Shown here piece after piece: positions 1 through 64,000 of a stretch of 64,000 nt of DNA (positions are counted from its first letter, which is position 1; the number at the start of each line of letters is the position of its first letter). The notes under the pieces are model-generated. The model saw nothing but the letters and a program-made list of their open reading frames with translations, was not told the DNA's origin and ran no database searches. The stretch is taken from contig CAZACP010000001.1 of assembly GCA_964483665.1 (NCBI GenBank), positions 6,358 to 70,357 on the forward strand, read 5' to 3'. The translations under genes were made by a program, and so were the position numbers. The DNA comes from an uncultured Candidatus Saccharibacteria bacterium (GTDB taxonomy: Bacteria > Patescibacteriota > Doudnabacteria > UBA920).

Positions 1-318
1 AAAGCAAAACAGTATACTCAAAAAAAATTTACGGACTATTTAACGGGCATTGGAAAAAAAATCTTTTTGGACAAAGAGGCTTGGCCCGCGGCGCAGCAAT
101 TGGTATTGCAAATTATTGACAATAATTGGAGCGCGAATTTGGAGTTAATGGATGTTTTAAAAGAAGAGTCGAGCCTGTTTTCTTACGCAACGCAGGATCC
201 GCTTATGGATTTTATTTCCGAGGGGCGTAAGCTATTTACAGAAATGGGAAAGAATATAGAAAAGCAATTTGTCGCGGCAATTTTTTTAAGACTCGCCCAG
301 CAGGGAAAGATTGAGTAA
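1..318 (+). CDS. 3' part of a gene that starts upstream of the window; hypothetical protein
   Basis: Frame 1 is open from nt 1 into the listed 67..318 ORF; no recognisable family. Confidence 0.4.
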   Translation, partial: KAKQYTQKKFTDYLTGIGKKIFLDKEAWPAAQQLVLQIIDNNWSANLELMDVLKEESSLFSYATQDPLMDFISEGRKLFTEMGKNIEKQFVAAIFLRLAQQGKIE

Positions 319-469
319 AAAATGACAAAAATACAAATGCACTTGCAACTATACTTTTTTCATTTATGTCATTTTCGCCGTTTTTGTCATTAAGTCCGTT
401 AAGTAAATTGCTGTGTGGAAGAAAGGAGCAAATGTTGCAAAAGCAGCATTTTTTTTATATAATCCCTTT

Positions 470-754
470 ATGCTTACAAAAGAAGAAGTAGAGAAAATTG
501 CTGTTTTAGCCAGAATTGAACTTACCGAAAACGAGGTGGAAAAGTTTCAAAAAGACCTTTCCGCTGTTTTAGATTACGTGGAAGAGTTAAAAGAGGTGAA
601 TGTGGAAGGTTTGGAAGAGGTAAGCCAGGTAACTGGCTTAGTAAATGTCCAGAGAATGGACGTAGTGGTTGACCATGGAAATAGGGAAGAAATTTTTTCA
701 CAAGCGCCGGAAATGAAAGACGGGTATTTCAAAGTTAAAGCGATTTTGAATTAA
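470..754 (+). CDS. gatC: Asp/Glu-tRNA(Asn/Gln) amidotransferase subunit C
   Basis: MLTKEEVEKIAVLARIELTENEVEKFQKDLSAVLDYVEEL matches GatC; ~94 aa from the internal ATG at 470 (the listed ORF starts at 413); directly upstream of gatA and gatB. Confidence 0.8.
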   Translation: MLTKEEVEKIAVLARIELTENEVEKFQKDLSAVLDYVEELKEVNVEGLEEVSQVTGLVNVQRMDVVVDHGNREEIFSQAPEMKDGYFKVKAILN

Positions 755-856
755 ATAAAATTTGGAAATTAAGTAAAATTAAGTAAAATTTCAGTGCAGT
801 AATTTTTATTTAATTTTACTTAATTATGTTCAATTTTATTTAATATATTTTTAAAA
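755..856. repeat. Conserved AT-rich intergenic element, copy 1 (see 31355..31456); contains the inverted repeat aattaagtaaaatt / aattttacttaatt
   Basis: About 44 nt near-identical to the ftsE|ftsX spacer; ends immediately 5' of the gatA ATG. Confidence 0.7.
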
Positions 857-2347
857 ATGTCTGGCTTTGAATATAAAACTTTAAAAGAGTTACGTGCTTT
901 ATTAGATAGTAAGATGGTTTCGTCTGTAGAACTGACGAAATATTTTTTGTCGCGTATAAAAAATTTAGACAAAGACTTAAACAGTTTTGTTACGGTGTCC
1001 GAAGAAGAAGCTTTAAAAAATGCCAAGGAAGCAGACGAATTCATAAATTCGCCGGGTGAGAATCCTTTTTTATGCGGAATACCATATGCCAGTAAGGACT
1101 TGTTTAATACCAAAGGCATACGGACAACTGCCAGCAGTAAAATTTTAGACAATTTTTTACCGCCATTTGACGCGACGGTAACAAAAAAATTAAAAGAACA
1201 AAAATCTGTTTTATTGGGAAAGACTAATTTAGACGAATTTGCCCACGGCTCCAGCACTGAAACTTCCGCTTACGGGGCTTCTCATAACCCGTGGGATAAA
1301 AATCGAATACCGGGCGGAAGCAGCGGAGGCAGTACAGCCGCGGTAGCCGGAGGGCTTACTCCGTGGGCAACAGCCACTGAAACCGGCGGCAGTATTCGCC
1401 AGCCGGCCAGTCTTTGCGGGGTAAGCGGCTGGAAGCCGACTTACGGCCGGGTAAGCCGCTACGGCGTAATTGCTATGGGTTCTTCCCTCGACTGTCCGGG
1501 CGCAGTTGCTTACACTGTGGAAGACTTGGCTCATTTGGCAGAAATTATGTCGGGACACGACGAACAAGATTCAACTACCAGTCCTATACAAGTTCCCGCT
1601 TACCATAAAAATTTAAATAAAGATATTTCAGGTTTAACTTTAGGTGTTCCCAAGCAATATTTTGTTGACGGAATGGAAGACGGCGTGAGGGAAAAAGTTT
1701 TAGACGCTATTAAGCATTTAGAAAAACTCGGAGCTAAAATAAAAGAGGTAGATTTGCCGAATACCAAATACGGCTCTTTGGTATACGCCATAATTTGTCC
1801 TTCAGAAGTTTCTTCCAATTTAGCCCGCTTTGACGGAATACGTTATGGTCATTCTGCCAAGGATGCTAAAACTTTGCTTGAAACTTACCAAAAAAGCCGG
1901 GGCGAGGGTTTTGGCACCGAATCCAAGCGCAGGATTTTAACCGGCACTTATGTGCTTTCCGCCGGATATTTTGACGCTTACTACCGAAAGGCGCAAAAAG
2001 TCAGGAGACTTATTATAAATGAATTTAACAGCGTTTTTAAAGAAGTAGATGCTTTAATATGTCCTTCTTCGCCGAATGTAGCGGTAAAAATTGGCGGCGC
2101 AAAAGAAAATCCGCTTTTTGGCTATATTGCCGACCAGTTAAATATCCCTTCTTCGCTCGCGGGTTTACCCGCTCTTTCGGTTCCTTGCGGTTTTGCTCGT
2201 CCGAGCGATGGCGAGTCGCCAAGTATGGACGGTTTGCCGGTTGGTCTTCAAATAATCGGTCCGCAGTGGGGAGAGCAGACAATATTTAACATAGGCTACG
2301 CTTACCAGCAGGAAACGGATTGGCATAGGAAACACCCTGGGGTTTAA
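857..2347 (+). CDS. gatA: Glu-tRNA(Gln) amidotransferase subunit A (amidase family)
   Basis: Amidase signature GGSSGGSTAAVAGG and the catalytic Ser-cisSer-Lys context; 496 aa; gatCAB order. Confidence 0.95.
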   Translation: MSGFEYKTLKELRALLDSKMVSSVELTKYFLSRIKNLDKDLNSFVTVSEEEALKNAKEADEFINSPGENPFLCGIPYASKDLFNTKGIRTTASSKILDNFLPPFDATVTKKLKEQKSVLLGKTNLDEFAHGSSTETSAYGASHNPWDKNRIPGGSSGGSTAAVAGGLTPWATATETGGSIRQPASLCGVSGWKPTYGRVSRYGVIAMGSSLDCPGAVAYTVEDLAHLAEIMSGHDEQDSTTSPIQVPAYHKNLNKDISGLTLGVPKQYFVDGMEDGVREKVLDAIKHLEKLGAKIKEVDLPNTKYGSLVYAIICPSEVSSNLARFDGIRYGHSAKDAKTLLETYQKSRGEGFGTESKRRILTGTYVLSAGYFDAYYRKAQKVRRLIINEFNSVFKEVDALICPSSPNVAVKIGGAKENPLFGYIADQLNIPSSLAGLPALSVPCGFARPSDGESPSMDGLPVGLQIIGPQWGEQTIFNIGYAYQQETDWHRKHPGV

Positions 2348-2386
2348 TTTTAAATTTTAAATTTAAAATTTTAATTTGGAAACCCA

Positions 2387-2752
2387 ATGAACACTTTAAG
2401 CTATGATTTGGAAGAACGGACAGCAAAGTTTGGAGAAAGTATTTTAAAATTTTGCAAGTTTTTAAAAAGAGATGTTGTTTTAAATCCTCTTATTTCGCAA
2501 ATTGTAAGATCGTCAACTAGCATCGGGGCTAATTACATGGAAGCAAATGGAGCAAGCTCAAAAAAAGATTTTATTAATAAAATTTATATTTGTAAAAAAG
2601 AATTACAAGAGACAAAACATTGGCTTAGGATGATTGTCGCTTATGTTCCTGAAAATAGAAATGAAATTGTAGTATTATGGAAGGAAGCAAATGAACTCTC
2701 TATGATTTTTAGTAAAATTGCTTATACTTCAAGGCAGAATGCAGAAAATTGA
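2387..2752 (+). CDS. Four-helix-bundle protein (formerly 23S rRNA intervening-sequence protein family)
   Basis: 121 aa; the SIGANYMEA...KHWLRM motif pattern is typical of the TIGR02436 family; inserted between gatA and gatB; flanked by tttaaaattt-type word repeats. Confidence 0.7.
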   Translation: MNTLSYDLEERTAKFGESILKFCKFLKRDVVLNPLISQIVRSSTSIGANYMEANGASSKKDFINKIYICKKELQETKHWLRMIVAYVPENRNEIVVLWKEANELSMIFSKIAYTSRQNAEN

Positions 2753-2778
2753 AATTTAAAATTTAGAATTTAAAATTT

Positions 2779-4362
2779 GTGAAAATATTTCCATCATCAG
2801 CCGAATATAGGCCTGTAATTGGATTTGAAATCCATATACAGCTGGCAACTAAGTCTAAAATGTTTGGCCGCGCGGCCAATAATCCCGACCAGAAAGAACC
2901 AAATACAGACATAGACGAGGTTAATACCGGCCAGCCGGGAACTTTGCCGGTGGCCAACAAGGAAGCTATACGCCTTGCGGCCATGGTGGGTCTTGCTTTA
3001 AATTGCCAAATTGATGAATGGAGCAAGTTTGACCGAAAGCACTATTTTTATCCTGACTTGCCCAAAGGCTACCAAATTTCGCAGTATGATAAGCCTATTA
3101 GCAGAGATGGGTATCTTGATCTGGTGATAACCCCCTCATCCGTCCCGACTAAAGTCGGGACACCTTCTCCCTCAAGGGGAGAAGGTGATAATGTTATCCG
3201 CAAGCGGATACATATAACACGTGCTCATTTGGAAGAAGATGCGGGGAAAAATATTCACCCGGAGGGCTTGCCTTATTCATTAGTCGATTATAATAGAGCC
3301 GGCGCTCCGCTTTTAGAAATTGTTACAGAGCCAGAGCTGGAGAGCGGGGAAGACGCAAAAGCTTTTTTAACCGAGCTTAGAAACATTGTCCGGTACCTTG
3401 GCGCCAGCAGCTGCGATATGGAAAAAGGCACAATGCGGGTTGAACCGAACATTAGCGTTAGAAAACCCGGCGAAACCGGTTTGCCAAATTATAAAGTTGA
3501 AGTAAAAAATATTAACAGCATAAAATTTGCCCAGGCTGCCATAGACTACGAAATTGCCCGGCAGATAGAAATTTTAAAAGAAGGCGGCACACCCAAGCAG
3601 GTAACTATGGGTTGGGACGAAAAAAATAGCCGCACGGTTGAGCAGCGTTCTAAAGAAGAAGCCAATGACTATAGGTATTTTCCGGATCCGGATTTGCCGG
3701 TTTTGCAGTTTACTAAAGAGTATTTGGAAGACTTAAAAAATAGAATGCCCGAATTGCCCGCGCAAAAAAGAGCTAGGTTTTTAGAAGAGTTTGGTTTGCC
3801 ACAAGCCGATGTAGAGAATTTAATAAATTGGAAAGAACTTGCCAGCTATTTTGAAGATGTGGTTAGTGAAATAGATGAATGGTGGTCTCAGTTTTATCCT
3901 ATGAATTTATCAACAAAAGAAGTTCATAAACAGAACCGTGAGACTTATATAAAAAGAGCTGCTAATTGGTGTCTGCAAGATTTTAGCGCGCTATTGAATG
4001 AAAAAGGTATTAATCCGATGGATAGCAAGATAACTCCGGAAAATTTTGCAGAATTAATTTTTATGTTCCAGGGAAATAAGATATCTATTACTGCTGCCAA
4101 ACAAGTATTTAAAGTAATGTTTGAAAAAGGCGGTGAGCCGGATAATATTGTTGCGGATTTAGGTTTAGAGCAAACTTCAGACGAAGGCGCTATTTCGGCA
4201 GCAATAGACAAGGTCATCACCGCAAATTCAAAAGCAGTGGCAGACTATAAAGCTGGGCAGGAAAAGAGCTTTGGCTTTTTAGTCGGACAGGCTATGAAAG
4301 AACTTAAAGGCAAAGGGAACCCGGGGGTTATAAACGACATTCTAAAAAAGAAATTGATATAG
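2779..4362 (+). CDS. gatB: Asp/Glu-tRNA amidotransferase subunit B, carrying an in-frame repeat-element insertion
   Basis: GTG start; VIGFEIHIQL...RAHLEEDAGK...DYRYFPDPDLP are GatB hallmarks; about 19 extra residues (TPSSVPTKVGTPSPSRGEG) relative to the usual loop. Confidence 0.95.
   Translation: MKIFPSSAEYRPVIGFEIHIQLATKSKMFGRAANNPDQKEPNTDIDEVNTGQPGTLPVANKEAIRLAAMVGLALNCQIDEWSKFDRKHYFYPDLPKGYQISQYDKPISRDGYLDLVITPSSVPTKVGTPSPSRGEGDNVIRKRIHITRAHLEEDAGKNIHPEGLPYSLVDYNRAGAPLLEIVTEPELESGEDAKAFLTELRNIVRYLGASSCDMEKGTMRVEPNISVRKPGETGLPNYKVEVKNINSIKFAQAAIDYEIARQIEILKEGGTPKQVTMGWDEKNSRTVEQRSKEEANDYRYFPDPDLPVLQFTKEYLEDLKNRMPELPAQKRARFLEEFGLPQADVENLINWKELASYFEDVVSEIDEWWSQFYPMNLSTKEVHKQNRETYIKRAANWCLQDFSALLNEKGINPMDSKITPENFAELIFMFQGNKISITAAKQVFKVMFEKGGEPDNIVADLGLEQTSDEGAISAAIDKVITANSKAVADYKAGQEKSFGFLVGQAMKELKGKGNPGVINDILKKKLI
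3130..3186 (+). repeat. MITE-like hairpin element inside the gatB coding sequence, in frame
   Basis: ccccctcatccg + gtcccgac-taaa-gtcgggac + caccttctccc-tcaa-ggggagaagg; same architecture as the copies at 33136 and 33537. Confidence 0.8.
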
Positions 4363-4500
4363 TGTCGTCCCGGAATTTTTAAGGGCTGTTAAAATATCCG
4401 GGATCTAGATATTAGAAATTAAACAATAAAATTTAAAGGCTCACTCGAGTGAGCCTTTAAAAATGGCAAAATAAAACCCCTAGTTTAGGGTGGGGTAAAA

Positions 4501-4537
4501 AAAATGTGCCGCCCCGGAAATGCTCGTCGGGGCGGCT
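4501..4537 (-). terminator. Rho-independent terminator for the minus-strand orphan gene
   Basis: gccgccccg...cggggcggc stem followed by a T-run on the minus strand. Confidence 0.6.
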
Positions 4538-4542
4538 GGTGG

Positions 4543-4881
4543 TTATTCGCGTGGCCTGCGAGGCCGGTTAGGCGGTTGATAGCGGCGATCCTTGTATGGA
4601 TCGTCTTTATGCAGCCAGCCGTGAAAGCCTTCTAACCCGTAAATTGAAGGGGGACTGACGTCTTGAGGGTACGACGGGGTTGCGGTTTCGGAAGAACCGC
4701 CGAAGAGCTCAGTTGTCTCTTCTGCGCCGGTCATGAACGGAATTCCTTGGCTTGGGTCGGGTACGAACCCTAACCCTCCAGAAAAAGGCATATTGTGGCT
4801 TGTTCGAGTTGGCGGGTTTCCTAGACCCATAAACCCTTCCATAATTTCATCATGGTTTGCGATAGTTAAACAGTGTGCCAT
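4543..4881 (-). CDS. Orphan G+C-rich small protein (Pro/Gly/Ser-rich, basic C-terminal tail)
   Basis: Only long ORF in a visibly GC-rich patch; perfect SD ggaggaaagtgATG; no family recognised. Confidence 0.45.
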   Translation of the reverse strand: MAHCLTIANHDEIMEGFMGLGNPPTRTSHNMPFSGGLGFVPDPSQGIPFMTGAEETTELFGGSSETATPSYPQDVSPPSIYGLEGFHGWLHKDDPYKDRRYQPPNRPRRPRE

Positions 4882-5175
4882 CACTTTCCTCCTCTCCGGG
4901 GAAGTATAAAAAATTACAGAGAGAGAGTCAACTATTCACAGATACACAGATAATATGCAGATTGCACAGATAAGCATATTGTCATTCCGAGCGGAGCGAG
5001 GAATCGCTTCGCGATTGTTTATTAACAAGTTTTAGTATTACCGAAAGTTAAGGGATCCTTCGACTCCTCGACAATTTTAATCTAAAAATTGTCTCGTTGC
5101 TCAGGATTACAAAACATGTTGAGATTGGTTATATTTTTACCTATTTTATACCTTAATTTTTTGATTAGAAATAAC

Positions 5176-5218
5176 AAACGCCGCGGTGTAAACCTCCAGG
5201 TTCCGCAGCGTTTTTTTG
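5176..5218. terminator. Bidirectional hairpin terminator
   Basis: aaacgccgcgg...ccgcagcgttt stem with T-runs on both sides. Confidence 0.5.
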
Positions 5219-5233
5219 TTGTTCAAGGACAAG

Positions 5234-5452
5234 TTAATCCTCATCTTCATCATCGCTTTCATCGAGAGGGCAGTCGGTGCACCGGCCGCTTCCACAACAC
5301 CCGTGAGCTTCGAGGTATTCGTTATAAAGTTTGAGAATTTTATCTATATGGTAGGTACCATCTTTTAACCTTCCTTCTGCTAAGGCTTTCTTTGCCCAAG
5401 CTTCTGCCATGAAGTGGCTACCACCGGTAATGATCATGAGCCTCCTTTTCAT
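5234..5452 (-). CDS. Small Cys-rich protein with acidic tail (HGCCGSGRCTDCPLDESDDEDED); unknown function
   Basis: Starts 9 nt after the miaA stop on the same strand, so probably co-transcribed; aaggaggctcATG SD at the second Met. Confidence 0.5.
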   Translation of the reverse strand: MKRRLMIITGGSHFMAEAWAKKALAEGRLKDGTYHIDKILKLYNEYLEAHGCCGSGRCTDCPLDESDDEDED

Positions 5453-5461
5453 GATACCTTA

Positions 5462-6472
5462 TCATTTTCCTAAAAATTTTTCAACCGGCTTTGCGGTTTT
5501 TGAAAAGTCGGGCGGAAGCCAAATTATTTGTTTACTCTTTCTCCACCACGTAAGTTGGCGTTTTGAATAATGTTTTATGGCGAAAAGCAATTGCGTGAAC
5601 ATTTCATCGTAAGTTAGCTTTTTTTGCAGATACAAAGAAATAAATCGGTATTCAAGGCCAAAACTATTTAAACGTTTCCAAGATAAACCTCTCCCACCTC
5701 TCGCATTCGCTCGAGGCACCCTCTCCATGCTTTGGAGAGGGTGATTGTGTAGGTCTGCGACTTCTTTTATTATTCCTTGCTTAAAGCGCTCTTTAAGGCG
5801 TTTTTCTATTTTTTTATATAAATCTTTTTGATTGGTTTTTATGCCGAGCCATAAAGTAGGGTAGAGGGTAGAGGGCTGGGGCTTGAGTGGGGAAATGGGT
5901 TTTTTTGTTGCCTCGATGATTTCTAACGCGCGGATTAAGCGTCGTTTGTTGAATCTATCAGTGGTACTTGCCCGAGCTGGATCAAGTTTTGCAAGCTGTT
6001 TGTAAAGTTCTTCAGCAGATTTTTTTTCTAAAGCTGCGCGGAGTTTTTTGTTGGGTTTAACATCCGGGAGTTTTTGGTTATAAACGACCGCGTCTATCCA
6101 ATGAGCGGTTCCGCCACATAGAATAGGCAGTTTGCCTCTTTTTAAAACAGCAGAAATTGCTTTTTGCGCGTCCTTCTTAAAAAGCGCGGCAGAGAATTGT
6201 TTTTTTGGGTTTACGTAGTCTATGCAGTGGTGAAAAACGCCTTTGTATCTGTAAAACGCACGGCCGTGTGTTTTTACGGAAATCCATTTGCCCGGGATCT
6301 TGCCCGTGCCTAAATTAAGTCCTTTATAAATTTGCCGGCTGTCTGCGGAAATTATTTCACCGTTAAAACGCTTTGCTAGTTTTACTGCCAGTTCACTTTT
6401 GCCCGAAGAGGTAGGGCCAACAAGTACTAAAATTTTAGATTTTAGATTTAAGATTTTAGATTTTGAAAACAT
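5462..6472 (-). CDS. miaA: tRNA dimethylallyltransferase
   Basis: P-loop GPTSSGKSELAVKLA...IISADSRQIYKGL; the N-terminal SKSKILNLKSKIL is encoded by the tttagattttag word repeat. Confidence 0.9.
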   Translation of the reverse strand: MFSKSKILNLKSKILVLVGPTSSGKSELAVKLAKRFNGEIISADSRQIYKGLNLGTGKIPGKWISVKTHGRAFYRYKGVFHHCIDYVNPKKQFSAALFKKDAQKAISAVLKRGKLPILCGGTAHWIDAVVYNQKLPDVKPNKKLRAALEKKSAEELYKQLAKLDPARASTTDRFNKRRLIRALEIIEATKKPISPLKPQPSTLYPTLWLGIKTNQKDLYKKIEKRLKERFKQGIIKEVADLHNHPLQSMERVPRANARGGRGLSWKRLNSFGLEYRFISLYLQKKLTYDEMFTQLLFAIKHYSKRQLTWWRKSKQIIWLPPDFSKTAKPVEKFLGK

Positions 6473-6659
6473 TACTAAATCAGTTGCTAAAATTCGACAT
6501 GTTACTTATAGAGTTTTTGTTCAATAAAAGTTTAATGTTTTTTTGTTGTCAATTTTTTACCCGCGTGCTTAGTTTGTAATATTAAAGAACGGCTGTGAAC
6601 GCGCATGCGTGGGCGCTTTTTTTGTTCTCGTTTTTTGGCTTTGGTTAGATACTCGTCTA

Positions 6660-6691
6660 AAATTCGTTTTTTCATGGTTTTGTGGTATAAT
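6660..6691 (+). promoter_or_regulatory. Candidate extended -10 promoter (tgg-tataat)
   Basis: tgtggtataat at 6681-6691, about 100 nt upstream of the 6799 start. Confidence 0.35.
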
Positions 6692-6798
6692 TTAGCTACA
6701 GAATAATAAATTTATACACTACCGATACCTACAGAAACTTTAAAGCATTGACATTGCATAATATTGTAAATTTATCTCTAAAATTAAAAATTACACTT

Positions 6799-7314
6799 AT
6801 GAAAAAATTCACATACATTATTCTTGCCTTAATAATTATAGCAGGGGGCTACTATTTTTACGATACGTACAGGAAAGCAGATTTTGTAAAAGTTGAAGAT
6901 TTGCAGCAATCTCCCACAACGCCCAACGCACCAACACCGACTCCCACAAAAGAGTCTGTAGCAACTCCGACACCTAAAACTAACCAAGGCGGCGGGACTT
7001 TTTCCTCGGGTGAGGAGAATGTAGACGGAGGTTCAAGCGTCCAGGTTTTAGAGGTGGTTTTTGACGGCAATGCTTTTAGCCCTAGTTCGTTAAATATAAA
7101 TGTTAATGACTGGGTATTTTTTAAAAACGCTTCAGATTCAGATTTATGGGTAGCCTCCGACACTCACCCCAGCCATACCGGCTACGCGGGGTTTGATTCT
7201 AAGAAAAAAATAGCCAAGGGCGGGACTTACAAATTTGAATTTACCAAAGCAGGAACTTTTGGTTTTCATAATAATTTAAATCACGAGCAAAAAGGTAGTA
7301 TAAACGTTAAATAG
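6799..7314 (+). CDS. Membrane-anchored secreted protein with a Pro/Thr-rich linker and a cupredoxin-like beta-sandwich domain
   Basis: MKKFTYIILALIIIAGG signal/anchor; PTTPNAPTPTPT linker; C-terminal FEFTKAGTFGFHNNLNH resembles a plastocyanin-like fold but lacks the Cys ligand. Confidence 0.5.
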   Translation: MKKFTYIILALIIIAGGYYFYDTYRKADFVKVEDLQQSPTTPNAPTPTPTKESVATPTPKTNQGGGTFSSGEENVDGGSSVQVLEVVFDGNAFSPSSLNINVNDWVFFKNASDSDLWVASDTHPSHTGYAGFDSKKKIAKGGTYKFEFTKAGTFGFHNNLNHEQKGSINVK

Positions 7315-7320
7315 AAATTA

Positions 7321-8130
7321 ATGCACTGGAATATTTTTGGCCATAATCATGTAAAAAGAATTTTAGAACTACAAATAAAGTCCGGGGTTTTTTCCCATAC
7401 CTATTTATTTTTAGGCTCGGAAAGTTTGGGCAAGAAAAGTTTGGCTTTTGATTTTGCCAAAGAAATTTTAAAAACCGAGAAGCTGGAAAACCATCCGGAT
7501 TTTGTTTTTTTGGACGAAAGCAATATTTCCATAGAAAGGTTAAGGGAGTTTATGGAAAATTTAAGTCTAAGGCCTTTTTTAGGAAACCGCAAAGTGGCGG
7601 TTATAAATAACGCCGAGAATTTAAATATTCAAAGTCAGAACGCGCTGTTAAAAACGCTGGAAGAGCCTTCCAAATCTACTGTGGTTATTTTAATTTCTTC
7701 AAAGCCGCTTTTGCCCACAATTATGTCTAGGTGCCAAATTTTTAGGTTTAACAGGTTTAGCGAAAGGCAGATGAGCGAATTCTTAGCCGACTTAAAGCTA
7801 ACTCCTAGCCAGGAAAGTTTACATAGTGCGTTTGGCATGCCGGGAAAAGTTATTTCTCCCGACGCCAATTTTGCTGAAGGGGAAAATTCCTGGCAGGAAG
7901 TTAAAACTTTAACCAGAGCGGAAAAATTAGCCCGTATAACGAAATGGTCGGAGAATGAAAGCGAAGATTTGGTTAAAATGTTTGAAATGTTTTCGCGCGT
8001 CGAAATATTGAGCTTAAAGCAAGAGCCAAAAAATTTTCGCAATGTGAATCTGCTTTTACAGGCCGCAGGGGCTTTAAAAAAGAATTTTAACAAAAAATTA
8101 GTTTTGCAAACCCTTTTTTTAAATTTATAA
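7321..8130 (+). CDS. holB: DNA polymerase III delta-prime subunit
   Basis: AAA+ clamp-loader features HTYLFLGSESLGKKSLA, ...LKTLEEP... and the SRC motif. Confidence 0.8.
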   Translation: MHWNIFGHNHVKRILELQIKSGVFSHTYLFLGSESLGKKSLAFDFAKEILKTEKLENHPDFVFLDESNISIERLREFMENLSLRPFLGNRKVAVINNAENLNIQSQNALLKTLEEPSKSTVVILISSKPLLPTIMSRCQIFRFNRFSERQMSEFLADLKLTPSQESLHSAFGMPGKVISPDANFAEGENSWQEVKTLTRAEKLARITKWSENESEDLVKMFEMFSRVEILSLKQEPKNFRNVNLLLQAAGALKKNFNKKLVLQTLFLNL

Positions 8131-8147
8131 AATTTTAAAATAAAAAC

Positions 8148-9209
8148 ATGAAAAAATTTTTTATTTTTCTAATCCCTGCGCTTTTGTTGTCAGCGGGTTG
8201 CGACGTTTTTTCCAAAGGAGGCAGCGCGGGGCTTTCAAAAACTATAAATGGCGGAGTTGACTGGATTTTAGCCAACAAGCAGGATGGCGGCAGCGGGAGC
8301 ATGCAGGCAGCCAATATTTCCAAGTTGGAAATTGACCCAAATAATCGGGAGAATATTTACGCGGGAAGCTATAACGGCGGGTTGTTTTTGTCTACCGACA
8401 GCGGCGGAACTTGGAAAAATATATTAAGCAACAGCACGGTTTTTGATTTTGCGGTTAATATGGCAAACCCCAAAATTATTTATGCGGCAGGCGACATTGG
8501 GGGGTTGGGAAGAGTGGTTAAAACATCAGACGGCGGAAAAAGTTGGCTTAAAGCTTACAACGAGTCAACGCCCAATAATCCGGTTAGGAGCATTGCCCTA
8601 AACCCCTCAAACCCCGAACATCTGGTTATAGGAACAGACTCGGGGACGGTTATAAAAAGCACTGATGGGGGCTTAAATTGGCAGCTTTTAAAAAATTTTT
8701 CCAGCAAAATTAACAGAATATATTGGACAAACAGCGGGGTCTATGTATTAGTAAGAGAAAAGGGTTTGTTTAAAGGCAGCGGGGTAGGTGATGATTTTAC
8801 CGATTTAACTTCCGGGCTTAGAAGCGAAGGACTGCTTAACCAATTTTCTAAAACCGGTTCGGTAAAAATATTTAACCAGGCGTATGTTGACCCTTTAAGT
8901 AGCAATCTTTTGTATGTAACTACGGATATTGGCTTGTTTAAGTCAATAGATTTAGGAAAAAATTGGACAGCTGTAAAATTGCCGGTAAAACAGGAAGCTT
9001 TAAACGCCAGGCCAATAGTAGTAGCTAAGCAAAATAGTAATACAGTCTTGACCGCCATAGGTTCTATTGTGTATAAATCTACAGACGGGGGAAATAGTTT
9101 TCAAACTCAAAACGTGCCTTTTTTAAACGCTTTTGTAAACTACTTAGTTATGGATCCCGTATTGCCTCAAATAATGTATGTGGGAGGGTATGTAAACCAA
9201 AACAATTAA
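8148..9209 (+). CDS. Lipoprotein with BNR/Asp-box repeats (beta-propeller, Ycf48/sialidase-like)
   Basis: Lipobox LLLSAGC; repeated S/T-x-D-G-G-x-(T/S)-W motifs (TDSGGTWKN, TSDGGKSWL, STDGGLNWQ, STDGGNSFQ). Confidence 0.7.
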   Translation: MKKFFIFLIPALLLSAGCDVFSKGGSAGLSKTINGGVDWILANKQDGGSGSMQAANISKLEIDPNNRENIYAGSYNGGLFLSTDSGGTWKNILSNSTVFDFAVNMANPKIIYAAGDIGGLGRVVKTSDGGKSWLKAYNESTPNNPVRSIALNPSNPEHLVIGTDSGTVIKSTDGGLNWQLLKNFSSKINRIYWTNSGVYVLVREKGLFKGSGVGDDFTDLTSGLRSEGLLNQFSKTGSVKIFNQAYVDPLSSNLLYVTTDIGLFKSIDLGKNWTAVKLPVKQEALNARPIVVAKQNSNTVLTAIGSIVYKSTDGGNSFQTQNVPFLNAFVNYLVMDPVLPQIMYVGGYVNQNN

Positions 9210-9226
9210 CAATTTACGATTAACAA

Positions 9227-9790
9227 TTGACCATGATCGATCAAATTATAAACAATCATAAACCAGAATTTGAAAAAGCTATAGAACACTATTTGCACGA
9301 ACTTTCGTCGGTCCGCACAGGCAGGGCAAACCCGGCTTTGCTTAATACTGTTACAGTAGAAAGCTATGGCGCAAAAATGTCTTTAGAACAGGTAGCCTCT
9401 GTTACCGTGAGTGACGCTAAAACTTTAGTAATAAGCCCGTGGGACAAAAGCCAACTTCAGGCCATAGAAAAAGGCATTCAGCTGGCTAACTTAGGTTTTA
9501 ATCCTTCGAACGACGGTATTGTAATTCGAATTATTTTACCCGCTCTTTCTGAAGAGCGAAGAAAAGAAATGGTAAAAATGGTCGGGCAGATTGCTGAGAA
9601 AGGAAAAATTGCTATTCGAAATGTAAGGGAAAGCGTAATAAAAGAAATGAAAAAAGCGGAAAGCGACGGAAAAATTTCCAAGGACGATTTAACTCACGGG
9701 CAAAAAAAACTGCAGGAGAGCGTGGACAAATATAACGAGGAAATTAAAAAACACGCGGAAAGCAAGGAAAAAGAAGTAATGACTGTTTAA
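9227..9790 (+). CDS. frr: Ribosome recycling factor
   Basis: 187 aa; RRF length and the conserved RTGRANPALL block. Confidence 0.9.
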   Translation: MTMIDQIINNHKPEFEKAIEHYLHELSSVRTGRANPALLNTVTVESYGAKMSLEQVASVTVSDAKTLVISPWDKSQLQAIEKGIQLANLGFNPSNDGIVIRIILPALSEERRKEMVKMVGQIAEKGKIAIRNVRESVIKEMKKAESDGKISKDDLTHGQKKLQESVDKYNEEIKKHAESKEKEVMTV

Positions 9791-9793
9791 TTT

Positions 9794-10234
9794 ATGGCGA
9801 AATTTCCATCTTTCAAAGATGTTGGCAGGGCAATGGGTTTTGAGTTTAGTGAAGGAGAAAATGTTTTAAACAATCTGAATCAGATTTTAAAAAATTTGGA
9901 TTATTATAAAACACAAGTAGGCGAAGATTTTTTGCGCGACAAATGTGAATATTACCCCAAGGTTGCACCTGAGCCTAAAAATGGAGTCCTTTTATTTCTA
10001 CCGGAAGAGAAACGGGGTAAAACTACATCTGAAGATATGTTTCGTTTATCTATTTATGAATTTATTGATCGAGTGGAAGATTTGGCTGAAAATTCAAGAT
10101 TTAAAAAAAATGATTTAATTGGAATTTTGTCTGAGCTTAAAGATTCAATCAACCAAATGACTAATGCCGAGGCTGTTGAAAAATTAAAACATGTAAGACA
10201 GGATATATTTAATTTAGTTGAAGATATTAAATAA
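9794..10234 (+). CDS. Hypothetical protein
   Basis: ORF tightly packed between frr and rseP; no family recognised. Confidence 0.45.
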   Translation: MAKFPSFKDVGRAMGFEFSEGENVLNNLNQILKNLDYYKTQVGEDFLRDKCEYYPKVAPEPKNGVLLFLPEEKRGKTTSEDMFRLSIYEFIDRVEDLAENSRFKKNDLIGILSELKDSINQMTNAEAVEKLKHVRQDIFNLVEDIK

Positions 10235-10239
10235 TTTTT

Positions 10240-11379
10240 ATGGTAGCAACAATACTTATTTTTATATTAATTTTAGGTTTGCTGGTGTTAGTTCACGAGT
10301 TTGGACATTTTATAGTCGCTAAAAAGAGCGGAATGGTTGTGCATGAGTTCGGTTTTGGTTTCCCGCCCAGGCTAATTGGCCTAAAAAAAATTCAGGGTAA
10401 AAGGAAGGTTGTTTGGGGGCATCAAAAAAGCATTTCAGATTCAGAATTAAACCAGGGCGATGAAAATACTCTATATTCAATAAACAGCATACCGCTTGGC
10501 GGTTTTGTTCGTATAATGGGGGAGAACAATGAACACGAAAACAATCCCAAGAGTTTTATAAACAAACCCTTTTGGCCGAGATTTTTTACGCTTGTGGCAG
10601 GCGTGATAATGAACTTTATATTGGCCGTTGTGATTTTTGGGGTTGGTTTTGGCATTGGTTTGCCTGCCGCTTTTGAAAAGTCTAGCGAAATTCCGAAGTA
10701 CGCAGTAATGGAAAATGCAAAGACAGCGATTATAGAAGTTATAAAAGACCAGCCCGCGGACAAAGCGGGAATTAAGTCGGGAGATTTTATAGTAAGCATA
10801 GACAATAACAAATTTACCAAGGCGGAAGAATACAGGAATTACATACGTTCCAATTCCGGCAAGGAGTTTGCTTTTGAAATAGAACGTGGCGGGCAAATTT
10901 TTAATTTTAAATTAGTTTCCGTGTCTAATCCGGCTGAAGGCCAGGGTCCGACCGGAATTGCATTAACAATGCTAGGGAAGCTAAGATACCCTTGGTATTT
11001 AGCACCATACGAAGGTTTGAAAATGGCCATTGTGCAAACCGGCGCTATTTTTTCCGGACTCTATAAGTTGCTTACTTCCGGCCTCGGTCTTTCTTCTTTG
11101 GGCGGGCCGGTAAAAATAGCTCAGCTCACCGGACAAGTGGCTGATATGGGAATTATTTATTTAATGCAGTTTACCGCGTTTTTGTCGTTAAATTTAGCGG
11201 TTTTAAATATTATGCCGTTTCCGGCTTTAGACGGCGGCCGGGTGGTATTTTTAATAATAGAAAAAATTCGGGGCAAAAGGAATAATCAAAAGTTTGAGCA
11301 AATGGCCAATGCCGCGGGTTTTGCGCTACTGCTTTTGCTTATGTTGGTTGTTACAATTAAGGACGTGAAGGGTTTTTAG
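10240..11379 (+). CDS. rseP: RIP zinc metalloprotease (site-2 protease) with PDZ domain
   Basis: HEFGHF zinc motif in TM1; PDZ (GIKSGDFIVSIDN); C-terminal LDGG motif. Confidence 0.9.
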   Translation: MVATILIFILILGLLVLVHEFGHFIVAKKSGMVVHEFGFGFPPRLIGLKKIQGKRKVVWGHQKSISDSELNQGDENTLYSINSIPLGGFVRIMGENNEHENNPKSFINKPFWPRFFTLVAGVIMNFILAVVIFGVGFGIGLPAAFEKSSEIPKYAVMENAKTAIIEVIKDQPADKAGIKSGDFIVSIDNNKFTKAEEYRNYIRSNSGKEFAFEIERGGQIFNFKLVSVSNPAEGQGPTGIALTMLGKLRYPWYLAPYEGLKMAIVQTGAIFSGLYKLLTSGLGLSSLGGPVKIAQLTGQVADMGIIYLMQFTAFLSLNLAVLNIMPFPALDGGRVVFLIIEKIRGKRNNQKFEQMANAAGFALLLLLMLVVTIKDVKGF

Positions 11380-11459
11380 ACCGTAAAAGTTAATTTTAAA
11401 TTTTAAATTCTAAATTTTAATTTACCCTATTTACTCCATATATCTGCGAAACAACAATT

Positions 11460-12698
11460 ATGAGACAATCAAAATATTTTTTAAAGACCAGCAAAACTAA
11501 GCCGGCCGAAGACACATCGGCAAATGCTATTTTGCTCGAGCAGGGCGGGTTTGTTTATAAAGAAATGGCAGGAGTTTACGCTTATTTGCCTTTGGGTTTT
11601 AGAGTTATAGAAAAAATAAAAAATATTATTAGAGAAGAGATGAACGCTATCGGTGGCCAAGAATTGATTATGACTAGCCTGCAGCGCAAGGAGGTTTGGG
11701 AAAAAACTAATCGTTGGGATGATAATAAAGTGGATGTGTGGTTTAAATCTAAACTAAAAAATGGCGCTGACGTAGGATTAGCATGGTCACATGAGGAGCC
11801 AATTACGACTATGATGCTAAATTATATAAGCAGCTATAGAGATTTACCCGCTTATGTTTATCAATTTCAGACGAAACTTAGAAACGAACTCAGGGCAAAA
11901 AGCGGAATTTTAAGAGGCCGAGAGTTTGTGATGAAAGATTTGTATTCATACAGCCTTAGTCCTGAGGCTCATGAAGAATTTTATCAAAAAGCAATTTCAG
12001 CATATTTAAAAATTTTTGAACGGGTTGGTTTGGGAGAATCGACATTTTTAACTTTCGCTTCGGGCGGAGCGTTTACACAGTTCAGCCACGAATTTCAGAC
12101 CGTGCTTGAAGCTGGTGAAGATGTTATTTATTTAGACCGTAAGAAAAAAATAGCGATTAACAAGGAAGTTTTAACCGAGGAAGTATTAAAACAGCTAAAT
12201 TTAAAACGTGAGGAATTAGAAGAAGTAAAAGCCTCAGAAACCGGCAATATTTTTAATTTTGGCACTACTAAATCTGAACAAATAGGTTTGTATTATAAAG
12301 ATCAACAAGGAAGCAGAAAGCCTGTCATTTTAGGTTCGTATGGTATTGGTATTACAAGAGTAATGGGAGTAATTGTAGAAAAATTCCACGACGAAAAAGG
12401 CATAATCTGGCCGGAGAGCGTGGCGCCGTTTAAGGTGCATCTAATTAGTTTAAAAGGTGCCGAGAACGAAGCAGAAAATATCTACCAAGCTTTATTAAAA
12501 GAAGGAATTGAGGTATTATTAGATGATCGGGAAGTAAGCGCGGGGGCTAAATTTGCCGACTCGGATTTAATTGGAATCCCGCATAGGGTGATAGTTTCAC
12601 CTAAGACCATTGAACAATCATCCGTAGAAATTAAAAAACGATCAGATATAGAATCTAAATTAGTTAAAACTAGGGAGTTAGTTAAATACCTACAATAA
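11460..12698 (+). CDS. proS: Prolyl-tRNA synthetase, compact form without the INS editing domain
   Basis: Class II motifs and an anticodon-binding C-terminus; only 412 aa. Confidence 0.8.
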   Translation: MRQSKYFLKTSKTKPAEDTSANAILLEQGGFVYKEMAGVYAYLPLGFRVIEKIKNIIREEMNAIGGQELIMTSLQRKEVWEKTNRWDDNKVDVWFKSKLKNGADVGLAWSHEEPITTMMLNYISSYRDLPAYVYQFQTKLRNELRAKSGILRGREFVMKDLYSYSLSPEAHEEFYQKAISAYLKIFERVGLGESTFLTFASGGAFTQFSHEFQTVLEAGEDVIYLDRKKKIAINKEVLTEEVLKQLNLKREELEEVKASETGNIFNFGTTKSEQIGLYYKDQQGSRKPVILGSYGIGITRVMGVIVEKFHDEKGIIWPESVAPFKVHLISLKGAENEAENIYQALLKEGIEVLLDDREVSAGAKFADSDLIGIPHRVIVSPKTIEQSSVEIKKRSDIESKLVKTRELVKYLQ

Positions 12699-12833
12699 AT
12701 CCGAAATTCGAATATCGAAATTCGAAACAATACAAAAATCTAAAATAAAAAATTCAAAAGTCAGTAAGGGTTTGGGAATTTTTAATTTAGGATTTTTTCG
12801 AATTTCGTATTTAGCATTTCGAATTTTTAATTT

Positions 12834-13886
12834 ATGTTTGAAGGCATTTATAAAAAATTTTCCAGCGACATTGGCATAGATCTTGGCACTGCCAATACTT
12901 TGGTCTATGTAAAAGGCAAGGGCATTGTTATAAACGAGCCCTCTGTTGTCGCAATTAACCAAAGAACAAAGCAGATTTTGGCTATTGGCGATGAGGCAAG
13001 AAGAATGGTCGGCAGAACGCCCCCGCACATTGTAGCGACCAGGCCTTTGGTAGATGGAGTGATTTCTGATTTTGAAGTGACGGAAGCTATGCTTAGGTAC
13101 TTTATAGACAAAGTTCATAACCAAACTTTTGCTTTTTTGCGCCGTCCGCGTGTGGTTATTGGCATACCTTCAGGAGTAACTGAAGTGGAAAAAAGGGCGG
13201 TTATTGACGCGGCGGTAAATGCCGGCGCAGCCCAGGCTTTTTTAATAGAGGAGCCTATGGCCGCAGCTGTAGGCTCAAGGCTGCCTATTTCCGAACCGAC
13301 CGGCAGCATGATAATTGACATAGGAGGCGGCACGGCTGAAATTGCGGTTATTTCGTTGGGCGGGATTGTAATTTCTAAAAGCATACGAGTGGCCGGAGAT
13401 GAAATGAACGACAATATTGTCCAGTACGCAAGAGAAAAATTTAATTTGCTTATTGGTCCTCGCACTGCCGAAGAAATAAAAATTAGAATAGGCAGCGCAT
13501 ATCCGCTTGAATCAGCCTTAACCTTGGAGGTTAGGGGCAGGGATTTAGTGACCGGGCTTCCGAGGGAAATTCTAATGAACGACAGCCAGGTTAGGGACGC
13601 GCTTTCCCACAGTTTGAAAATGATTGTTAACAATACGAAATCCGTTATTGAGGGCATTCCGCCTGAATTAATTTCGGACATAATGCATAGGGGTATTGTT
13701 TTGGCGGGCGGTGGAGCGCTTTTAAGAGGGCTTAATAAGTTAATGCATGAAGCAACCGATATGCCGGTAGTTATAGCCGAAGACCCCCTAACTTGCGTAG
13801 CTAGGGGAGCGGGCGTGGTGGTGGAAGATTTGGAAACGCTCAAAGATGTGCTTTTGCCTAATGAATTTGGGAACGTACCTAGGTAA
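12834..13886 (+). CDS. mreB: Rod-shape protein MreB (actin-like ATPase)
   Basis: IGIDLGTANTLVYV... and IDIGGGTAEIAV are hallmarks. Confidence 0.95.
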   Translation: MFEGIYKKFSSDIGIDLGTANTLVYVKGKGIVINEPSVVAINQRTKQILAIGDEARRMVGRTPPHIVATRPLVDGVISDFEVTEAMLRYFIDKVHNQTFAFLRRPRVVIGIPSGVTEVEKRAVIDAAVNAGAAQAFLIEEPMAAAVGSRLPISEPTGSMIIDIGGGTAEIAVISLGGIVISKSIRVAGDEMNDNIVQYAREKFNLLIGPRTAEEIKIRIGSAYPLESALTLEVRGRDLVTGLPREILMNDSQVRDALSHSLKMIVNNTKSVIEGIPPELISDIMHRGIVLAGGGALLRGLNKLMHEATDMPVVIAEDPLTCVARGAGVVVEDLETLKDVLLPNEFGNVPR

Positions 13887-14000
13887 AAATATTGACAAAA
13901 ACGACGTAAATGACAAAAATAAAAAATAAAATACAGATTTTTGGGTGGTATTTTAAATTTTTGTCATTTTTATTATTTTTGATCATTTTTCATTTCTTCA

Positions 14001-14798
14001 ATGCGGTTTATATACAATAAAACATTCGTAGCCTTTTTTGTTTGCCTGTGCCTGTTGGTATTTTTTATGTTTTTAAACAGTCAAGGGGCGCTAGACCAAA
14101 TAAAACGGTTTTTTTTAAGGCTTCCGCAACCGGTGGTTAATTTTTCAGGAAATTTAGGCAGGAATACGAAGTCTTTTTTTCTGGCGCTCTATGATTTAAA
14201 GGGAATGGTTAAAGAAAACGCCCAACTCAAAGAAAATATTGCCTTGCTAGAAATTGATCTGGCTGCGGCTGAGGCCGATATTAGAGAAAACGAAATTTTG
14301 CGGAAAGAATTGGGGTTTGTTAAGAGTTCCAAACTGGATTTAGAGCCTTGCGAGGTGCTGTCGGCTAACTCGTTAAACTTAACCGACACTTTAATTATTA
14401 ATTGTGGAACTGATCAGGGTCTTTTAGAAGGACAGGTAATAATTTCTCAGGGTCATATAGTCGGGAAAATAATTTACGTCGGGAAAACTACTTCCACTGC
14501 GCAAATTGCAACCTCTTCCAAATTCTTAACAGACGCTCGCATAAGCAAGACCGGCCAGCCTGCGGTTGTACAGGGGTCGTATAACTCAGGTATGGTAATT
14601 GACCAATTACCCCAGTCAACACAACTCGAGCCAGGCTGGTTAATAGTTTCCGGGGGTATTAATTCTAAAATCCCGGCTGATTTGCCTATTGGGGAAGTTG
14701 GTCAGATTATTTCTTCCCAAAATGATTTATTTAAAAAAGCCAGCCTGCTTTCTCCGGTAGATTTTAACGACTTAAGATTTGTGTATGCCGTAAAGTAG
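14001..14798 (+). CDS. mreC: Rod-shape protein MreC
   Basis: N-terminal TM plus coiled coil plus beta domain; position after mreB. Confidence 0.8.
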   Translation: MRFIYNKTFVAFFVCLCLLVFFMFLNSQGALDQIKRFFLRLPQPVVNFSGNLGRNTKSFFLALYDLKGMVKENAQLKENIALLEIDLAAAEADIRENEILRKELGFVKSSKLDLEPCEVLSANSLNLTDTLIINCGTDQGLLEGQVIISQGHIVGKIIYVGKTTSTAQIATSSKFLTDARISKTGQPAVVQGSYNSGMVIDQLPQSTQLEPGWLIVSGGINSKIPADLPIGEVGQIISSQNDLFKKASLLSPVDFNDLRFVYAVK

Positions 14799-14816
14799 GT
14801 TTGGGGGTACGCGTAT

Positions 14817-15344
14817 ATGATTAAGACATTTGGTTTTTATATCTTGGGTCTTTTATTGTTTGCTGTAAGCGCAGGCTTTTTTAAAAATTTTTTATTGTTT
14901 GGAGCGGCGCCTAATTTGTTATTGCTAATTTCAATCTATTTAGCTTTGGAAGAACCCGGAGAAGCATATTTATTTTTTAGTTTTTTTGCCGGGCTTATGC
15001 TAGATTTTTCCACCGGTGCATATTTGGGCAGCTTTTCTTTGTCCTTTTTAATACTTTCTATTACTCTAAGATTTGTTAGTAGGGAGATAGTCGCGCTAGA
15101 AAAAAATTGGAAATATTTGCCGGCAGTTTTACTAGTTTTTCAGAGCTTGTTGCTTTTTTGGCTATTTTTCTTTAACATGGCGGCATCAAAATTGGTTTCT
15201 GCGCCCCAGGTCTTTTCATTCTTTGAAACTTTTAAAAAATTGTTTTGGCAATATTTTTATAATCTAGCTTGTTTGTATCCGATTTGGAAATTGTCTAAAA
15301 TCCCGTCCCTTTTAGAAGATAAAATTTCCCCGAAGACTAAATAG
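14817..15344 (+). CDS. mreD: Rod-shape protein MreD (polytopic membrane)
   Basis: Hydrophobic 175 aa between mreC and the PBP2 gene. Confidence 0.6.
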   Translation: MIKTFGFYILGLLLFAVSAGFFKNFLLFGAAPNLLLLISIYLALEEPGEAYLFFSFFAGLMLDFSTGAYLGSFSLSFLILSITLRFVSREIVALEKNWKYLPAVLLVFQSLLLFWLFFFNMAASKLVSAPQVFSFFETFKKLFWQYFYNLACLYPIWKLSKIPSLLEDKISPKTK

Positions 15345-15364
15345 CAAAAATTACGATTTTTTTT

Positions 15365-17317
15365 ATGAAGGATCCATTTTTAATTGAAACCAAAGTTCCA
15401 AGCAGCGAAAAAAAAGCTTCTTTAGACTGGGATGAGAGCGCTTCGGATATAAACAGCACAGTTACAGATATTCACGATTCGGAAAGAAGGCAACATGAAT
15501 TTTATTTAACAAGGATTTTTTTGTTGCTAATTTTAGTAATTTTTTCTTCGCGTCTTTTTTATTTGCAAATAATTAAAGGGTCCTATTTTCAGCAAATGGC
15601 TGAAAATAACCGTACCCGAAGCCAGGTATTAGAAGCACCTAGAGGCTTAATTTTTGATATTCGGCAAAAGCCCTTGCTGGAAAATATTGCCGGGTATAAT
15701 TTAATTGCTGTGCCTTTTGACTTGCCAAAAGAGAATTTTGAAGCCGAGATCGTTCGGCTAGCTTCCGTCTTGAATATTAGCCAGGAAGAAATTTATGACA
15801 GTTTAAAAAATATTAACAAGCGTTCAATTACGCCGGTGATAGTAAAACAAGATATTTCTCCTGAAATGGCTATTCTGTTTCAAACCCGGGCGTATGATTT
15901 TCCGGGTTTTTCCGTGCAGCAGTCGCCCATTCGAAATTATTTTTTCCCCGAACAATTTTCCGCTTTGTTAGGCTATACTGGCTTGGCCAATAGTCAAGAT
16001 ATACTGCGCTTAAATTTAAGCGATTCTGACACGGCCACGCAAGTTGGCAAGCAGGGGCTTGAGCTTGAGTATGAAAAGTTTTTAAGAGGTTCAGCCGGTC
16101 AAAATCAAGTGGAAATAGACTCCACAGGCAAGATTTTAAAAGTATTGGGTCAAAAACCCAGCAGGCCAGGGGATTCTTTAATATTAAACATTGATTCAGA
16201 ACTGCAAAAAAAACTTTACGAAGAGCTGATAAAAAACAGCGGGGGAAAAGTGCGAGCCGCGGCAGTGGCATTAAACCCTAAGACCGGGCAGGTTTTGGCT
16301 TTGCTTTCGTTGCCGGGTTTTGACACAAATTTGTTTTCGCACGGTATAACCCAAGCCGACTATCAGCTTTTGTTAAACGATCCGAAAAAACCTTTTTTAA
16401 ACAGGGCAATTTCCGGGCAGTACCCGCCTGGTTCCACGGTAAAACCTATGGTTGCGGCCGCAGCTTTGGCGGAAGGGATTGTAAATGAAGATACAATAAT
16501 AAATGACAAAGGGGTTTTGGTTATTCCAAATCAATTTGATCCGACTGTCGCGTATAATTTTGTCGGCTGGAAACTTTCGGGCTTAGGTCCAATGACCGTT
16601 AAAAGCGCTATTGCACAAAGTTCGGATATTTATTTTTATACGGTTGCGGGCGGGCATCCGAATTCCAAAATTGCAGGTTTGGGCGTTTTAAAATTGGCGG
16701 AGTATTACCGCAAATTTCATTTAAGCCAGCCTTTAGGTATAGATCTTCCGGGTGAAAAACCCGGAGTGGTCGCGGATCCTTCTTGGAAGGAAAAAGCTTT
16801 TGCTAATGACCCGATTTTAAAAAAATGGTATTTGGGCGACACCTACCACATTGGCATAGGCCAGGGCGACATGCTAACTACGCCGCTTCAGGTGGCTTAT
16901 TGGACTGCTGTTTTTGCTAACAACGGAGTCGGCATGAAACCGAAAATATTAAACAGCGTAGTTTCTTCGGAAGGTAAAAATGTTTTTGAAAACAAGCCTG
17001 AAATTTTAGCAAATAAATTTTTAAGCGATGAAATCATAAAAGTTGTCCAAGAGGGTATGAGAGAAACTGTTCTTGAAGGCAGCGGCCGGCAGCTTTTAAG
17101 TCTTCCTATTACTTCCGCCGGGAAAACCGGCACTTCGCAATTTGACGGCTCAGACCCCAAAAAAACTCATGCATGGTTTACGGCATACGCGCCTTTTGAA
17201 GACCCTCAAATAGTCATAACTGTGCTGGTTGAAGCTGGAGGCGAGGGGCATGCCGCGGCTGTGCCTGTAGTTAAAGAAGCATTTTCGTGGTGGGCAAAAG
17301 AGAGGTATGGAAAGTAG
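15365..17317 (+). CDS. mrdA: Penicillin-binding protein 2 (transpeptidase)
   Basis: PBP dimerisation domain plus transpeptidase STVKP, SxN and KTGT motifs. Confidence 0.9.
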   Translation: MKDPFLIETKVPSSEKKASLDWDESASDINSTVTDIHDSERRQHEFYLTRIFLLLILVIFSSRLFYLQIIKGSYFQQMAENNRTRSQVLEAPRGLIFDIRQKPLLENIAGYNLIAVPFDLPKENFEAEIVRLASVLNISQEEIYDSLKNINKRSITPVIVKQDISPEMAILFQTRAYDFPGFSVQQSPIRNYFFPEQFSALLGYTGLANSQDILRLNLSDSDTATQVGKQGLELEYEKFLRGSAGQNQVEIDSTGKILKVLGQKPSRPGDSLILNIDSELQKKLYEELIKNSGGKVRAAAVALNPKTGQVLALLSLPGFDTNLFSHGITQADYQLLLNDPKKPFLNRAISGQYPPGSTVKPMVAAAALAEGIVNEDTIINDKGVLVIPNQFDPTVAYNFVGWKLSGLGPMTVKSAIAQSSDIYFYTVAGGHPNSKIAGLGVLKLAEYYRKFHLSQPLGIDLPGEKPGVVADPSWKEKAFANDPILKKWYLGDTYHIGIGQGDMLTTPLQVAYWTAVFANNGVGMKPKILNSVVSSEGKNVFENKPEILANKFLSDEIIKVVQEGMRETVLEGSGRQLLSLPITSAGKTGTSQFDGSDPKKTHAWFTAYAPFEDPQIVITVLVEAGGEGHAAAVPVVKEAFSWWAKERYGK

Positions 17318-17397
17318 TATTATGTACTAGGTATAATGTATAATGTGTGGGGAAGGTATTTTATATATTATACTTAATACTTTATACACAATACGCG

Positions 17398-18228
17398 ATG
17401 CTTATAGACGGAAAAAAAATTGGCCAGGAAATTTTAAATAATTTATATAGCGAAGTAAAAAAGCTTCCCTTTCAGCCGATTTTTTGCGATATTTTGGTTG
17501 GCAAAGACCCTGCTTCCGTGCAGTACGTCAAAATGAAAGGCCAGGCGGCTGAAAAAATCGGCATTGCGGTGCATAAGGCCGAGTATCCGGAAAATATTAC
17601 TACCGAAGAGTTGTTAACAGAAATACACAAGCTGAATCAAATAAAAAATATGTGCGGACTCATAGTCCAACTGCCTTTGCCGCCGCACATTAACCAGGCA
17701 GAGGTTTTAAATTCAATAGACCCGGCAATAGACGTAGATGTGACCGGAGAAGTTAATTCGCAAAAATTTTATTTAGGTGAGCCGAATGCGTTAGAATTTC
17801 CGACCGCAGTCGCTATATTAAATTTACTTGATTCCACCGGCGAAAATTTAAAAGAAAAAAATTTTTTGGTTATGGGTTTTGGTATGCTGGTAGGCAGGCC
17901 GGTGAGCTACTTGCTCGAAAAAAAGGGTTATAAAGTCGCGGTTGCAAGAAGCAAAACGGCTAATACAAATGAGTTATTAAAAAACGCAGATGTGGTCATT
18001 TCAGCGACCGGCAAACCGAACATAGTGACAGGAGAAAAAATAAAGCCCGGGTCTATAATTATAGACGCCGGAACTTCCGAAAGCGAAGGCGGTATAGTGG
18101 GGGATGTTGATTTTGAATCTGTAAATAAAATTGCAAGTTTTGTTTCCCCGGTGCCGGGCGGCGTAGGAGCGGTAACCGTTGCCATGCTTTTAAGCAATGT
18201 TGTCCAAGTTGCAAAAACTATGAACTAA
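17398..18228 (+). CDS. folD: Methylene-THF dehydrogenase/methenyl-THF cyclohydrolase
   Basis: MLIDGKKIGQEIL start; conserved FolD blocks; the upstream 51 nt of the listed ORF are intergenic word repeat. Confidence 0.9.
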   Translation: MLIDGKKIGQEILNNLYSEVKKLPFQPIFCDILVGKDPASVQYVKMKGQAAEKIGIAVHKAEYPENITTEELLTEIHKLNQIKNMCGLIVQLPLPPHINQAEVLNSIDPAIDVDVTGEVNSQKFYLGEPNALEFPTAVAILNLLDSTGENLKEKNFLVMGFGMLVGRPVSYLLEKKGYKVAVARSKTANTNELLKNADVVISATGKPNIVTGEKIKPGSIIIDAGTSESEGGIVGDVDFESVNKIASFVSPVPGGVGAVTVAMLLSNVVQVAKTMN

Positions 18229-18234
18229 AAGTAG

Positions 18235-19152
18235 TTGGAAAATATTATGTCTGAAATTAAAATAAAAAAAAGCTACTTTCAAATTTTCTTGTTGTTTCTA
18301 GTCCGTTGGCTCAACCGGTTTTTTGTCGTACTTTCTTTGCGTAAGTCAAGAAAATTTTGGGGGTTTGTTTATGACAGTGTAACTAAACAGCCGCTTGATC
18401 CCGTAATAGTCAAGCTGGTGTATGCGCAAAGCGGCGAACCCGCTCAAACTTGCGTTACCGACCTCTCCGGTCGCTATGGTTTTTTAGCTCAGCCGGGAAA
18501 ATTTAAAATTTTTGCCAAAAAAAGCAATTACCTTTTTCCCTCGCGGAGAATACAAGGAGGCAGCGACGGAATTTTTACCGATATTTACAAAGGCGAATTT
18601 TTTGAATTATATAACGAGTCCGAAGTTGTCGGACCAAATATTCCTATGGACCCGATAAAAGAAGACTGGAATCAGGTGGCAAAAGCCAAGATTTTAAAGA
18701 CCTATCCTTTTTTAAAATTGTTTTTTAGACGCATACTGCAGGTATTTTTTTGGTTCGGTTTTGTCTGGGCGTTTGTATTTGTACTAAATGACTTTTTTAT
18801 AAGTTATCAAATTAAATTTTCCGGCTGGCCACAGTATATGCTTGCGGCTTATTTAGCCTTATTTCTTCTAAATAGCGCCATTCCAGAATTCAGGCTTTGG
18901 GGAAGGGTGATAGATTTAAAAACCGGCAAACCCGTAACAGAAGCGCAGCTAGAACTTTCTAATCCGGAAATTCAAACGGTTATTTTGGCAAAAGCCAAAA
19001 GTCAAGATGACGGAAGATTTTTATTAAGAGCTAATCCGGGTAAGTATACTTTGCGCATAAGTTTAAAAGGCCTGACTTCAACTATTCCGGTTAAAGTACA
19101 TGGCGAAGGGGTCGTGAATTTGAATTTTAGAATACTGTGGATAAATAACTAA
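18235..19152 (+). CDS. Membrane protein with two carboxypeptidase-regulatory-like beta-sandwich domains
   Basis: VYDSVTKQPLDPVIVKL...TDLSGRYGF pattern occurs twice; central TM helices. Confidence 0.45.
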   Translation: MENIMSEIKIKKSYFQIFLLFLVRWLNRFFVVLSLRKSRKFWGFVYDSVTKQPLDPVIVKLVYAQSGEPAQTCVTDLSGRYGFLAQPGKFKIFAKKSNYLFPSRRIQGGSDGIFTDIYKGEFFELYNESEVVGPNIPMDPIKEDWNQVAKAKILKTYPFLKLFFRRILQVFFWFGFVWAFVFVLNDFFISYQIKFSGWPQYMLAAYLALFLLNSAIPEFRLWGRVIDLKTGKPVTEAQLELSNPEIQTVILAKAKSQDDGRFLLRANPGKYTLRISLKGLTSTIPVKVHGEGVVNLNFRILWINN

Positions 19153-19183
19153 GCAATATTTATTTGTCTTGTATAATAGAGGT

Positions 19184-19570
19184 ATGGACAAAACCCAAAA
19201 GAAAATATTGATTGTGGAAGACGACACATCTTTGCTAAATACTCTGGCCGACAAGCTTGTTTCTCAGGGTTTTTCTGTAATGAAGGCAGAGGACGGAAAA
19301 AGGGCAATAGACAGTATTCTGCATCATAAACCGGGCTTAATTCTGCTTGATTTGCTTATTCCGGAGGTAGACGGCTACCAGGTATTACAAACAGTCAGAA
19401 CTCATGGCGACCCGCACGTTTCGGCCACCCCTGTAATAGTGTTAAGTAATTTGTGGAGCGATAAAGATATATTAAAGGCTAAGGCGCTTAGGGTTAGTGA
19501 GTATTATGTTAAGGCTCATACAAATTTGGAAGACGTTTACAAAAAAATATCTGAACTAATAAGTTCATAG
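19184..19570 (+). CDS. Stand-alone response-regulator receiver domain protein
   Basis: ILIVEDD...LILLDLLIP...D...K REC signature; no output domain. Confidence 0.8.
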   Translation: MDKTQKKILIVEDDTSLLNTLADKLVSQGFSVMKAEDGKRAIDSILHHKPGLILLDLLIPEVDGYQVLQTVRTHGDPHVSATPVIVLSNLWSDKDILKAKALRVSEYYVKAHTNLEDVYKKISELISS

Positions 19571-19612
19571 TTAAAACATATTTTATTTAATTTGTCAAGT
19601 ATATATTGTTGT

Positions 19613-19641
19613 TTGACAATGCTGTAAACTTGTATTACAAT
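19613..19641 (+). promoter_or_regulatory. Sigma-70-type promoter (TTGACA-17-TACAAT)
   Basis: ttgaca atgctgtaaacttgtat tacaat. Confidence 0.5.
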
Positions 19642-19651
19642 ACTCTTAATT

Positions 19652-19671
19652 AAAGGCCGCAAGTGGCCTTT
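19652..19671 (+). terminator. Hairpin aaaggcc-gcaagt-ggccttt plus T-rich tail, directly after the promoter
   Basis: Perfect 7-bp stem; terminator or attenuator between the receiver gene and secE. Confidence 0.45.
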
Positions 19672-19702
19672 TAAAAAAGCCTTTTTGTTTTTAAAGTAAT
19701 TT

Positions 19703-19885
19703 ATGAATATTTTAAATTTTTTCGTTGAAGTCAAAAATGAGTTAGCAAAGGTAGTTTGGCCGACACGCAAACAAACAATCCAGTATACGGCTGTGGTCAT
19801 AGTATTTAGTTTGGTAATTTCCTTAATTTTAGGCGCGGCTGACCTCGGACTCTTTACAATTTTTGAAAAAATAGTCGCCAGATAA
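19703..19885 (+). CDS. secE: Preprotein translocase subunit SecE
   Basis: 60 aa single-TM; VKNELAKVVWPTRKQ conserved; upstream of nusG. Confidence 0.8.
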   Translation: MNILNFFVEVKNELAKVVWPTRKQTIQYTAVVIVFSLVISLILGAADLGLFTIFEKIVAR

Positions 19886-19886
19886 A

Positions 19887-20423
19887 ATGTTGCCACCTGG
19901 ACATATTGCGGCCGGATATTTAACTGCACTGGCAGCCATAAAAATATTCAAGCCGGACTTTGACCAACAACAAATAAACCAGCTTTTAGTTTTAGGTATG
20001 TTTTGGGGCTTTGCTCCGGATTTAGATGTTTTTTATTCGTTTTATAAGCTTAAAAGTTTTACTTCGGACATTAACAAGGCTGATCATAGAAAATTTGTTA
20101 GTCATTCACCCGTTTTATGGTTGGCTGTAGGCGCAATATTTTATTTTTTTGTTAACAGTTCGTTTTTAAAGTTTAACGCTTTAGTGTTTGTAGCCGGAAG
20201 CTTTAGTCATTTTATTTTAGACAGCATTGAGTACGGAATTCCTTGGCTATGGCCGTTTAAAAGCCGTTTGTTCGCAATAATAAATCCGGGCAAGAAAATA
20301 TTTGAGGTAAAGGAAAAAAGTTTTTTTAAGCACTGGACGGCATTTGTTAAGTTTTATATAACCAGGCCGACATTTTATTTTGAACTTTTAATAATTAGTC
20401 TATTTGTAATCATTAGTATTTAG
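19887..20423 (+). CDS. Membrane-bound metal-dependent hydrolase (YdjM/DUF457 family) inserted between secE and nusG
   Basis: HIAAGY...PDLD...H motifs and a multi-TM profile. Confidence 0.55.
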   Translation: MLPPGHIAAGYLTALAAIKIFKPDFDQQQINQLLVLGMFWGFAPDLDVFYSFYKLKSFTSDINKADHRKFVSHSPVLWLAVGAIFYFFVNSSFLKFNALVFVAGSFSHFILDSIEYGIPWLWPFKSRLFAIINPGKKIFEVKEKSFFKHWTAFVKFYITRPTFYFELLIISLFVIISI

Positions 20424-20430
20424 TAAAGCT

Positions 20431-20976
20431 ATGTCACGACAACAAGTTACCGGAGAAAAACATTGGTACGTGCTCCACACCTACTCAGGCTATGAAGACA
20501 GCGTTGCCTTTAACTTAAAGCAGCGTATTGAGTCTTTAAATATGCAGGACAGTATTTTCGATGTTATAGTGCCAAAGGAAAAGAAAATTAAAATTTCCGG
20601 CGGAAAACGCGTTACCGTAGAAGAGAAAATTTTCCCGGGTTATGTTTTGGTAAATATGATAGTAACCGACGATTCCTGGTATGTGGTCAGAAACACGCCC
20701 AATGTAACGGGGTTTGTGGGCAGCGGTACTGTGCCAACGCCTATTGCGCAGGAAGAATGGGATTATTTGCAGAAAAGAATGGGCCAGGAAGAACCGAAAT
20801 TTAAAGTGGATTTTCAGATTGGCGAATTAGTCAGAATTTTTGACGGACCATTTAAAGACTATGAAGGTAAGGTGGGGAATGTGGACGAACAGCACGGCAA
20901 GGTAAAAGTTATGGTCACCATTTTCGGCAGAGAAACACCGGTAGAGCTGGACTTTTTGCAGGTTAAAAAAATATAA
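20431..20976 (+). CDS. nusG: Transcription termination/antitermination factor NusG
   Basis: HWYVLHTYSGYE NGN domain plus C-terminal KOW (GELVRIFDGPFKDYEGKV). Confidence 0.95.
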   Translation: MSRQQVTGEKHWYVLHTYSGYEDSVAFNLKQRIESLNMQDSIFDVIVPKEKKIKISGGKRVTVEEKIFPGYVLVNMIVTDDSWYVVRNTPNVTGFVGSGTVPTPIAQEEWDYLQKRMGQEEPKFKVDFQIGELVRIFDGPFKDYEGKVGNVDEQHGKVKVMVTIFGRETPVELDFLQVKKI

Positions 20977-21070
20977 CTACAGAAGGCTACAGAAAGAATT
21001 CACTACGGATACCTACAGAAAACTACAGAATCTATATATTCAAGTAATCATAATCTATTAATCATATTCT

Positions 21071-21271
21071 ATGAACGAAAAAGATCCACTGAGACTAATT
21101 GAACAAAGTGATGTTAACGTAATTATTGATATGAATAAAGCAATTGCGAATTTTTATAATCTCTCGGATGATGGTAAAGAACGTTATGTTGCAATGTTGT
21201 CAGAAGCCCAAAAGGATAATATTAGGCTAACTTTGCAAAACTGGATGCGATTGATTGAAAAAGAAAAATAA
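21071..21271 (+). CDS. Small hypothetical protein inserted between nusG and rplK
   Basis: 66 aa; flanked by ctacagaa words upstream and gaatttaggatttaata direct repeats downstream. Confidence 0.35.
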   Translation: MNEKDPLRLIEQSDVNVIIDMNKAIANFYNLSDDGKERYVAMLSEAQKDNIRLTLQNWMRLIEKEK

Positions 21272-21377
21272 TTTTATCCCTAATTCATACTTCGCGCTTC
21301 TCGAATTATGAATTTAGGATTTAATAATTAGAATTTGTTTCGGATTTCGATATTCGAATTTAGGATTTAATACGTTT

Positions 21378-21803
21378 ATGGCTAAAAAAGTTAAAGTAGA
21401 ATTAAAACTTACCTTACCCGCGGGCAAGGCAACCCCGGCACCTCCGGTTGGTACCGCCCTTGGACCCCACGGCGTAAACATTGCGCAGTTCGTTAAGGAA
21501 TTTAACGACAGAACCGCTCCCATGGGAGATTTAATGATCCCGGCGGTTTTAACTATTTTTGAAGACCGCTCGTTTACTTTTATTTTAAAGACTCCGCCGG
21601 CTTCCAACTTAATTATGAAGGCGATTGGTCTTGCCAAAGGCAGCGCCAACCCTCTTTCGACAAAAGTGGGAAAAATTACCAAAAAGCAGGTTAGGGAAAT
21701 CGCGGAAAAGAAAATGCCGGATTTAAACGCCGCAAGTTTGGAAGCGGCAGAAAAAATAATTGCCGGAACTGCCCGCAGTATGGGTGTGGAAGTTATAGAT
21801 TAA
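21378..21803 (+). CDS. rplK: 50S ribosomal protein L11
   Basis: [34 protein letters not shown]. Confidence 0.95.
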
Positions 21804-21863
21804 TTTAAAATTTTAATATCAAAAATTTAAAATTAATGAGCCCCTTTCGGGGCAACTAAATCT

Positions 21864-22196
21864 ATGTCACTAAAAAAAGCATACCTATATTTGGTTTCGG
21901 TCATCTCTTTGGTTATTTGGGTAATAGGCGCAATTATGCTCCTAAATATGGCGCTAAAAACCTGGGTCTTCCCAAAAGCAGACCAAGATTTTTATTCCTA
22001 CCCATGCGTAGCAAAGTATAATCCGGACGGTAGTCAAACACAATGCACCCCAGAAGAGGAGGCTAGGCAAAAAAAGCAGTCAGACGAAAACCGCTCTGCG
22101 CAAAAACAGCGCGATGCAGCCCAGGCTTTGGCTATGATAATAGTCGCAGCCCCGGTCTGGTACGGACATTGGAGACTTGCTAAGAAAGAAGTATAA
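21864..22196 (+). CDS. Small two-TM membrane protein inserted between rplK and rplA
   Basis: Two hydrophobic helices; preceded by a gcccc-tttc-ggggc hairpin. Confidence 0.45.
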   Translation: MSLKKAYLYLVSVISLVIWVIGAIMLLNMALKTWVFPKADQDFYSYPCVAKYNPDGSQTQCTPEEEARQKKQSDENRSAQKQRDAAQALAMIIVAAPVWYGHWRLAKKEV

Positions 22197-22278
22197 AGTA
22201 AACAATTAACCATAAACAATTTACAATTAACTCTTGTGGGAGATCTGACAAGATCGTTTACCACGAAAGGAATAGAGT

Positions 22279-22959
22279 ATGAAAATCGCTAAACGCGTAA
22301 AAGCCAATATGGCTTTAGTGGAAAAAGATAAAGTATATAGCCCGGAAGAGGCTATAGAGCTTGCTAAAAAAACCGCTAACACTAAGTTTGTCGGCAGCGT
22401 TGAAGTTCATGTAAAAATGAAAATCGACTCAAAGAAAACCGACCAGGCTGTTCGCGGCACGGTTAGCTTGCCAAACGGCACAGGCAAAAGCAAGAAAGTT
22501 GCGGCTTTTGTTACGGAAAGCAAGGAAAAAGAAGCCAAAGAAGCCGGGGCTTTTGTAGTTGGCGGCGAAGAATTAATAAAGCAAATTAAAGAAACCGGCA
22601 AAGTGGACTTTGAGGTTGCTATTGCCGAACCGGCAATGATGATAAAATTAGCTCCCCTGGCCAAGATTTTAGGACCAAAAGGCGTAATGCCCAACCCTAA
22701 GACCGGCACTGTAGGCGAGAATATTGGCCAAATTGTGAAGGAAATTGCAGGCGGAAAGGTTAACTTTAAGAACGACGACAGCGGCAATATCCACCAAATT
22801 ATTGGCAAAACCAATTTTGAAAGCAAAGCGCTTTTGGAAAATTTAAAGGCTTTTTACTCGGCTTTAGTGGCAGCCAAGCCGGCTACCCTGAAGGGCCAGT
22901 TTATTTCCGGAGTGAGCTTAAATTCCACAATGGGCCCTGGAATAAAGGTGAAGATTTAA
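22279..22959 (+). CDS. rplA: 50S ribosomal protein L1
   Basis: L1 conserved blocks (FVGSVEVHVKM..., GPKGVMPNPKTGTV). Confidence 0.95.
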   Translation: MKIAKRVKANMALVEKDKVYSPEEAIELAKKTANTKFVGSVEVHVKMKIDSKKTDQAVRGTVSLPNGTGKSKKVAAFVTESKEKEAKEAGAFVVGGEELIKQIKETGKVDFEVAIAEPAMMIKLAPLAKILGPKGVMPNPKTGTVGENIGQIVKEIAGGKVNFKNDDSGNIHQIIGKTNFESKALLENLKAFYSALVAAKPATLKGQFISGVSLNSTMGPGIKVKI

Positions 22960-22977
22960 AATTATCAGGCGGTAATA

Positions 22978-23011
22978 AAACAACCTCTGTGTACACAGAG
23001 GTTGTTTTTTG
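22978..23011 (+). terminator. Rho-independent terminator after rplA
   Basis: aacaacctctgtgtacacagaggttgtt followed by tttttt. Confidence 0.85.
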
Positions 23012-23051
23012 CTATATTTAATTTGCATTTACCTATAACTAAAAACTCCTT

Positions 23052-23483
23052 ATGTCTGACGATTCGATGAAAAAAGTTTTAATAGTTGAGGACGACATAG
23101 ATTTTAGAAATCCGCTTAGGGATTTTTTAACCGCCCAGGGTTTTGCCGTGAGCGTGGCCGACGACGGAGAGCAGGCTATAGATAGAATGCTGGTTCACAG
23201 GCCGCATTTAATTATTTTAGATTTGTTATTGCCTAAAATTCACGGTTTTGAAGTTTTAAAAAGGATCCGTGAATATCCTGAGGCGGAAGTTGCCAAAATC
23301 CCGGTGATTATTTTGAGTAATTTAGCCAGCGAAGCCGACGTAAAACAGGGGAATGCTTTGGGCGTTAGCGCGTATTTTATAAAAGCGCATACGTCAAAGG
23401 ACGAAATTTTGGCCAAAATTAAAGAAATTTTATTTGGCAGCGCGGACGCGAAAACCAGTGATGTTTGGGATTTTACGCAATGA
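23052..23483 (+). CDS. Stand-alone response-regulator receiver domain protein (paralog of 19184..19570)
   Basis: VLIVEDD...LIILDLLLP...; C-terminal ILSNLASEAD...YFIKAHT parallels the other copy. Confidence 0.8.
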   Translation: MSDDSMKKVLIVEDDIDFRNPLRDFLTAQGFAVSVADDGEQAIDRMLVHRPHLIILDLLLPKIHGFEVLKRIREYPEAEVAKIPVIILSNLASEADVKQGNALGVSAYFIKAHTSKDEILAKIKEILFGSADAKTSDVWDFTQ

Positions 23484-23530
23484 CCGCAGATACGCAGATT
23501 AAAAACAGATCGCGTATATAAAAAATAAGA

Positions 23531-23566
23531 AAGCCGCCGTTGGTGGTTACCGCGGGCGGCTTTTTG
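23531..23566. terminator. Bidirectional terminator
   Basis: aaagccgccgttggtggttaccgcgggcggcttttt with T-runs on both strands. Confidence 0.75.
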
Positions 23567-23586
23567 CTTTTCGCGCTGGTTGGCGC

Positions 23587-23751
23587 TTATATAGAACAAA
23601 CGCTTGATGTCGACAGGGTTGGGTTTTCCTGAATGATTAGCTGAGCCTCAAGCCAGTCATTCAAATCGTCTGTGCTGGGAATCCAATGGGGGATTTTCAG
23701 ATCCACGCCTTTAAATTCCGCTAACATCATCAGATGCTTTGTATATAACAT
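23587..23751 (-). CDS. Orphan 54-aa protein with a perfect SD (tctggaggataagtATG)
   Basis: Internal ATG of the listed ORF 23587..23814; GGAGG at the ideal spacing. Confidence 0.45.
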   Translation of the reverse strand: MLYTKHLMMLAEFKGVDLKIPHWIPSTDDLNDWLEAQLIIQENPTLSTSSVCSI

Positions 23752-23965
23752 ACTTATCCTCCAGATTTGTAGTTTCACGGACACCCAAGAAATTAGGTAT
23801 CCATCAAAATACAAAAACCCGTCCCGCTAAGCGGGACGGGTTTGTAAAATGTAAGGAATTAATTACTTACATACAAAAACCTCGCCCCAGCGGGGGTAAG
23901 TAGGCTAAGAAGCAAACCTAAGGTTTTTTGTATGAAATTCATAGAAATATTTTAAACCAATTAAA

Positions 23966-24092
23966 AAATTTTGTCAACCCAGTAGAATTACATTACTATT
24001 TGTAAAAAATAATTTTCAATATTTTTAACTAATTTATTTAAGTATAAAACAATTGCGAATAACTAGGTTGTAATGTAGATCTACTGGGTCAA
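23966..24092. repeat. About 25-nt imperfect inverted repeat (tgtcaacccagtagaattacattac / gtaatgtagatctactgggtcaaaa) around a ~55-bp AT-rich spacer
   Basis: Read directly from the sequence; MITE-like or an operator palindrome. Confidence 0.7.
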
Positions 24093-24113
24093 AAGTAAAA
24101 GCAGCTCTGGGGG

Positions 24114-24416
24114 CTAGTATGGGGTCGTTTTGCCCGCGGAGCTGCTTTTTTGTTCGTTACTCGATATTTCCTCCTTGTTATGGGGCCGGTTTGGCCTCGT
24201 AGTCTTTGTCAAAAGTTGGGCCTGAGAGCTCAACTTTGCAACAATACTTTGTTTCGACGCTCTGTTTAATGTTTGGTCCCAGATTTTAAAACTGAGCGTT
24301 AGACAACTATTTCTCTGGACGCAAATTAGGCGTATTTCAGCCTTCTTGCCATCCAAAACCACTTCAATCGGGGCAGGCCTTTCATTATTGAGAGGCTGAA
24401 TAAATCGGATGGTCAT
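24114..24416 (-). CDS. Orphan 100-aa protein with a perfect SD (ccggaggacgcaaaaATG)
   Basis: Starts MTIRFIQPLNNERPAPIEVVLDGKKAEIRL; a faint AbrB/MazE-like N-terminal flavour only. Confidence 0.45.
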   Translation of the reverse strand: MTIRFIQPLNNERPAPIEVVLDGKKAEIRLICVQRNSCLTLSFKIWDQTLNRASKQSIVAKLSSQAQLLTKTTRPNRPHNKEEISSNEQKSSSAGKTTPY

Positions 24417-24457
24417 TTTTGCGTCCTCCGGTCCGCCTTTGGCGGGCCGCAAGATAC

Positions 24458-24482
24458 AAAAAAACTCCCCGGCTTTAGGGAG
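24458..24482 (-). terminator. Minus-strand hairpin terminator upstream of the orphan gene
   Basis: ctccctaaagccggggag followed by ttttttt on the minus strand. Confidence 0.5.
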
Positions 24483-24628
24483 TAAAAGGGTTTAAATTTT
24501 ATAAAATTTATTAAACCATATTTTTTGTCCCAAAGCCAAAGCCAGATGACTTCTTAGTCATCTTAGTGGTCTTGGTTGTAAGGGACAAAATGTTATTCAT
24601 ATAGCAATTTTATGGTTAAAAACTATTT

Positions 24629-24657
24629 TTGTCAAAGACGGTAAATTATAGTAATAT
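24629..24657 (+). promoter_or_regulatory. Sigma-70-type promoter for dcd (TTGTCA-17-TAATAT)
   Basis: ttgtca aagacggtaaattatag taatat, 38 nt before the dcd ATG. Confidence 0.5.
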
Positions 24658-24694
24658 TAAACAGTGCAATTAAACAATCATCAAAATTAAAAAT

Positions 24695-25285
24695 ATGATT
24701 CTTTCTGACAAAGACATAAAAAAAGCCTTAAAAAATGGCCAGATTAGCATAGACCCTTTGTTCCCGGGCAGCATTCAGCCGGCCAGCGTGGACTTGCACT
24801 TGGGCCCGGATTTTTTAGTTTTTTCCACAGACCAGCATACCTGCATAGACCCTAAACAGCCCATAGACGATATGATGAAAGCAGTAAAAATAGACGACAA
24901 GCGCCAATTTATTTTGCACCCGGGTGAATTTGCTTTGGGTATGGTGTATGAAGTTGTGGGCGTGGCAGACAATATGGTAGGCAGGCTCGAAGGCAAATCT
25001 TCCTTAGGCAGAATGGGACTAATAATTCACGCCACAGCCGGGTACTTGGACCCCGGCAACAAGCTAAAAATGACTTTAGAGCTTTCTAATTTGTCTACTT
25101 TGCCAATAAAGCTGTATTACAAAATGCCTATTGCGCAAATGTCGTTTACCCCGCTATCATCACCAGCGGAAAACGCTTATGGCAAAACCAAATTAAATTC
25201 TAAATACTACGGAGCAATGAAGCCTCAGGCCAGCCAGTACTATAAAAATTTTACTAAGAATAATGGTTGGATGAAAATGAAGTAG
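24695..25285 (+). CDS. dcd: dCTP deaminase
   Basis: MILSDKDI...SVDLHLG... motifs of the dCTP deaminase/dUTPase superfamily; 196 aa. Confidence 0.9.
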   Translation: MILSDKDIKKALKNGQISIDPLFPGSIQPASVDLHLGPDFLVFSTDQHTCIDPKQPIDDMMKAVKIDDKRQFILHPGEFALGMVYEVVGVADNMVGRLEGKSSLGRMGLIIHATAGYLDPGNKLKMTLELSNLSTLPIKLYYKMPIAQMSFTPLSSPAENAYGKTKLNSKYYGAMKPQASQYYKNFTKNNGWMKMK

Positions 25286-25370
25286 GCTACGAAAGTACTA
25301 AATGTACCAAAATACTAAAATTGTTTTCGTATTTCGTACTTTCGTAAATTTTCGTAATTTAGTAGCCCAT

Positions 25371-25808
25371 ATGAGAACAAAAATAACCAGGTTAGACAAA
25401 ACAGTAGAGCTTCCTAAATACCACACCAGTGAGTCCGCGGCTTTTGATTTAGCCGCGAATGAAGACGCGGTTATAAAACCAGGGGAAATTGGCAAAATAA
25501 AAACCGGGTTAATAATAGAAGCGCCCAAGGGACATTTTTTGCTTATAGCCGCCCGCAGCAGTTTGGGACTAAAAAAAGGTCTTAAGCTAGTTAACGGAAT
25601 AGGCGTGGTAGACAGAGACTACGCCGGACCCACAGACGAAATTCATATTTTAGTTCATAACTTTACCGCACTGCCGGTAGAAATTAAAAAAGGCGACAGG
25701 CTAGCCCAAGGCATGTTTGTAAAGGTTGATCAAATTGAATGGGAAGAAGTAGATAATATTCGCGAGCAGAGCAGGGGAGGGTACGGAAGCACGGGAGGTT
25801 ACAAATAA
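25371..25808 (+). CDS. dut: dUTP diphosphatase
   Basis: dUTPase motifs (SAAFDL, GLIIEAP, GVVDRDYAG, RGGYGSTG); the upstream part of the listed ORF is ttcgta word repeat. Confidence 0.85.
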   Translation: MRTKITRLDKTVELPKYHTSESAAFDLAANEDAVIKPGEIGKIKTGLIIEAPKGHFLLIAARSSLGLKKGLKLVNGIGVVDRDYAGPTDEIHILVHNFTALPVEIKKGDRLAQGMFVKVDQIEWEEVDNIREQSRGGYGSTGGYK

Positions 25809-25822
25809 ATTTTAAATTTCAA

Positions 25823-26371
25823 ATGTCAAATTTTAAATTAATTATAGGGCTTGTTGGGGAAAAATTAGCCGGAAAAGACACTGTGGCTAACTATTTGGTT
25901 AAATCCAAAGGCGCTTTTCATATTCGTTTTACCCATATTTTAGACGAAATACTAACCTCGCTAGACCTTCCTTTGTCGCGCAGGAATGAAATAGACTTAG
26001 GGCTTGGTTTGAGAAAAGTTTTTGGCGACGGGGTTTTGGGCAAGGCCGTGGTGAAAAGAGCGCTTTCTGCCAACGAAGATTTTATAGTTATAAACGGCAT
26101 ACGAATGGATGAAATGAAGAATGTAAAAGAAATTGGCGCGAAAGTTATTTATGTTACCGCCCCGGTAAATTTAAGGTTTGAGCGTTACAAGCAGCGCCAT
26201 GAAAAAGCAGACGACGGTGTTATGAACCTAGAGCAGTTTGTGCAGCAGGAAAAAGAATTAACCGAAATAGGCATTCCCGAATTAGGCAAACAGGCGGATT
26301 TTAAAATTGAAAATACCGGCAGCGTGGAAGAATTATATAAACAAGTTGAAGAAATATTAGCCAAATTCTAA
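25823..26371 (+). CDS. P-loop nucleotide kinase; the P-loop resembles phage-type dNMP kinases
   Basis: GLVGEKLAGKDTVANYL compares to the T4 dNMP kinase GVKRSGKDTTADF; it sits in a dTTP-pathway cluster. Confidence 0.5.
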   Translation: MSNFKLIIGLVGEKLAGKDTVANYLVKSKGAFHIRFTHILDEILTSLDLPLSRRNEIDLGLGLRKVFGDGVLGKAVVKRALSANEDFIVINGIRMDEMKNVKEIGAKVIYVTAPVNLRFERYKQRHEKADDGVMNLEQFVQQEKELTEIGIPELGKQADFKIENTGSVEELYKQVEEILAKF

Positions 26372-26374
26372 AGT

Positions 26375-27112
26375 ATGGCCATTTTGAGGTTTGGAAAAAC
26401 AAAAAAGAAAGAAGAACCGCAGCGCGGGCGTTTTATAGTTATAGACGGGACTGACGGCAGCGGCAAGGCAACTCAGACTAAAATGCTCATAGAAACTTTG
26501 CGCTTGGAAAATTATCCGGTGGAAATGGTGGACTTTCCCCAATACGGCACCAAGTCCGCAGGCATAATTGAAGAATATTTAAACGGCAAATACGGGCAAG
26601 TGAGTCCTCAGGCAGCCAGTATTTTTTACGCTATAGACAGGTTTGACGCCAGTTACAAAATTCGGGAGTGGCTTTTGCAAGGCAAGATTGTTATTGCTAA
26701 CCGTTATGTAACGGCCAATGCCGGACATCAGGGCGGAAAAATTGAAAGCGACTTTCAACGCCTAAAATTTTTTAAGTGGCTAAATAATTTAGAGTACGAG
26801 GTGTTTAATATCCCAAGGCCGGATTTAAACATAATTCTTCATGTGCCGGCGGAAATAGCTCAAACTTTGGTAGATAAAAAGTCCGTTAGCGACCGGGCTT
26901 ATGTGAACGGAAAAAAGCGCGACTTGCACGAGTCGGATATTGAGCATTTAAAAAACGCGGAAAAAGTCTATTTGGAAATAGCCAAGCTGTTTCCAAATAC
27001 AAAATTAATAGAGTGCGTGGAAGCCGGCAGGCTGCTTGAGCCGAACACTGTACACAACAAAGTTTGGCAACTGGTAAGACGCATAGGTTTAAAAGATTTT
27101 AAAGTAAAGTAG
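26375..27112 (+). CDS. tmk: Thymidylate kinase
   Basis: FIVIDGTDGSGKATQ P-loop; DRY-like motif; 245 aa. Confidence 0.9.
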   Translation: MAILRFGKTKKKEEPQRGRFIVIDGTDGSGKATQTKMLIETLRLENYPVEMVDFPQYGTKSAGIIEEYLNGKYGQVSPQAASIFYAIDRFDASYKIREWLLQGKIVIANRYVTANAGHQGGKIESDFQRLKFFKWLNNLEYEVFNIPRPDLNIILHVPAEIAQTLVDKKSVSDRAYVNGKKRDLHESDIEHLKNAEKVYLEIAKLFPNTKLIECVEAGRLLEPNTVHNKVWQLVRRIGLKDFKVK

Positions 27113-27119
27113 TTTATCT

Positions 27120-27160
27120 CACAGATACGCAGATACTTCAGAGCGCACAGATAAAACACC
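27120..27160. repeat. Left cacagata-type repeat block bracketing the GxxExxY ORF
   Basis: tctcacagatacgcagatac...cacagataaaac; its reverse complement (gtatctgagtatctgtg) lies at 27545..27585. Confidence 0.7.
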
Positions 27161-27169
27161 AGGAATTTT

Positions 27170-27544
27170 ATGGAAGATTTTTTATACAAAGATTTAACAG
27201 AAAAATTAATAAAAGCAATTTTTAATGTTTATAATGAATTAGGATATGGTTATCGGGAAAAAGAATATCAAAATGCTTACGCGGAGGAATTAAAAGATTT
27301 AGGGCTGCTTTTTTCAAGAGAGTTATATTCAAATCTAACATATAAGGGTAAAGTAATTAGAAGATATTTTTTGGACTTTTTGGTTGAAAATAAAGTAGTT
27401 GTTGAGCTTAAAGTTGCAAATGAAGTTTATCACCAGCATTTTACTCAAGTTTTACAGTATTTGAAAAATAATAATTTGCAATTAGGTCTAATTTTAGTTT
27501 TAACCCCAACGAAGGTTCTTATTAAGAGAGTAATAAATCAGTAA
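27170..27544 (+). CDS. GxxExxY family protein (PD-(D/E)XK-like, TIGR04256)
   Basis: ELGYGYREKEYQNA...LDFLVENKVVVELK matches the GxxExxY signature; inserted between tmk and thyA. Confidence 0.75.
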   Translation: MEDFLYKDLTEKLIKAIFNVYNELGYGYREKEYQNAYAEELKDLGLLFSRELYSNLTYKGKVIRRYFLDFLVENKVVVELKVANEVYHQHFTQVLQYLKNNNLQLGLILVLTPTKVLIKRVINQ

Positions 27545-27585
27545 ATCGCGTAATCCGCGTTATCTGAGTATCTGTGAAAGAAACA
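27545..27585. repeat. Right inverted copy of the cacagata words
   Basis: cgcgtaatccgcgttatctgagtatctgtg. Confidence 0.7.
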
Positions 27586-27592
27586 TAAATAT

Positions 27593-28405
27593 ATGCAAGC
27601 ATATTTAGATTTATTAAAAAAAATAAAAGATGAAGGCGTAGAAAAGCATGACCGCACGGGCACCGGAACTAAAAGCATATTTGGCTACCAAATGCGTTTT
27701 GATTTAAGCAAAGGTTTTCCTTTACTAACTACCAAAAAGGTTCATTTAAAGTCCGTAATTTACGAGCTGCTTTGGTTTTTAAAAGGCGATACCAACGTAA
27801 AATGGCTTAATGAGCATGGAGTTACTATTTGGGATGAATGGGCTGACGAAAACGGGGACTTAGGACCCGTTTACGGCAAGCAGTGGCGAGCTTGGAGGGG
27901 TTATAACGGAGAAACTTTTGACCAGATTGCTTATGTTGTAGACCAAATTAAAAATAATCCCGACAATCGCCGTATGATTGTTAGCGGGTGGAACGTGGCA
28001 GATTTGCAATCGCTCATAGCCGGTAAAAAAACCGCGCCTCCGCCGTGCCATACTTTGTTTCAATTTTACGTGGCTAACAACAAGCTTTCTTGCCAGCTGT
28101 ATCAACGCTCAGCCGATGTGTTTTTGGGCGTGCCGTTTAATATAGCGTCTTACAGCCTTTTAACAATGATGATGGCGCAGGTAACAGACAAAGATTTAGG
28201 AGAATTTGTCCATACTTTTGGCGACGCGCATATTTATAACAATCATATGGAGCAGGTGAATTTGCAACTTAGCCGCACTCCCAAAGCCTTGCCGACCATG
28301 AAGTTAAATCCGGAAGTTAAAAGCATTTTTGATTTTAAATATGAAGATTTTACTTTGGAAAATTACAATCCCGATCCGGGCATAAAAGCGCCAATAGCTA
28401 TTTAG
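27593..28405 (+). CDS. thyA: Thymidylate synthase (ThyA type)
   Basis: Active-site PPCH plus [10 protein letters not shown] and the classic ThyA blocks. Confidence 0.95.
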
Positions 28406-28476
28406 TAAGTAGTTAGTAGTAGGTAGTAAGTAGCAAGCAAAGTTAAGAATATTGAAGTATTAACAAATTAATTAAC

Positions 28477-28950
28477 ATGATATCAATTATTGCCGCGGTG
28501 GCGGACAACAATGTAGTTGGGGTGAACAACAAGCTGCCTTGGGATTTACCCGAGGATTTAAAGCATTTTCAAGTTACCACAAAAGGCAAGCCTGTGCTTA
28601 TGGGCGACAGGACTTTTGAGTCCATAGTTTCCATTTTAGGCAAGCCTTTGCCGGGCAGAAAAAATATTGTTGTAACTTTAAACAAAGATTTTAAAGTTCC
28701 AGAAGGGGTGGAGCTGAGTTTTGATTTGTTCGGGGTTTTAGAAAAATATAAAAACGAAGATTTGTTTGTTATTGGCGGGCCCACAATATGGAAACTGAGT
28801 TTGCCAAAAGTAGACAGGCTTTATATAACCCACGTTCATAAAAGCCCGCAAGGTGACGCGTTTTTTCCGGAGGTGAATTGGAGCGAATGGAAAAAAGTTT
28901 CCAGTGACCCCCGCGAAGGCATTGAATTTGCGGTTTACGACAGGCTGTGA
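28477..28950 (+). CDS. folA: Dihydrofolate reductase
   Basis: MISIIAAVADNNVVGVNNKLPWDLPEDLKHF...VIGG. Confidence 0.9.
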   Translation: MISIIAAVADNNVVGVNNKLPWDLPEDLKHFQVTTKGKPVLMGDRTFESIVSILGKPLPGRKNIVVTLNKDFKVPEGVELSFDLFGVLEKYKNEDLFVIGGPTIWKLSLPKVDRLYITHVHKSPQGDAFFPEVNWSEWKKVSSDPREGIEFAVYDRL

Positions 28951-28962
28951 GGAAGGCAAAAT

Positions 28963-28984
28963 AAAATCCCCCTTCTTGGGGGTT
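28963..28984 (+). terminator. Hairpin after folA
   Basis: aaatcccccttcttgggggttt. Confidence 0.6.
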
Positions 28985-29034
28985 TAAAATAAAATTGTGG
29001 CCGCGGGTATAACTTCTACCGTTGGCCGGATGGC

Positions 29035-29241
29035 TTATCTCGTTACCTTAATAAACCACCTATACGCGGCTGCGACGCCTATTGGAGCGGCTGCTAGGAT
29101 CGAGGATCCTAAATGGGCCGCCGCCTTTCGGCTCTCGCCGAAAATTGGTGAATCATCCATGTGCCACATGGTTGGCACAAACCAACCGTACCAAAGATAG
29201 CCGAAAGCGACAGTACATACTAGACAAACCAACTTTTTCAT
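29035..29241 (-). CDS. Small hydrophobic protein (Trp-rich TM), uncertain
   Basis: ORF in a GC-richer patch; gagggtttATG start context. Confidence 0.3.
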   Translation of the reverse strand: MKKLVCLVCTVAFGYLWYGWFVPTMWHMDDSPIFGESRKAAAHLGSSILAAAPIGVAAAYRWFIKVTR

Positions 29242-29423
29242 AAACCCTCTTCTTAGATTGTATTTGCCCACGGTGGTCCGCAGGCAGCAATAGGCAATTT
29301 CTGAAAATAAAAAACGGCCTATTGCCGCATACGAAAGCTTATTTTATTACTTATATTTTCTTATTTTTTAGCCCTTTTGTCAATGCTAGAGGCCTTGACA
29401 AAATGTCAAAAATGTGCATATAA

Positions 29424-30527
29424 ATGAACGAATTAGTTAAACGTTTAGAAAATTTAACAACTGAAATAATAAATTTAAAATCCCATTTACACCTGCCCGA
29501 AAAACAGCAGAAGCTTTTGGAGTTGGCGGACGAAATGCAGAAAACCGGTTTTTGGCAAGACAACCAGCAAGCCCAGAAAGTTTCGCAGGAATACAACCAA
29601 CTGAAATCTTTTGTGGAATTTTGGGAGAGTTTGGAAAAAGAGACGGCTGAGGTTTTAGAGCTTGTTAAAAATAATCACGACGAATCGGAAGAAACGCTTA
29701 GCTATCTTAAGGCCCAAACAGAGGAACTGGAAAATAAGTACAAAAAAAATCGCCTGGTAGCGCTGCTAAATAAAAAATACGACGACCATAACGCTATATT
29801 TAGCATTCATAGCGGAGCTGGGGGGCTTGATGCCCAAGATTGGGCGGAAATGTTGCTGAGGATGTTTATGCGTTATGCAGGCAAAAAGGGCTTTAAAACG
29901 GAAATTTTGGAGCTTAATAAGGGCTCTGAGGGGGGAGTTAAGTCTGCGGTGGTTTCTGTCAGAGGGCCTTTTGCCTACGGCTTTTTTAAAAGTGAGGCCG
30001 GGGTGCATAGGTTAGTTAGGCTTAGTCCTTTTAATCCGGCCCATACCAGGGAAACCTCGTTTGCGCTGCTCGAACTTTTGCCTGAACTGGAAGCCCAGGA
30101 AGAAATGAAAATCGATCCCGGTGATTTAAAAATAGAAGCCAATACCGCAAGCGGCCATGGCGGCCAGTCGGTTAATACCACTTATTCAGCCATTCGCATA
30201 ACCCATATTCCGACAGGCATTAAGGTTAGTATTCAAAACGAACGTTCCCAGCACCAGAACCGCGAACTGGCAATGAAAATTTTAATGTCTAAATTAAAGG
30301 CTTTGGAAGAAGAAAGGCTTCAGAAAGAAAAACAGGAGCTAAGAGGCGAATTTAAATCCGCGGAGTGGGGGAACCAAATTCGTTCTTACGTTATACACCC
30401 CTACAAGCTGGTAAAAGACCACAGAACAGGTTTTGAATCGACTAATCCGGATGATGTGTTAGATGGCGAGTTAGACGAGTTTGTAGAGAAGTATTTAGAA
30501 AAAACAACAGCAGGTACGCAGATTTAA
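29424..30527 (+). CDS. prfB: Peptide chain release factor 2 (single ORF, no programmed frameshift)
   Basis: SPF tripeptide plus the GGQ motif (SGHGGQSVNTT); 367 aa, continuous. Confidence 0.95.
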   Translation: MNELVKRLENLTTEIINLKSHLHLPEKQQKLLELADEMQKTGFWQDNQQAQKVSQEYNQLKSFVEFWESLEKETAEVLELVKNNHDESEETLSYLKAQTEELENKYKKNRLVALLNKKYDDHNAIFSIHSGAGGLDAQDWAEMLLRMFMRYAGKKGFKTEILELNKGSEGGVKSAVVSVRGPFAYGFFKSEAGVHRLVRLSPFNPAHTRETSFALLELLPELEAQEEMKIDPGDLKIEANTASGHGGQSVNTTYSAIRITHIPTGIKVSIQNERSQHQNRELAMKILMSKLKALEEERLQKEKQELRGEFKSAEWGNQIRSYVIHPYKLVKDHRTGFESTNPDDVLDGELDEFVEKYLEKTTAGTQI

Positions 30528-30575
30528 AAGAGATAACACAGATGTTCAAAATAGAAGTTATCTCTTTTTATTTTA
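30527..30575 (+). terminator. Rho-independent terminator after prfB
   Basis: aagagataac...gttatctctt stem followed by a T-run. Confidence 0.75.
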
Positions 30576-30676
30576 ATAAAAATTTGATATAATTAATTTA
30601 TTGAACTCGCATACAGAAATAAATTAATTTCGAAAAAGTATCTGTGGTATCTGTGCGCTGAAAAGATCTGTGATCT

Positions 30677-31354
30677 ATGATTAAATTCCAAAAAGTAACA
30701 AAAAATTATAAAAATTCCAAAGCTTTGGACGGCGTGGATTTAGACATACATCACGGAGAGTTTATTTCTTTGGTGGGCAGGAGCGGAGCTGGGAAATCTA
30801 CTTTGTTAAAACTAATAATTGGCGAGGAAGAAATAGACGGCGGGAGGATTTTAATTGACGACATTGACATCTCCCAAGTTCGAAAGTCTGACCTGCCTTT
30901 CTTAAGAAGAAAGATTGGCGTGGTGTTTCAGGACATGAGGCTTTTGCCCAGGCGGACGGCTTTTGAAAATATTGCTTTTGCAATGGAAGTCTGTGGGCAC
31001 CGGTATGAAAATATTGTTAAGGAAGTTCCCAAAATTTTAGAGCTGGTCGGCCTTCACCATAAGCGCAATAATTTTCCGGACGAAATGTCGGGCGGCGAAA
31101 AGCAGCGCGTGGCTATTGCGCGCGCGCTTTCACACCGGCCTGTGCTGCTTTTGGCCGATGAGCCGACGGGAAATTTAGACGAAGTTAACGCGGCAGAGGT
31201 TTTAGATTTGCTTTTAAAAATCAACAACCTTGGGACAACTGTAATTTTAGCGACCCACGCGGCGGATTTGGTAAACAAAATTAAAAAGCGCGTAATAACC
31301 ATAGAAAACGGAAAAATTACCATTGAGCAGGAGAAGGGAAAATATAAGTTATAA
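30677..31354 (+). CDS. ftsE: Cell-division ABC ATPase FtsE
   Basis: Walker A GRSGAGKST, signature LSGGEKQR, Walker B LLLADEPT. Confidence 0.95.
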   Translation: MIKFQKVTKNYKNSKALDGVDLDIHHGEFISLVGRSGAGKSTLLKLIIGEEEIDGGRILIDDIDISQVRKSDLPFLRRKIGVVFQDMRLLPRRTAFENIAFAMEVCGHRYENIVKEVPKILELVGLHHKRNNFPDEMSGGEKQRVAIARALSHRPVLLLADEPTGNLDEVNAAEVLDLLLKINNLGTTVILATHAADLVNKIKKRVITIENGKITIEQEKGKYKL

Positions 31355-31456
31355 TTAATTAAAAATAAATAAAATTAAGTAAAATTGATCATAATTTATG
31401 TGCAGAAATTTTTATTTAATTTTATTTAATTATGGTCAATCTTATTTAATTTCATA
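31355..31456. repeat. Conserved AT-rich intergenic element, copy 2 (matches 755..856)
   Basis: aaattaagtaaaatt...gtgcagaaatttttatttaattttatttaattatggtcaatcttatttaat. Confidence 0.7.
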
Positions 31457-32374
31457 ATGTTCGATTCCATTTCATTTTTTAGAATAGTTAAGACAGGTTT
31501 CGTCAATTTTTGGCGCAATTTGTCTTTGTCCGCGGCTGCAACCATGGTTATGAGCATAACTTTGGTAATTTTTGCTTCGCTGTTTTTAATTTTTGGCGTT
31601 ACTCAGTATAGTTTAAAAACTATTAAGAATACCGTAGACATAAGTGTGTATTTTAAGTCAGGTCTTGGTGAGGACAAAATAAACAGCATAAAAAGCGAAC
31701 TGGAAACTAATACTAAAATTCAAACAGTCCGCTATACTTCGGCCGCGGAAGCATTTAAGCAATTTAAAGAAAAGCACAATAATGATCCTTTAATTCAGCA
31801 ATCTTTAAACGAGCTGACAGAAAACCCGCTGCCTGCGACTTTAAATGTTAAGGCCTATAATTTAGAAGACTATCCGGAAATAGCAAACCAGCTGTCAGAT
31901 ACAAAATTCAAAGATTTTATAGACAAAATAAATTATGAAGATAACCGGGTCGTAATTGAGCGGTTAAACAAAATTTTAAAATTCGTTATTACTTTTGGTT
32001 TAGGTTTGATTGCGGTTTTTTCACTTATAGCTGTTTTAGTCATTTTTAACACAATTACGCTTACTATTTATAACCGCAAAGAAGAAGTGGAAATTATGCG
32101 GCTGGTGGGGGCGACTAACTGGTATATTCGCGGCCCTTTTTTGGTTGAGAGTTTTTTGTACGGTATTTTTGCCAGCATAATAACCGCAAGCTTGCTTTCC
32201 CCGGTATTTACCAAGTTTTTACCCAAAATTGCTTTTTACGTAAACCCGCAAATTTCGGTGTTTAACCAAAACATATTTAATTTTTGGTTTTTAATGCTTA
32301 TTTTATTGGCTTTAGGCTTGATTTTGTCGGTTGTTTCCACTCTGCTTGCTATAAGGCGGTATTTAAAAATATAG
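31457..32374 (+). CDS. ftsX: Cell-division permease-like FtsX
   Basis: Four-TM FtsX topology with a large extracellular loop; adjacent to ftsE. Confidence 0.85.
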   Translation: MFDSISFFRIVKTGFVNFWRNLSLSAAATMVMSITLVIFASLFLIFGVTQYSLKTIKNTVDISVYFKSGLGEDKINSIKSELETNTKIQTVRYTSAAEAFKQFKEKHNNDPLIQQSLNELTENPLPATLNVKAYNLEDYPEIANQLSDTKFKDFIDKINYEDNRVVIERLNKILKFVITFGLGLIAVFSLIAVLVIFNTITLTIYNRKEEVEIMRLVGATNWYIRGPFLVESFLYGIFASIITASLLSPVFTKFLPKIAFYVNPQISVFNQNIFNFWFLMLILLALGLILSVVSTLLAIRRYLKI

Positions 32375-32685
32375 CTACAGAACTACAGGTCTGTATATTA
32401 CAGAAAACAACAGAAGTTGATAAATATCGGTTTCTAAAATTCTGTAGTTTTCCGTAGATTCGTATATTTGGTAACTTTTGCAGGATTTTTATCCACAAAT
32501 TTGCATTTTTTTTCTACATAAGTATAATAAGAAAGAGCCCTAAAATAGCAGTAAGCATAAAGGGCTAAATGGCTCTCGCGAAAGCGGGATTTTTTTATTA
32601 AGAAAACTGATGGCACGGATCGAGAAACGGATGGACACAGAAGTCCGTGTCCCTCTGTAATTGTCAGTGTAATCGGTTTTATTTT

Positions 32686-33132
32686 ATGAAAGTTATTTTT
32701 ACAAAAGATGCCCCGGGGCATGGCAAAAAAGGTGAAGTCAAAGAAGTGGCGAGTGGCTTTGCCCAGAATTTTTTAATTGCCAAAGGTTTTGCGCAAGTCG
32801 CAACTCAGCAAATAATTGCGAAAGTAGAAAAGGAAAAAAGGGAACACGATCTTAAGGTATTGAAAGATACTAAGATATTGGAAAATCTAAAAGCGGATTT
32901 AGAGAAAAGAGTTTTTACTGTGGGTGTAAAAGTAGGGGACAAGGGGCAAATTTTTGGCGGGGTGCACGAGAAAGAAATAGCGGAAACAATTGCCGAAAAG
33001 AAATTTATGGTAATAAATAGAAATATGGTTGAAATAGAAAAACCAATTAAAGCCCTGGGGGAACATATGGTAAAAGTTAAGTTAGCGCAGGGAATTATCG
33101 CAAGCGTAAAAATTAAAGTACAGCCGATGTAG
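32686..33132 (+). CDS. rplI: 50S ribosomal protein L9
   Basis: [30 protein letters not shown]. Confidence 0.9.
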
Positions 33133-33135
33133 TAG

Positions 33136-33587
33136 AGCCTTCTCCCGGCGGGGAGAAGGTGCCCGAAGGGCGGATGAGGGTGTTATATGCGCAACATAAA
33201 CAAAAGCTTTGTTAATCTTTCTAGGAATTTAAGAAAAAACGAAACACCTTGGGAAATAAAGTTATGGCAAAGGTTAAGGGGAAGGAAATTTTTAGGATTT
33301 AAATTTAAAAAACAATTGGTTATAGGTAATTATATTTACGACTTTGGCTGCTTTGAAAAGAGACTATTAATTGAACTAGATGGCGGACAATATAGTGAAA
33401 ATGATATTAAAGATAAAGATCAAATTAAGGAAGATTTTGCAAAAAACCAGGGCTATAAAATTATCAGGTTTTGGAATAATGAACTAGACAACAATTTTGA
33501 AGGAGTTTTGGAGACAATTAGAAAAAACTTATTATAACCCTCATCCGGCCGTTGGCCACCTTCTCCCCTAAAGGGAGAAGGCAAACT
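33136..33587. mobile_element. Composite miniature element: DUF559 ORF bracketed by inverted copies of the ccctcatccg/ccttctccc hairpin MITE
   Basis: Left copy 33136..33183 (reverse orientation), right copy 33537..33587; the arms are conserved and the small hairpins differ but remain stems. Confidence 0.7.
33187..33537 (+). CDS. DUF559 (Vsr-like endonuclease-fold) domain protein
   Basis: WEIKLWQRLRGRKFLGFKFKKQ...IELDGGQY matches the DUF559 pattern. Confidence 0.7.
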   Translation: MRNINKSFVNLSRNLRKNETPWEIKLWQRLRGRKFLGFKFKKQLVIGNYIYDFGCFEKRLLIELDGGQYSENDIKDKDQIKEDFAKNQGYKIIRFWNNELDNNFEGVLETIRKNLL

Positions 33588-33608
33588 AACATCCGTTTTG
33601 CTAAAATT

Positions 33609-35129
33609 ATGGAATCTTTTCCTCCAATTCATGAAATAGACCACCCGGCAATGCCAAAGTCCAGGCTTAATAGCTTGTTGATTATTTTAATGGTGACTTT
33701 ATTTTTAAGCGGCGGAGCTTTAATAGTTCTAAAGCAAATAGACACTTACCACAGAAAGCAGCTATATATAGCCACTAATGCCGCTTTGCCGGTGCATAAA
33801 GCCAAATTAACAAAATCCAATGTAGAAGTAAAAACTTTTGTGAGTCCTGAGTTTGGTTTTGTTCAGGAGTATACAGAGTTTTATGAGTCATACGAAATAA
33901 GCCCAATCGAAGCTTTTCCGGTTTTAAACTATGAAAAAGGACCAAAAGGCTACAAAAAAGGCTACAGGTTTGCTTCCTCGTTAAGCAGCGTGTTTTGTCC
34001 GGTTTTAGAAGTTTTGGTCTACTCAACCGAAGAAAAAACCGCGGCAAATTGGTTAAAGGTTAATACCGATATAAAAGGAGCTTTTGCAAGTCAGTCCGCA
34101 GAAAATATAAATCAGATTGAGTTTATAAAGCTTACGGGTCCTGGGGGCGATATGGTTCCAAGTGAGGTGTATTTGGCTTTGGCAAATAAGAATTTATACC
34201 AGTTAAATTTAAACTTTGGCCTTAAAGGCGACGCAGTAGACCCTAAATGCGGCAATATACTTTCGGGCTTTAAATTAACCGGTTTAACATCAGCAGAATG
34301 GAAAACATATAAGAATGAGGAATATGGGTTTGAGATGAAAATTCCATCCGAGTGGATAGTTGAAGAAACTCCTTACACGGTAATGTTTAGTACCCCAGAA
34401 AATAAAAAGCTTGCAGAAGAAAACAAAAAGAATTGCGAGACCGGAAAAAATGAATGCAACCCGGAATTTAATTCCCCGCACATGTTTTTTTCAAACAAAG
34501 ATTATTCCAAAACCGATATTATTCAACAGGAATTTAATATTAATGTTAATGGAACAGTTTGGTACAAGTACGCAATACCTAGTTTAGGTGACCCTTGGTA
34601 TTACAAAATTGAACACAATAACAAAATATACAATTTCATAATAAAAAAAGAACAATTCGAGCCTATTTTCTTTCAAATCCTCTCAACCTTAAGATTTACT
34701 GAAAAAGCTGACACCTCAACCTGGAAAACTTATAGGAATGAGGAATATGGATTTGAGTTTAAGTATCCTTTAGATTTTACAATTTTTGAAGGCGATAGCT
34801 ATCAACTACAGGGAGCAAAAAATGAATTAGTAGACGTTTTTTCAGTGCAGATCATAAACAATTCTAACAAAGAAGTGAAGTTAACGTATCTAATTAATAC
34901 TCCAGGTTCAGGATGTGGAGAAGGTGCTGAAAGAATTTCATCAATAAGTATGGAGGCTAGTAGTTTAGGAATAACAAAAGATGTATATTTATGGGGCATT
35001 TCTGGTAGTAAATGTTTTGATTACTCAGGATTTGGAAAAGGTTACATAATTGCTTCAATCCCAAAAAATTATGGTAATTTTGAATCTGTTTTTGACAAAA
35101 TAGTTTTGTCTATTAAATTTACTAAATAA
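33609..35129 (+). CDS. Membrane-anchored extracytoplasmic protein with a duplicated WKTY(K/R)NEEYGFE(M/F)K motif
   Basis: TM LLIILMVTLFLSGGALIVL; two repeat copies about 140 aa apart; the listed ORF start overlaps the MITE, so I trimmed it to MESFPP. Confidence 0.55.
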   Translation: MESFPPIHEIDHPAMPKSRLNSLLIILMVTLFLSGGALIVLKQIDTYHRKQLYIATNAALPVHKAKLTKSNVEVKTFVSPEFGFVQEYTEFYESYEISPIEAFPVLNYEKGPKGYKKGYRFASSLSSVFCPVLEVLVYSTEEKTAANWLKVNTDIKGAFASQSAENINQIEFIKLTGPGGDMVPSEVYLALANKNLYQLNLNFGLKGDAVDPKCGNILSGFKLTGLTSAEWKTYKNEEYGFEMKIPSEWIVEETPYTVMFSTPENKKLAEENKKNCETGKNECNPEFNSPHMFFSNKDYSKTDIIQQEFNINVNGTVWYKYAIPSLGDPWYYKIEHNNKIYNFIIKKEQFEPIFFQILSTLRFTEKADTSTWKTYRNEEYGFEFKYPLDFTIFEGDSYQLQGAKNELVDVFSVQIINNSNKEVKLTYLINTPGSGCGEGAERISSISMEASSLGITKDVYLWGISGSKCFDYSGFGKGYIIASIPKNYGNFESVFDKIVLSIKFTK

Positions 35130-35218
35130 TATTTTAGATTCCGGATATCCGCCAGAAGCGGATTCCGGGATGACATCATTTCAATCTAAAATCATCAATC
35201 TTAAACCTTAAATTTCTT

Positions 35219-36919
35219 ATGTCCTACCACATAAAAGCCCGTAAGGCGAAAAAGTTAAATACCAAGTTTATATTCGTTTCCGGCGGGGTTATATCCTCAG
35301 TAGGAAAAGGTATTACCACCGCATCTTTGTCCGCACTGCTTGAAAGCCGGGGGTATAAAGTCGCTCCGGTTAAAATGGATATGTATTTAAACGTGGACGC
35401 GGGCACCATAAGGCCTCAGGAACACGGCGAAGTATTTGTAACTAAAGACGGCGTGGAAACAGACCAGGACGTAGGAAATTACGAACGCTTTTTAAATGCC
35501 GATTTGTCATCTTCCAATTATGTAACTAACGGCCAAATATACCAAACCATAATTCAAAAAGAAAGAAATTTTGAATACGACGGCGAAGACGTGGAAATTG
35601 TGCCGCATGTGCCGGAAGAAATTATTCGCCGAATGGAAAAAGCCGCTCAGGAGCGAAAAGCGGATTTTGTAATAGCGGAAATTGGCGGAACTGTTGGCGA
35701 ATACCAGAATGTCTTGTTTATAGAGGCTAACCGTATAATGAAGTATAGAGACGGCAGAGACGTAATTCATATTCACGTGGGTTATTTGCCAACCCCGCCA
35801 AGCGTAGGGGAAATGAAGTCTAAGCCCATGCAAACCAGCGTTAGGATTTTAAACGGCAGCGGTATTCAGCCTGACTTTTTAATTTGCCGCGCGGAAAAAG
35901 CCGTAGACGACAGGCGCAAAGAAACCCTAGCCTGGATAACCAGCGTACCGGCTTCGCATATAATTTCCGCTCCAAATTTAGACACTATTTATAGAGTGCC
36001 ATTGAATTTTGACCAACAAAAACTGACAGACAAAATTTTGGAAAAATTTAAGTTAAAGCCAAAAAAGAGCGGAATGAAAGAATGGAATAATTTGCTTTCC
36101 AAAATTACCAGACTAAACAGTTCTGAAAAAACAGTAGATATAGCCGTGGTCGGAAAGTATTACGAAACAGGGGACTATAAATTAGCTGACGTGTATATTT
36201 CGGTTGTAGAAGCTATTAAGCACGCCTCCTGGAACAACGGAGTTAGGGCAAACCTTCACTGGGTTTCGAGTTTAGATGTAGAAAAGCACGGTGCGGCCAA
36301 AGTATTAAAGGAATTTGACGGAATTGTGGTGCCGGGCGGGTTTGGCAGCAGGGGAACGGAAGGGATGATAGAAACTATAAAGTATGCTCGGGAAAGTAAA
36401 GTTCCATATTTGGGACTTTGTTATGGCATGCAAATGGCAACAATAGAGTTTGCTAGAAACGTAGCCGGGCTTAAAGGCGCAAATACAACTGAGGTGGACG
36501 ACGGCAATCCGCATCCGGTTATACATATTATGCCTGACCAGGAAAAAAAGCTCTTAAACAGGGAATACGGCGCCACTATGCGCCTTGGGGCTTGGGACTG
36601 CGTAATTCAAAGAGGTACGCACACAGAAAGTGCTTATTTATCATCATCTGTAATTAAAAAAACCGGCACCGCCAAGATTTCAGAACGCCATCGCCATCGT
36701 TACGAATTTAACAACGCTTACCGAGAACAGCTTGTAAACGCGGGGCTTACTATTGCCGGCACCACGCCAGACGGCAAGTTAGTAGAAATTGTTGAAATAA
36801 AAGACCATCCGTTTTTTGTAGGTTCCCAGTTTCACCCGGAATTTCTTTCAAGGCCCCTAAGCCCGCACCCGCTGTTTAAAGGTTTTATGAAAGCGGTTAT
36901 TAAGCTAAAAACCAAGTAA
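35219..36919 (+). CDS. pyrG: CTP synthase
   Basis: FIFVSGGVISSVGKG...; GATase C-terminus with GLCYGMQ and HRHRYEFN. Confidence 0.95.
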   Translation: MSYHIKARKAKKLNTKFIFVSGGVISSVGKGITTASLSALLESRGYKVAPVKMDMYLNVDAGTIRPQEHGEVFVTKDGVETDQDVGNYERFLNADLSSSNYVTNGQIYQTIIQKERNFEYDGEDVEIVPHVPEEIIRRMEKAAQERKADFVIAEIGGTVGEYQNVLFIEANRIMKYRDGRDVIHIHVGYLPTPPSVGEMKSKPMQTSVRILNGSGIQPDFLICRAEKAVDDRRKETLAWITSVPASHIISAPNLDTIYRVPLNFDQQKLTDKILEKFKLKPKKSGMKEWNNLLSKITRLNSSEKTVDIAVVGKYYETGDYKLADVYISVVEAIKHASWNNGVRANLHWVSSLDVEKHGAAKVLKEFDGIVVPGGFGSRGTEGMIETIKYARESKVPYLGLCYGMQMATIEFARNVAGLKGANTTEVDDGNPHPVIHIMPDQEKKLLNREYGATMRLGAWDCVIQRGTHTESAYLSSSVIKKTGTAKISERHRHRYEFNNAYREQLVNAGLTIAGTTPDGKLVEIVEIKDHPFFVGSQFHPEFLSRPLSPHPLFKGFMKAVIKLKTK

Positions 36920-36933
36920 GTCGTTACAACTAT

Positions 36934-36958
36934 AAAACCCCTCAGTAGAGGGGTTTTT
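36934..36958. terminator. Bidirectional terminator between convergent pyrG and the anti-sigma gene
   Basis: aaaacccctcagtagaggggttttt. Confidence 0.8.
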
Positions 36959-36962
36959 ACAT

Positions 36963-37793
36963 TTAGTCTTCAAATAAAGGCGGTTTGCCGGTTTTTTTGT
37001 TTTCAACTTTTTTAATTTCCAGGTCTTGTTTTTGTCTGCCGGGAATTTCTTTTTCATTGTTTTCCGGTTTTTTGTCTTTTATAAATTCACCTTTAACTCT
37101 GTCTTCTTCTTTGTTAGGGTTTTCTTTTTTCAGTTCTTCAGTTTTTATTTTTACTTCTGTTGGGCTGGCTGAAGAAGCGCCTGTAAAGTTAATTTCTATT
37201 TCCACACCGCCTTCATGTTTGCCTTGCAATTTGAGTAAAGTTTCGGAAACCGAAGAAGCGGCTTGAGTATGTCCTTTGGCTTCCAGTTGTGCTTTTACAT
37301 CTGTTAAAATTTCCACCGCGTTTTGTAAGTTATTTTTGGCTTCGTTTTCGTAATTCTGTCGATTTGAATAATTTTCTGTTGGTTTTTCTACAGTTTGTAT
37401 GCGAAGCCTGCTTAATTCTTTTAAGCGCTCTTCGGCAAAATGCGACCTAAGCTTTGCCTTTCGTTCAGTAGATGTGCTTAGGCTAACCTCAATTTTTTCT
37501 TTGACTTGTTTTACCGGGTAAAGCAAGTCCCCGGGCACAGAGGAATTTGAAGCAAAAGCTGTTCCACCTATAAAAAATATTCCAACCATACCGGCTAAGG
37601 CAAAGCGTATAAAATGCGTATGCTGGTTATACCAAAATACTCCCTCAGGTTTGGTACTTTCCTGTGGTTCTTTAATTTTTTCTAAAATAGCCTGCTTAAT
37701 TTGCTCTTTTCGTAAACTGGGTAAAGAACTTTTATCCGCTAATTTTTTTAGTTTGGCTATTTCAGTATTAAATTTTTTAGTGTCCCATAGCAT
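36963..37793 (-). CDS. Putative anti-sigma factor (single TM, extracytoplasmic coiled region)
   Basis: Overlaps the upstream ECF sigma stop by 17 nt; TM FALAGMVGIFFIGGTAFA. Confidence 0.5.
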   Translation of the reverse strand: MLWDTKKFNTEIAKLKKLADKSSLPSLRKEQIKQAILEKIKEPQESTKPEGVFWYNQHTHFIRFALAGMVGIFFIGGTAFASNSSVPGDLLYPVKQVKEKIEVSLSTSTERKAKLRSHFAEERLKELSRLRIQTVEKPTENYSNRQNYENEAKNNLQNAVEILTDVKAQLEAKGHTQAASSVSETLLKLQGKHEGGVEIEINFTGASSASPTEVKIKTEELKKENPNKEEDRVKGEFIKDKKPENNEKEIPGRQKQDLEIKKVENKKTGKPPLFED

Positions 37794-38331
37794 TGTTTTG
37801 CCTTAAAATTTTTCTTAGCTTGTTAAGCGCCCTATACTGCAGAACTCTTATGCTCACAGAATTTTTATTCAAAATTTTCGCGCAATCTTTTAATTCAATG
37901 TCTTGCACGAACCTTAGCTCAATAATTTCCCTATATTTTTCCGGCAGCAAAGCAACGGCTTTTTTTATTATTTCAATGTCTGAATATATAACGAGTTCTT
38001 CCGCCGGTGTTCTGCCTGAAGAAACGTTTAAATTTTCGTCTAATTCCAAATTTTCCGGGCGCCTGTAAATTTTGCGAAAGTGGTCATTAACCGTGTTGGC
38101 CGCAATAGTGTAGAGCCATGACTTAAACTTTAAACCCTTGTCAATTTTTAAGCGGGGGAGCGCCTTGTGGGCTTTTATAAAAACTTCTTGCAGTAGATCC
38201 TCAGCCTCTTGCTGGTTTTGAACTTTGGTTTTTATATACCGAAAGAGCAGTTCTGAGTAAGCGTCGTAAAGTTTTCCAAAGGCTTTGTCGTCGCCGTTTT
38301 GCGCATGTTTAATGAGTTCTGTTGTTTCCAT
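37777..38331 (-). CDS. ECF-type sigma-70 family factor
   Basis: Region 2 (LLQEVFIKAHKAL...FKSWLYTIAANTVNDHFRK) and region 4 HTH (DCAKILNKNSVSIRVLQYRALNKLR). Confidence 0.8.
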   Translation of the reverse strand: METTELIKHAQNGDDKAFGKLYDAYSELLFRYIKTKVQNQQEAEDLLQEVFIKAHKALPRLKIDKGLKFKSWLYTIAANTVNDHFRKIYRRPENLELDENLNVSSGRTPAEELVIYSDIEIIKKAVALLPEKYREIIELRFVQDIELKDCAKILNKNSVSIRVLQYRALNKLRKILRQNNAMGH

Positions 38332-38427
38332 GCGGTTATTATAACGCATTTTGGCACTTAATGTTACAAATCAAAATCCCGCCCTTTCGCCGGTTGGCGG
38401 ATTAAGGACGGGACAAATTTACCGAAA

Positions 38428-38712
38428 TTATTTTTTAGCGGTTTCTACGCTTACAACCCTGGTTCTGCTTAAGTTGCCGTGAAATTTTTTTACCATCTTG
38501 CTTTGGAATTTTACAACGCCATTCGCAAGAGAGTAGAGGGTAGAGTCGCTGCCTTGTCGGACGTTCTTGCCAGCGTGATATTTGCTGCCTTTTTGTCTGA
38601 CAATAACCTGGCCGGTTTTAACCGCCTGATTACCGAATATTTTTACGCCTAAGCGTTTGGAGACACTGTCGCGGCCTAGCGCTGTTGAGCCTCCGGCTTT
38701 TTTATGGGCCAT
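38428..38712 (-). CDS. rpmA: 50S ribosomal protein L27
   Basis: [16 protein letters not shown]... Confidence 0.95.
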
Positions 38713-38808
38713 ATGTTTTTACTTCGTAAAAAAACAATTAATGATTAACTAAATAACAATTAACTGCGAGTGCAGTCCTGTTAATCGTGAATTGTAAATT
38801 GTTAATTG

Positions 38809-40167
38809 TTATATTTTTTTAAATATTACTATTTCCCTGGCAACTATTTGGTCTTTACGGTCGTAAATAGCTGTTCCTCTGGCTGTGAGCTTTAAAAATT
38901 TGTATTTTTTAGCCTCAGAGGAGGGGATTAAGCTTATAGAATTATATCCTAAAGCCGAGGCAAAGTCAAGACTAGGCAGCATTTCGTACTCGTGCCTGCC
39001 TTTTTTATAAGCCGGTATGCACATAACTATTTTTGCGCCGGAGGGTAAAAATTTGGTGAATTCTTGAAAGGTTTTAGAATAAAGTTCTGTTAAATCGGCG
39101 AAATTTTTCTTAATTTCGTGCTCTTTTGGATAGTTGCCGTATATTGGCCCTAAAGTGCATTCCGTCACTATGCTACTTATTTTTTCTTTGCCAATAAGCT
39201 CTGCAACTTTTGTGGCGTCGGAGGTATTTAAAATATATTTTCCCGGGGCGATTTTATAGCGGTTTCTAAACCATTCCAAATTTTGTTCACTGCCTCTTAC
39301 AGCCACCCTGTTAATGTCTGACCCGAACATTCTGTAGCCCAAAAGCAGACCTTCCTGAATAATAGTGCCGATTCCGCAGAAAGGGTCAAGTATGGTGCTG
39401 CCTGGCTTGCAGCCGCTTAAATTTAGCATGACTTGCGCGACTTTTGGCGGGATCATGCCTTGCTTGTCGTCGCGTACCGGGCGCTGGTAGTCTCTTCGCC
39501 CGTAGTCTTCAAAGTCCTGGACTGTCAAAGTTTTGCCCACATAAACTTTTTCTTTGCCGGCTATAAGGCAAACCTCGGCTCCTTTTTGTAAAAGCAAATT
39601 GCCGGTAACGGCCACAGAGGCCAAAGAAAGGGAATTTATTTCGGGTAATACCAGTCTCACGCTGGCTCCGGTTTCGGTTAGGGTTTTCTTTATCATCATG
39701 CCAATTTTCTTGGGTTCGATGAATATATTGTTAGTTCGCTGGCCGGCAGAATTGTTTTGATTTTGGTTATAGCCGCCATTTTGAAAAGCGGGACGTTTTG
39801 CCAATTCTTCGTCGAGCAAATAAATACTGACTCCAAACTGAATTTTGCCTTTGTAATCTTTTAGAAATTGTTTTTTTAGCACGCTAGGCTTGAAGTAGTG
39901 CTGTAGAGTAAAGTTAACCGAATCAAACTCTCTTTTTTTAAGTTCCTCGCAAATTTGAATTATTTTTATGCAGCCGCCCAAAAACTTTTGCAGCTTTTCC
40001 ACTTGCAAAGGTTTTTGGGTTTCTATAATTAAAACTTCAAATGAAGCGTCTACTATTGAAACGGGGTTGTCTAAAAGCCCCAAAGACGCATCTGCCCTTT
40101 CTAAAACAGCCAAAATTTCGGCCATTGAAAGAGTATAAACCCTCCCTAATATGAATCCGTAGCGCAT
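38809..40167 (-). CDS. THUMP-domain RNA methyltransferase (Trm11/RlmL-like N2-guanine MTase family)
   Basis: SAM motif I DPFCGIGTI; UPF0020-like; trimmed to MRYGFILG because the upstream 80 codons overlap a divergent gene. Confidence 0.65.
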   Translation of the reverse strand: MRYGFILGRVYTLSMAEILAVLERADASLGLLDNPVSIVDASFEVLIIETQKPLQVEKLQKFLGGCIKIIQICEELKKREFDSVNFTLQHYFKPSVLKKQFLKDYKGKIQFGVSIYLLDEELAKRPAFQNGGYNQNQNNSAGQRTNNIFIEPKKIGMMIKKTLTETGASVRLVLPEINSLSLASVAVTGNLLLQKGAEVCLIAGKEKVYVGKTLTVQDFEDYGRRDYQRPVRDDKQGMIPPKVAQVMLNLSGCKPGSTILDPFCGIGTIIQEGLLLGYRMFGSDINRVAVRGSEQNLEWFRNRYKIAPGKYILNTSDATKVAELIGKEKISSIVTECTLGPIYGNYPKEHEIKKNFADLTELYSKTFQEFTKFLPSGAKIVMCIPAYKKGRHEYEMLPSLDFASALGYNSISLIPSSEAKKYKFLKLTARGTAIYDRKDQIVAREIVIFKKI

Positions 40168-40278
40168 TGGATAGTTATCGGTTGATATAATTATAGTCCC
40201 GATGCTTTTTGGTCGGGGCTCCGACTTTACGTCGGAGTTGATAGTACAAACAGATAATGTTACGATTAAGCTAAAGAT

Positions 40279-40692
40279 ATGCTTACTTACCAAGAATTTA
40301 AGGACTGGTGCGAAACCCACAAGCAAAAATTTGTAATAGCCGCCTGTTTTTTGCTGGTGTTTTTGGCAGGAATAGGGGTGGGCAGATATGAAAAAAACAA
40401 CCGGCAAAGCAACATAAATTTAAATAATTATAGCACAAATAATTCAAAAGAGCAAAAAATTAACCAACAAGCAGGGGAGCAGGCGGTTTTGGGAACAGAG
40501 GCGGTAAAGGCTACGACGACTTTGCCGACGGTTATAAACACAGATGCCTGTAAAATAAAAGGCAACATAGGTACAGGCGGGAAAATTTACCATATGCCGG
40601 GCGGCGCTTCCTACAAAATTGTTAAGCCGGAAATGTGTTTTAATACTGAAGCCGAAGCTGTGGCTGCAGGGTTTAGGAAGGCTGGGAGGTAG
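40279..40692 (+). CDS. Membrane-anchored small secreted protein with a C-terminal Cys-pair domain (CKIKGNI...GKIYHMPGG...CFNTEAEAVAAGFRKA)
   Basis: TM VIAACFLLVFLAGIGV; the C-terminal motif is common in small extracellular proteins of Gram-positives. Confidence 0.5.
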   Translation: MLTYQEFKDWCETHKQKFVIAACFLLVFLAGIGVGRYEKNNRQSNINLNNYSTNNSKEQKINQQAGEQAVLGTEAVKATTTLPTVINTDACKIKGNIGTGGKIYHMPGGASYKIVKPEMCFNTEAEAVAAGFRKAGR

Positions 40693-40728
40693 GGTGGGAA
40701 AACAATTAACAATTAACAATTAACTACA

Positions 40729-40762
40729 ACCTGCTCGCGGTATTGACGGGCAGGCTTTTTTT
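40729..40762 (+). terminator. Rho-independent terminator
   Basis: cctgctcgcggtattgacgggcagg followed by ctttttttt. Confidence 0.75.
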
Positions 40763-40779
40763 TGATAACTTATATTAAC

Positions 40780-41050
40780 TTTGCCCTGGCCGAAATACCA
40801 GGGAAAATGGCTCATATTTACCACCTCATCCCGCGTGAGCCATAAAGTCGTCAACCTTCAAAAATGTCCCCGCAAGCTGTTAAAAAATTTTTGAAGGAAA
40901 TGGCGGCGTGTTGTTGTTAGCCAAGGAGGAACTGTCTATAGGGCATGCGTGAGCTTGCTTACAAACCTGAGACTTTATACAGCCTCTGGTTTTGACTTTT
41001 GTCCTCCTTGGCCGGCTGGTTGATGCAGCCGGTCTTTTTATTTGTTTAAC
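40780..41050 (+). other. GC-rich structured non-coding region upstream of iscS; candidate cis-regulatory RNA or sRNA
   Basis: Several hairpins; 11-nt long-range complementarity gccaaggagga / tcctccttggc; ends in the ccggctg...cagccgg hairpin plus T-run. Confidence 0.3.
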
Positions 41051-41079
41051 GAAAAGATTTTAGCTATAATCCCTGTAAT

Positions 41080-42285
41080 ATGCAAAAAGAAATTTATTTA
41101 GACTACGCGGCCACAACCCCGCTTGATACAAAAGTTAAAGCCTCAATGCTGCCATATTTAGGCAGCGCTTTTGGCAACCCTTCCGCTTTGTATAAAAAGG
41201 GGAGAGAGGCAAAACAAGCAGTCGAAAGTTCTAGAAAAAGTATTGCCGGTTTAATAGGCAGCAGGCCGGAGGAAATAATTTTTACCGCCGGAGGAACGGA
41301 AAGTAACAACCTAGCTATTTTTGGCATTTTAAGAGCGGCTTTGGGGCAGAGTAAAAAAAAGTTTCCGCACATAATTACCACCAGCATTGAACATGCTTCT
41401 GTTTTAGAGCCTATAAAGTCGCTTCAAGGGGAAGGTTTTTTGGCGAGTTTGGTAAAGGTAGATTCGGAAGGAATTGTCAGTCCTGAAAATATAAAAAAAC
41501 AAATTCGGCCGGAAACGGTTTTAGTTTCGGTTATGTATGCTAACAACGAAATAGGTTCTATTCAGCCCATAGCCGAAATAGGGAAGCTTATAAGACAAGA
41601 AAACCAAAAACGGGCGGCCAAAAAATTACCTGTAATATATTTTCATACAGACGCCTGCCAAGCAGCCGGTCTGTTGGATATTAACGTACAAAAGCTGGGT
41701 GTGGATTTAATGACCATTAACGGGAGTAAAATATATGGTCCGAAACAGTCAGGCTTTTTATTTGTAAGGAACGGACTGAATATAAAGCCTTTAATGTATG
41801 GCGGGGGGCAGGAAAAGGCTTTGCGCAGCGGAACAGAAAATGTGGCTAATATTGTTGGTTTTTCTACAGCTCTCAAATTGGCTCAAGAAAATAAATTAAA
41901 AGAAAGTAAAAGGCTTGTAGCCCTGCGCGATTATTTTTTTGAAAAACTTAACAAAAATATTTCCGAAATTAGTTTAAACGGACCTGGTCTTAAGTCAGCA
42001 AAACGTTTGGCCAATAATCTTAATATAAGTGTTATGGGCGTTGAAGGCGAAGCCTTACTTCTATATTTAGACGCCCAAGGGGTGTATGTGAGTACCGGCA
42101 GTTCATGTGATTCAAGCTCAGGGCAAGAATCGCACGTTTTAAGGGCAATAGGCTTAAATGCCAAAATGTCCGAATCGGCCATTAGAATTACTTTAGGCAA
42201 AATTACAAATAAAAAAGATATAGATTACGCGTTGCAAGTTCTGGTAAGGGCAGTGAGTCTGTTAAGAAAATCCAAAACCACATAA
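41080..42285 (+). CDS. iscS: Cysteine desulfurase (class V aminotransferase, IscS/NifS-like)
   Basis: PLP-lysine context (SKIYGPKQSG...) and the SSGQESHV cysteine-loop region. Confidence 0.85.
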   Translation: MQKEIYLDYAATTPLDTKVKASMLPYLGSAFGNPSALYKKGREAKQAVESSRKSIAGLIGSRPEEIIFTAGGTESNNLAIFGILRAALGQSKKKFPHIITTSIEHASVLEPIKSLQGEGFLASLVKVDSEGIVSPENIKKQIRPETVLVSVMYANNEIGSIQPIAEIGKLIRQENQKRAAKKLPVIYFHTDACQAAGLLDINVQKLGVDLMTINGSKIYGPKQSGFLFVRNGLNIKPLMYGGGQEKALRSGTENVANIVGFSTALKLAQENKLKESKRLVALRDYFFEKLNKNISEISLNGPGLKSAKRLANNLNISVMGVEGEALLLYLDAQGVYVSTGSSCDSSSGQESHVLRAIGLNAKMSESAIRITLGKITNKKDIDYALQVLVRAVSLLRKSKTT

Positions 42286-42292
42286 GCAGACA

Positions 42293-42318
42293 AAAACCGC
42301 TGGGGAACAGCGGTTTTT
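42293..42318 (+). terminator. Rho-independent terminator after iscS
   Basis: aaaaccgctggggaacagcggttttt. Confidence 0.85.
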
Positions 42319-42381
42319 GAAATACCTACTATGTCGCACAATGTATCTTATGCGACATTGAATATATAAATAAAGCTTTGT

Positions 42382-42410
42382 AAAACCGCCAATCTGTTAA
42401 AGGCGGTTTT
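42382..42410 (-). terminator. Terminator closing the minus-strand hydrolase operon
   Basis: aaaaccgcc...ggcggtttt. Confidence 0.7.
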
Positions 42411-42436
42411 ATTTGGTAATCAGTTAGTTATTTTTT

Positions 42437-42724
42437 TTATGGTTGTTTATTTTGATTTTGTAATAATATATCAATTTTATAATTTTGTTCTCTAATCTTA
42501 TCAATAAGTTGATTTTCTATGTCTGCCCTATCGTTTGACTCGGTAATGACGAACTGTATATAGGCAAAAGCTAAAGCAATAAAAACAGTAAAGAATGCAA
42601 CAATGACACCTGTCATCATTAGTTGCAAAAAATTTAGTTGACTATCAGGAACTTGAGTTCCAAAAGCACCAGAGGTAGAAGCTGTTGTTGTCGTGCTTTT
42701 TTTGCTTTTTTCATTCTCAGTCAT
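42437..42724 (-). CDS. Small single-TM protein (Thr/Ser-rich N-terminus), last gene of the hydrolase operon
   Basis: TM LMMTGVIVAFFTVFIALAFAYIQFV; 7-nt gap to the upstream gene. Confidence 0.45.
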   Translation of the reverse strand: MTENEKSKKSTTTTASTSGAFGTQVPDSQLNFLQLMMTGVIVAFFTVFIALAFAYIQFVITESNDRADIENQLIDKIREQNYKIDILLQNQNKQP

Positions 42725-42730
42725 TTTATT

Positions 42731-42973
42731 TTATTCAAAAATCTTAGCTGGAAAAGTTTTTAGTTCACCAGTAACTTTATTAGCAAATAGCTTTACAGGC
42801 AAACCAGAAGGCATCAGCTTAATGCCACTTGATGGTGTTCCATTAGGAACAGTTGGGGTTGCTTCTGTATACCAAAACCAACCAACAACTTCATCCCAGT
42901 CGCCATCAGTATTATTATTGTTTAATTCAAGTATCTTTTGCTGAATTTTTTCTTTGCTTAAACCGTAAGACAT
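42731..42973 (-). CDS. Small Trp-rich hypothetical protein
   Basis: 80-aa ORF in operon context. Confidence 0.35.
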   Translation of the reverse strand: MSYGLSKEKIQQKILELNNNNTDGDWDEVVGWFWYTEATPTVPNGTPSSGIKLMPSGLPVKLFANKVTGELKTFPAKIFE

Positions 42974-43132
42974 TTTTTACTATTATTTAATTAAATCTAC
43001 GTCAATTTTACCACAAAACCACAACCACGCAAAGAGCTAGAACTTGATATAAAAATTCTGGCTCTCCTACTAAAATTAAGCTGGGATTTATCAACCTATG
43101 TATCTTCAAAAATTTATTACCCTAACTAAACA

Positions 43133-43567
43133 TTAAGGTGTTTTGCTGCAAATAAAGCTTATACTGTTTTGCTGTCCTTTATTTAAATTCATGCTGGCGC
43201 TTGTTGAGCCGATTTCGATTGCTACATTGTTATTGGTTGGACTGACTGCATTTTTTATAAATCTTTCATTCGGACAAATTACACCCAATCGTTCTTTGGT
43301 GTTTGTAAAACCAACTAAAACATATTGGCTTATGTTATTTATGTCTAAGTCTACGGTCTTATCCCCCACTGTTGCTTTTGAGTAAATGTTTCCGTCAAAT
43401 TCGGTTAAGGAAATAAAGTAAAAATCTGAGGCATTAATTTCTGCCGGACTTAGCGAGGTTGAAGGCAGGGTATTTTTTGGTGCAGTTGTTAAAAAGTAAA
43501 ATATCCAGCCAAGTCCTATGACTATTAAACCAACCAGCGAGTATATAATTATTTTGTTTTGATTCAT
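43133..43567 (-). CDS. N-terminally anchored periplasmic-type protein with two Cys; candidate inhibitor/immunity partner of the adjacent hydrolases
   Basis: TM IIIYSLVGLIVIGLGWIFYFL; 7-nt gap after the hydrolase gene. Confidence 0.45.
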   Translation of the reverse strand: MNQNKIIIYSLVGLIVIGLGWIFYFLTTAPKNTLPSTSLSPAEINASDFYFISLTEFDGNIYSKATVGDKTVDLDINNISQYVLVGFTNTKERLGVICPNERFIKNAVSPTNNNVAIEIGSTSASMNLNKGQQNSISFICSKTP

Positions 43568-43573
43568 AAATTT

Positions 43574-44542
43574 TTATGTTCTATTATTGTTTAGCCAATT
43601 AGCTACTGCTTCAACGCCTGCAGCCCAATTCGGACAAAAGCTACGTCTTTGTCCGCTGTCTGTATTTCCATAATTTCCCGGATTGCAAGTATCTACCGCC
43701 ACACCATCAACCCCGTAATGACTGTCGACTTCCATAATTGCCATTAGCACCCTAATGTCGATATTTCTTGCCGCGTTAACAACCATATCACCAGTAAGTG
43801 GGCTTCTTATATTTCCGCCTTTAAAAATTTGAGCTGACCTGTCCATATATGACTTTACTTTTTCAGGGGTGCTTAAATCTTGTCTAAGTAAATTATTATA
43901 TCTGTCCTTAACTAGGTTTTCATGATTAGCATCGGTCGCATAACGGCGAATGTTGTAGCCGGCTAAAATAAATGGAGTACCGTTATTTCCGTTTGCTCCC
44001 GGCAAGCTTGAGCCTGGCACAAAACCAGGAATATAAGCAGGCTGCAGCGTCACACTCGGCGGCTGTATAGGCCTAAACTTAATCAGGTCTGGGTTTAAAG
44101 CTTTAAGTAGAATATAGCCGGCAAACAAAATAACTAAAGAAGTAACTGTGCTGGCTAATATGCTTTTAGCTTTGTCTACAGATTCCTGGTTGCCACCGGC
44201 TCCAATATACAAATATCCGGCAATCACTATAAAAAATACGCCGACTACAGCAGCTGTCACTATGGCAAACCTATACAGCCTGTTTATGCAGTTATATAAA
44301 TCACCGCTGGAAACGTTATTAGCGCCCGATGAATCCAAATGGCCTCCAAAAGCATTTGTAGCAAGATTAGTTTGGCTTTTCTCCGGATCCGAAGGAGCGC
44401 ATAAATATTGTTTTATTTGAGCTCCAACTCCGGCTGTAGTGTAATCTGCGCTGCCGGAAGTGGTGTTTTGGGCAAAGGCAAGGTTTAAAAAACCTATTGC
44501 CAAATAAAAACAAATCGAAATAAGTAAGAGTTTTTTAGGCAT
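43574..44542 (-). CDS. Fusion protein: TrbC/VirB2-like pilin-type N-terminal module (signal peptide, Cys pair, two TM helices) plus a lysozyme/lytic-transglycosylase-like C-terminal domain
   Basis: N-terminal 150 aa nearly identical to the paralog at 44574..45548; C-terminus LMAIMEVDSHYG...CNPGNYG resembles the SLT E-S...NP catalytic region. Confidence 0.6.
   Translation of the reverse strand: MPKKLLLISICFYLAIGFLNLAFAQNTTSGSADYTTAGVGAQIKQYLCAPSDPEKSQTNLATNAFGGHLDSSGANNVSSGDLYNCINRLYRFAIVTAAVVGVFFIVIAGYLYIGAGGNQESVDKAKSILASTVTSLVILFAGYILLKALNPDLIKFRPIQPPSVTLQPAYIPGFVPGSSLPGANGNNGTPFILAGYNIRRYATDANHENLVKDRYNNLLRQDLSTPEKVKSYMDRSAQIFKGGNIRSPLTGDMVVNAARNIDIRVLMAIMEVDSHYGVDGVAVDTCNPGNYGNTDSGQRRSFCPNWAAGVEAVANWLNNNRT
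44052..44310. repeat. Direct repeat, copy B (identical to 45070..45328); a second block 44385..44486 matches 45390..45491
   Basis: 259 bp identical by eye; encodes the shared TM-hairpin module. Confidence 0.85.
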
Positions 44543-44573
44543 TAAAATATTATAAAGATATTGGGATATTAAA

Positions 44574-45548
44574 TTATGGGCACTTGCCTTTTAAATCTAT
44601 GTGCAAATGAAAACTTTGGTCTCTGTCTCTGCCCGGGTTTATGCGATCCTCGGTAATACCAGCCTGTTTTGCTGCGTTATAAATAGCTTCACCAACCGGA
44701 CGGCCTTTGTGAGCTTTAATGTCATAAAAACCGCTTCCCAGCCTGTCGCTAAAGTCTACGGCGCAGCCAAGTTGGTGCTGAGAGCCTTTTGATTCTCTCC
44801 TTACAGTTGAACTAACCTGAGGCTTGCTTCCGCTTTGCGAAGCCACGGAACAAATTTGCAAAAGTTTTTGCCACATAGGCGCGGCCAAATTAGGCAGCTC
44901 GTTGCGCGGCCTGTCTTCGCTGGTTATAGTACAGCCCGCGGCTTCTAATTGCGCAATGCTTCCGCCGGCTGAACCGGTTATAGGGGTTGTAACCTGGGCT
45001 GAAGCTGGGATTTGGGCTGCCGGAGGTTCTCCGGTTTCTGCTTCCGGCGGCTCTGCCGTATCTAAAACTACACTCGGCGGCTGTATAGGCCTAAACTTAA
45101 TCAGGTCTGGGTTTAAAGCTTTAAGTAGAATATAGCCGGCAAACAAAATAACTAAAGAAGTAACTGTGCTGGCTAATATGCTTTTAGCTTTGTCTACAGA
45201 TTCCTGGTTGCCACCGGCTCCAATATACAAATATCCGGCAATCACTATAAAAAATACGCCGACTACAGCAGCTGTCACTATGGCAAACCTATACAGCCTG
45301 TTTATGCAGTTATATAAATCACCGCTGGCTTTGTTGTTATTAGCTGAATACTCGACCTGGCTGCCGGTAAAATTTGTTTGTTTTGGGTCGGGATCCGAAG
45401 GAGCACATAAATATTGTTTTATTTGAGCTCCAACTCCGGCTGTGGTGTAATCTGCGCTGCCGGAAGTAGTGTTTTGGGCAAAGGCAAGGTTAACCCAAGC
45501 CGTAAGGGTGTAAAAGAATATTGTTACAACAAGAATCTTTTTAAGCAT
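44574..45548 (-). CDS. Fusion protein: the same pilin-type N-terminal module plus a peptidase M15A (YcbK/MepK-like, LAS zinc peptidase) C-terminal domain
   Basis: SQHQLGCAVDFS ... DQSFHLHID matches the HxxGxAxD / HxH zinc-binding motifs of M15 peptidases. Confidence 0.65.
   Translation of the reverse strand: MLKKILVVTIFFYTLTAWVNLAFAQNTTSGSADYTTAGVGAQIKQYLCAPSDPDPKQTNFTGSQVEYSANNNKASGDLYNCINRLYRFAIVTAAVVGVFFIVIAGYLYIGAGGNQESVDKAKSILASTVTSLVILFAGYILLKALNPDLIKFRPIQPPSVVLDTAEPPEAETGEPPAAQIPASAQVTTPITGSAGGSIAQLEAAGCTITSEDRPRNELPNLAAPMWQKLLQICSVASQSGSKPQVSSTVRRESKGSQHQLGCAVDFSDRLGSGFYDIKAHKGRPVGEAIYNAAKQAGITEDRINPGRDRDQSFHLHIDLKGKCP
45070..45328. repeat. Direct repeat, copy A
   Basis: See 44052..44310. 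Confidence 0.85.
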
Positions 45549-45587
45549 TATTTATTGCGCTGAAAGATACGAAATTATAGCTAAAAA

Positions 45588-46955
45588 TTACTCTAAAAAG
45601 TTTAAAGGATTATAGGTATAGCCGTAAGGCAAACGATATGAGCCATAAATATTTTGGTATGCGCCGTCTTTAACCCCAAAACCTTCCTGGTCATATACGC
45701 CAAAGTGCAAGTGGTATCCCCTCTCTGGGCCGTAAAGTTTTTTGGTAGTATTGCCGGTATTGCCCTCGTAACCTATAAGGTCGCCTTGGCTGACTTTTTG
45801 TCCTGGGCTGACTTTAATTGTGCGCAAATGGGCGTAAACCGTAATTATTCCGGCAGAGCCGTTTTTAGTTGAAATATTGTGCTTTATCGCCACCCAGTTA
45901 CCATAAGAAGCGTCCGATTTGTCGGTATAAGCCACTTCCCCGCCGGCTGCCGCGTATATTGGCGAACCTGCCGGCGCGGCTATGTCTATGCCGTTGTGGA
46001 AGTTGTAGCCTAAAGCGCGAAACCCGGTATTGCCGTATTTTTGGGTTAATATGCCGTCCAGCGGCCAGGCCAATACGCCTTTTTTAGCCGCAATAGTTTT
46101 GTTTCCAAGTTTTGCTCTTACCTGTTCGTCTAGCTTGGAAATTTCCTCTTCTAACTTGTCGGCCTCGTTTTTGCTGACGGCTAAAAGTTTTTGGAAGTTG
46201 CTTTCAATGCCTCTGGTTTGGTTTAAAAGTTTTTGTTTGTCGTTTCGCTGCTGGGTAAGCGAATTTTGAACCTGTTCAAGCTCTAATTTTAATTCGTTTA
46301 AGCTGGCTAATTGAGCTTGCAAGTCTTTTTGTTGAGCTTCTAAGCGAGCCTTAAGCTGCTTAATTTTTTGCATGATTTGATAGACTTTGTCGTTATAGCT
46401 TTGGGTGTACTGAACCTGGTCTAAGAAACTCGAAAAACTGTCCGCTCCGACTGTGGTTTTTAAAAGATACTCGTTGTCAAACTCGTTTAACTGCCTTATA
46501 AGCTCTGAAAGTATTTTTTTGTTGTCGGAAATTTCTTTAATTTTTTGCTCTATAAGCTTTTGCAGAATTTCTATTTGGGTTTGGGTGTCGTCTATTTGGG
46601 TTTGTTTGGCTTCTATTTGCAGTTCCGTTTGCGCGATTTCTTTTTCAAAAATGCTAATTTCGCTTTTTAAAGTGTTGGATTTGTTGCGGGCATCAGAAAT
46701 TTGCTGGGTAAAACTTTTGATTTGCGAGTTTATTAACTCCAGCTTTTTTTGAGTTTCGCTTTTTTTGGTGTTTAACTGGTCAACCTCTGCCTTGCTTTGT
46801 TCCTGAGCGTTTAGCTCTGTATTTTCCGGAGTTTGGGCATAGGAAAAACTTGCTGCCAACAAAAAAATAATTGCCAAAAAAATTGATTTTGTATTTTTAT
46901 TTTTTTGAGTCAAAATCATTGAAGATATTATACCAGATTTATAAATAAAAAGCAT
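45588..46955 (-). CDS. M23/LytM peptidoglycan endopeptidase with a long N-terminal coiled coil (EnvC-like architecture, active-site residues present)
   Basis: HNGIDIAAPAGSPIYAAAGG...YAHL...GYHLHFGVY; about 250 aa of Q/E/K-rich heptad sequence. Confidence 0.85.
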   Translation of the reverse strand: MLFIYKSGIISSMILTQKNKNTKSIFLAIIFLLAASFSYAQTPENTELNAQEQSKAEVDQLNTKKSETQKKLELINSQIKSFTQQISDARNKSNTLKSEISIFEKEIAQTELQIEAKQTQIDDTQTQIEILQKLIEQKIKEISDNKKILSELIRQLNEFDNEYLLKTTVGADSFSSFLDQVQYTQSYNDKVYQIMQKIKQLKARLEAQQKDLQAQLASLNELKLELEQVQNSLTQQRNDKQKLLNQTRGIESNFQKLLAVSKNEADKLEEEISKLDEQVRAKLGNKTIAAKKGVLAWPLDGILTQKYGNTGFRALGYNFHNGIDIAAPAGSPIYAAAGGEVAYTDKSDASYGNWVAIKHNISTKNGSAGIITVYAHLRTIKVSPGQKVSQGDLIGYEGNTGNTTKKLYGPERGYHLHFGVYDQEGFGVKDGAYQNIYGSYRLPYGYTYNPLNFLE

Positions 46956-46996
46956 CTTTTTTCAAAAATGCTTTTTAAATAATTTGTTTTATTTTC

Positions 46997-48493
46997 TTAA
47001 AGTTTTTCTGCTGCAAACTTAAGCCTTTTTATAATTTCTGCCTTACCCAGGCCAATAAACATTGCGCTTAAAACTTCGAACGGGCTGGGGCTTTTTTCAG
47101 CCCCGGTTAAAGCAGCTCTTAGGGGCCACAAAACTGAGCCGTTATCGTAATTGTTTGTTGTTATAAATTCCTTAATTTTTATTTCCGCGTTTGCTTGTTT
47201 AAAATCTTCATCTGTAAAGGAACTTATTAATTCCACTAATTTTCCTAATACAGCCTTGGTTTTTTCTTTGTCAGACTTTTTCCAAACTAAGAGTCCGCCG
47301 TCGTAATCGGGCGCTGCAAAAAAATACCGAGTCCTTTCCCCTATTTCTGAAAGTTTTTTTAAGCGTTCTTTTTCTAAGTTTGCCACTGCTTCCAGATAAC
47401 CCGGAGGGTATTTTTCTGTTTCTACTCCGGCTGTTTGCCAGTAAGGTAATAAATTTTTTACCAAACTTTCGTTGTTTAAATTTTTTATATATTGCCCGTT
47501 AAGCCAGTCCAGTTTGGCGGTGTCAAAAACCGCGCCTGATTTGTTTACTTTGCTTAAATCAAACTGCTGAATTAAATCTTCCAGGCTAAAAATTTCCTGC
47601 TCGGTTTTTGGGTTCCAGCCCAAGAAAGCTACAAAATTTAAAAGCGCTTCTTTTAAATAGCCTTTTTGCAAAAAGTCTTCTACGCTTACATCGCCTTGGC
47701 GCTTGGAAAGTTTAGATTTGTCCGGGTTTAAAATTAAGGGCAAATGCGCAAAGGCCGTTGGCTTGTAGCCTAATGCCTGGTAAATTAGCAAATGTTTTGG
47801 AGTTGAGGGCAGCCATTCCTCGCCCCTTATAACGTGAGTAATTTGCATTTCGTGGTCGTCAACCACCACGGCTAAATGGTAAGTCGGAAACCCGTCGGAT
47901 TTTATAATTACCTGGTCGTCTAAAATTTTATGATCGTATTTTACGTCGCCGTAAATTAAGTCATTTACCACGGTTTCGCCTTCTAAGGGTATGGCAAAAC
48001 GAACCACTGGTTTTTTGCCCAAGGCGTTAAATTCGTCGGTCTGTTTTTTTATTTCTTCTTCGCTTAAATTTCTGCAGTGCCTGTCATACATCGGCGGTTT
48101 TTTTAGCGCGGTTTGTTCTTTGCGCAAATCTTCTAAGCGGGCTTCGCTGCAAAAACAATAGTAAGCTTTTTTTTCGGTAATTAATTTTTGCGCTGCCTCT
48201 TGGTATTTTTTTAAACGTTTAGATTGCAAATACGGCCCAAACTCTCCCCTCTCGCCCAGGCTGCCGTCTTCTTTTAAATAAAAACCTTCGTCAAATTCTA
48301 TTCCTACCTCTTTCATTACCTTCAGTAAATTTTCCACGGCGCCTTGTACTTGCCTGCTTTGGTCGGTGTCTTCAATTCTTAAAACGTGCGTTCCGTTGTT
48401 ATGCCTGGCAAAGAGGTAGGAAAAAAGCGCGGTTCTTAAAGAACCTATGTGTACAAAACCGGTTGGACTGGGAGCGAAACGAGTGCGAACCAT
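46997..48493 (-). CDS. gltX: Glutamyl-tRNA synthetase
   Basis: MVRTRFAPSPTGFVHIGSLRTALF... HIGH-type; KLSKR (KMSKS) motif. Confidence 0.95.
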   Translation of the reverse strand: MVRTRFAPSPTGFVHIGSLRTALFSYLFARHNNGTHVLRIEDTDQSRQVQGAVENLLKVMKEVGIEFDEGFYLKEDGSLGERGEFGPYLQSKRLKKYQEAAQKLITEKKAYYCFCSEARLEDLRKEQTALKKPPMYDRHCRNLSEEEIKKQTDEFNALGKKPVVRFAIPLEGETVVNDLIYGDVKYDHKILDDQVIIKSDGFPTYHLAVVVDDHEMQITHVIRGEEWLPSTPKHLLIYQALGYKPTAFAHLPLILNPDKSKLSKRQGDVSVEDFLQKGYLKEALLNFVAFLGWNPKTEQEIFSLEDLIQQFDLSKVNKSGAVFDTAKLDWLNGQYIKNLNNESLVKNLLPYWQTAGVETEKYPPGYLEAVANLEKERLKKLSEIGERTRYFFAAPDYDGGLLVWKKSDKEKTKAVLGKLVELISSFTDEDFKQANAEIKIKEFITTNNYDNGSVLWPLRAALTGAEKSPSPFEVLSAMFIGLGKAEIIKRLKFAAEKL

Positions 48494-48536
48494 AAAGTAA
48501 ATGACAAAAATTAAATAATTGACAAAAATGACAAAA

Positions 48537-48890
48537 TTATTCCCAAACTAAAGTTAATATTAGACCAATAAATCCTAAAATTAAACCGGCTATTGCGCCT
48601 TTAGTTGGGAGTTGGTGGGAAACGTAATAAGTCATTAGTGGTTCGGCAACCAAAATTGAGGTTATGGAAATTACTGTTACTATCCAAATATTTTTAAATG
48701 CTCTTAATCCAAACATATAGCCGCACAAAAGCATAAAGGTGCTAACTAAAGCAAAAAGCACGACTTTCCCGATTACCGGCCAAAAAGGTTTTTGTTCTGT
48801 ATAAAATAAACGAGCTGAAAGAACCTCAGCGTAAATTATAAGAGCTTCGCCAACAAACAGTACCAGACTGGAAATAATTTTTTGATACAT
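48537..48890 (-). CDS. Small 4-TM membrane protein (SMR/ArnE-ArnF-like fold?)
   Basis: 117 aa with four hydrophobic segments; next to the TagA-like glycosyltransferase. Confidence 0.4.
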   Translation of the reverse strand: MYQKIISSLVLFVGEALIIYAEVLSARLFYTEQKPFWPVIGKVVLFALVSTFMLLCGYMFGLRAFKNIWIVTVISITSILVAEPLMTYYVSHQLPTKGAIAGLILGFIGLILTLVWE

Positions 48891-48899
48891 ATTTTGCCA

Positions 48900-50243
48900 T
48901 TATATTATAGCTTTTTCGAGCATTTCTTTCAAATCATTTTGTACAATTTTGGCCAAAGTTTCTCTTTCGGGATGTACTTGTGAATTGAGTTCTTGGATAC
49001 TCGCCCATTTAAAACCTATAAACTCTTTTTGATCCATTTGAATTTCAGTGTCTGAACCTAAAAATTTTAAATAAACTATGGTTTGTTTTTGCCCGCAGTT
49101 TTTATGGTTTCTGTTTTTAAACAGTTTGCGAAGCGCGTTGTTCCAATAATAGATGTTTGTTTTGTCGGAAATTTTAATTAGGTCTAAATTTTTTATACCT
49201 GTTTCTTCAAAAGCTTCCCGCTTGGCCGCGGCAGTTGTCTCCTCTCCTTTGTCTATACCGCCTTGTGGCAACTGCCAGTAGTTTTTTTGTTTAAGTCTTT
49301 CTTCGGAATTAATCAGATCTATATAAAAATCTTTGGGGCTTCTTTCGCCGATTAAAACTTTATTTTCTTTATTTAAAATTACCACAGCCACGTTTTGCCT
49401 AAGCGGGTAGCTGTTAAAAATTTTATACCTCATTAGCATGGCTATAAGCCCAAAAGTCGCGTTAAAAATGCGCCTTAGCCTATATGGCTGGGTTATTAGC
49501 CTAAATAGCCATTCTAAACCCATTTTACGCACAAATTTGGGCGGATTTAGGCGCTTTTTGGCAATATAGTCAAAAGTACCGCCCAGGCCAATTGCCAATT
49601 TTACGGGCAAATTTTTAAGGTTGGCCTGTATCCAGGCCTCCTGTTTAATTGGCCCGTAGGCTACAAATAATATGTCAGGTGAAGCTTTTTTTATGTCTTC
49701 GTATATGGTAGGATCTTCCGGATTCTTACCCGAGAAACCGGCAATACGGAGGCCGGGATATTTTGTTATTAAAATATTCGAAACTAGTTTTGGAGTATTT
49801 CCAAAACCGCCTAAAAGGTAAATTGAAAAATTATTTTCTTCAGCCATTTTGGCAATATCCCAAATCAGCTCTGAACCCGGAATGGTTTCAAAATCCCTTT
49901 TTTTAAATAAAAGTTTTAATAGAGTTAGCTTTATTTGCCAAAGGCTTTGTAAAATTTTTCCCAAATACGATTTTGCGGTAAGCGGCAAATTTAAAAATTT
50001 ATGCGCCCAAAAAATTCCTATGCCGTCTGGCACGGCAATATCCGCCTGGTTTAGCATTGTCATAACCCTAGGGTCCTTTAGGGCCGCATACAAAAATTCC
50101 GAGTAAACAGTGGTTACCCAGGTTTGTTGATTTAAAGCTATACGATTTTTTAACTTATCGATAAGTTCTGATTTGGGCAGAGTATCGATTTTAAGTCCCG
50201 CAACGTCTATTTTATGCATAAGAAAATTATACCTATTTACCAT
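48900..50243 (-). CDS. WecB/TagA/CpsF-family glycosyltransferase fused to a C-terminal Nudix hydrolase domain
   Basis: N-terminal TagA-like fold; C-terminal Nudix box GGIDKGEETTAAAKREAFEETGI. Confidence 0.7.
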   Translation of the reverse strand: MVNRYNFLMHKIDVAGLKIDTLPKSELIDKLKNRIALNQQTWVTTVYSEFLYAALKDPRVMTMLNQADIAVPDGIGIFWAHKFLNLPLTAKSYLGKILQSLWQIKLTLLKLLFKKRDFETIPGSELIWDIAKMAEENNFSIYLLGGFGNTPKLVSNILITKYPGLRIAGFSGKNPEDPTIYEDIKKASPDILFVAYGPIKQEAWIQANLKNLPVKLAIGLGGTFDYIAKKRLNPPKFVRKMGLEWLFRLITQPYRLRRIFNATFGLIAMLMRYKIFNSYPLRQNVAVVILNKENKVLIGERSPKDFYIDLINSEERLKQKNYWQLPQGGIDKGEETTAAAKREAFEETGIKNLDLIKISDKTNIYYWNNALRKLFKNRNHKNCGQKQTIVYLKFLGSDTEIQMDQKEFIGFKWASIQELNSQVHPERETLAKIVQNDLKEMLEKAII

Positions 50244-50353
50244 TGACTTTTCAATACAAATAAGGTATATTTAGGTGTTTTCTGTCTGAAGCTTGCTTTA
50301 GGTAAAAAACCGTACGATGAATTTCGTTACGAACCTATGTTGGAGGAAAAACT

Positions 50354-50737
50354 GTGACTTCAAAAAGAGTTCTAACAGCTCTTGAGTCTCAACAGGTTAG
50401 TGCAATGGCTCAAGCTATTGTTACTATTCGTTCAATCAACTTCAGCTTACTACTACAAGTAGGAACTGAATTTGACCTCATGCTTGCATCGCTGTATCCT
50501 TTTGGTATCTTGGGGGTTATGGCTGTGATGCAAAGCTCGATGTCGGGTGAAAGTCGTAAGGCTTTTTACGTGCACCTGATGTCCGGACTGCCGTATTACT
50601 ATACCAGTTTTGGCGACATCGTAAGGTGCGTATTCGGTGGAGACGAAATAGCGGCAAGGCAGGCCTTGGCAATAGGTCAGGAAATTCTGGAACTTGCCCC
50701 ACAGCATTTTCCGGAATTACGTAGGATTGGGTTGTAG
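50354..50737 (+). CDS. Orphan GC-richer protein, GTG start with perfect SD (ggaggaaaaactGTG)
   Basis: 127 aa; no family recognised. Confidence 0.4.
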   Translation: MTSKRVLTALESQQVSAMAQAIVTIRSINFSLLLQVGTEFDLMLASLYPFGILGVMAVMQSSMSGESRKAFYVHLMSGLPYYYTSFGDIVRCVFGGDEIAARQALAIGQEILELAPQHFPELRRIGL

Positions 50738-50807
50738 TAATAGAATAAGATCCTGTTTTAGATTTATGTCCGGTATAAAATATAATAAAATTATTAGGTA
50801 AAAATAT

Positions 50808-50850
50808 AAAACCGCTACGGGACCAGCGGTAAGCAAGTTAAGGTCCTTTT
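50808..50850 (+). terminator. Alternative hairpins (ccgct...agcgg / ggacc...ggtcc) plus T-rich tail
   Basis: Read from the sequence. Confidence 0.4.
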
Positions 50851-50898
50851 AAATTTGCCAAATTATTCAAAAGTGCTAAAATCAGCTATAATATTTGT

Positions 50899-51177
50899 AT
50901 GGAAAGTTTAGGAAATATTGCTAAATTTAGCAAAAAAACATCTGCGAAAGTAAAACCAAATAGTCACCTCCACTCCCCCGCCCACTTGCTCGCAGACGAA
51001 CTGTGCCAGAAATTTAACGACAAAAAGCATTTTGCTTTTTATTTAAAAATGGCCGTACTTTACGACCATAATTATTTAAGAAACCTCGCGGGGCAAATTT
51101 TGGAAAGCAAGACTGTTCAAACCCCGGGCAAACTTTTTGCTTATTTGATTAAGAAAAACAACTTGGAAATGAAATAA
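50899..51177 (+). CDS. Hypothetical protein
   Basis: 92-aa ORF; an acidic ~52-aa ORF follows at 51181. Confidence 0.35.
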   Translation: MESLGNIAKFSKKTSAKVKPNSHLHSPAHLLADELCQKFNDKKHFAFYLKMAVLYDHNYLRNLAGQILESKTVQTPGKLFAYLIKKNNLEMK

Positions 51178-51401
51178 TTTATGGAAAAACAGGGTAATAA
51201 AGAATCTGAAAACCGAGAGACGAAAGGGCATAATTATGAATCTGACATGGATTTTGCCGATCCGTTTGAAGAAGAATTTTCGGCTCCTTCTGACCCATTC
51301 AGCCCACCTGATCTAGAAATTAAAGGAAAAAAAGAGTAACTGCAGTCGGTAGTATGTTGCATGTTAACGCAAAATTTTACTACTTACTACTTACTACTAC
51401 C

Positions 51402-51887
51402 ATGATTTTGCCAATAAAAAAACACCCGGATCCAGTGCTTAGGGCTAAAACAGAGCCAGTGGTTTTTCCTTTGTCTCCACAAATAGAGAAATTAACCAAA
51501 GATATGTTTGACACAGTAAAGGCCGCAGACGGTATCGGGCTTGCCGCGCCGCAGGTCGGCAAGAGTGTAAAATTAATTGTCATAAACTTGGAAAAATCCG
51601 GCGTTCCTTTGTTCGCGCTTTACAACCCGCGCATTAAGTCAAAAGGATTTAGAAAAGTGGAAATAGAAGAAGGCTGTCTTTCTTTGCCGGGAATTTACGG
51701 TATGGTTAAGCGGCCAAAAAAAGTTATTATAGAAGCCCAAAACCACAAGGGAGAAAAAATTCTAATTCGCGACGACGGCTGGGTTTCCAGGGTTGCCCAG
51801 CATGAAATAGACCACATAAACGGAATTTTAATAATAGACCTTATAAAGAAATACACAAAGGGAGAAAATTTACTAAATACGAATTAA
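51402..51887 (+). CDS. def: Peptide deformylase
   Basis: GIGLAAPQVG, EGCLSLPG and HEIDHING motifs; the upstream tacttactac words are intergenic. Confidence 0.9.
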   Translation: MILPIKKHPDPVLRAKTEPVVFPLSPQIEKLTKDMFDTVKAADGIGLAAPQVGKSVKLIVINLEKSGVPLFALYNPRIKSKGFRKVEIEEGCLSLPGIYGMVKRPKKVIIEAQNHKGEKILIRDDGWVSRVAQHEIDHINGILIIDLIKKYTKGENLLNTN

Positions 51888-51950
51888 TACGAATATACTA
51901 ATTTTGTTCCCATTCGTATATTAGTAAGTATTAGTATTTTGGTAAAAAAT

Positions 51951-52490
51951 ATGAAGTTTATAAAAGACCTTTTATTTTTCGAAATTAGCACTACCGGGCC
52001 GGATTTAGACAAAGACAACATTATTCAGCTTTCCGCCGTGCTTATAGACAAAGACAACCTTTTGGAAAAGGATTTTTTTAATTCCTATATCCGCATAAGC
52101 TATTTAGACAGTTTGCTTTTGGCGCATTCAAAGTTGCTAAATATAGACTATGAAAAAATGAAGAAAAGCCCAAAGCCACCCGAGGCTTTAAAGGCTTTTC
52201 ACAACAAGTTTAACCCGGCTTTAATTTTACTGGCCACCCAGAGCACCAGCAATATTTTGTTTTTAAAATCGGCTTTTAGAAAAGTCCTTTTGCCTTTTGA
52301 CTACAACCAGCACTCCTTAGACCTGTGGACTTTGGGCTACGTTTACACTTTAAATTACGGTCTTAAAAAAATGCCTTCTTTACATACTTTTGTCGAGTAT
52401 TTTAAACTTAAGCAGCACTACCCTTACGACGCGCTTGAAAAAGCCCGTCTTGAGGCGGAAATTTTTAGAAAAATAATTAAAGAAGTGTAA
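51951..52490 (+). CDS. DnaQ-like 3'-5' exonuclease paralog with degenerate catalytic motifs
   Basis: Exo I FFEISTTG (D and E not conserved) and Y instead of H in Exo III (YDALEKAR). Confidence 0.55.
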   Translation: MKFIKDLLFFEISTTGPDLDKDNIIQLSAVLIDKDNLLEKDFFNSYIRISYLDSLLLAHSKLLNIDYEKMKKSPKPPEALKAFHNKFNPALILLATQSTSNILFLKSAFRKVLLPFDYNQHSLDLWTLGYVYTLNYGLKKMPSLHTFVEYFKLKQHYPYDALEKARLEAEIFRKIIKEV

Positions 52491-52586
52491 CCCATTCGAA
52501 CCTGCGAATTAATCCGAATAATCCTTATACTTATGTATTTAGACTTCGGGTCATTCGGATGTTGTTCGGATATTAGGAGCGCTACT

Positions 52587-53141
52587 ATGAATTTTCACAA
52601 AGATTTATTACTCATTGATCTAGAAACCACCGGACTTGATGCGTCTCGTCAGGAAATTATTCAGTTGTCCGCTATACTGCTGGACAAGAAAACTTTAAAG
52701 GAAAAAAGTTTTTTTAATGCTTATGCAAAACCTGTTAAATGGGCGCAAAGAAACAAAGAGTCTATGAGAATAAACGGCATAAAAAAGGAATGGCTTAACG
52801 CCGCTCCGTCGCTTAGCAGCGTTTTAAAGGAATTTAACAAAAAGTTTAATGCCTCAGAAGTTATTTTGAGTTACTATGGCGGGCCGGTGGATATGGATTT
52901 TTTGCGCGCCGCATACTATAAGCACAAAATAAAATGGCAGTTCGATTACCATTATTTTAACCTTTGGGCGTATTTTTACGCGGTACTGGCTGGAAAAAAT
53001 CAACTTAAAAACAAAAAAAAGTTTACCGGTTTTAGTTTGGAAGATTTAATGAAGAAATTTAAAATAAAGTCCCAAAGCCGGCATGACGGCTTAGAGGATT
53101 GTCGGATTGAGGCGGAGGTTTTGAGAAAATTAATAAAATAA
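52587..53141 (+). CDS. DnaQ-like DEDDh 3'-5' exonuclease (intact motifs)
   Basis: Exo I IDLETTG; Exo III HDGLEDC. Confidence 0.7.
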   Translation: MNFHKDLLLIDLETTGLDASRQEIIQLSAILLDKKTLKEKSFFNAYAKPVKWAQRNKESMRINGIKKEWLNAAPSLSSVLKEFNKKFNASEVILSYYGGPVDMDFLRAAYYKHKIKWQFDYHYFNLWAYFYAVLAGKNQLKNKKKFTGFSLEDLMKKFKIKSQSRHDGLEDCRIEAEVLRKLIK

Positions 53142-53251
53142 TTTTGTCTACTTGTATTTTTTATTTCTGTAGATATTTGGATAAAAAAATATTCGGGATC
53201 CAGAAGCCTAGGGGTTTAGGCTGTCGGATCCCGAAATTAGCATGGTCGAGC

Positions 53252-53587
53252 TTATTTTAAGTCTTTCCCGAACAGCCACTCGACTGGCAGTGTCCAATCT
53301 TGCGGCCTATCATCTTCTGGAACCGCCCCTTCTTCCGGCTGGAATTGTCCAACAGTGAATCCCAGACCTTTCGTGTATTCCTCGATAGCGTTTGCCTCCT
53401 CTGGTGTCAGAGCTTCCAACTCTACATTTGCGTGCATATACCCTAGGGCTGCTGCTTCGCGAAGTTGGGGGCGGACCACGGTTCGGTAATACTTGCTTGG
53501 ATTTTTGCTGAACGCTTCTTCTCTAGCTTTCAATGATTTGTATCCGCGCAAGCTGAGTCCGCGTATACTTCTCAGCTGATTTGTCAT
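53252..53587 (-). CDS. Orphan GC-rich small protein with a perfect SD (aaggagtgagtgATG)
   Basis: Sits between the exonuclease pair and fmt; no family recognised. Confidence 0.45.
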   Translation of the reverse strand: MTNQLRSIRGLSLRGYKSLKAREEAFSKNPSKYYRTVVRPQLREAAALGYMHANVELEALTPEEANAIEEYTKGLGFTVGQFQPEEGAVPEDDRPQDWTLPVEWLFGKDLK

Positions 53588-53729
53588 CACTCACTCCTTT
53601 ATTTCGGACTAAAGAAAAATATCAGAGAGAGTTTTGTCAATAATCTACGGAATATGTATACTGCACTACAGATGTCTATAGAGTTTTTGTAGGTATCTGT
53701 AGATTCGTATAATTTGTAGTTTTGTAGAT

Positions 53730-54662
53730 ATGAAAATTGTATTTTTTGGAACATCTAACGTGGCTTTGCCAATTTTAGAAGCGCTGTCTAAGCAGCACGA
53801 AATTTTGGCAGTGGTTACCAGACCCGACGTTAAAGTAGGGAGAAAACAGGAAATACAGGATTCGCCTGTCAGTGTTTTGGCTACGGAAATGAAGTTAAAA
53901 ATTTTAAAACCGCAAAAGGTTAAGGGCAATAAAGAGTTTTACGAAGAACTTAAAAATTTTGGCGCAGATATTTTTGTGGTAGTTTCTTACGGCCAAATTA
54001 TGCCGTCGGAAATTATTAATATGCCAAAATATAAAACCATTAACGTGCATTTTTCGGTTTTGCCAAAATATAGAGGCCCCTCCCCTATTCAGTTTGCATT
54101 GCTTAACGGTGAATCATATACCGGCACATCGGTTTTTATTTTAGACGAAAAAGTTGACCACGGCCCCTTGCTTGCGACCGAACAAATACAAATAGACGCG
54201 GACGATAATTTTTTAACTCTTTCTCAAAAGTTGGCTTATAAGTCAGCTGCTGTAATTAACGAAGTCATTGCTAATTACGTTTTAGGTAAAATTACTCCCC
54301 TGCCCCAAAACGAAGCACTTGCCACTTACACCAAAATAATTACCAAAGCCGACGGCAAGGTAGACTGGAGCAAAACCGCTGGGGAAATTTATAACCAGTT
54401 TCGAGCTTTTTACCCTTGGCCAGGGCTTTGGACTACCTGGCAGGGAAAAATTTTAAAAATTACAGATGTATCAGTAATTCCCAATGTTGTCGAATCCCCT
54501 CTTATACAAAAAGGCGGCGGTGTCTTAGAAAATGGCGTAGTCGTTTGCGCGAAAAATACTTTTTTACAAATAAAAACCCTCCAAATGGAGGGTAAAAAGG
54601 AAATGACAGTTTCAGATTTTGTTAATGGTAACAGAAATTTTCTTGGTTCACTACTCGGTTAG
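53730..54662 (+). CDS. fmt: Methionyl-tRNA formyltransferase
   Basis: MKIVFFGTS...; formyl-transferase N- and C-terminal domains; HFSVLPKYRG. Confidence 0.9.
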   Translation: MKIVFFGTSNVALPILEALSKQHEILAVVTRPDVKVGRKQEIQDSPVSVLATEMKLKILKPQKVKGNKEFYEELKNFGADIFVVVSYGQIMPSEIINMPKYKTINVHFSVLPKYRGPSPIQFALLNGESYTGTSVFILDEKVDHGPLLATEQIQIDADDNFLTLSQKLAYKSAAVINEVIANYVLGKITPLPQNEALATYTKIITKADGKVDWSKTAGEIYNQFRAFYPWPGLWTTWQGKILKITDVSVIPNVVESPLIQKGGGVLENGVVVCAKNTFLQIKTLQMEGKKEMTVSDFVNGNRNFLGSLLG

Positions 54663-54860
54663 ATTCTCCAATTTTTGTCCATGAGATAGTAAAAAAAGAT
54701 TTATTTCCGCTAAAGCAGCATTTTGTTGGTTTTCGGTTAATTCCATTACAGCATGGTTAATTTCTGAGCGTGTGATTGTTTTTTGTTCTTCGTATTTTCG
54801 TTTAATTAGGTTGACTGCGTGGCTTATAGAGTCAAAATTTTGTTCTGTTTCATTTTTCAT
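54651..54860 (-). CDS. Small hypothetical protein
   Basis: 69 aa, AT-typical; precedes mltG on the same strand. Confidence 0.3.
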   Translation of the reverse strand: MKNETEQNFDSISHAVNLIKRKYEEQKTITRSEINHAVMELTENQQNAALAEINLFLLSHGQKLENLTE

Positions 54861-54865
54861 ATAAT

Positions 54866-55717
54866 TTATTTTAAATATTTAAACTTATTTTGTACGTGTT
54901 CTTCGTGGGTTTTGGCATAGTATGGCTGGCCGGTTTTTTGGTCGTGTAAATAATATAAATATTCGGTATCCGCCGGGTTTAAAACCGCTTCTATAGATTT
55001 TACAGAAGGGTTGGAAATTGGGGTTGGGGGCAGGCCTTTGTGCTTATAAGTATTATAGGGTGAATTAACTTCCAAATCAACCAAACTTGGGCTGGCTTCG
55101 CTCTTGCCTGTCGCGTAATTCACTGTGGCGTCGCTCTGAAGCGGCATACCGATTTTAAGTCGGTTTAAAAAAATGCCGGCAATTGTTGCTTTTTCGTTCG
55201 GAAAATTATTGGCTTCTTTTTCCACAATTGAAGCAAGAATAATTGCTTCATAAAGACTTAGCTTGTGTTGTTGTGCCAAATTTTCCGCGTCTTTGGGAAG
55301 CTTGTTTTCGAAATTTTGAAGCATTTTTTTAATTACTACCTCGCTGGCTTCCTTAGGAGTTGTTAGTGTGCGGTCGGTAATGCTTTTAAAGAAACGGTAA
55401 GTATCCGGGTACAAAAAGCCCTGCAAATTTCCGTTCGCTTGCGCCGGTAAAAATTTAAAGTTAGAAATACTAAAATTTTTTATAGCCAATTTAAAGTCTT
55501 CCTTTTTTACAACCCCTTGCTTTTCCAAATAATCGGCAATTTCGTTATTGTGCCAGCCTTCTAAAATTGTCAGATTTATTTCCTCCGCTTTTTTGTTTTT
55601 TGCCTCTTGGTATTGCTTTTGCCTTAACTTCCTGGCTTGTAGTTTTGAAACAACGTAAAAACTGCCGAAAAAACCAACAGCAGTAATTAATAAAAAAATT
55701 AGAAACTTTTTTGACAT
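54866..55717 (-). CDS. mltG: Endolytic murein transglycosylase (YceG-like)
   Basis: N-terminal TM plus YceG domain (…LQSDATVNYATG…). Confidence 0.85.
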   Translation of the reverse strand: MSKKFLIFLLITAVGFFGSFYVVSKLQARKLRQKQYQEAKNKKAEEINLTILEGWHNNEIADYLEKQGVVKKEDFKLAIKNFSISNFKFLPAQANGNLQGFLYPDTYRFFKSITDRTLTTPKEASEVVIKKMLQNFENKLPKDAENLAQQHKLSLYEAIILASIVEKEANNFPNEKATIAGIFLNRLKIGMPLQSDATVNYATGKSEASPSLVDLEVNSPYNTYKHKGLPPTPISNPSVKSIEAVLNPADTEYLYYLHDQKTGQPYYAKTHEEHVQNKFKYLK

Positions 55718-55883
55718 CTTTAAAATCTGGTTTTTATACCAGTTGATTATACCATATTACTTTCGCAGATACACAGATGAAGAAAATAGCACAGATTAGT
55801 ACCTATTACTGCTGCTCAAGAATTGTAGCCCCCTATTTATAAAGACATACGTGTAATCTGTGTTAAATTTGTGTATCTGCGAT

Positions 55884-56576
55884 CTACATTTTTTTAGTTA
55901 AGCCGTTTTCAACCTCATCGAGAATCTTTTTAGCGTGTTCTTTGCCGCCAAGACCAAAGGCAATGCCGCCGGCAATGGCTATCATGGCTACAATAGCTCT
56001 AAATAAGTCTATTAAGAAGTCCGTGGCAATTTGGAGTTGGGAAAGCGAAGCAATAAGCGCAAAAATTACAATTGCCCATTTGGTAATGCTGGCCAGCGCA
56101 GAAGCTGAAGCGTTAAGCCCGCTGGCTTTAACCGAAGATCCGACAATTCCTGAGAAAAAGTTTGCAGCTAAAATTCCCAAAAGCAAAATTGCCATGGCTA
56201 TTATGACCTGGCCGCCGTAAGCGAGCACGCTGTCGTAAAAGAAGCGACTTACTTCATTAAGTCCTAAAATTTCAGCGGTTGCAATAAAGCTGCCTAAGAA
56301 AAAGAACCACTTTATTATCCAGGCGCCTAAAGCGGAAAGGCTGAGTTTTTTTCCAACCTTCTCACCTAAAGAAGCAAGTCCTAGCGAATTGGCAAGCTGG
56401 TCTATTTTTATCGCGTTTAAGATTTTTTCAACAAAGTTAGAAAGCAGGCTGCCCAAAAGCCAGCCGAAAATTATTACAATAATCGCCGCAAGTAAATTTG
56501 GTAAAAACCAAAGTACTCTCTCGTAGAGGTCGCCAAGCGATGTTAATACAGTTGATTGATATGTCATTAGATTCAC
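55884..56576 (-). CDS. Polytopic membrane protein with conserved TM-helix repeats (MscS-N-terminal-like)
   Basis: Repeated Ala/Gly/Ile-rich helices. Confidence 0.5.
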   Translation of the reverse strand: MNLMTYQSTVLTSLGDLYERVLWFLPNLLAAIIVIIFGWLLGSLLSNFVEKILNAIKIDQLANSLGLASLGEKVGKKLSLSALGAWIIKWFFFLGSFIATAEILGLNEVSRFFYDSVLAYGGQVIIAMAILLLGILAANFFSGIVGSSVKASGLNASASALASITKWAIVIFALIASLSQLQIATDFLIDLFRAIVAMIAIAGGIAFGLGGKEHAKKILDEVENGLTKKM

Positions 56577-56775
56577 AGATACACGGATAACACAGATAAC
56601 ACAGATTTTGTGTTAGTGAGATCCGTGAGATTAATTTATTATTTATTATTATCTTTGTTTCGTTAAGGTTTCCGGTATCGACCTTAACCGGGTTGTTTAA
56701 TTTTAGATTTTTGATTACAGATTTTAGATTGTGTTAGAATCTAAAATCCAAAATTTTTAATTTGCGATTATAATT

Positions 56776-57216
56776 TTATTCGCCCACAATTTTTACCCAC
56801 GCTTCCCTGCTTCTACCGCCGTCCAGTTCTACAAAAAAGACGCTTTGTTTAGGACCTAAGAAAAGTTCGCCACGCTGAACTATGACACTTTCCGAGGCAC
56901 CTAAGAAAAAGGCTTTTACATGGGCATGGCCGTTGCTTCGTTCGTTGGGCGCAATATTTTGCCTAACCTCGAATAAGTCGTGGCTGTAGCTGGCATCAAG
57001 CGGAAATAGTTTGTATAAAGTTTTCATAAAGTCCTGCATAAGCAGCGGCTCGTTATGATTTATTTTTATAGTTGCCGTTGTATGGGGGCTAAAAATAGTA
57101 ATTAAGCCTTCCTTTATGCCGCTTTCAACAACCGCAGTTCTAATGTGCGTGGTTATGTCGAGCATCTCGAATTGTTTTTTGGTTTCTAAAAGCAGTTTTT
57201 TTTGATAGATTTTCAT
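56776..57216 (-). CDS. yjbQ: YjbQ/UPF0047 family protein (secondary thiamine-phosphate synthase)
   Basis: HTTATIKINHNEP...GHAHVKAFFLG. Confidence 0.8.
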   Translation of the reverse strand: MKIYQKKLLLETKKQFEMLDITTHIRTAVVESGIKEGLITIFSPHTTATIKINHNEPLLMQDFMKTLYKLFPLDASYSHDLFEVRQNIAPNERSNGHAHVKAFFLGASESVIVQRGELFLGPKQSVFFVELDGGRSREAWVKIVGE

Positions 57217-57427
57217 AAAGCTACAGAACTATTTGTTATACGAATCTACAGAAAACTACAGAATCGCAAAATTAAAACCTTTTATATTTAAAATGGCGGA
57301 TAATGCTTAAAATTATTTCCCACCCAAATAAATTTTTCTTAGTTTCCAAACTAAAGATTTTCATTTTTGTTTCTACTTTTCTCTAAGCACTATTCGTTAA
57401 TCTCTAAATATATTATACCACAAATTT

Positions 57428-57454
57428 AAAACCCCCGCAAAAAGCGGGGGTTTT
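57428..57454. terminator. Bidirectional terminator after hup
   Basis: aaaacccccgcaaaaagcgggggtttt. Confidence 0.8.
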
Positions 57455-57494
57455 GTTTCTGTGGTATCGGTAAATTTCCGTGGATATCTGTGAA

Positions 57495-57788
57495 TTAAAG
57501 GATAGCGTCTTTTGCGGCTTTTAATACGCGGAATTTAATAACAGTTTTAGCCGGAATTTGAATTGAAGCTCCGGTTGCCGGGTTTCTGCCCATTCTAGCG
57601 TCGCGGTGCTTTTTTAAAAGCTTGCCAAGACCCGGAATGGTGAACTCGCCTTCTTTTTTTGTCGTGGCATAAGCCATGGCAACTAAAGCGTCTATAAATT
57701 CACTAACTTCTTTGCGGGTTTTGCCTAATTTGTCGGCTAAAGCCTGCAGGATTTCTGACTTGGTCATTGTTTGGTTTCCTTTTGCCAT
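57495..57788 (-). CDS. hup: HU family DNA-binding protein
   Basis: MTKSEILQALADK...; the arm motif RNPATG. Confidence 0.9.
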   Translation of the reverse strand: MAKGNQTMTKSEILQALADKLGKTRKEVSEFIDALVAMAYATTKKEGEFTIPGLGKLLKKHRDARMGRNPATGASIQIPAKTVIKFRVLKAAKDAIL

Positions 57789-58209
57789 CTTTCCCCTTCT
57801 TGACCTTTTTTGGTCTAAGGCAAGATGGCGATTATTGATGACTTATTAATTGATAATTTAATATTAGCAAAAAACCCAATAAAATCAAGGGATTTTTACA
57901 CAGTTGTCAAGGATATGGGCGATATTAAGATATTGGATTTTAGGATATTAAATAATTTGGCTTATTTAAAAGGTAAAAGCGACGAGCCTGGCTCATCGCT
58001 TTTTGCGAGATTTTGAAACGCGGCGGACCAGAATCCAATCCCAAAATTTGCATTTGCTAAAAATTATGAGCGCTGCAAGTAGTGCGAATAAATCGCACCG
58101 ACTGCTTTTGGTTATTTGCCAGCGGTCTTTCAGGCCGGCGAAAAAAAATTCCGACAGCGGCAAGTCGTACTGCCTGTACATATCGCGCTTGGAAAGCATT
58201 ACCCACTCC

Positions 58210-59250
58210 TTATAAAACTAGCATTCCGTCGCCAAAAGAAAAGAACCGAAATTCTTTTTCTATGGCTAGTGAGTAAAGTTTAAGCAATTTTTCCTTTTCG
58301 GTCAAAGCAGATACTAGCATCATTAAGCTGCTTTTTGGTACATGAAAATTCGTTATCATTCCGTCAATTAATTTAAACTTAAACCCCGGTTGTATAAAGA
58401 GGTCTGTGCTGCCGGATAGCTTGTTATTTTTTGCAAAGCTTTCTAAGGTTCTGGTTACTGTTGTGCCAACCGCAATTATTGGCCTGCCTTGTTTTTTTGC
58501 TTTTGTTATATAATTAGCGGTTTTTGCGTCTATATAATAATTTTCTTTATGCAATTTGCCGGTTTTTATTTGTTCTTCTGTTAGTTTTGCAAAAGTGCCT
58601 AAGTTAACATCTAAGCGTACAAATTTTATTGCTATGCTTTTTTTGCGCAATTTATTTAGCAACCTTTCTGTAAAGTGTAAGCTTGCCGTAGGCGCCGCGA
58701 CCGACTCCCCTGTTTTTGCAAAAATTGTTTGGTAAGCTTCGCGTCTTTGTTTTTCCGTAAGCTTAGAATGCTTAATGTAGGGAGGTAGCGGAGTAAAGCC
58801 GTGTTTAGAAATTAGCGATAGTATTTCAGAAGTTGGAAAATTAGGCTTTAAATAGTAAATACCTTTATTTTTTTTAAAAACCTTAAAAGTTTCTTTTAAA
58901 ATACGGCCGTCAGTTAAAAGAAACTCTTGATCAGATGATAGCTTTTTATTTGCCAGTACTTGTATTAATCCGCCGGATTGTCTAATGTAAAGCGCTTCTA
59001 CTTTCCCTCCGGTTTTTTTATATAGAGTTAGTCGAGCGGGAATTACCTTAGTTTGGTTAAAAACTAAAACCGAATTTTTAGGCAAATACTTCGGCAGATT
59101 TAAAAATGTATCAAAACTGATTATTTCAGTCTTGCGGTTGTATATCAAAAGCCGCGCGTTGTCGCGCGGACTTATGGGTTTTTGCGCAATTAACTTTGGG
59201 GGTAAGGCGTAATCGTAATCTTGTGTAAGTTTAGCTAAGCTTGATTCCAT
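58210..59250 (-). CDS. queA: S-adenosylmethionine:tRNA ribosyltransferase-isomerase
   Basis: DYDYALPPKLIAQKP N-terminus and QueA blocks. Confidence 0.9.
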   Translation of the reverse strand: MESSLAKLTQDYDYALPPKLIAQKPISPRDNARLLIYNRKTEIISFDTFLNLPKYLPKNSVLVFNQTKVIPARLTLYKKTGGKVEALYIRQSGGLIQVLANKKLSSDQEFLLTDGRILKETFKVFKKNKGIYYLKPNFPTSEILSLISKHGFTPLPPYIKHSKLTEKQRREAYQTIFAKTGESVAAPTASLHFTERLLNKLRKKSIAIKFVRLDVNLGTFAKLTEEQIKTGKLHKENYYIDAKTANYITKAKKQGRPIIAVGTTVTRTLESFAKNNKLSGSTDLFIQPGFKFKLIDGMITNFHVPKSSLMMLVSALTEKEKLLKLYSLAIEKEFRFFSFGDGMLVL

Positions 59251-60163
59251 TGCTGTTAAATTTTACTGATTTGACAAAAAAATAACCGACAATCACAAAA
59301 GTTGTTACCGGAGAAACCCAAGTGTCTATATGCATACCAAAGGCATCGGCTACCATTATGCCGCCCAAAGCCAAAATGGAATACATAGCCCCATTTTTTA
59401 TAAACGCATACTTTTTAATTCTGTCTATATTGTGCAAGGTAAATTCTCTGACCACAAAAGCGCCCAAAGAATTGCCCAGCAGAATTAAAGGCACGGAAAG
59501 CGTAAAGGCAAACGCGCCTAAGACGCCGTCTATGGAAAAGGTTGCGTCTATAACTTCTAAATATAAAATTTTGCTTATATCGGACAGATTGCCTGAGCCG
59601 GACAAAAGATCTTTTTCCCTTGCCGCGGCGTTTTCTTTAAAGCCGTGGGTAATAAAAAAGGCAGTGGAACCGACCACGGCGGAAAAAGCTAAGAAAGGGT
59701 CAAGTTTAAGAGACTGCCAGACAACCACAGACAGAATTATAGAAACAACCGCGTAAAACCATACCCCTTGTTTGTGGAAAAATTTTTCGCCCCATAGCCC
59801 GTAGTTTTTGGGTTCCAAAAACAGCCAGTGAAAAAATAAAAATACTAAAAATATTCCGCCGGCCATAAGCAGCAAGGGGGCGGACTTTTCCACCGCCGCA
59901 ATAACCGAAGGGTCGGAAGAAAACGCCGCGGTTACGGCTTGCCAAGGGCCTAATCCAGGTGTTGAAAGCCAGACTATTAGCCAGGGTAAAAGTCCCCGTA
60001 TTGCAAAAACCGCGAACAGCATGCCCCAGACCAAAAACCAGCGCCTGGCTTTTTGTCCCATAGTGCTTAAAACCTCGGCGTTAATAATGGCATTGTCTAT
60101 GCTGGAAACCGTTTCAAAAAGACAAAGCCCCAAAATAATTAAGATTAAAGAAAAAATGTCCAT
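59231..60163 (-). CDS. TerC/DUF475-like integral membrane protein
   Basis: SIDNAIINA motif; multi-TM; overlaps the queA start by 20 nt. Confidence 0.55.
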   Translation of the reverse strand: MDIFSLILIILGLCLFETVSSIDNAIINAEVLSTMGQKARRWFLVWGMLFAVFAIRGLLPWLIVWLSTPGLGPWQAVTAAFSSDPSVIAAVEKSAPLLLMAGGIFLVFLFFHWLFLEPKNYGLWGEKFFHKQGVWFYAVVSIILSVVVWQSLKLDPFLAFSAVVGSTAFFITHGFKENAAAREKDLLSGSGNLSDISKILYLEVIDATFSIDGVLGAFAFTLSVPLILLGNSLGAFVVREFTLHNIDRIKKYAFIKNGAMYSILALGGIMVADAFGMHIDTWVSPVTTFVIVGYFFVKSVKFNSNGIKLS

Positions 60164-60269
60164 ATATAGTTTAAATAATTTGTTACTCTTTAAGAATTTT
60201 ACCGTATAATACAGTGTCTGCACAAGGAGAAATGAGCTATAATACTTGCAAGTAAAATTTACTCAAAAT

Positions 60270-60836
60270 ATGGAAAAAACATTGGAATCGGCAATTAACG
60301 CCTGCCAAAAAGGCCAGCTAGAACAGTTTGCGGTAATATATGACAGTTATGTAAAGAAAATTTATGACTTTCTTTTTTACCGTTTAAGGCACAAAGAAAC
60401 AGCCGAAGACTTAACCAGCGCAGTTTTTATGAAGGCTTTGGAGAAAATTCAAAGCTATAACCAGCAAAAGAGCGCCTTTAATACCTGGCTTTACACCATA
60501 GCCCGCAATACCCTCTTTGACCACTTTCGTTCCCACAAAGACCAGTCCCCCATTGACGAGGCTTTAGAACATTCTTCAAACCAAAATGTTTCTAAGGAAG
60601 TAGGACTTAAGATGGAGCTGCAAAAAGTAGAGCAGCTTTTAAATAAGCTCGATGCTGAGCAAAGGGACTTGGTTGTAATGCGAGTTTGGGACGGCTTAAG
60701 CTTTAAGGAAATTGCCGAAATTTTGGGCAAAACCGAAGCCGCCAGCAAAATGCAGTTTGGTAGGACTTTAAAACTTTTGCAGGCTCAGGTGCCAATGGCC
60801 TTACTTTATTTGTTGCTAGTAAAACCGACAACCTAA
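60270..60836 (+). CDS. ECF-type sigma-70 family factor
   Basis: Region 2 (FNTWLYTIARNTLFDHFR) and region 4 (LSFKEIAEILGKTEAASKMQFGRTLKLL). Confidence 0.8.
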   Translation: MEKTLESAINACQKGQLEQFAVIYDSYVKKIYDFLFYRLRHKETAEDLTSAVFMKALEKIQSYNQQKSAFNTWLYTIARNTLFDHFRSHKDQSPIDEALEHSSNQNVSKEVGLKMELQKVEQLLNKLDAEQRDLVVMRVWDGLSFKEIAEILGKTEAASKMQFGRTLKLLQAQVPMALLYLLLVKPTT

Positions 60837-60973
60837 ATATTAATTTAATTTAAATCATAAAACCATTCAGAGCGAAGCGAATAAGCGCTTTTGTAAGGGA
60901 CTCCTCACTCCGTTCGGAGTGGTTAAAATTAAGAAGTCATAGGTTTTATAATTCAAAATAACTAAACAATTTT

Positions 60974-62458
60974 ATGAACGAACAAATTAATCAAATATTG
61001 CAGGAATTGTATAAGTACGATCCTGAATTTATGAAGCACGAAAAAGAATTAAAAGAAATATTAGGCCAAATGCTACAAAGCGCGCCAAATACCAAATTTG
61101 ACCCTTTGTTTGCGGAAAGCTTAAGGAAAAAAATCTTAATTAGGGCGGAAGAAATATCTTCCGAATCAGGGTTAGTAAAAGACAGACCCATGTGGCAATT
61201 TGCGCTTCCTGCTTTTGCGGTTATGGCGATTGCTGTTTTAGTAGGCGCTAACTATTGGAAAAATTTAAACAATACTCAAATTGCCAGTATAAAAGAATCT
61301 AAATTACAGCCTTTGGCTTTTGGGTCTTTGTCAGGCATTGTCCCCGGGGGTTTTGGCAGAGGCGGCGGCGGGGGTATGGGCGGAGGCGATGGGTCAGCCC
61401 AAAATACCGCTGTAATTACAGATGAAGCAATGAAAGCCAGGCCGCAAAGCGGCGGAGGCGGAGATATGTCCATTTTGCCGGTTTTTGAAAACTACAAATT
61501 TGTTTATGCCGGTGAAAATTTGGATTTGAAAGAAGAAAACTTACCGGTATTTAGGCGAGTTAAGGGTTTTGGCAAAACTTTAAATTTAAGCAGTATTATT
61601 AAGAATTTTTCTGTGCCGGTTTTTAATCTAAAAAATCTTCAAAATCCTTATGTAGAAATGTTGACTTTAACTGAAGATAGGGATTTCGGCTATATGGTTA
61701 ACTTGAATTTCAAGGAAGGAAGCTTGAATATAAATGAAAACTGGTTTAAATGGCAGACTCCGGACAGAATGTGCCAGGACGAAGCCTGCTATAACCGTTA
61801 TCGCCTTAAGATTTCTGACTTACCTTCAGACGAAGAAGTAATATCAATTGCAGATAATTTTTTAGAGCAATATGGTGTTAATAAAAATATTTATGCAGAG
61901 CCTGTAGTTCAAAAGCAATGGTTTAGGGATTATCAGGTAGCTTCCGATAAATCTATGGCCTGGGTACCGGATGTATTAACTATAGTTTATCCATATCAAA
62001 TTCAAGGACAGACTGTTTATGATCAGTCAGGTTCTCAAAGCGGTCTTATGGTTAGCGTAAATGCCAGAGTAAAAAAAGTTTCCGGGCTTTATGAGTTAAC
62101 TAACCAGGTTTACGAATCATCTGATTATTCTGCTGAAACTTCTTTTGACCGCATTAAAAAAATTGCCGAAGCCGGTGGTAACCAAGTTTTTTATCCGGCC
62201 TACGAGCCTAATATTCCTTCAGTTCAGGTAAAGCTCGGTACTCCAAGCAGGTCTTTAATGCGCATGTGGAAGAACGAAGCCGGCAAAGAAGGCTATGAAA
62301 TTTTTGTGCCCGCATTAGTGTTTCCAATAATTGACCCCCCGGCAAATTTTCCTAGCTACCGCTCGGCGGTAACTATTCCTTTAATTAAAGAATTAATTAC
62401 AGAACCCTCTGTAATAGATCCGGGCCAGCCTATGCCTTTAACAGCGCCCAAGGGTTAA
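60974..62458 (+). CDS. Putative anti-sigma factor / membrane-anchored extracytoplasmic protein
   Basis: Cytoplasmic N-terminus, TM FALPAFAVMAIAVLVGA, Gly-rich linker GGFGRGGGGGMGGGDGS. Confidence 0.45.
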   Translation: MNEQINQILQELYKYDPEFMKHEKELKEILGQMLQSAPNTKFDPLFAESLRKKILIRAEEISSESGLVKDRPMWQFALPAFAVMAIAVLVGANYWKNLNNTQIASIKESKLQPLAFGSLSGIVPGGFGRGGGGGMGGGDGSAQNTAVITDEAMKARPQSGGGGDMSILPVFENYKFVYAGENLDLKEENLPVFRRVKGFGKTLNLSSIIKNFSVPVFNLKNLQNPYVEMLTLTEDRDFGYMVNLNFKEGSLNINENWFKWQTPDRMCQDEACYNRYRLKISDLPSDEEVISIADNFLEQYGVNKNIYAEPVVQKQWFRDYQVASDKSMAWVPDVLTIVYPYQIQGQTVYDQSGSQSGLMVSVNARVKKVSGLYELTNQVYESSDYSAETSFDRIKKIAEAGGNQVFYPAYEPNIPSVQVKLGTPSRSLMRMWKNEAGKEGYEIFVPALVFPIIDPPANFPSYRSAVTIPLIKELITEPSVIDPGQPMPLTAPKG

Positions 62459-62462
62459 AATT

Positions 62463-62692
62463 TTAAAATCCCCTCTTTTTTTAAAAGAGGGGCTGGGGTG
62501 AGGTTGTAAGTTAATTTATAACCTCGCCCCGGAAAACTTTTAGTCCGGATTTAAAAACAAAACGCCCTTTATGTCTAGAGCATAAGCGGGGCGTTTTAAT
62601 TTGTTTAAATTTTCGACAGGACAATTCGCGCCGTGCCCCGTACCCTTCTTCGTGGTACTGGGGCGAATTGTCCAGTCAAATTAAATGCCGAG
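62463..62692. other. GC-rich nested-hairpin region between convergent genes (terminators and/or a small structured RNA)
   Basis: Four stems including ggacaattcgc...gcgaattgtcc and cccctct...agagggg. Confidence 0.35.
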
Positions 62693-62693
62693 T

Positions 62694-63830
62694 TTAAGGT
62701 TTTAAATACTTTTTTTCCTTCAGTTTTTCTGGTAGATAATTATCATCGGAAGGATATTTTTCATAGCCTTTGCCATAGCCTAAGTCTTTCATAAGCTTGG
62801 TCGGGGCGTTTCTAATGTTTAGGGGTACAGGCAGGTTACCGTATTTTTTTACATCATCTAAAGCTTTGAAATAAGCCTCGTAAGACGAGCGGTCTTTTTT
62901 GCAGTTTGCAAGGTATGAAACGCCATGCGCTAAATTTATGGCGCATTCGGGGTAGCCAATTTTTTGGCAGGCTTCAAACACCGCGTTGGCCACAACCAAA
63001 GCCGTGGGTTGGGCAAGGCCAATGTCTTCGCTGGCGAAAATAACCATCCTCCGGGCTATAAACAAAGGGTCTTCGCCAGCTTCCACCATACGAGCGAGAT
63101 AATAAAGGGCAGCGTCGGGCTGGCTCGCGCGCATGCTTTTTATGAACGCGGAAATAGTGTTATAGTGTTCTTCGCCTGTTTTGTCGTAACGCAGGAATTT
63201 GGATTGCAGAGTGTTTTTTAAATTATCCAAAGTTATTTCGCCATAAAGTTCTCTGCAGTTGTCTAACATAGTAAGCGCTTGGCGTGCGTCGCCATTAGCC
63301 ATGCTAACCAGCCATTCCTTTGATTCTTTATTAAGCTTTAGATTGGCGGACTCTATGACTTTTTTTATTTCTTCATCACCCAGCTCGTTTAACACAAACA
63401 CCCGGCAGCGTGAAAGCAAAGCCGGGATAACTTCAAAACTGGGGTTTTCCGTGGTTGCGCCAATTAAAGTTAATTCCCCTTTTTCCACAAATGGCAATAA
63501 AAAATCCTGCTGGGCTTTGTTAAAGCGGTGAATTTCGTCTAAGAACAGAATTTTTGGCTGACCTAACATCGAAGGTTTATCGGTGATAGCCCGTATATCA
63601 TCTTTTCCTGCCGATACGGCTGATAGTTCGTGGTATTCCGCGTTAACAGCCTTCGCATAAATGCGTGCCAAGGTGGTCTTCCCTACTCCGGGCGGACCCC
63701 ACAGAATAAAACTGAACAAATGTTTTTGTTCAATGGCAAGCCGCAAAGGTTTACCTTCCCCTACCAAGTGCTTTTGGCCAATGTAGGTTTCCAAAGACGA
63801 GGGGCGAATTTTATTCGCTAGCGGTTCCAT
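62694..63830 (-). CDS. rarA: Replication-associated recombination protein A (MgsA/RarA, AAA+)
   Basis: [13 protein letters not shown] Walker A; MgsA C-terminal helical domain. Confidence 0.9.
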
Positions 63831-64000
63831 ATATTTAAGTATACGATTGTATACCTTAATAGTATACAAAAATAAACAGCGTGTCAAATTTAGTATAACA
63901 ATCCTTCCTCGCCAAGGCTATGGAGGATCTACGAAAAAGCTCGCTTTACAGCGAGCTTAGGTCTAGGTTGGTGTCTATGCGTATTTGGCTGACAAAGTCA

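Follow-up and report, generated by a model that had tools for sequence, protein, structure and literature searches.

Immediately downstream of rplI, the gene for ribosomal protein L9, a small gene of the DUF559 family lies between two inverted copies of a short structured repeat, and the question raised by this locus is whether gene and repeats belong together as one mobile unit and, if they do, by what means such a unit would spread. The locus was analysed within a window of 64,000 nucleotides (the whole stretch of DNA under study, to which all positions refer), in related genomes in which the site is occupied or empty (referred to by locus number where they must be told apart), and in loci from across the Bacteria which encode the nearest relatives of the DUF559 protein.

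Anatomy of the cassette downstream of rplI

The following features were identified at the locus.

32686..33132, plus strand: rplI (ribosomal protein L9), Pfam PF01281 and PF03948 (L9 N and C domains)
33137..33181, plus strand: left arm, consisting of main hairpin, mini-hairpin and third purine block
33138-33159: main hairpin of the left arm, CCTTCTCCC-GGCG-GGGAGAAGG
33161-33171: mini-hairpin of the left arm, GCCCGAAGGGC
33172-33180: third purine block of the left arm, GGATGAGGG
33187..33537, plus strand: DUF559 nuclease gene, 116 amino acids, PF04480, predicted Vsr-fold PD-(D/E)XK
33537..33582, minus strand: right arm, reverse complement of the left arm
33538-33546: third block of the right arm, CCCTCATCC
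33547-33557: mini-hairpin of the right arm, GGCCGTTGGCC
33559-33581: main hairpin of the right arm
33552..33608, plus strand: codons wrongly added to the N-terminus of the downstream PsbP-like gene by a TTG start; the gene in fact begins at ATG 33609

The arms were placed by an inverted-repeat finder at 33150-33181 and 33537-33568 (32 nt, 88% complementary), and they reach a length of about 48 nt, in inverted orientation, once each arm's own hairpin is included (33137-33181 and 33537-33582). The main hairpin of each arm has a 9-bp pyrimidine/purine stem (CCTTCTCCC-loop-GGGAGAAGG), and the block proximal to the gene is GGATGAGGG in both. Folded as single-stranded DNA, the left arm gave -13.6 kcal/mol (z -4.0 compared to shuffles) and the right arm -13.1 kcal/mol (z -4.7). 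Beyond the cassette the arm motifs occurred only once more in the 64 kb, as a third copy, and no match arose by chance in 100 shuffles.

The left hairpin begins 5 nt past the rplI stop codon, the third block of the left arm doubles as a GAGGG Shine-Dalgarno-like sequence approximately 8 nt 5' of the DUF559 ATG, and the right arm begins at the final base of the DUF559 stop codon (TAA, directly followed by CCCTCATCC). A 525-amino-acid open reading frame called from TTG 33552 overlaps the right arm; its initial 19 codons are spurious, and the real gene, of 506 amino acids, begins at ATG 33609, a start which is backed by most gene calls and by all homologues (L101, L103, L105 and L106). A preliminary description of this DNA, made from the sequence alone, had placed a 116-amino-acid DUF559 reading frame between inverted copies of a repeat, directly after the rplI stop codon and overlapping a spurious N-terminus of the next reading frame, and all of this was borne out.

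A promoter and terminator scan revealed no T-run in the arms, which are not terminator-like, and no convincing promoter for the DUF559 gene. There was no match to Rfam, either over the whole window or at permissive settings around the cassette, and PADLOC defence-system models returned weak partial matches only, to nuclease domains of large proteins.

The arms as members of the Box C/PIT/TMECO family

The preliminary description had labelled the repeats a MITE; they are instead variant-architecture members of a family which has already been described. The E. coli element of this family reads CCCTCTCCC-loop-GGGAGAGGG-TTA/CCG-GGGTGAGGG (Holder et al. 2015, PMC4666352; Kaplan et al. 2016, PMC5100583). 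It has successively been named Box C, PIT (potential intrastrand triplex) element, TMECO and 'G-quadruplex-hairpin-duplex switch' or HPGQ, and the repeats are found in E. coli and more than 260 other genomes (PMC4666352; PMC5100583). There are 23 copies in E. coli K-12, five being inverted pairs with the third blocks facing. Transposases and integrases were never met near the E. coli repeats, which were always intergenic (Holder et al., PMC4666352). Triplex or G-quadruplex formation has been reported for the E. coli sequence only, in vitro, and is unsupported in vivo there.

The stem which characterises the family (a pyrimidine arm, a loop and a complementary purine arm of approximately 9 bp) was found in three window copies as CCTTCTCCC-N4/5-GGGAGAAGG and in a fourth as CCCTCTCC/GGAGAGGG. 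The third block mirrors the purine arm, with all purine-motif triads being allowed: GGATGAGGG, when reversed, differs from GGGAGAAGG at one position, by an A to T change, and the same central change is present in TMECO (GGGTGAGGG compared to GGGAGAGGG). Over all loci fetched, a third block within 40 nt matched the stem as a mirror in 249 cases and directly in 66. The family's short second loop of 1-6 nt between stem and third block was absent from the window copies, where the spacer is 12-21 nt long and has a mini-hairpin of its own.

Of the 87 distinct spacers collected from metagenomes, 80% could pair into a stem of 4 bp or more, compared to 11% of shuffles, and the stem sequences varied; what is conserved is the structure of the spacer and not its sequence, and the arms are under selection for folding. 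Many of the mini-hairpin loops are of the GCGAAGC type, which is an unusually stable DNA mini-hairpin.

The window repeats and those of E. coli thus have in common the pyrimidine arm, loop, purine arm and mirror-symmetric third purine block, a G/C-rich and interspersed character, and an occurrence both singly and in inverted pairs whose third blocks point at each other. They differ in that the window stem is A/T-shifted (CCTTCTCCC) and followed by the third block GGATGAGGG, and in that an 11-20-nt mini-hairpin takes the place of the 3-nt TTA or CCG loop.

Further repeat copies within the window

Five repeat units were detectable in the 64 kb using a heuristic detector, which returned 13 register hits in the window compared to 0.35 expected from shuffles. 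Those outside the cassette were as follows.

3133..3185, minus strand: solo copy of the same subfamily as the arms, in frame inside gatB, encoding ..TPSSVPTKVGTPSPSRGEG..
5688..5742, minus strand: single copy belonging to a second subfamily, with the stem CCCTCTCC/GGAGAGGG, lying in frame within miaA (minus strand, 5462..6472)
62469..62550, no strand assigned: degenerate doublet from a third subfamily, without a gene, the third blocks of which point at each other over a 17-nt spacer; intergenic, between convergent genes

The gatB copy, which had been reported in the preliminary description together with the arms, is real and in frame, while the other two units had been overlooked. It forms a 19-amino-acid insert relative to the GatB structure 3h0l_B, folds as DNA at -19.3 kcal/mol (z -6.3) and is bordered by an 8-nt GGTGATAA repeat, half of which is element consensus. 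The miaA copy forms an 18-amino-acid insert relative to the MiaA structure 2qgn_A, with a DNA fold z of -5.0. In contrast to the E. coli repeats, reported as always intergenic and without a mobility gene, the window therefore has two copies in frame within genes and two flanking a nuclease gene.

Rickettsia palindromic elements, reportedly described by Ogata et al. in 2000, are said to be short and to lie in frame in housekeeping protein genes of a small genome. The gatB and miaA copies resemble them as in-frame palindromic repeats in housekeeping genes, although the sequences are unrelated. The window copies show that essential genes of reduced genomes can accommodate repeats of the Box C/PIT/TMECO kind in frame. 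To our knowledge, no nuclease gene is linked to the Rickettsia elements.

Occupied and empty alleles at the rplI-downstream site

The preliminary description had proposed that the junction downstream of rplI be compared in related genomes for presence or absence of the unit. Contigs with identical proteins all had the same arrangement, and more distant relatives were located through L9 and the downstream gene and assigned to clades by housekeeping genes. Clade A comprised the window, L105 and L101 (PyrG 94-96% at the amino acid level) and clade B comprised L103 and L106 (FtsX 97% at the amino acid level), while between the clades the flanking genes ftsX, rplI and pyrG were 68-76% identical at the nucleotide level. 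The site was occupied in the window (clade A) and in L103 (clade B) and was empty in L105 and L101 (clade A), in L106 (clade B) and in L108, where it held an AT-rich spacer without any arm (123 nt, longer in L108; L101 was judged on the present side only).

The window and L103 were 94.4% identical over the cassette, and in sliding windows the high identity was confined to a single tract.

33083..33603, no strand assigned: tract of 91-98% identity to L103, covering the cassette with approximately 50 nt to its left and approximately 16 nt to its right

Within this tract the 3' end of rplI (33083-33127) was 91% identical to L103, compared to 53-89% upstream. L103 was matched by an identical, separately assembled contig from another source (L104), the sample of which may be the same. 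With the cassette at 94.4% identity and its flanks at 68-76%, and with sister genomes empty and without repeats, the simplest reading of these two occupied and four empty genomes is that the whole cassette, arms included, was recently exchanged at the same site between the two lineages along with a short co-converted flank, and that the last 50 nt or so of rplI were co-transferred with it. A DUF559 gene 75% identical to that of the window, with the same arms, adjoins a different gene in L102, and so over longer times the cassette changes locus as well.

Target-site duplications, which had also been suggested as something to look for, were absent at the outer edges of the cassette (flanks TAGAG on the left and CAAAC on the right). 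The occupied allele replaces the entire 123-nt spacer and is not a clean insertion, and no transposase was present in the loci examined, where the PD-(D/E)XK nuclease was the sole associated gene. On these three grounds an interpretation as a MITE or classical transposon is not supported. What survives of the mobile selfish element first proposed is a nuclease gene which, with its two inverted hairpin repeats, behaves as a single, laterally mobile cassette (94.4% identity compared to 68-76%, with empty sister sites); its terminal inverted repeats of the transposon kind do not. The gene was not seen at this locus without its flanking repeats, L103 having kept them.

Association of gene and repeats across bacteria

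A scan of one genome per GTDB species yielded 80 loci, which represent the nearest relatives of the window protein and not the whole of PF04480, and which span Patescibacteria, Melainabacteria, several classes of Proteobacteria (including Legionella and Neisseria), Deinococcus, Nitrospirota and others. Repeats were present at both gene ends for 55 of 72 DUF559 genes (76%) compared to 1 of 153 control ORFs (0.7%), the controls being other ORFs of at least 200 amino acids within the same loci. When the 220 nt upstream of the gene were aligned to the reverse complement of the 220 nt downstream, the median score was 46 at DUF559 loci compared to 18 in control windows laid out identically but displaced by 1.5-2.5 kb, and 66 of 77 loci exceeded the 95th percentile of that control. 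Repeat density was 6.18 per kb within approximately 185 nt of the DUF559 ends and 0.175 per kb farther off, a 35-fold difference. The arms have the three-block architecture in common across loci, those of Legionella being nearly identical to the arms in the window. The arrangement of gene and repeats recurs across bacterial phyla and is specific to the DUF559 gene.

Coincidence, in which generic extragenic hairpins settle at gene ends and DUF559 is simply a small, tolerant gene, would account for repeats that are widespread, mostly without an adjacent gene and often just past stop codons. It is contradicted by the occupation of both ends in 76% of DUF559 genes and 0.7% of other ORFs, and both the 35-fold density near the gene and the apparent transfer of arms and gene together also count against it, so that we give it almost no credence. 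The same figures speak to a case against which the preliminary description had set itself, namely that the repeats are ubiquitous and unrelated to the gene: widespread they are, but they are strongly tied to it (55/72 compared to 1/153).

A domain-wide inverted-repeat screen found 'DUF559 domain-containing protein' enriched (odds ratio 14) among predicted targets of programmed inversion, which could suggest that the inverted repeats here flip the DUF559 gene in a phase-variation switch. There was no invertase gene nearby, however, and the orientation of the gene relative to rplI was constant in all of the approximately 40 same-species contigs. The flanking repeats reported here are by themselves enough to account for the enrichment, and such a switch is very improbable.

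In the reverse direction the association was weak, as it is with REP and RAYT. Only 6 of 110 hairpins from metagenomes (same subfamily, with enough flank) adjoined a DUF559 gene, leaving approximately 95% without an adjacent gene, and 15 clear gene-less doublets were seen in the metagenomes. At the 80 gene-bearing loci, both third blocks faced the gene in 39 (the commonest arrangement), both faced outward in 7 and the orientation was mixed in 14; in the doublets of E. coli, which have no gene, the third blocks point inward in the same way. Little space is left between the gene and its arms, the stop codon often falling inside the right arm, and homologues often carry C-terminal tails such as HPPLTPPIKGGEKD, which are read-through into the downstream repeat.

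These observations bear on a model of classical homing into a pre-existing palindromic target, in which the gene-less doublet is the recognition site, the DUF559 gene was inserted at its centre as a free-standing homing endonuclease gene, and the arms are the two halves of the split target and no part of the mobile unit. The model would suit the third-block-inward geometry common to gene-less doublets (the E. coli hrpB-mrcB doublet with its 16-nt spacer, the 15 in metagenomes and that at 62469-62550 in the window) and gene-bearing units (39/80), the tight fit of the gene between the arms, and the homing endonuclease which is the closest characterised fold. Set against it are the loci with both third blocks outward or in mixed orientation and the empty alleles at the rplI site, which have no arms at all, so that at this site the arms came with the gene. 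A matched occupied and empty doublet at one locus was not found: an Enterobacter locus (L045) and E. coli were matched in the repeat part only, at unrelated loci (e.g. wcaA-wzc). We consider this model unlikely.

Two further patterns were sought among the arms. By arm subtype (GGATGRGG or GGGTGRGG), only 1 of 4 nearest neighbours in protein similarity had the same subtype, so that in what is a small sample arm and nuclease gave no sign of having co-evolved as a cognate pair, and the arms followed no consistent rule of type A upstream and type B downstream such as that of the A+B doublets of E. coli. Carriage on mobile replicons was rare (29 records among 72,556 for plasmids and 2 among 50,697 for phages), and plasmids and phages are not the main vehicle.

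The DUF559 protein and its allele in the window

The protein matched PF04480 with an E value of 1.1e-33 (115.7 bits, compared to a cut-off of 20.6), DUF559 and MTES_1575 being its only Pfam matches, and it matched NCBIfam PRK09767 (YcjD) with an E value of 3e-27, which is under the equivalog cut-off. A phmmer search of PDB sequences returned 3hrl only (E 8e-19), with 3r3p absent at E values of up to 1. When an AF2 model (pLDDT 88.3, pTM 0.80) was submitted to Foldseek, the order of matches was 3hrl from N. gonorrhoeae (E 4e-8), then 3r3p (E 1.3e-4) and then 1vsr (E 0.03); 3r3p is the catalytic domain of the homing endonuclease I-Bth0305I (TM 0.58-0.75). The model thus predicts a Vsr-like fold for the DUF559 protein.

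The fold, the JGI name 'very-short-patch-repair endonuclease' and a literature proposal that a Caulobacter DUF559 protein is Vsr-like in action might together suggest a very-short-patch mismatch-repair endonuclease of the Vsr type. In E. coli, though, vsr overlaps dcm, while the neighbours here are rplI and the PsbP-like gene and no cytosine methyltransferase gene is adjacent. PF03852 was absent among the Pfam matches listed at E values of up to 0.01, a profile alignment to E. coli Vsr (hhalign) reached a probability of only 60%, and I-Bth0305I was placed above Vsr in the fold search. A function in mismatch repair is accordingly most improbable.

The residues invariant in the family include D52, E63, D65 and D78, all four of which are kept in the window, and H69 is nearly invariant. 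The presumed catalytic set (D52, E63, D65, H69 and D78) is nonetheless incomplete there, with a tyrosine at position 69, which is a histidine in every one of the 79 related loci that have the motif and in the population variant P0001, from which the window allele differs at this residue only. Among same-species contigs codon 69 was TAT (Tyr) in 14 and CAT (His) in 4. In the hhalign alignment D52 lay opposite Vsr D51, and H69 fell in the Vsr histidine cluster; we take Vsr D51 and H69 to have catalytic roles, as in the papers on the Vsr structure. Because the H69Y change falls on an invariant histidine, the window copy is probably impaired, a decaying and inactive allele. An allele of this sort agrees with a selfish gene whose spread is over, or with a harmful nuclease being selected against.

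The frequency of this allele also bears on the possibility that the protein is a domesticated nuclease of benefit to the host, processing or limiting non-B DNA formed by the repeats, with the arms as its own operator or expression signals. That there is one gene copy in the window would agree with this, as would the conservation of ycjD across E. coli phylogroups A, B1 and C, the Shine-Dalgarno-like sequence provided by the left arm and the abutment of the right arm on the stop codon, and the reported link of TMECO repeats with local genomic instability. The gene is patchy among sister genomes, however, and the cassette appears to be laterally exchanged; most of the population carries H69Y, although the residue is otherwise invariant, and this speaks against purifying selection being strong; and the E. 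coli repeats were without promoter or terminator activity in earlier work, as far as this is relayed by a paper citing it. Domestication is therefore a doubtful explanation, to which we attach a low probability.

A proposed route of spread

The reading which we prefer, with a probability of roughly 55%, is that of a selfish nuclease-plus-repeat cassette in which the repeats are the substrate of the enzyme, the exact route being less certain than the cassette itself. The nuclease would recognise the folded repeat (two hairpins and the mirror-symmetric third block) and would nick or cut there, and repair of the break would take another locus or allele with repeats as the template to be copied. 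Copying of this kind would spread the repeats and also a gene lying between two of them, by a route that is recombination-dependent and homing-like and is not transposition; since a 116-amino-acid PD-(D/E)XK enzyme cannot rejoin DNA, the homing-like route is the more plausible of the two. REP/REPIN elements are served in trans by a RAYT, and the DUF559 gene would do the same for repeat copies that have no gene.

Several points weigh against the selfish-cassette reading. Action of the nuclease on the repeats is a prediction, and the host repair that would be needed, given an enzyme of this size and type which cannot ligate, is purely our own postulate. Ordinary homologous recombination between co-occurring populations could move the cassette without any nuclease. 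The occupied allele swaps out the spacer and has no target-site duplication, arm subtype did not co-cluster with protein similarity (in the small sample noted above), and 95% of repeat copies stand without an adjacent gene.

RAYTs are HUH/Y1 transposases (PF01797), which cut and rejoin single-stranded DNA. The REP/REPIN-RAYT system and that described here are alike in having many gene-less short structured repeats, as singles and inverted doublets, and a single enzyme gene flanked by inverted repeat copies (here at 55/72 loci). They differ in the enzyme, which here is a 116-amino-acid PD-(D/E)XK protein with no HUH/Y1 transposase indicated by Pfam, and in the repeat, which here has the additional third, mirror-symmetric block.

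The likeness to I-Bth0305I and other free-standing homing endonuclease genes begins with the second-best structural match and extends to the occupation of the same site in separate lineages with empty sister alleles, to a cassette identity far above that of the flanks together with a short co-converted flank, and to a probable inactivating allele which is segregating. Unlike such genes, the cassette has no intron or intein and brings flanking inverted repeats of its own, and it is not precisely inserted in a conserved target, the empty alleles holding an unrelated 123-nt spacer.

A wider proposal, which we advance tentatively and with somewhat less than even confidence, is that stand-alone DUF559 proteins are the cognate nucleases of Box C/PIT/TMECO repeats throughout the Bacteria. 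This would be a second partnership of the REPIN/RAYT kind, in which a PD-(D/E)XK enzyme resembling a homing endonuclease recognises folded hairpin or triplex DNA and spreads the repeats and itself via break repair. If true, the proposal would account for where these repeats come from, why they are conserved and why they are locally unstable, which has lacked an explanation since the 1990s, and a very large 'domain of unknown function' family would gain a role; the DUF559 gene nested between repeats is a concrete candidate for the enzyme behind their spread. No paper linking Box C/PIT/TMECO repeats to DUF559 was found in the searchable literature, subscription-only papers lying outside its scope. 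The repeats and the nuclease family were each already known by themselves.

Relatives in E. coli and Neisseria

E. coli YcjD (b1289) is 46% identical to the window protein (E 6e-32) and, like NGO0050 of N. gonorrhoeae (PDB 3hrl), belongs to the same family. In contrast to the gene in the window, ycjD is not preceded by any recognisable arm of this type. At its other end the stop codon falls within a degenerate repeat, and 168 nt downstream of ycjD, past a duplicated fragment of a DUF559 3' end, comes the repeat which is TMECO no. 9 in Holder's table. With ycjD and TMECO no. 9, E. coli K-12 is a tractable model.

Repeat copies elsewhere in the window

Further copies of the repeat that forms the arms of the DUF559 cassette, or of related subfamilies, were identified at three places in the window:

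3133-3185: same repeat as the cassette arms, in frame inside gatB (2779..4362, + strand)
5688-5742: repeat of a different subfamily, in frame inside miaA (5462..6472, - strand)
62469-62550: degenerate, gene-less repeat doublet of a third subfamily, between convergent genes

Comparison with solved structures showed that the in-frame copies add approximately 19 residues to GatB (..TPSSVPTKVGTPSPSRGEG..) and approximately 18 residues to MiaA. The 8-nt sequence GGTGATAA was found at both edges of the gatB copy (3123-3130 and 3184-3191); this pair is not a secure target-site duplication, however, as half of GGTGATAA is element consensus. The miaA copy consists of a CCCTCTCC/GGAGAGGG stem, its own mini-hairpin and a third block, GGGAGAG. 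The doublet has the layout CCCCTCTT..AAGAGGGG-CT-GGGGTGAGG, followed by a 17-nt spacer and CCTCGCCCC.., and its inner ends (GAGGTTGTAAG.../...TTTATAACCTC) are similar to the DUF559 cassette at its inner junctions.

The rplI region and a small gene between gatA and gatB

The spacer downstream of rplI seems to attract small elements. In L108, a relative with an empty site, a different insertion of approximately 100 nt (634-735) was found within this spacer; its two ends are marked by an inverted repeat of 13 nt (CCTGCCCGCCAAA ... TTTGGCAGGCGGG) and, on comparison with the relatives L105 and L106, it has clean junctions between TTTA and GAAATT. The L9 protein encoded in the window (rplI, 32686-33132) was only 72.6% identical to that of the sister genome L105, while other proteins of the two are close (FtsX 91.5%, PyrG 94%). 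Recombination in the neighbourhood of the DUF559 cassette may have altered rplI as well.

Wedged in between gatA and gatB is a gene which may be another small insertion:

2387-2752, + strand: 121-aa 'four helix bundle protein' (TIGR02436, E 2e-21)

This family is known from 23S rRNA intervening sequences.

DUF559 loci of enterobacteria and fold matches

Repeats also adjoin DUF559 genes in two enterobacteria:

L230 4205-4430 (E. coli K-12 1,351,204-1,351,430), - strand: duplicated DUF559 3'-end fragment (..ETVLENIRQGLNR..), then TMECO no. 9, downstream of ycjD
L045 4318-4395 (Enterobacter pasteurii): type-A Box C repeat and a second repeat in opposite orientations, third blocks outward

In E. 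coli K-12 the ycjD stop codon lies within a degenerate repeat hairpin. A paper from 2026 reports independent lineages of E. coli in which the interval from sapF to fabI carries the ycjD allele in place of the eefRABCD operon. In Enterobacter pasteurii the DUF559 gene reads directly into the type-A repeat, with the second repeat coming next; upstream of the gene there is no recognisable arm.

When the model of the window's DUF559 protein was used in a fold search, several apicomplexan and ciliate mitochondrial ribosome proteins (Toxoplasma entries 9i05 and 9g6k; Tetrahymena entry 6z1p) matched better than Vsr.

Follow-up and report, generated by a model that had tools for sequence, protein, structure and literature searches.

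In transcriptional 'ON' riboswitch leaders such as the pbuE/ydhL adenine riboswitch, the terminator includes the 3' strand of P1, and in the BglG/LicT/SacY class antitermination is protein-dependent and takes place at RAT-type hairpins. RyhB, FsrA and IsaR1 are trans-acting sRNAs with Rho-independent terminators that control Fe-S genes. The RNA described here lies in front of the cysteine desulfurase gene iscS of an uncultured CPR/Patescibacteria host. As in the pbuE/ydhL type, the 3' strand of its closing helix (P4) is also the 5' base of its terminator, the two pairings being mutually exclusive, and one consistent gene lies downstream. Unlike that type, the iscS RNA has neither a conserved ligand core nor an Rfam match, it is the helix sequence itself that is conserved, and iscS has a putative promoter of its own past the terminator. 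The likeness to RAT-type systems is that a sequence-conserved helix overlaps the terminator by a few nucleotides, as expected for an antiterminator recognised by a protein; however, P4 is a long-range helix that encloses 48-150 nt rather than a small local hairpin, and no candidate binding protein is encoded nearby. Like RyhB, FsrA and IsaR1 it has a promoter-like element, a body rich in stem-loops and an intrinsic terminator, and it adjoins a cysteine desulfurase gene, but it has no sequence or structure match in Rfam and no predicted target, and its terminator competes with an internal helix.

The best sub-threshold Rfam rows were two families whose alignments were full-length but weak, both resembling the RNA in a hairpin-rich 3' part followed by a terminator: the L20 leader (RF00558; 13.5 bits, E = 7.3, cut-off 58.7) and mmgR/suhB (RF00519; 17.3 bits, E = 0.46, cut-off 41). 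In both cases, however, the matched part was mainly the terminator, and the gene context was wrong.

A conserved structured RNA between arfC and iscS

The window is the whole stretch of DNA that was analysed, 64,000 nt in length. Its nearest IscS homologues are found in MAGs labelled Saccharibacteria, Doudnabacteria, Uhrbacteria and Magasanikbacteria. The upstream neighbour of the RNA is a plus-strand gene (40279..40692) for an ArfC-family small membrane protein of 137 aa, identified by a precomputed PF27542 match. The downstream neighbour, iscS (41080..42285, plus strand), encodes a class-V aminotransferase/cysteine desulfurase (IscS/NifS-like; Pfam PF00266, E = 2e-64) and is the sole cysteine desulfurase gene of the neighbourhood, which also holds DUF5667, ECF sigma factor and T4SS-pilin-like genes and the gene for ribosomal protein L27. 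The gap between arfC and iscS is 387 nt and houses the structured RNA. The arfC-like gene ends in an intrinsic terminator on the plus strand (40730..40763), with a stem at 40730-40737/40747-40754 and a T-run at 40756-40763, one nucleotide downstream of where the original prediction had set it (40729..40762). The loop of this terminator holds TTGACG (40743-40748). In two diverged loci (L090 and L094) the stem varies yet still pairs and TTGACG is invariant, and a -35 hexamer inside the arfC terminator is also seen in L091 and L098.

What the gap encodes is a genuine and conserved RNA, about 260 nt long, without a match in any described family. We place it on the plus strand at 40778..41040 (approximately 262 nt), its ends being inferred from the promoter and the terminator. 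The minimum free energy of the plus strand was -95.3 kcal/mol with z = -4.9, a value that none of 200 shuffles equalled, and the strand is fixed by conserved G-U pairs (in H3 and P4a) together with the T-runs. GC content is 0.47, compared with 0.39 for the window, 0.40 for coding sequence and an intergenic mean of 0.34, so the description of the region as GC-rich was fair.

Every stem named beforehand is present in the sequence, as are the long-range helix and the terminator, and their coordinates needed corrections of only 1-4 nt. At the 5' end, hairpin H1 (40784..40803, plus strand) pairs CCCUGG at 40784-40789 with CCAGGG at 40798-40803, which is the predicted ccctgg/ccaggg stem, around a GAAA-containing loop. 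Hairpin H2 (40807..40843, plus strand) has a 9-bp stem, 40807-40815/40835-40843, of which the predicted tggctca/tgagcca stem is part, and a variable loop that keeps a CCUC motif. The long hairpin H3 (40847..40907, plus strand) consists of a base at 40847-53/40901-07, an inner helix at 40855-59/40893-97 and a variable apical part with a conserved CCCCGC. The 3' domain (40920..41012, plus strand) is closed by the 11-bp helix P4, 40920-40930/41002-41012, whose two strands had been set at 40919 and 41006. Inside P4, a 3-bp helix (40934-36/40994-96) leads to a three-way junction with P4a (40941-60, GNRA loop) and P4b (40963-92), all on the plus strand. The 5' strand of P4 carries the purine tract AAGGAGGAA (40923..40931, plus strand). 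The intrinsic terminator of the RNA (41010..41047, plus strand) reads GGCCGGCUG, a 7-nt loop, CAGCCGGUC and then UUUUUAUUUGUUU; its stem (41010-41034) has 9 bp, 7 of them G-C, and is followed by a T-run. This stem was the sole terminator-like site from a scan of 40200-41300, and the terminator is kept in relatives.

The identical RNA sequence was found on nine public contigs, and three diverged loci gave two further copies. The first comes from L090 (IscS 77% identical), where the gene order is unchanged and the 391-nt gap can be aligned end to end; the L090 RNA folds into the same architecture (z = -3.7), H3 included. The second was composed from L094 and L010, two contig ends of one MAG (IscS 87% identical) that we joined by a 6-nt overlap, and the join is uncertain. 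The RNA and its L090 counterpart were 74% identical over the 5' part and 88% over the 3' part, compared with 56% at third codon positions of iscS.

In the three-copy alignment, 96.7% of cells were paired. Comparison with the orthologous iscS leaders revealed six pairs with both partners altered, four of them in H2 and two at the base of H3, compared with 0-1 when the partners were slid. In H2, 4/9 pairs were altered on both sides and every cell was paired in 3/3 copies. At the H3 base, both partners were replaced in 2/7 pairs (G-C by A-U and C-G by A-U), and two U-G pairs never varied. Four pairs of H1 were invariant and two showed C-G to U-G, while two loop-proximal positions paired in some copies only. 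The 3' domain was nearly fixed, with 1/58 paired columns varying (G-U to A-U) against 9-11/31-33 unpaired columns (Fisher p = 2e-4 to 4e-5), a contrast that is somewhat inflated by the structure having been derived from the same sequences. The proposal of a structured non-coding plus-strand RNA that ends in an intrinsic terminator is thus borne out by its conservation, its folding energy (z = -4.9) and its compensatory changes.

These data bear directly on whether the gap holds merely a neutral relic, namely a mobile element or gene fragment that had inserted between the two genes and is decaying. Presence among relatives is patchy and size ranges from 260 to about 700 nt, as such a relic would have it, but conservation well above the synonymous-site level, compensatory substitutions and invariant 3' domain stems make this very unlikely, and so do the missing repeats in the window, the missing phage or plasmid similarity and the missing conserved ORF. 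A repeat or MITE was tried and rejected, since blastn-short of the region against the window gave no second copy. The cctcatcc fragment that had been likened to a MITE arm turned out to be a one-mismatch match at chance level (6 found, 5.4 expected), and relatives do not conserve it. Phage and plasmid collections searched by distant blastn gave no match, a pattern scan of viral contigs gave 0 matches, and the same kind of scan of metagenome contigs gave 2, both in unrelated coding sequence.

The scan against Rfam that had been proposed was carried out with Rfam 15 (4227 covariance models), and no family matched at the gathering threshold in the whole window, L098 or L100. A permissive Rfam search with the element and three relatives gave a best E of 0.2-1, all hits being far below the cut-offs, and the RNAs of L098, L100 and L102 likewise matched no family. 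ARAGORN found no tRNA or tmRNA in the window, L098, L100, L102 or L103. Literature searches on ArfC with ribosome rescue, on structured RNAs of CPR bacteria and on candidate riboswitches of cysteine desulfurase genes yielded nothing relevant.

Distant lineages and the overlap of P4 with the terminator

Further loci with the same gene order were found via ArfC protein homologues. The arfC-iscS order was kept in all relatives fetched, and the wider order L27/methylase/arfC/iscS/pilin is also conserved. In L091, L095, L096 and L097 the arfC-iscS gap is 49-74 nt and the RNA is absent. It is present in L100 (gap 382 nt), L102 (555 nt), L098 (approximately 820 nt, where the called iscS start is too early) and L104, whose contig begins within the RNA. 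These four lineages carry structured RNAs of 330-700 nt at the same position and on the same strand, which cannot be aligned to the window RNA, and the fold z of the long gaps was -3.7 in L100, -6.6 in L102 and -7.8 in L098. Beyond the AAGGAGGAA tract, the window RNA had no significant local similarity to L098, L100, L102 or L104 (z <= 1.3); only the L098 and L102 RNAs were significantly similar to each other (z = 13), and MAFFT gave no workable global alignment of all lineages. A covariance model of the 3' domain (R1), run over 93 loci, found only its three training copies and a weak match in L100 (E = 0.03) that spans P4 and the terminator only. A motif scan of all loci found the tract with its pairing partner in arfC-linked relatives only, and among orthologous CPR iscS genes from species-representative genomes the upstream gaps were mostly short.

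What the lineages have in common is a layout: a predicted promoter just after arfC, a purine/pyrimidine helix P4 of 10-17 bp with AAGGAGGA, an overlapping terminator, and TATAAT before iscS. The interior of P4 is 48-150 nt long across lineages and has no detectable similarity. This matters for the possibility that the RNA is a classical small-molecule riboswitch, in which the three-way junction of the 3' domain would be the aptamer for cysteine, sulfur or an Fe-S metabolite, P4 would be P1 and the terminator would be the platform. A helix closing a three-way junction does overlap the terminator, the gene association is consistent, and the 3' domain keeps its junction and loop nucleotides highly conserved within the window clade (88% against 56% at synonymous sites). 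However, nothing inside or 5' of the long-range helix is conserved between lineages, no Rfam aptamer matched even at E < 5, and the conserved feature is the sequence of a helix and not a binding pocket. We therefore consider a classical riboswitch quite unlikely. A P4 interior without conservation fits a spacer or timer better than an aptamer.

Across the five lineages P4 and the base of the terminator have 3-5 nt in common, which is how an expression platform is laid out. In 6/7 copies, the terminator begins with the final 3-5 nt of the P4 3' strand, and the 5' end of P4 recurs at the 3' end of the terminator, with changes matched in all three strands. In the window, the P4 5' end GCC, the shared GGC (41010-41012) and the terminator 3' end GUC correspond to one another. 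The corresponding trio is CACC, GGUG and CACU in L104, GCGGC, GCCGC and GCGGC in L100, GCGGC, GCCGC and GCGGU in L102, and GCGGU, ACCGC and GCGGU in L098. These counts come from about seven sequences in five related lineages with shared ancestry, one of the copies being a composite, so they are not counts of independent events.

Energies calculated for both sides of this competition showed the shared segment to be decisive. Without the shared segment, the terminator went from -12.5 to -4.2 kcal/mol in L104, from -15.9 to -3.1 kcal/mol in L102, from -15.2 to -2.5 kcal/mol in L098 and from -24.4 to -9.3 kcal/mol in L100; in the window it went from -18.0 to -11.0 kcal/mol without the shared GGC. 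The U-tract then sits 3-5 nt away from the terminator stem. P4, in turn, lost 9-15 kcal/mol without the shared segment. Truncated and constrained folds gave, besides P4, no alternative partner for the terminator 5' strand and no anti-antiterminator, a result that weighs against a conditional terminator.

Two pairings that exclude each other, kept through several sequence solutions, bear the mark of a switch, and a long-range helix that competes with its own terminator suggests regulated termination. We infer that termination is regulated, and in which direction, with the fully formed P4 predicted to act as the antiterminator. On these grounds, our best reading, which we hold tentatively, is a leader RNA with a conditional intrinsic terminator (an attenuator) in which P4 would be the antiterminator. 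The overlap design is weaker in the window clade, where the overlap is just 3 nt long, another terminator register (-12.0 kcal/mol, three G-U pairs) is compatible with P4 and present in the MFE structure, and the L010 copy has lost the overlap.

The same observations speak for the main rival, a stand-alone, clade-restricted sRNA gene that would have its own promoter and a constitutive terminator and would act in trans by base pairing or through a protein. In the window clade the terminator coexists with P4 in the MFE structure, forcing P4 open left the terminator of the window unchanged, and the overlap is missing from L010. The adjacency to iscS would then come from synteny only, and it is little informative in a neighbourhood that is syntenic from L27 to pilin; the overlap of P4 and terminator would be an inherited quirk frozen by both pairings. 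Yet without selection for a switch it is difficult to account for three-strand matched changes that keep exclusive pairings, and several close relatives (L091 and L095-097) lack the RNA. No second copy or paralogue of the RNA was present in any locus examined, and no target can be proposed for it: duplex scans against the window gene starts were uninformative, as RNAduplex against 61 of them gave only long, loop-ridden artefacts, with iscS and arfC unremarkable. Such an sRNA remains a plausible, if somewhat less favoured, account, which gains further weight from the promoters.

Promoters and expression of iscS

All promoters named here are consensus matches alone. The putative promoter of the RNA (40743..40771, plus strand) is TTGACG-17-TAACTT, which has 8/12 matches and lies below the scan threshold; the predicted start is at approximately 40778, and the conserved TATATT (40771-76) is an alternative -10. 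At the same place, L102 has TTGACA-17-TATAAT (12/12 matches), L100 has TTGACA-16-TAAAAT (11/12) and L098 has TTGACA-17-TATAGT (11/12). Promoter-like elements upstream and a strong terminator downstream are what an sRNA gene would show.

The iscS ATG is preceded, at a distance of 9 nt, by a TATAAT (41065..41070, plus strand) that L090 and L010 have kept and that may be a proximal promoter of the leaderless type. In L100, L102, L098 and L104, TATAAT likewise occurs 6-13 nt before the iscS ATG. In L091, which lacks the RNA, TTGATA-17-TATACT abuts iscS and ends 9 nt before the ATG, with its -35 within the arfC terminator. The near-consensus promoters in front of the RNA in L098, L100 and L102, together with this RNA-less counterpart, count for the attenuator reading as well. 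A TATAAT at leaderless distance in every RNA-bearing lineage implies an independent leaderless iscS transcript, and with a promoter of its own iscS would not need read-through to be expressed. This conserved element beyond the terminator is the strongest point in favour of the sRNA, and it leaves the RNA as a simple 'leader' of iscS, as it had been called, unsupported. Of the earlier alternatives of a riboswitch or attenuator and a free sRNA, both the attenuator with a terminator platform and the sRNA survive, and the classical ligand-binding riboswitch is not supported.

Under the attenuator reading, the RNA would be transcribed from a promoter within and just after the arfC terminator, and the transcript would fold into H1-H3 at its 5' end and then into the 3' domain closed by P4. 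By default, P4 would zip once its 3' strand is made, whereby the terminator would lose its base and the U-tract would be parted from the stem, and RNA polymerase would read through the iscS promoter into iscS. If the purine strand were held during the delay of 48-150 nt, the shared segment would stay free, the full terminator could form, and a short RNA (approximately 260 nt) would be released. Either an RNA-binding protein or a free 30S subunit, by way of the anti-SD end of its 16S rRNA, is a candidate for the effector.

The invariant purine tract

The tract AAGGAGGA is invariant in the five RNA-bearing lineages although nothing else aligns. By our own estimate, a given 9-mer is expected about 0.0015 times per 400-nt region, so its presence at the equivalent place in four further lineages is not due to chance. 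The tract looks like an SD sequence, and the original prediction had seen an SD/anti-SD pairing in P4. However, SD sequences are absent at almost all of the approximately 58 gene starts of the window, iscS also has none, and AAGGAGG occurs in the window at chance frequency (7 found, 7.5 expected). An invariant SD-like tract in a genome that barely uses SD sequences is the one truly puzzling feature of this RNA. As no conserved ORF follows the tract either, a role of the pairing in translational control is not upheld.

Two small reading frames were considered in this respect. One is a 16-aa ORF (40943-40993, MRELAYKPETLYSLWF) for which AAGGAGG would serve as SD; the other runs across the tract in the Lys-Glu-Glu frame (AAG GAG GAA) and would be a leader that senses thiolated tRNAs. 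The Lys and Glu tRNAs are s2U34 substrates and are thiolated with IscS-derived sulfur, which counts for the second frame. L090 retains the 16-aa ORF, differing by two synonymous changes, and a Lys-Glu-Glu ORF with a GTG or TTG start is present in the window, L090, L010 and L102. Against a translated leader, the ATG of the 16-aa ORF has become ACG in L010, no start codon opens the Lys-Glu-Glu frame in L104, L100 and L098, a 2-nt indel in the window clade shifts the frame downstream, and the spacing between the SD-like tract and the ATG is 13-15 nt in a genome without SD use. We regard a translated leader or micro-ORF as the least probable of the readings weighed here. A leader-peptide attenuator of the trp/his type was likewise tried and rejected, as a six-frame check found no ORF common to the three close copies and the Lys-Glu-Glu start is missing in three lineages.

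A spacer-like interior together with a conserved tract would point to a macromolecular effector that reads the tract. One could go further and suppose that AAGGAGGA is the sensor of a new type of attenuator in bacteria without SD-led initiation, captured by the free anti-SD tail of 16S rRNA on an idle 30S subunit or by a dedicated protein during transcription of the 50-150 nt spacer, which would block P4 as antiterminator. We put this forward as a long shot. If it were true, ribosome availability would govern transcription through iscS, whose product supplies the sulfur for Fe-S clusters and tRNA thiolation, and the RNA would be the first riboregulator described for CPR/Patescibacteria.

CPR/Patescibacteria are uncultured, have tiny genomes and, in this lineage, do without SD-led initiation, and to our knowledge almost nothing is known about RNA-based regulation in them. 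The RNA between arfC and iscS forms a new family of narrow distribution, whose general kind is already known, be it that of small RNAs or of terminator-coupled leaders. It offers a compact and comparatively tractable case, in which an RNA absent from Rfam combines a terminator/antiterminator architecture, kept by matched changes in three strands, with an invariant SD-like tract for which no role in translation is obvious. Should its termination prove unregulated, it would be a clade-specific small RNA, useful for annotation yet ordinary. If termination is regulated, it would be a control point for sulfur mobilisation, that is for tRNA thiolation and Fe-S supply, in these reduced genomes.

Terminator–promoter overlap and variation in the arfC–iscS gap

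The terminator hairpin of arfC has the -35 hexamer of the next promoter in its loop in the window (40743-40748), in L091 (3963-3968), the arfC–iscS locus of a relative that lacks the RNA, and in L098 (2199-2204), a locus that carries an unalignable RNA at the same place. The hexamer read TTGACG, TTGATA or TTGACA depending on the lineage, and this terminator–promoter overlap is a compact arrangement that recurs, conserved, in different lineages.

The gap itself differed among relatives. In the MAG GCA_964484145.1 the assembly breaks within the RNA, leaving the two contig ends L094 (3373-3662) and L010 (1-167), which overlap by only 6 nt. Joining them on this 6-nt overlap implies a 13-nt tandem duplication (TTGTTAnCCAAG) immediately 5' of P4, the long-range helix near the 3' end of the RNA. 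L098 held an additional structured segment of about 250 nt (2215-2470), followed by a second TATAAT. It separates the arfC promoter from the L102-homologous part (L102 being another locus with an unalignable RNA) and could represent either a second RNA or a 5' extension specific to this lineage. In L103, a further relative's locus, the arfC–iscS gap was 165 nt (2424-2590) and the long-range helix there was a different one, of 12 bp (UUUGAUGGGCAU / AUGCCCAUCAAA); this gap had neither the AAGGAGGA tract nor a terminator, and the start codon of its iscS appears from the sequence to be ATT or TTG.

Repeated short motifs

A tandem heptamer (CAATTAA)n, or CAATTAACAATT, was present directly 3' of the stop codons of several genes (9203-9228, 38790-38808 (-), 40703-40721 and 22217 in the window), with 8 matches vs 1.5 expected, and the heptamer copy number varied among relatives (3 in the window, 2 in L094). 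GTATCTGTG was also strongly over-represented (22 matches vs 4.5 expected), and its copies clustered between genes, frequently in inverted orientation, at window positions 4937-4973, 27120-27154, 27568-27576, 30638-30655, 55764-55881, 56574-56599 and 57455-57492 and at 2119-2221 in L098, where the inverted pair gave a sub-threshold match to the Rfam 'trpB ncRNA motif' RF04312 (23 bits vs a gathering score of 59). CCCTCATCC formed an exact inverted pair, at 33172-33180 (-) and 33538-33546 (+), that encloses about 360 nt within the intergenic region 33133-33551. This pair is presumably what was meant by the MITE arm in the original prediction, which had likened a cctcatcc fragment of the RNA to such an arm.

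GC-rich gaps and translation starts in the window

With gaps taken as the stretches that separate ORFs of 120 aa or longer, four further long gaps (4363-5461, 28951-29423, 53142-53729 and 62459-62693) had unusually high intergenic GC, 0.43-0.45 vs a mean of 0.34. Small genes or additional structured RNAs could lie in these four gaps; no Rfam match at gathering score was found inside them.

Across the whole window, Shine-Dalgarno motifs were essentially absent upstream of about 58 gene starts, and in several genes TATAAT lay just 2-9 nt 5' of the start codon (examples at 17347, 43574 (-), 60246 and 41080). The near-absence of Shine-Dalgarno motifs together with the closeness of TATAAT to start codons suggests that leaderless or SD-independent initiation is widespread among the window genes.

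Follow-up and report, generated by a model that had tools for sequence, protein, structure and literature searches.

A conserved bacterial locus of putative murein hydrolases with exchangeable catalytic heads on a VirB2-like pilin module

Introduction

VirB2-type pilins expose both of their termini outside, and PrgK, TraG, CwlT and VirB1 open the wall locally for the assembly of conjugation systems. The catalytic type of a housekeeping autolysin is normally orthologous. The T4SS hydrolases of monoderms are membrane-anchored, with glycosidase and peptidase activities joined (PMC12102498 and its references). Most Patescibacteria that have VirB2-like pilins lack a recognisable VirB1, for which other glycosidases may substitute (PMC12102498). 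In Saccharibacteria, growth on the host depends on arrays of the T4SS-pilin family (PMC10633639, PMC12102498), and the role of the T4SS and pilin arrays that S. epibionticum requires for epibiotic growth has been called "completely unknown" (PMC10633639, PMC11665869). Coiled-coil M23 or papain-like peptidases are known from patescibacterial ABC-transporter operons (PMC12419801).

Here we describe a locus in which an M23 peptidase is followed by hydrolases fused to a VirB2-like module, an arrangement of which we found no published description in the literature. The enzyme heads are swapped between related species, and this hints at the purpose of the enigmatic patescibacterial pilins.

Results

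The window is the whole 64-kb stretch of DNA that we analysed, from a candidate-phyla-radiation bacterium that probably belongs to Doudnabacteria. On its minus strand, all six ORFs that a sequence-only reading had proposed as a six-gene operon are present, at exactly the coordinates it gave. The gaps between them are 39, 31, 6, 159 and 6 nt, each one less than the reported 40, 32, 7, 160 and 7 bp. The ORFs are tightly spaced. The conserved unit comprises four genes rather than six: M23, two pilin fusions and the 144-aa gene. At the 3' end, where a terminator had been placed at 42382..42410, we find an intrinsic-terminator hairpin (AAAACCGCC-N11-GGCGGUUUU; 42382..42411, minus strand; -14.2 kcal/mol, z = -4.0) between the convergent 95-aa and class-V aminotransferase genes, which could work in both directions. 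The upstream boundary, which had been put beyond gltX, has to move: a terminator-like hairpin with a U-run (46940..46985, minus strand) lies between gltX and M23, directly 3' of the gltX stop codon. It has a 14-bp stem and a folding energy of -14.2 kcal/mol (z = -4.9), and 0 of 200 shuffles fold equally well. Its 3' arm includes the annotated M23 ATG (46955), and a second in-frame ATG at 46919 begins a good signal peptide. We infer a promoter at the extended -10 element TGGTATAAT (46927..46935, minus strand), 8 nt upstream of this second ATG, which is probably the true, near-leaderless M23 start. The genes would form a self-contained transcription unit, from the terminator and promoter after gltX to the terminator before the convergent aminotransferase gene. 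The window also carries mreBCD, PBP2 and mltG, and we locate ftsE and ftsX at 30677-32374; the module is indeed not beside ftsEX, which had been placed at 30.7 kb.

The first gene (45588..46955, minus strand) encodes an M23 (LytM) metalloendopeptidase (PF01551, E 1e-26) that has a signal peptide and a coiled coil. About 240 residues of coiled coil stand N-terminal to the M23 domain, with coiled-coil family matches over residues 50-285, and the catalytic set is complete: H320NGID324 (HxxxD), H376 and H415LH417 (HxH). Architecture and catalytic residues both bear out the description of an EnvC-like M23 with an intact HxxxD/HxH. Its best NCBIfam matches are the DipM, MepM and ShyC catalytic domains; the score on the EnvC NCBIfam model is 21 bits (cutoff 270).

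Two fusion genes follow, fusion 1 with a LAS/M15-type head (44574..45548, minus strand) and fusion 2 with a GH73-like head (43574..44542, minus strand). Each protein (324 aa for fusion 1, 322 aa for fusion 2) carries a signal peptide and two hydrophobic helices and matches PF18895 (T4SS_pilin), at 26.8 bits in fusion 1 and 26.6 bits in fusion 2 for a cutoff of 26.6 bits. Fusion 1, with its TM segments, is laid out as signal peptide, VirB2-like two-helix hairpin (residues ~78-147), NPDLIKFRPIQPPS junction, Pro/Ala-rich linker and head; fusion 2 has the same N-terminal module and then a Gly/Pro linker. With relatives included, 54 of 60 fusion proteins of the locus match PF18895 at E <= 1e-3 (best 1.6e-8), and three family members have weak TrbC/VirB2 matches. 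The anchor is of pilin type, as the sequence-only reading had it; it is VirB2-like and not a generic lipoprotein anchor. A PHROG search gives no match for the fusions or the 144-aa protein, and no phage signal for the fusions.

The fusions share a gene-conversion tract of 240 nt that spans the pilin hairpin and the junction codons, with copy A in fusion 1 (45081..45320) and its direct repeat partner, copy B, in the GH73-like fusion (44063..44302), both on the minus strand. The copies are 100% identical and stop at the conserved NPDLIxFxxIQPPS junction; identity drops to about 48% right after the PIQPPSV codons (60-nt windows). This junction motif is widely conserved among fusions, and the median identity of the N-module is 84% within genomes versus 51% between genomes.

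The C-terminal zinc peptidase domain of fusion 1 (residues ~196-324) has an invariant zinc motif, SxHxxGxAxD + HxH (S256-x-H258-x4-A263-x-D265, H316), at which the profile matches are the hedgehog N-domain and the T5 L-Ala-D-Glu peptidase (E 0.4-0.9). What had been called an M15A peptidase stands as a LAS/M15-type zinc peptidase, but subfamily A is too specific, as fusion 1 scores only 14 bits on PF13539 (E 0.07). For fusion 2, the reported lysozyme-like domain can be assigned more closely, as a GH73-like domain of lysozyme fold (residues ~190-322). In it, Asp273 takes the place of the catalytic Glu, which makes its activity uncertain. Three different murein-cleaving chemistries do occur within one tight unit.

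The fourth gene encodes a membrane-anchored β-sandwich protein of 144 aa (43133..43567, minus strand) with one N-terminal TM segment and, as first described, two Cys; both (C98, C140) are invariant in relatives. The family diverges fast (22-31% identity where gltX is ~64-69% identical), and its fold has no likeness to any known lysozyme inhibitor or immunity protein. It is found 3' of all eight GH73-like fusions (8 species) and at none of the other loci, a distribution that points to a cognate inhibitor or partner for the GH73-like head. The pairing, which follows the lysozyme-like head and not the M15 head, strengthens the earlier proposal of an inhibitor or immunity protein.

After the 159-nt gap come an 80-aa ORF (42731..42973, minus strand; GC3 0.235) and a 95-aa ORF (42437..42724, minus strand; GC3 0.219), the latter with a single TM segment. 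The 80-aa ORF has no family match in profile searches and no hydrophobic segment, which leaves the claim of three small membrane proteins incorrect. Both genes are restricted to one organism (L001/L002); no relative has them, not even the one that is 83-87% identical, and they are outside the conserved module.

In all 46 related genomes (species-level), gltX, the coiled-coil M23 and then one to three pilin-module fusions occupy the same housekeeping locus, with the M23 ortholog immediately upstream of the fusions. WecG/NUDIX precede gltX, most relatives have the convergent aminotransferase, and, wherever the retrieved flank is long enough, ftsX follows after another 5-10 kb. Far from being scattered, the genes are strongly syntenic. 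The C-terminal heads at the slot include SLT, SLT_3, GH73-like, LAS/M15, C39-like, amidase and GDSL domains. Pfam matches at E <= 1e-3 count SLT 10, SLT_3 3, C39-like 3, GH73 2, Amidase_2 1, M15_4 1 and GDSL 1-2; BLAST clusters count 28 SLT-related, 10 mixed SLT_3/C39/GDSL, 9 LAS/M15 and 8 GH73-like heads, plus smaller groups. Some species have a peptidase head alone at this slot and others a glycosidase head alone, and one protein (P0213) joins pilin module, M23 and M15 in a single chain. The anchored small proteins fall into three families with no relation to one another, each tied to one lysozyme-like head type (GH73-like 8/8, SLT_3 6/6, divergent SLT 2/2). The partner gene is missing for more than half of the heads, among them the commonest: SLT-related (28), LAS/M15 (9) and C39-like.

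We find no T4SS gene in the window plus 10 kb beyond each end (about 84 kb), nor at the syntenic loci L003 and L004, and at the 46 loci the hydrolases are never encoded beside T4SS or T4P assembly genes. These searches and the housekeeping surroundings lend no support to the secretion or host-wall-breaching module that had been proposed.

Discussion

Our leading interpretation, which we hold tentatively, is a lineage-wide locus for murein hydrolases that are tethered to the membrane, carry exchangeable heads and would act on the cell's own wall. The unit would produce a catalytically intact, exported, EnvC-built M23 endopeptidase, a LAS/M15-type zinc peptidase, a GH73-like glycosidase and a dedicated 144-aa protein. 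Both fusion hydrolases would be exported via their Sec signal peptides and then anchored by the VirB2-like hairpin on the outside of the cytoplasmic membrane. The hairpin loop would face inward and its two ends outward, with the catalytic head suspended from a flexible linker of 35-45 residues. The hairpin may be a conserved carrier and the heads exchangeable cassettes, swapped between species through recombination at the NPDLIxFxxIQPPS junction, and gene conversion would keep carriers within a genome almost the same. The tethered enzymes and the M23 peptidase would jointly cut the wall from the membrane side for growth, daughter-cell separation or openings for surface machines. FtsEX, encoded 13 kb away, probably controls M23 via the coiled coil, and the 144-aa protein may restrain or position the glycosidase. 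We consider a routine autolysin function, alongside FtsEX and the EnvC-like M23, marginally more probable than an attack on a host. Against action on the own wall stands the turnover of head types at one slot, a pattern more usual for genes of conflict or host interaction; in addition, the head-specific small anchored partners resemble immunity proteins, the carrier family is named for T4SS pilins, and ftsEX is not adjacent.

A weapon against hosts or competitors is possible, if somewhat doubtful. The VirB2-like module would be a true pilin or a recognition or carrier domain for the Patescibacteria T4SS, and the anchored small proteins would confer immunity, shielding the wall of the producer. 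The fusions would become part of a pilus or contact structure, or travel along it, and so present their heads to the peptidoglycan of the host; its envelope would be opened, allowing attachment or nutrient uptake. The logic would be like that of a polymorphic effector-immunity system. Such a weapon fits the swapped C-terminal heads on a conserved N-module, the sharp recombination boundary with its junction motif, the association of each of three unrelated small-protein gene families with one lysozyme-like head type and the very fast divergence of the 144-aa family. Both termini of VirB2-type pilins are outside, and therefore a head at the C-terminus would be on display. S. epibionticum cannot grow epibiotically without its T4SS and pilin arrays (PMC10633639, PMC11665869), and one Doudnabacteria-class genome has a VirB4-positive entry (PMC12102498 Table S1); yet T4SS genes are absent from the window, 10 kb past each end, L003 and L004. 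The housekeeping position, moreover, is fixed in every genome with a well-conserved M23 always first, SLT-related, LAS/M15 and C39-like heads have no partner gene, and the 144-aa fold is unlike known lysozyme inhibitors or immunity proteins. Carriers within a genome are homogenised, whereas the members of published Patescibacteria T4SS pilin arrays are about 25% identical to each other (PMC12102498).

It seems unlikely that the enzymes are VirB1-like assembly helpers, tethered hydrolases that would open the own wall locally for a T4SS, type IV pili or a competence apparatus, with the pilin-like hairpin targeting them to the nascent machine. The head seen most often at the slot is SLT, which is the classic domain of VirB1, monoderm T4SS hydrolases are likewise anchored and combine glycosidase and peptidase, and a recognisable VirB1 is mostly missing in Patescibacteria with VirB2-like pilins (PMC12102498). 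But head turnover and head-specific partners are unexpected of an assembly factor, T4SS or T4P assembly genes do not accompany the hydrolases in the 46 loci, and the constant linkage to an EnvC-like M23 suggests division or growth instead. We give very little credence to the idea that unrelated wall genes came together by chance, or that a prophage left a decaying lysis remnant (a holin-like hairpin fused to an endolysin), with no joint function: phage proteins commonly have M23 domains and the 80- and 95-aa genes resemble a recent insertion, but gene order and tight spacing are kept across 46 species-level genomes with housekeeping flanks, PHROG matches are lacking for the fusions and the 144-aa protein, and the catalytic motifs are invariant.

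Comparison with known systems

The M23 protein can be set beside EnvC-FtsEX (E. coli), PcsB, CwlO and RipC-FtsEX, with which it shares the signal peptide, the long coiled coil and the C-terminal hydrolase or LytM domain. The genome region also has ftsE and ftsX (30.7-32.4 kb), and division-type wall cleavage is plausible. The LytM domain keeps all zinc and catalytic residues and should therefore be an enzyme, unlike the amidase activator EnvC. It further differs from EnvC in scoring below the EnvC cutoff, in the non-adjacent ftsEX and in the pilin-anchored hydrolases, which always follow M23 here and do not follow EnvC.

With VirB2/TrbC pilins and the PF18895 arrays of Patescibacteria (Wang 2023, PMC10633639; Quinonero-Coronel 2025, PMC12102498), the module shares a signal peptide, a hydrophobic hairpin whose two helices are joined by a short basic loop, tandem paralogous copies and matches to PF18895, plus weak PF04956 matches in relatives. 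It differs in being joined to enzymatic heads of 150-400 residues, in genes far from any virB4, and in paralogs that are 84% identical (median) within a genome as against about 25% in the arrays. It also has an extra N-terminal segment of ~55 residues with two conserved Cys, and is pilin-like by sequence. VirB1, PrgK, TraG of pIP501, CwlT and TcpG are likewise membrane-anchored, with glycosidase and peptidase chemistries and SLT heads common. Those enzymes are anchored N-terminally by one TM segment or a lipid, unite both activities in a chain and are encoded in T4SS clusters, whereas the fusions here have a pilin-like hairpin as anchor, one head per chain and a housekeeping locus.

T6SS Tae/Tai and Tge/Tgi, the Xanthomonas/Stenotrophomonas T4SS X-Tfe/X-Tfi and polymorphic toxins are alike in their conserved N-part with variable wall-degrading C-domains, sharp junction motif and head-specific small extracytoplasmic partner beside some heads. 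In contrast to them, the locus here has no linked secretion apparatus, its N-module is an integral-membrane hairpin, its core-genome position is fixed and more than half of its heads are partnerless. Modular autolysins and endolysins (GH73 LytB, Atl, AcmA; M15 Ply500, T5 endolysin) target by wall-binding repeats (LysM, SH3b, choline-binding) in place of a membrane hairpin, and the GH73-like head here differs from GH73 autolysins in its Asp for the catalytic Glu. They share its catalytic folds, and they likewise shuffle a conserved targeting module with varied catalytic modules.

Conserved core of the cluster

The six minus-strand ORFs proposed from sequence alone are present at window 42437-46955. 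They encode an M23 peptidase, two fusions of an N-terminal pilin module to a C-terminal catalytic head (fusion 1, 324 aa, and fusion 2, 322 aa), and proteins of 144, 80 and 95 aa. The gaps between them are 39, 31, 6, 159 and 6 nt, and not 40, 32, 7, 160 and 7 bp as first read. We compared gene order in 46 loci, with one genome per species. Wherever the sequence extends far enough, the locus has WecG/NUDIX, gltX, the coiled-coil M23 gene and then one to three pilin-module fusions; most of the 46 also have the convergent aminotransferase gene, with ftsX 5-10 kb beyond. A generic anchor with genes scattered among relatives, which would undo the proposed association, does not hold in these 46 loci. 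The conserved core is the M23 gene and the fusions, which is less than the six-gene unit of the sequence-only reading. The 80- and 95-aa ORFs (42437-42973) are confined to the window organism: all 46 related loci lack them, even that of a relative at 83-87% identity. Their GC3 is 0.22-0.235 (0.33-0.44 in neighbouring genes). The 95-aa protein has one TM segment; the 80-aa protein has no hydrophobic or TM segment, contrary to its description as one of three small membrane proteins. Given the lack of homologs in relatives, the low GC3 and the 80-aa protein without TM, we exclude the two ORFs from the module; they have the look of a recent insertion, specific to this species, behind the 159-nt gap. 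We also reject a prophage lysis cassette or a holin-endolysin fusion: neither the fusions nor the small proteins have PHROG matches, and the synteny in 46 genomes is that of a housekeeping locus.

Three other features of the region are worth recording. A DUF559/Vsr-like endonuclease gene (window 33187-33537) and an ECF sigma factor plus DUF5667 pair (window 36963-38349) have no counterpart in L003 and L004, which are otherwise syntenic, and are likely lineage-specific insertions. Beside the aminotransferase gene, window 40279-40692 encodes a small TM-anchored protein with a match to ArfC (PF27542), which is kept in L001-L004 (L001 and L002 being the window organism). The TPA_asm MAGs among loci L005-L050 are labelled "uncultured Candidatus Saccharibacteria bacterium", and equally related genomes from independent submitters are labelled "Candidatus Doudnabacteria"; the Saccharibacteria label on the MAGs of this syntenic locus looks generic or wrong.

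Transcription unit and M23 peptidase

The window belongs to the 124.6 kb metagenome contig ERZ3756521 NODE_22. Past the 95-aa ORF, before the class-V aminotransferase gene that converges on it, folding gives the hairpin AAAACCGCC-N11-GGCGGUUUU (-14.2 kcal/mol, z = -4.0), at the place where a downstream terminator had been proposed. The upstream limit had been set beyond gltX, and this is contradicted by a hairpin directly past the gltX stop, with a 14-bp stem and a U-run behind it (-14.2 kcal/mol, z = -4.9). This terminator-like hairpin encloses the annotated M23 start, ATG 46955. The same minus-strand interval (window 46919-46985) includes an extended -10 box, TGGTATAAT, at 46935-46927, and a second M23 ATG at 46919, from which the protein begins MILTQKNKNTKSIFLAIIFLLAASFSYA/Q, a good signal peptide. 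From the hairpin, the -10 box and the second ATG with its signal peptide, we infer that the cluster would be its own transcription unit, and that M23 would start at 46919 as a shorter gene on a near-leaderless mRNA.

The M23 protein (455 aa) matches PF01551 (Peptidase_M23, LytM/lysostaphin type) at residues 319-423 with 93 bits (cutoff 28.7, E 1.3e-26). Residues 50-285 match coiled-coil families only. The sequence-only reading described an EnvC-like M23 with intact catalytic residues. The architecture and the residues agree with that description, the zinc and catalytic positions being complete (H320-N-G-I-D324, H376 and H415-L-H417). Membership in the EnvC family is not borne out: the score against the equivalog model NF008644 is 21 bits, below the cutoff of 270, and the degenerate LytM active site characteristic of the EnvC activator is not seen, as all metal and catalytic residues are retained. 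The window includes ftsEX at 30677-32374, with an FtsX_ECD domain.

The pilin-type anchor

Both fusions start with a signal peptide (…NLAFA/QN), followed by a segment of about 55 residues with two conserved Cys, and then by two long hydrophobic helices with the loop GAGGNQESVDKAKS between them and NPDLIKFRPIQPPS after them. Hydrophobic segments fall at residues 3-25, 88-118 and 127-151; the modelled helices span 77-114 and 119-149 (pLDDT 72-76). The claim of a pilin-type anchor stands. It is marginal in the window, where the fusions score 26.8 and 26.6 bits against PF18895 (T4SS_pilin; gathering 26.6), and clear in relatives, where 54/60 proteins at the syntenic slot match PF18895 (E <= 1e-3, best 1.6e-8); a few relatives also have weak TrbC/VirB2 matches. 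A signal peptide that can be cleaved, together with the positive-inside rule, suggests a hairpin whose two ends face outwards and whose basic loop stays inside. The catalytic head would then be held on the outer side of the membrane by a Pro/Gly-rich linker of 35-45 residues.

The pilin module was run with HMMER against 1.84 billion representative proteins; 6,481 match at E <= 1e-3, and 344 reach E <= 1e-10. Among the top 150, the majority are proteins of 280-800 residues that carry the module N-terminally, which makes fusion the usual state in close relatives. Of the closest short pilins that seem to stand alone, P0130 and P0226 lie where a contig of less than 2 kb ends, and each is probably a fusion cut short. 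Another short pilin, P0196, adjoins a DsbA-like gene on a 4-kb contig. One homologue, P0213 (locus L053 171-2561), is a single chain of 796 aa that combines the pilin module, Peptidase_M23 and Peptidase_M15; this one-chain fusion supports a functional link among parts that the window encodes in separate genes. In another CPR lineage, the 820-aa P0161 has eight tandem pilin hairpins, and is followed in its locus (L051 9925-16481) by a 155-aa pilin, a pilin-PKD fusion and a 718-aa PKD-repeat protein. There, ftsX is 1.4 kb upstream, no VirB4 occurs within 10 kb, and no T4SS genes are found near these eight-hairpin and PKD-fusion pilins.

Catalytic heads of the two window fusions

Single-sequence PDB searches with both C-terminal heads return nothing meaningful, and their identities are resolved only by profiles and a structure model. 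In the relatives of the fusion 1 head, the motif SxHxxGxAxD is invariant and there is a final HxH; in an alignment of 11 sequences, H258, A263, D265 and H316 are invariant and S256 nearly so. The window protein reaches 14.1 bits against PF13539 (cutoff 25), and among its relatives only the outlier P0111 has a strong M15 Pfam match. Searched against the PDB, the family profile matches hedgehog N-domains and the phage T5 L-Ala-D-Glu peptidase at E 0.4-0.9, and all these matches fall exactly on the zinc motif. Taken together, the shared zinc motif and the weak profile matches centred on it identify the head as a predicted, divergent LAS/M15-type peptidase. The label M15A had been given to it; the LAS/M15-type zinc motif is consistent with the M15 part, and nothing favours subfamily A over B, C or D.

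The C-terminal domain of the window fusion 2 has no Pfam match, PF01832 (GH73) included; 10/14 of its aligned orthologs do match PF01832 (E <= 0.05, best 5e-8). Residues 190-322 have a confident AlphaFold model (pLDDT 80-93), whose best structural matches are GH73 enzymes (Foldseek probability 0.97 for LytB). The lysozyme-like domain first proposed is upheld as a predicted GH73-like fold, from the model and from the ortholog matches. In a profile search, the family motif ALMQvDSSLG lines up with AIMQTESSF of MltC. Asp273 occupies the position of the catalytic Glu of MltC, as does an Asp in most orthologs; only P0004 has Glu there, and Ser274 is invariant. The general-acid Glu of the GH73 "ES" motif is absent from the window protein, and Asp273 could still serve as the acid.

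Exchange of heads

The C-terminal domain at the slot varies between species. Pfam (E <= 1e-3) labels heads among the 60 slot proteins as SLT (10), SLT_3 (3), C39-like (3), GH73 (2), Amidase_2 (1), M15_4 (1) and GDSL (1-2). Clustering the C-terminal parts by BLAST, with representatives checked, gives an SLT-related cluster of 28 genes, a mixed SLT_3/C39-like/GDSL cluster of 10, a LAS/M15 cluster of 9, a GH73-like cluster of 8, two unlabelled pairs (2 + 2 genes) and an M15_4 singleton. Across a whole CPR class, the pilin module is covalently linked to at least six catalytic types of murein hydrolase.

Paralogs from one genome agree in their N-modules at a median identity of 84% (maximum 100%); between genomes the median is 51%. 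The two window fusion genes share 240 consecutive identical nt that span the hairpin and the junction, and right past the PIQPPSV codons their identity is ~48%. The junction motif NPDLIxFxxIQPPS is widely conserved. The within-genome identity of the carrier, the 240-nt tract, the sharp junction and the differing heads indicate that the carrier undergoes gene conversion time and again, and that heads are replaced as cassettes. A conserved N-part, variable C-domains and a sharp junction, which are traits of polymorphic effector-immunity systems, are all found here.

Head-specific partner proteins

The 144-aa protein has one N-terminal TM helix and two invariant Cys, and is modelled as a nine-strand β-sandwich (pLDDT ~90) with no match to known inhibitor or immunity folds. 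Its homologs (22-31% identity) are found directly downstream of the pilin-GH73-like gene in 8/8 species, including the L010 locus where BLAST had missed it, and in none of the loci without a GH73-like head. A second TM-anchored family (150-171 aa), with an "ACKL…FCP" motif and an invariant Cys pair, is downstream of 6/6 pilin-SLT_3 fusions (L033 10942-11457, L036 11024-11539, L040 10885-11337, L044 8818-9276, L045 9339-9812 and L048 8169-8642). A third anchored family, of 174 aa, is downstream of a divergent SLT fusion in 2/2 genomes (L046 and L047). We reject a shared origin for this second anchored family (A8) and that of the 144-aa protein: the hhalign alignment covers nine N-terminal residues only, so the two are unrelated. 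No neighbour gene of the partner type is found for the SLT-related (28), LAS/M15 (9) or C39-like heads.

In several loci, genes for membrane-anchored DsbA/thioredoxin-like proteins with a CPFC motif adjoin the fusions or the small partners (L033 11463-12191, L036 11548-12276, L044 9280-9996 and L055 2307-3134). These neighbours fit the conserved Cys pairs of the pilin module and of the partner proteins.

Interpretation

The evidence supports a lineage-wide putative murein-hydrolase module: an EnvC-like M23 predicted to be active, together with hairpin-tethered hydrolases that have swappable heads and, for some heads, a specific partner. Tentatively, we favour remodelling of the cell's own wall by these enzymes together with M23 and possibly FtsEX. 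The fixed housekeeping locus, the conservation of M23 and the absence of secretion genes nearby argue for it. Around the cluster, the window encodes gatAB, mreBCD, PBP2, frr, proS, nusG, def, fmt, mltG and ftsEX. A T4SS had been suggested as something to look for, and the search came back empty: no T4SS genes, VirB4 included, are found in the window plus 10 kb past each end (~84 kb of this genome), nor in the syntenic L003 and L004, and the same sequence has no dedicated secretion or delivery apparatus. Neither the window nor the flanking sequence of the 46 loci has further copies of the pilin module by HMM search. A T4SS may be encoded elsewhere in the window genome, since one genome of the Doudnabacteria class is VirB4-positive (PMC12102498 Table S1).

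Display of the heads against a host or competitor, with immunity, is a lesser possibility that we take seriously. It would account for heads that turn over behind a conserved junction motif and for the partner proteins, and the missing secretion genes weigh against it. T4SS genes and VirB2-like pilin arrays are essential for epibiotic growth of the one genetically tractable CPR bacterium, and T4SS pilins are essential in Saccharibacteria (PMC10633639), which also speaks for display. A 2024 perspective calls the role of CPR T4SS/pilin arrays "completely unknown" (PMC11665869). An elaborated form of this proposal strikes us as rather doubtful: that VirB2-like pilins of Patescibacteria are carriers, displaying swappable wall-degrading enzymes against host peptidoglycan, with the producer shielded by head-specific anchored immunity proteins. 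The display may be on a T4SS-type filament or at a contact zone, and pilins may be more than structural. Judged from the 6,481 profile matches, such a carrier role would probably extend beyond Doudnabacteria.

A VirB1-like role in assembly seems improbable to us. It has a precedent in monoderm T4SS, and the commonest head is SLT; a 2025 survey, which tallies PF18895 proteins as VirB2, finds the VirB1 homologue seemingly dispensable for pilus biogenesis, on the grounds that most genomes with VirB2-like pilins are without VirB1 (PMC12102498). That the cluster has no joint function at all is very unlikely, as the synteny speaks against it.

The locus opens the role of CPR "T4SS pilins" to tests, as a choice between pilin-borne wall cutters and a new type of membrane tether for autolysins. 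If the carrier proposal is true, this would be a new polymorphic, pilin-borne effector system, and it would give a concrete function to the essential, unexplained T4SS/pilin arrays of episymbiotic CPR bacteria. If the module is purely housekeeping, it would still show how wall-bearing monoderm ultrasmall bacteria stop autolysins from diffusing off, and PF18895 matches cannot automatically be read as T4SS pili. The partner proteins are candidates for a new family of lysozyme-type inhibitors, and the order gltX, M23, pilin fusions is a simple marker for comparative work.

Neither pilin-hydrolase fusions nor the locus itself are described in the full-text literature that we searched, which is weak evidence as most subscription journals are outside its coverage. 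Every kind of component is known. M23 is like EnvC in architecture and differs in its complete active site, EnvC being an activator and not an enzyme. What is new is the VirB2-like hairpin as a putative carrier for swapped murein hydrolases, their class-wide linkage to an EnvC-like M23 with an intact active site, and the anchored, head-specific partner proteins.
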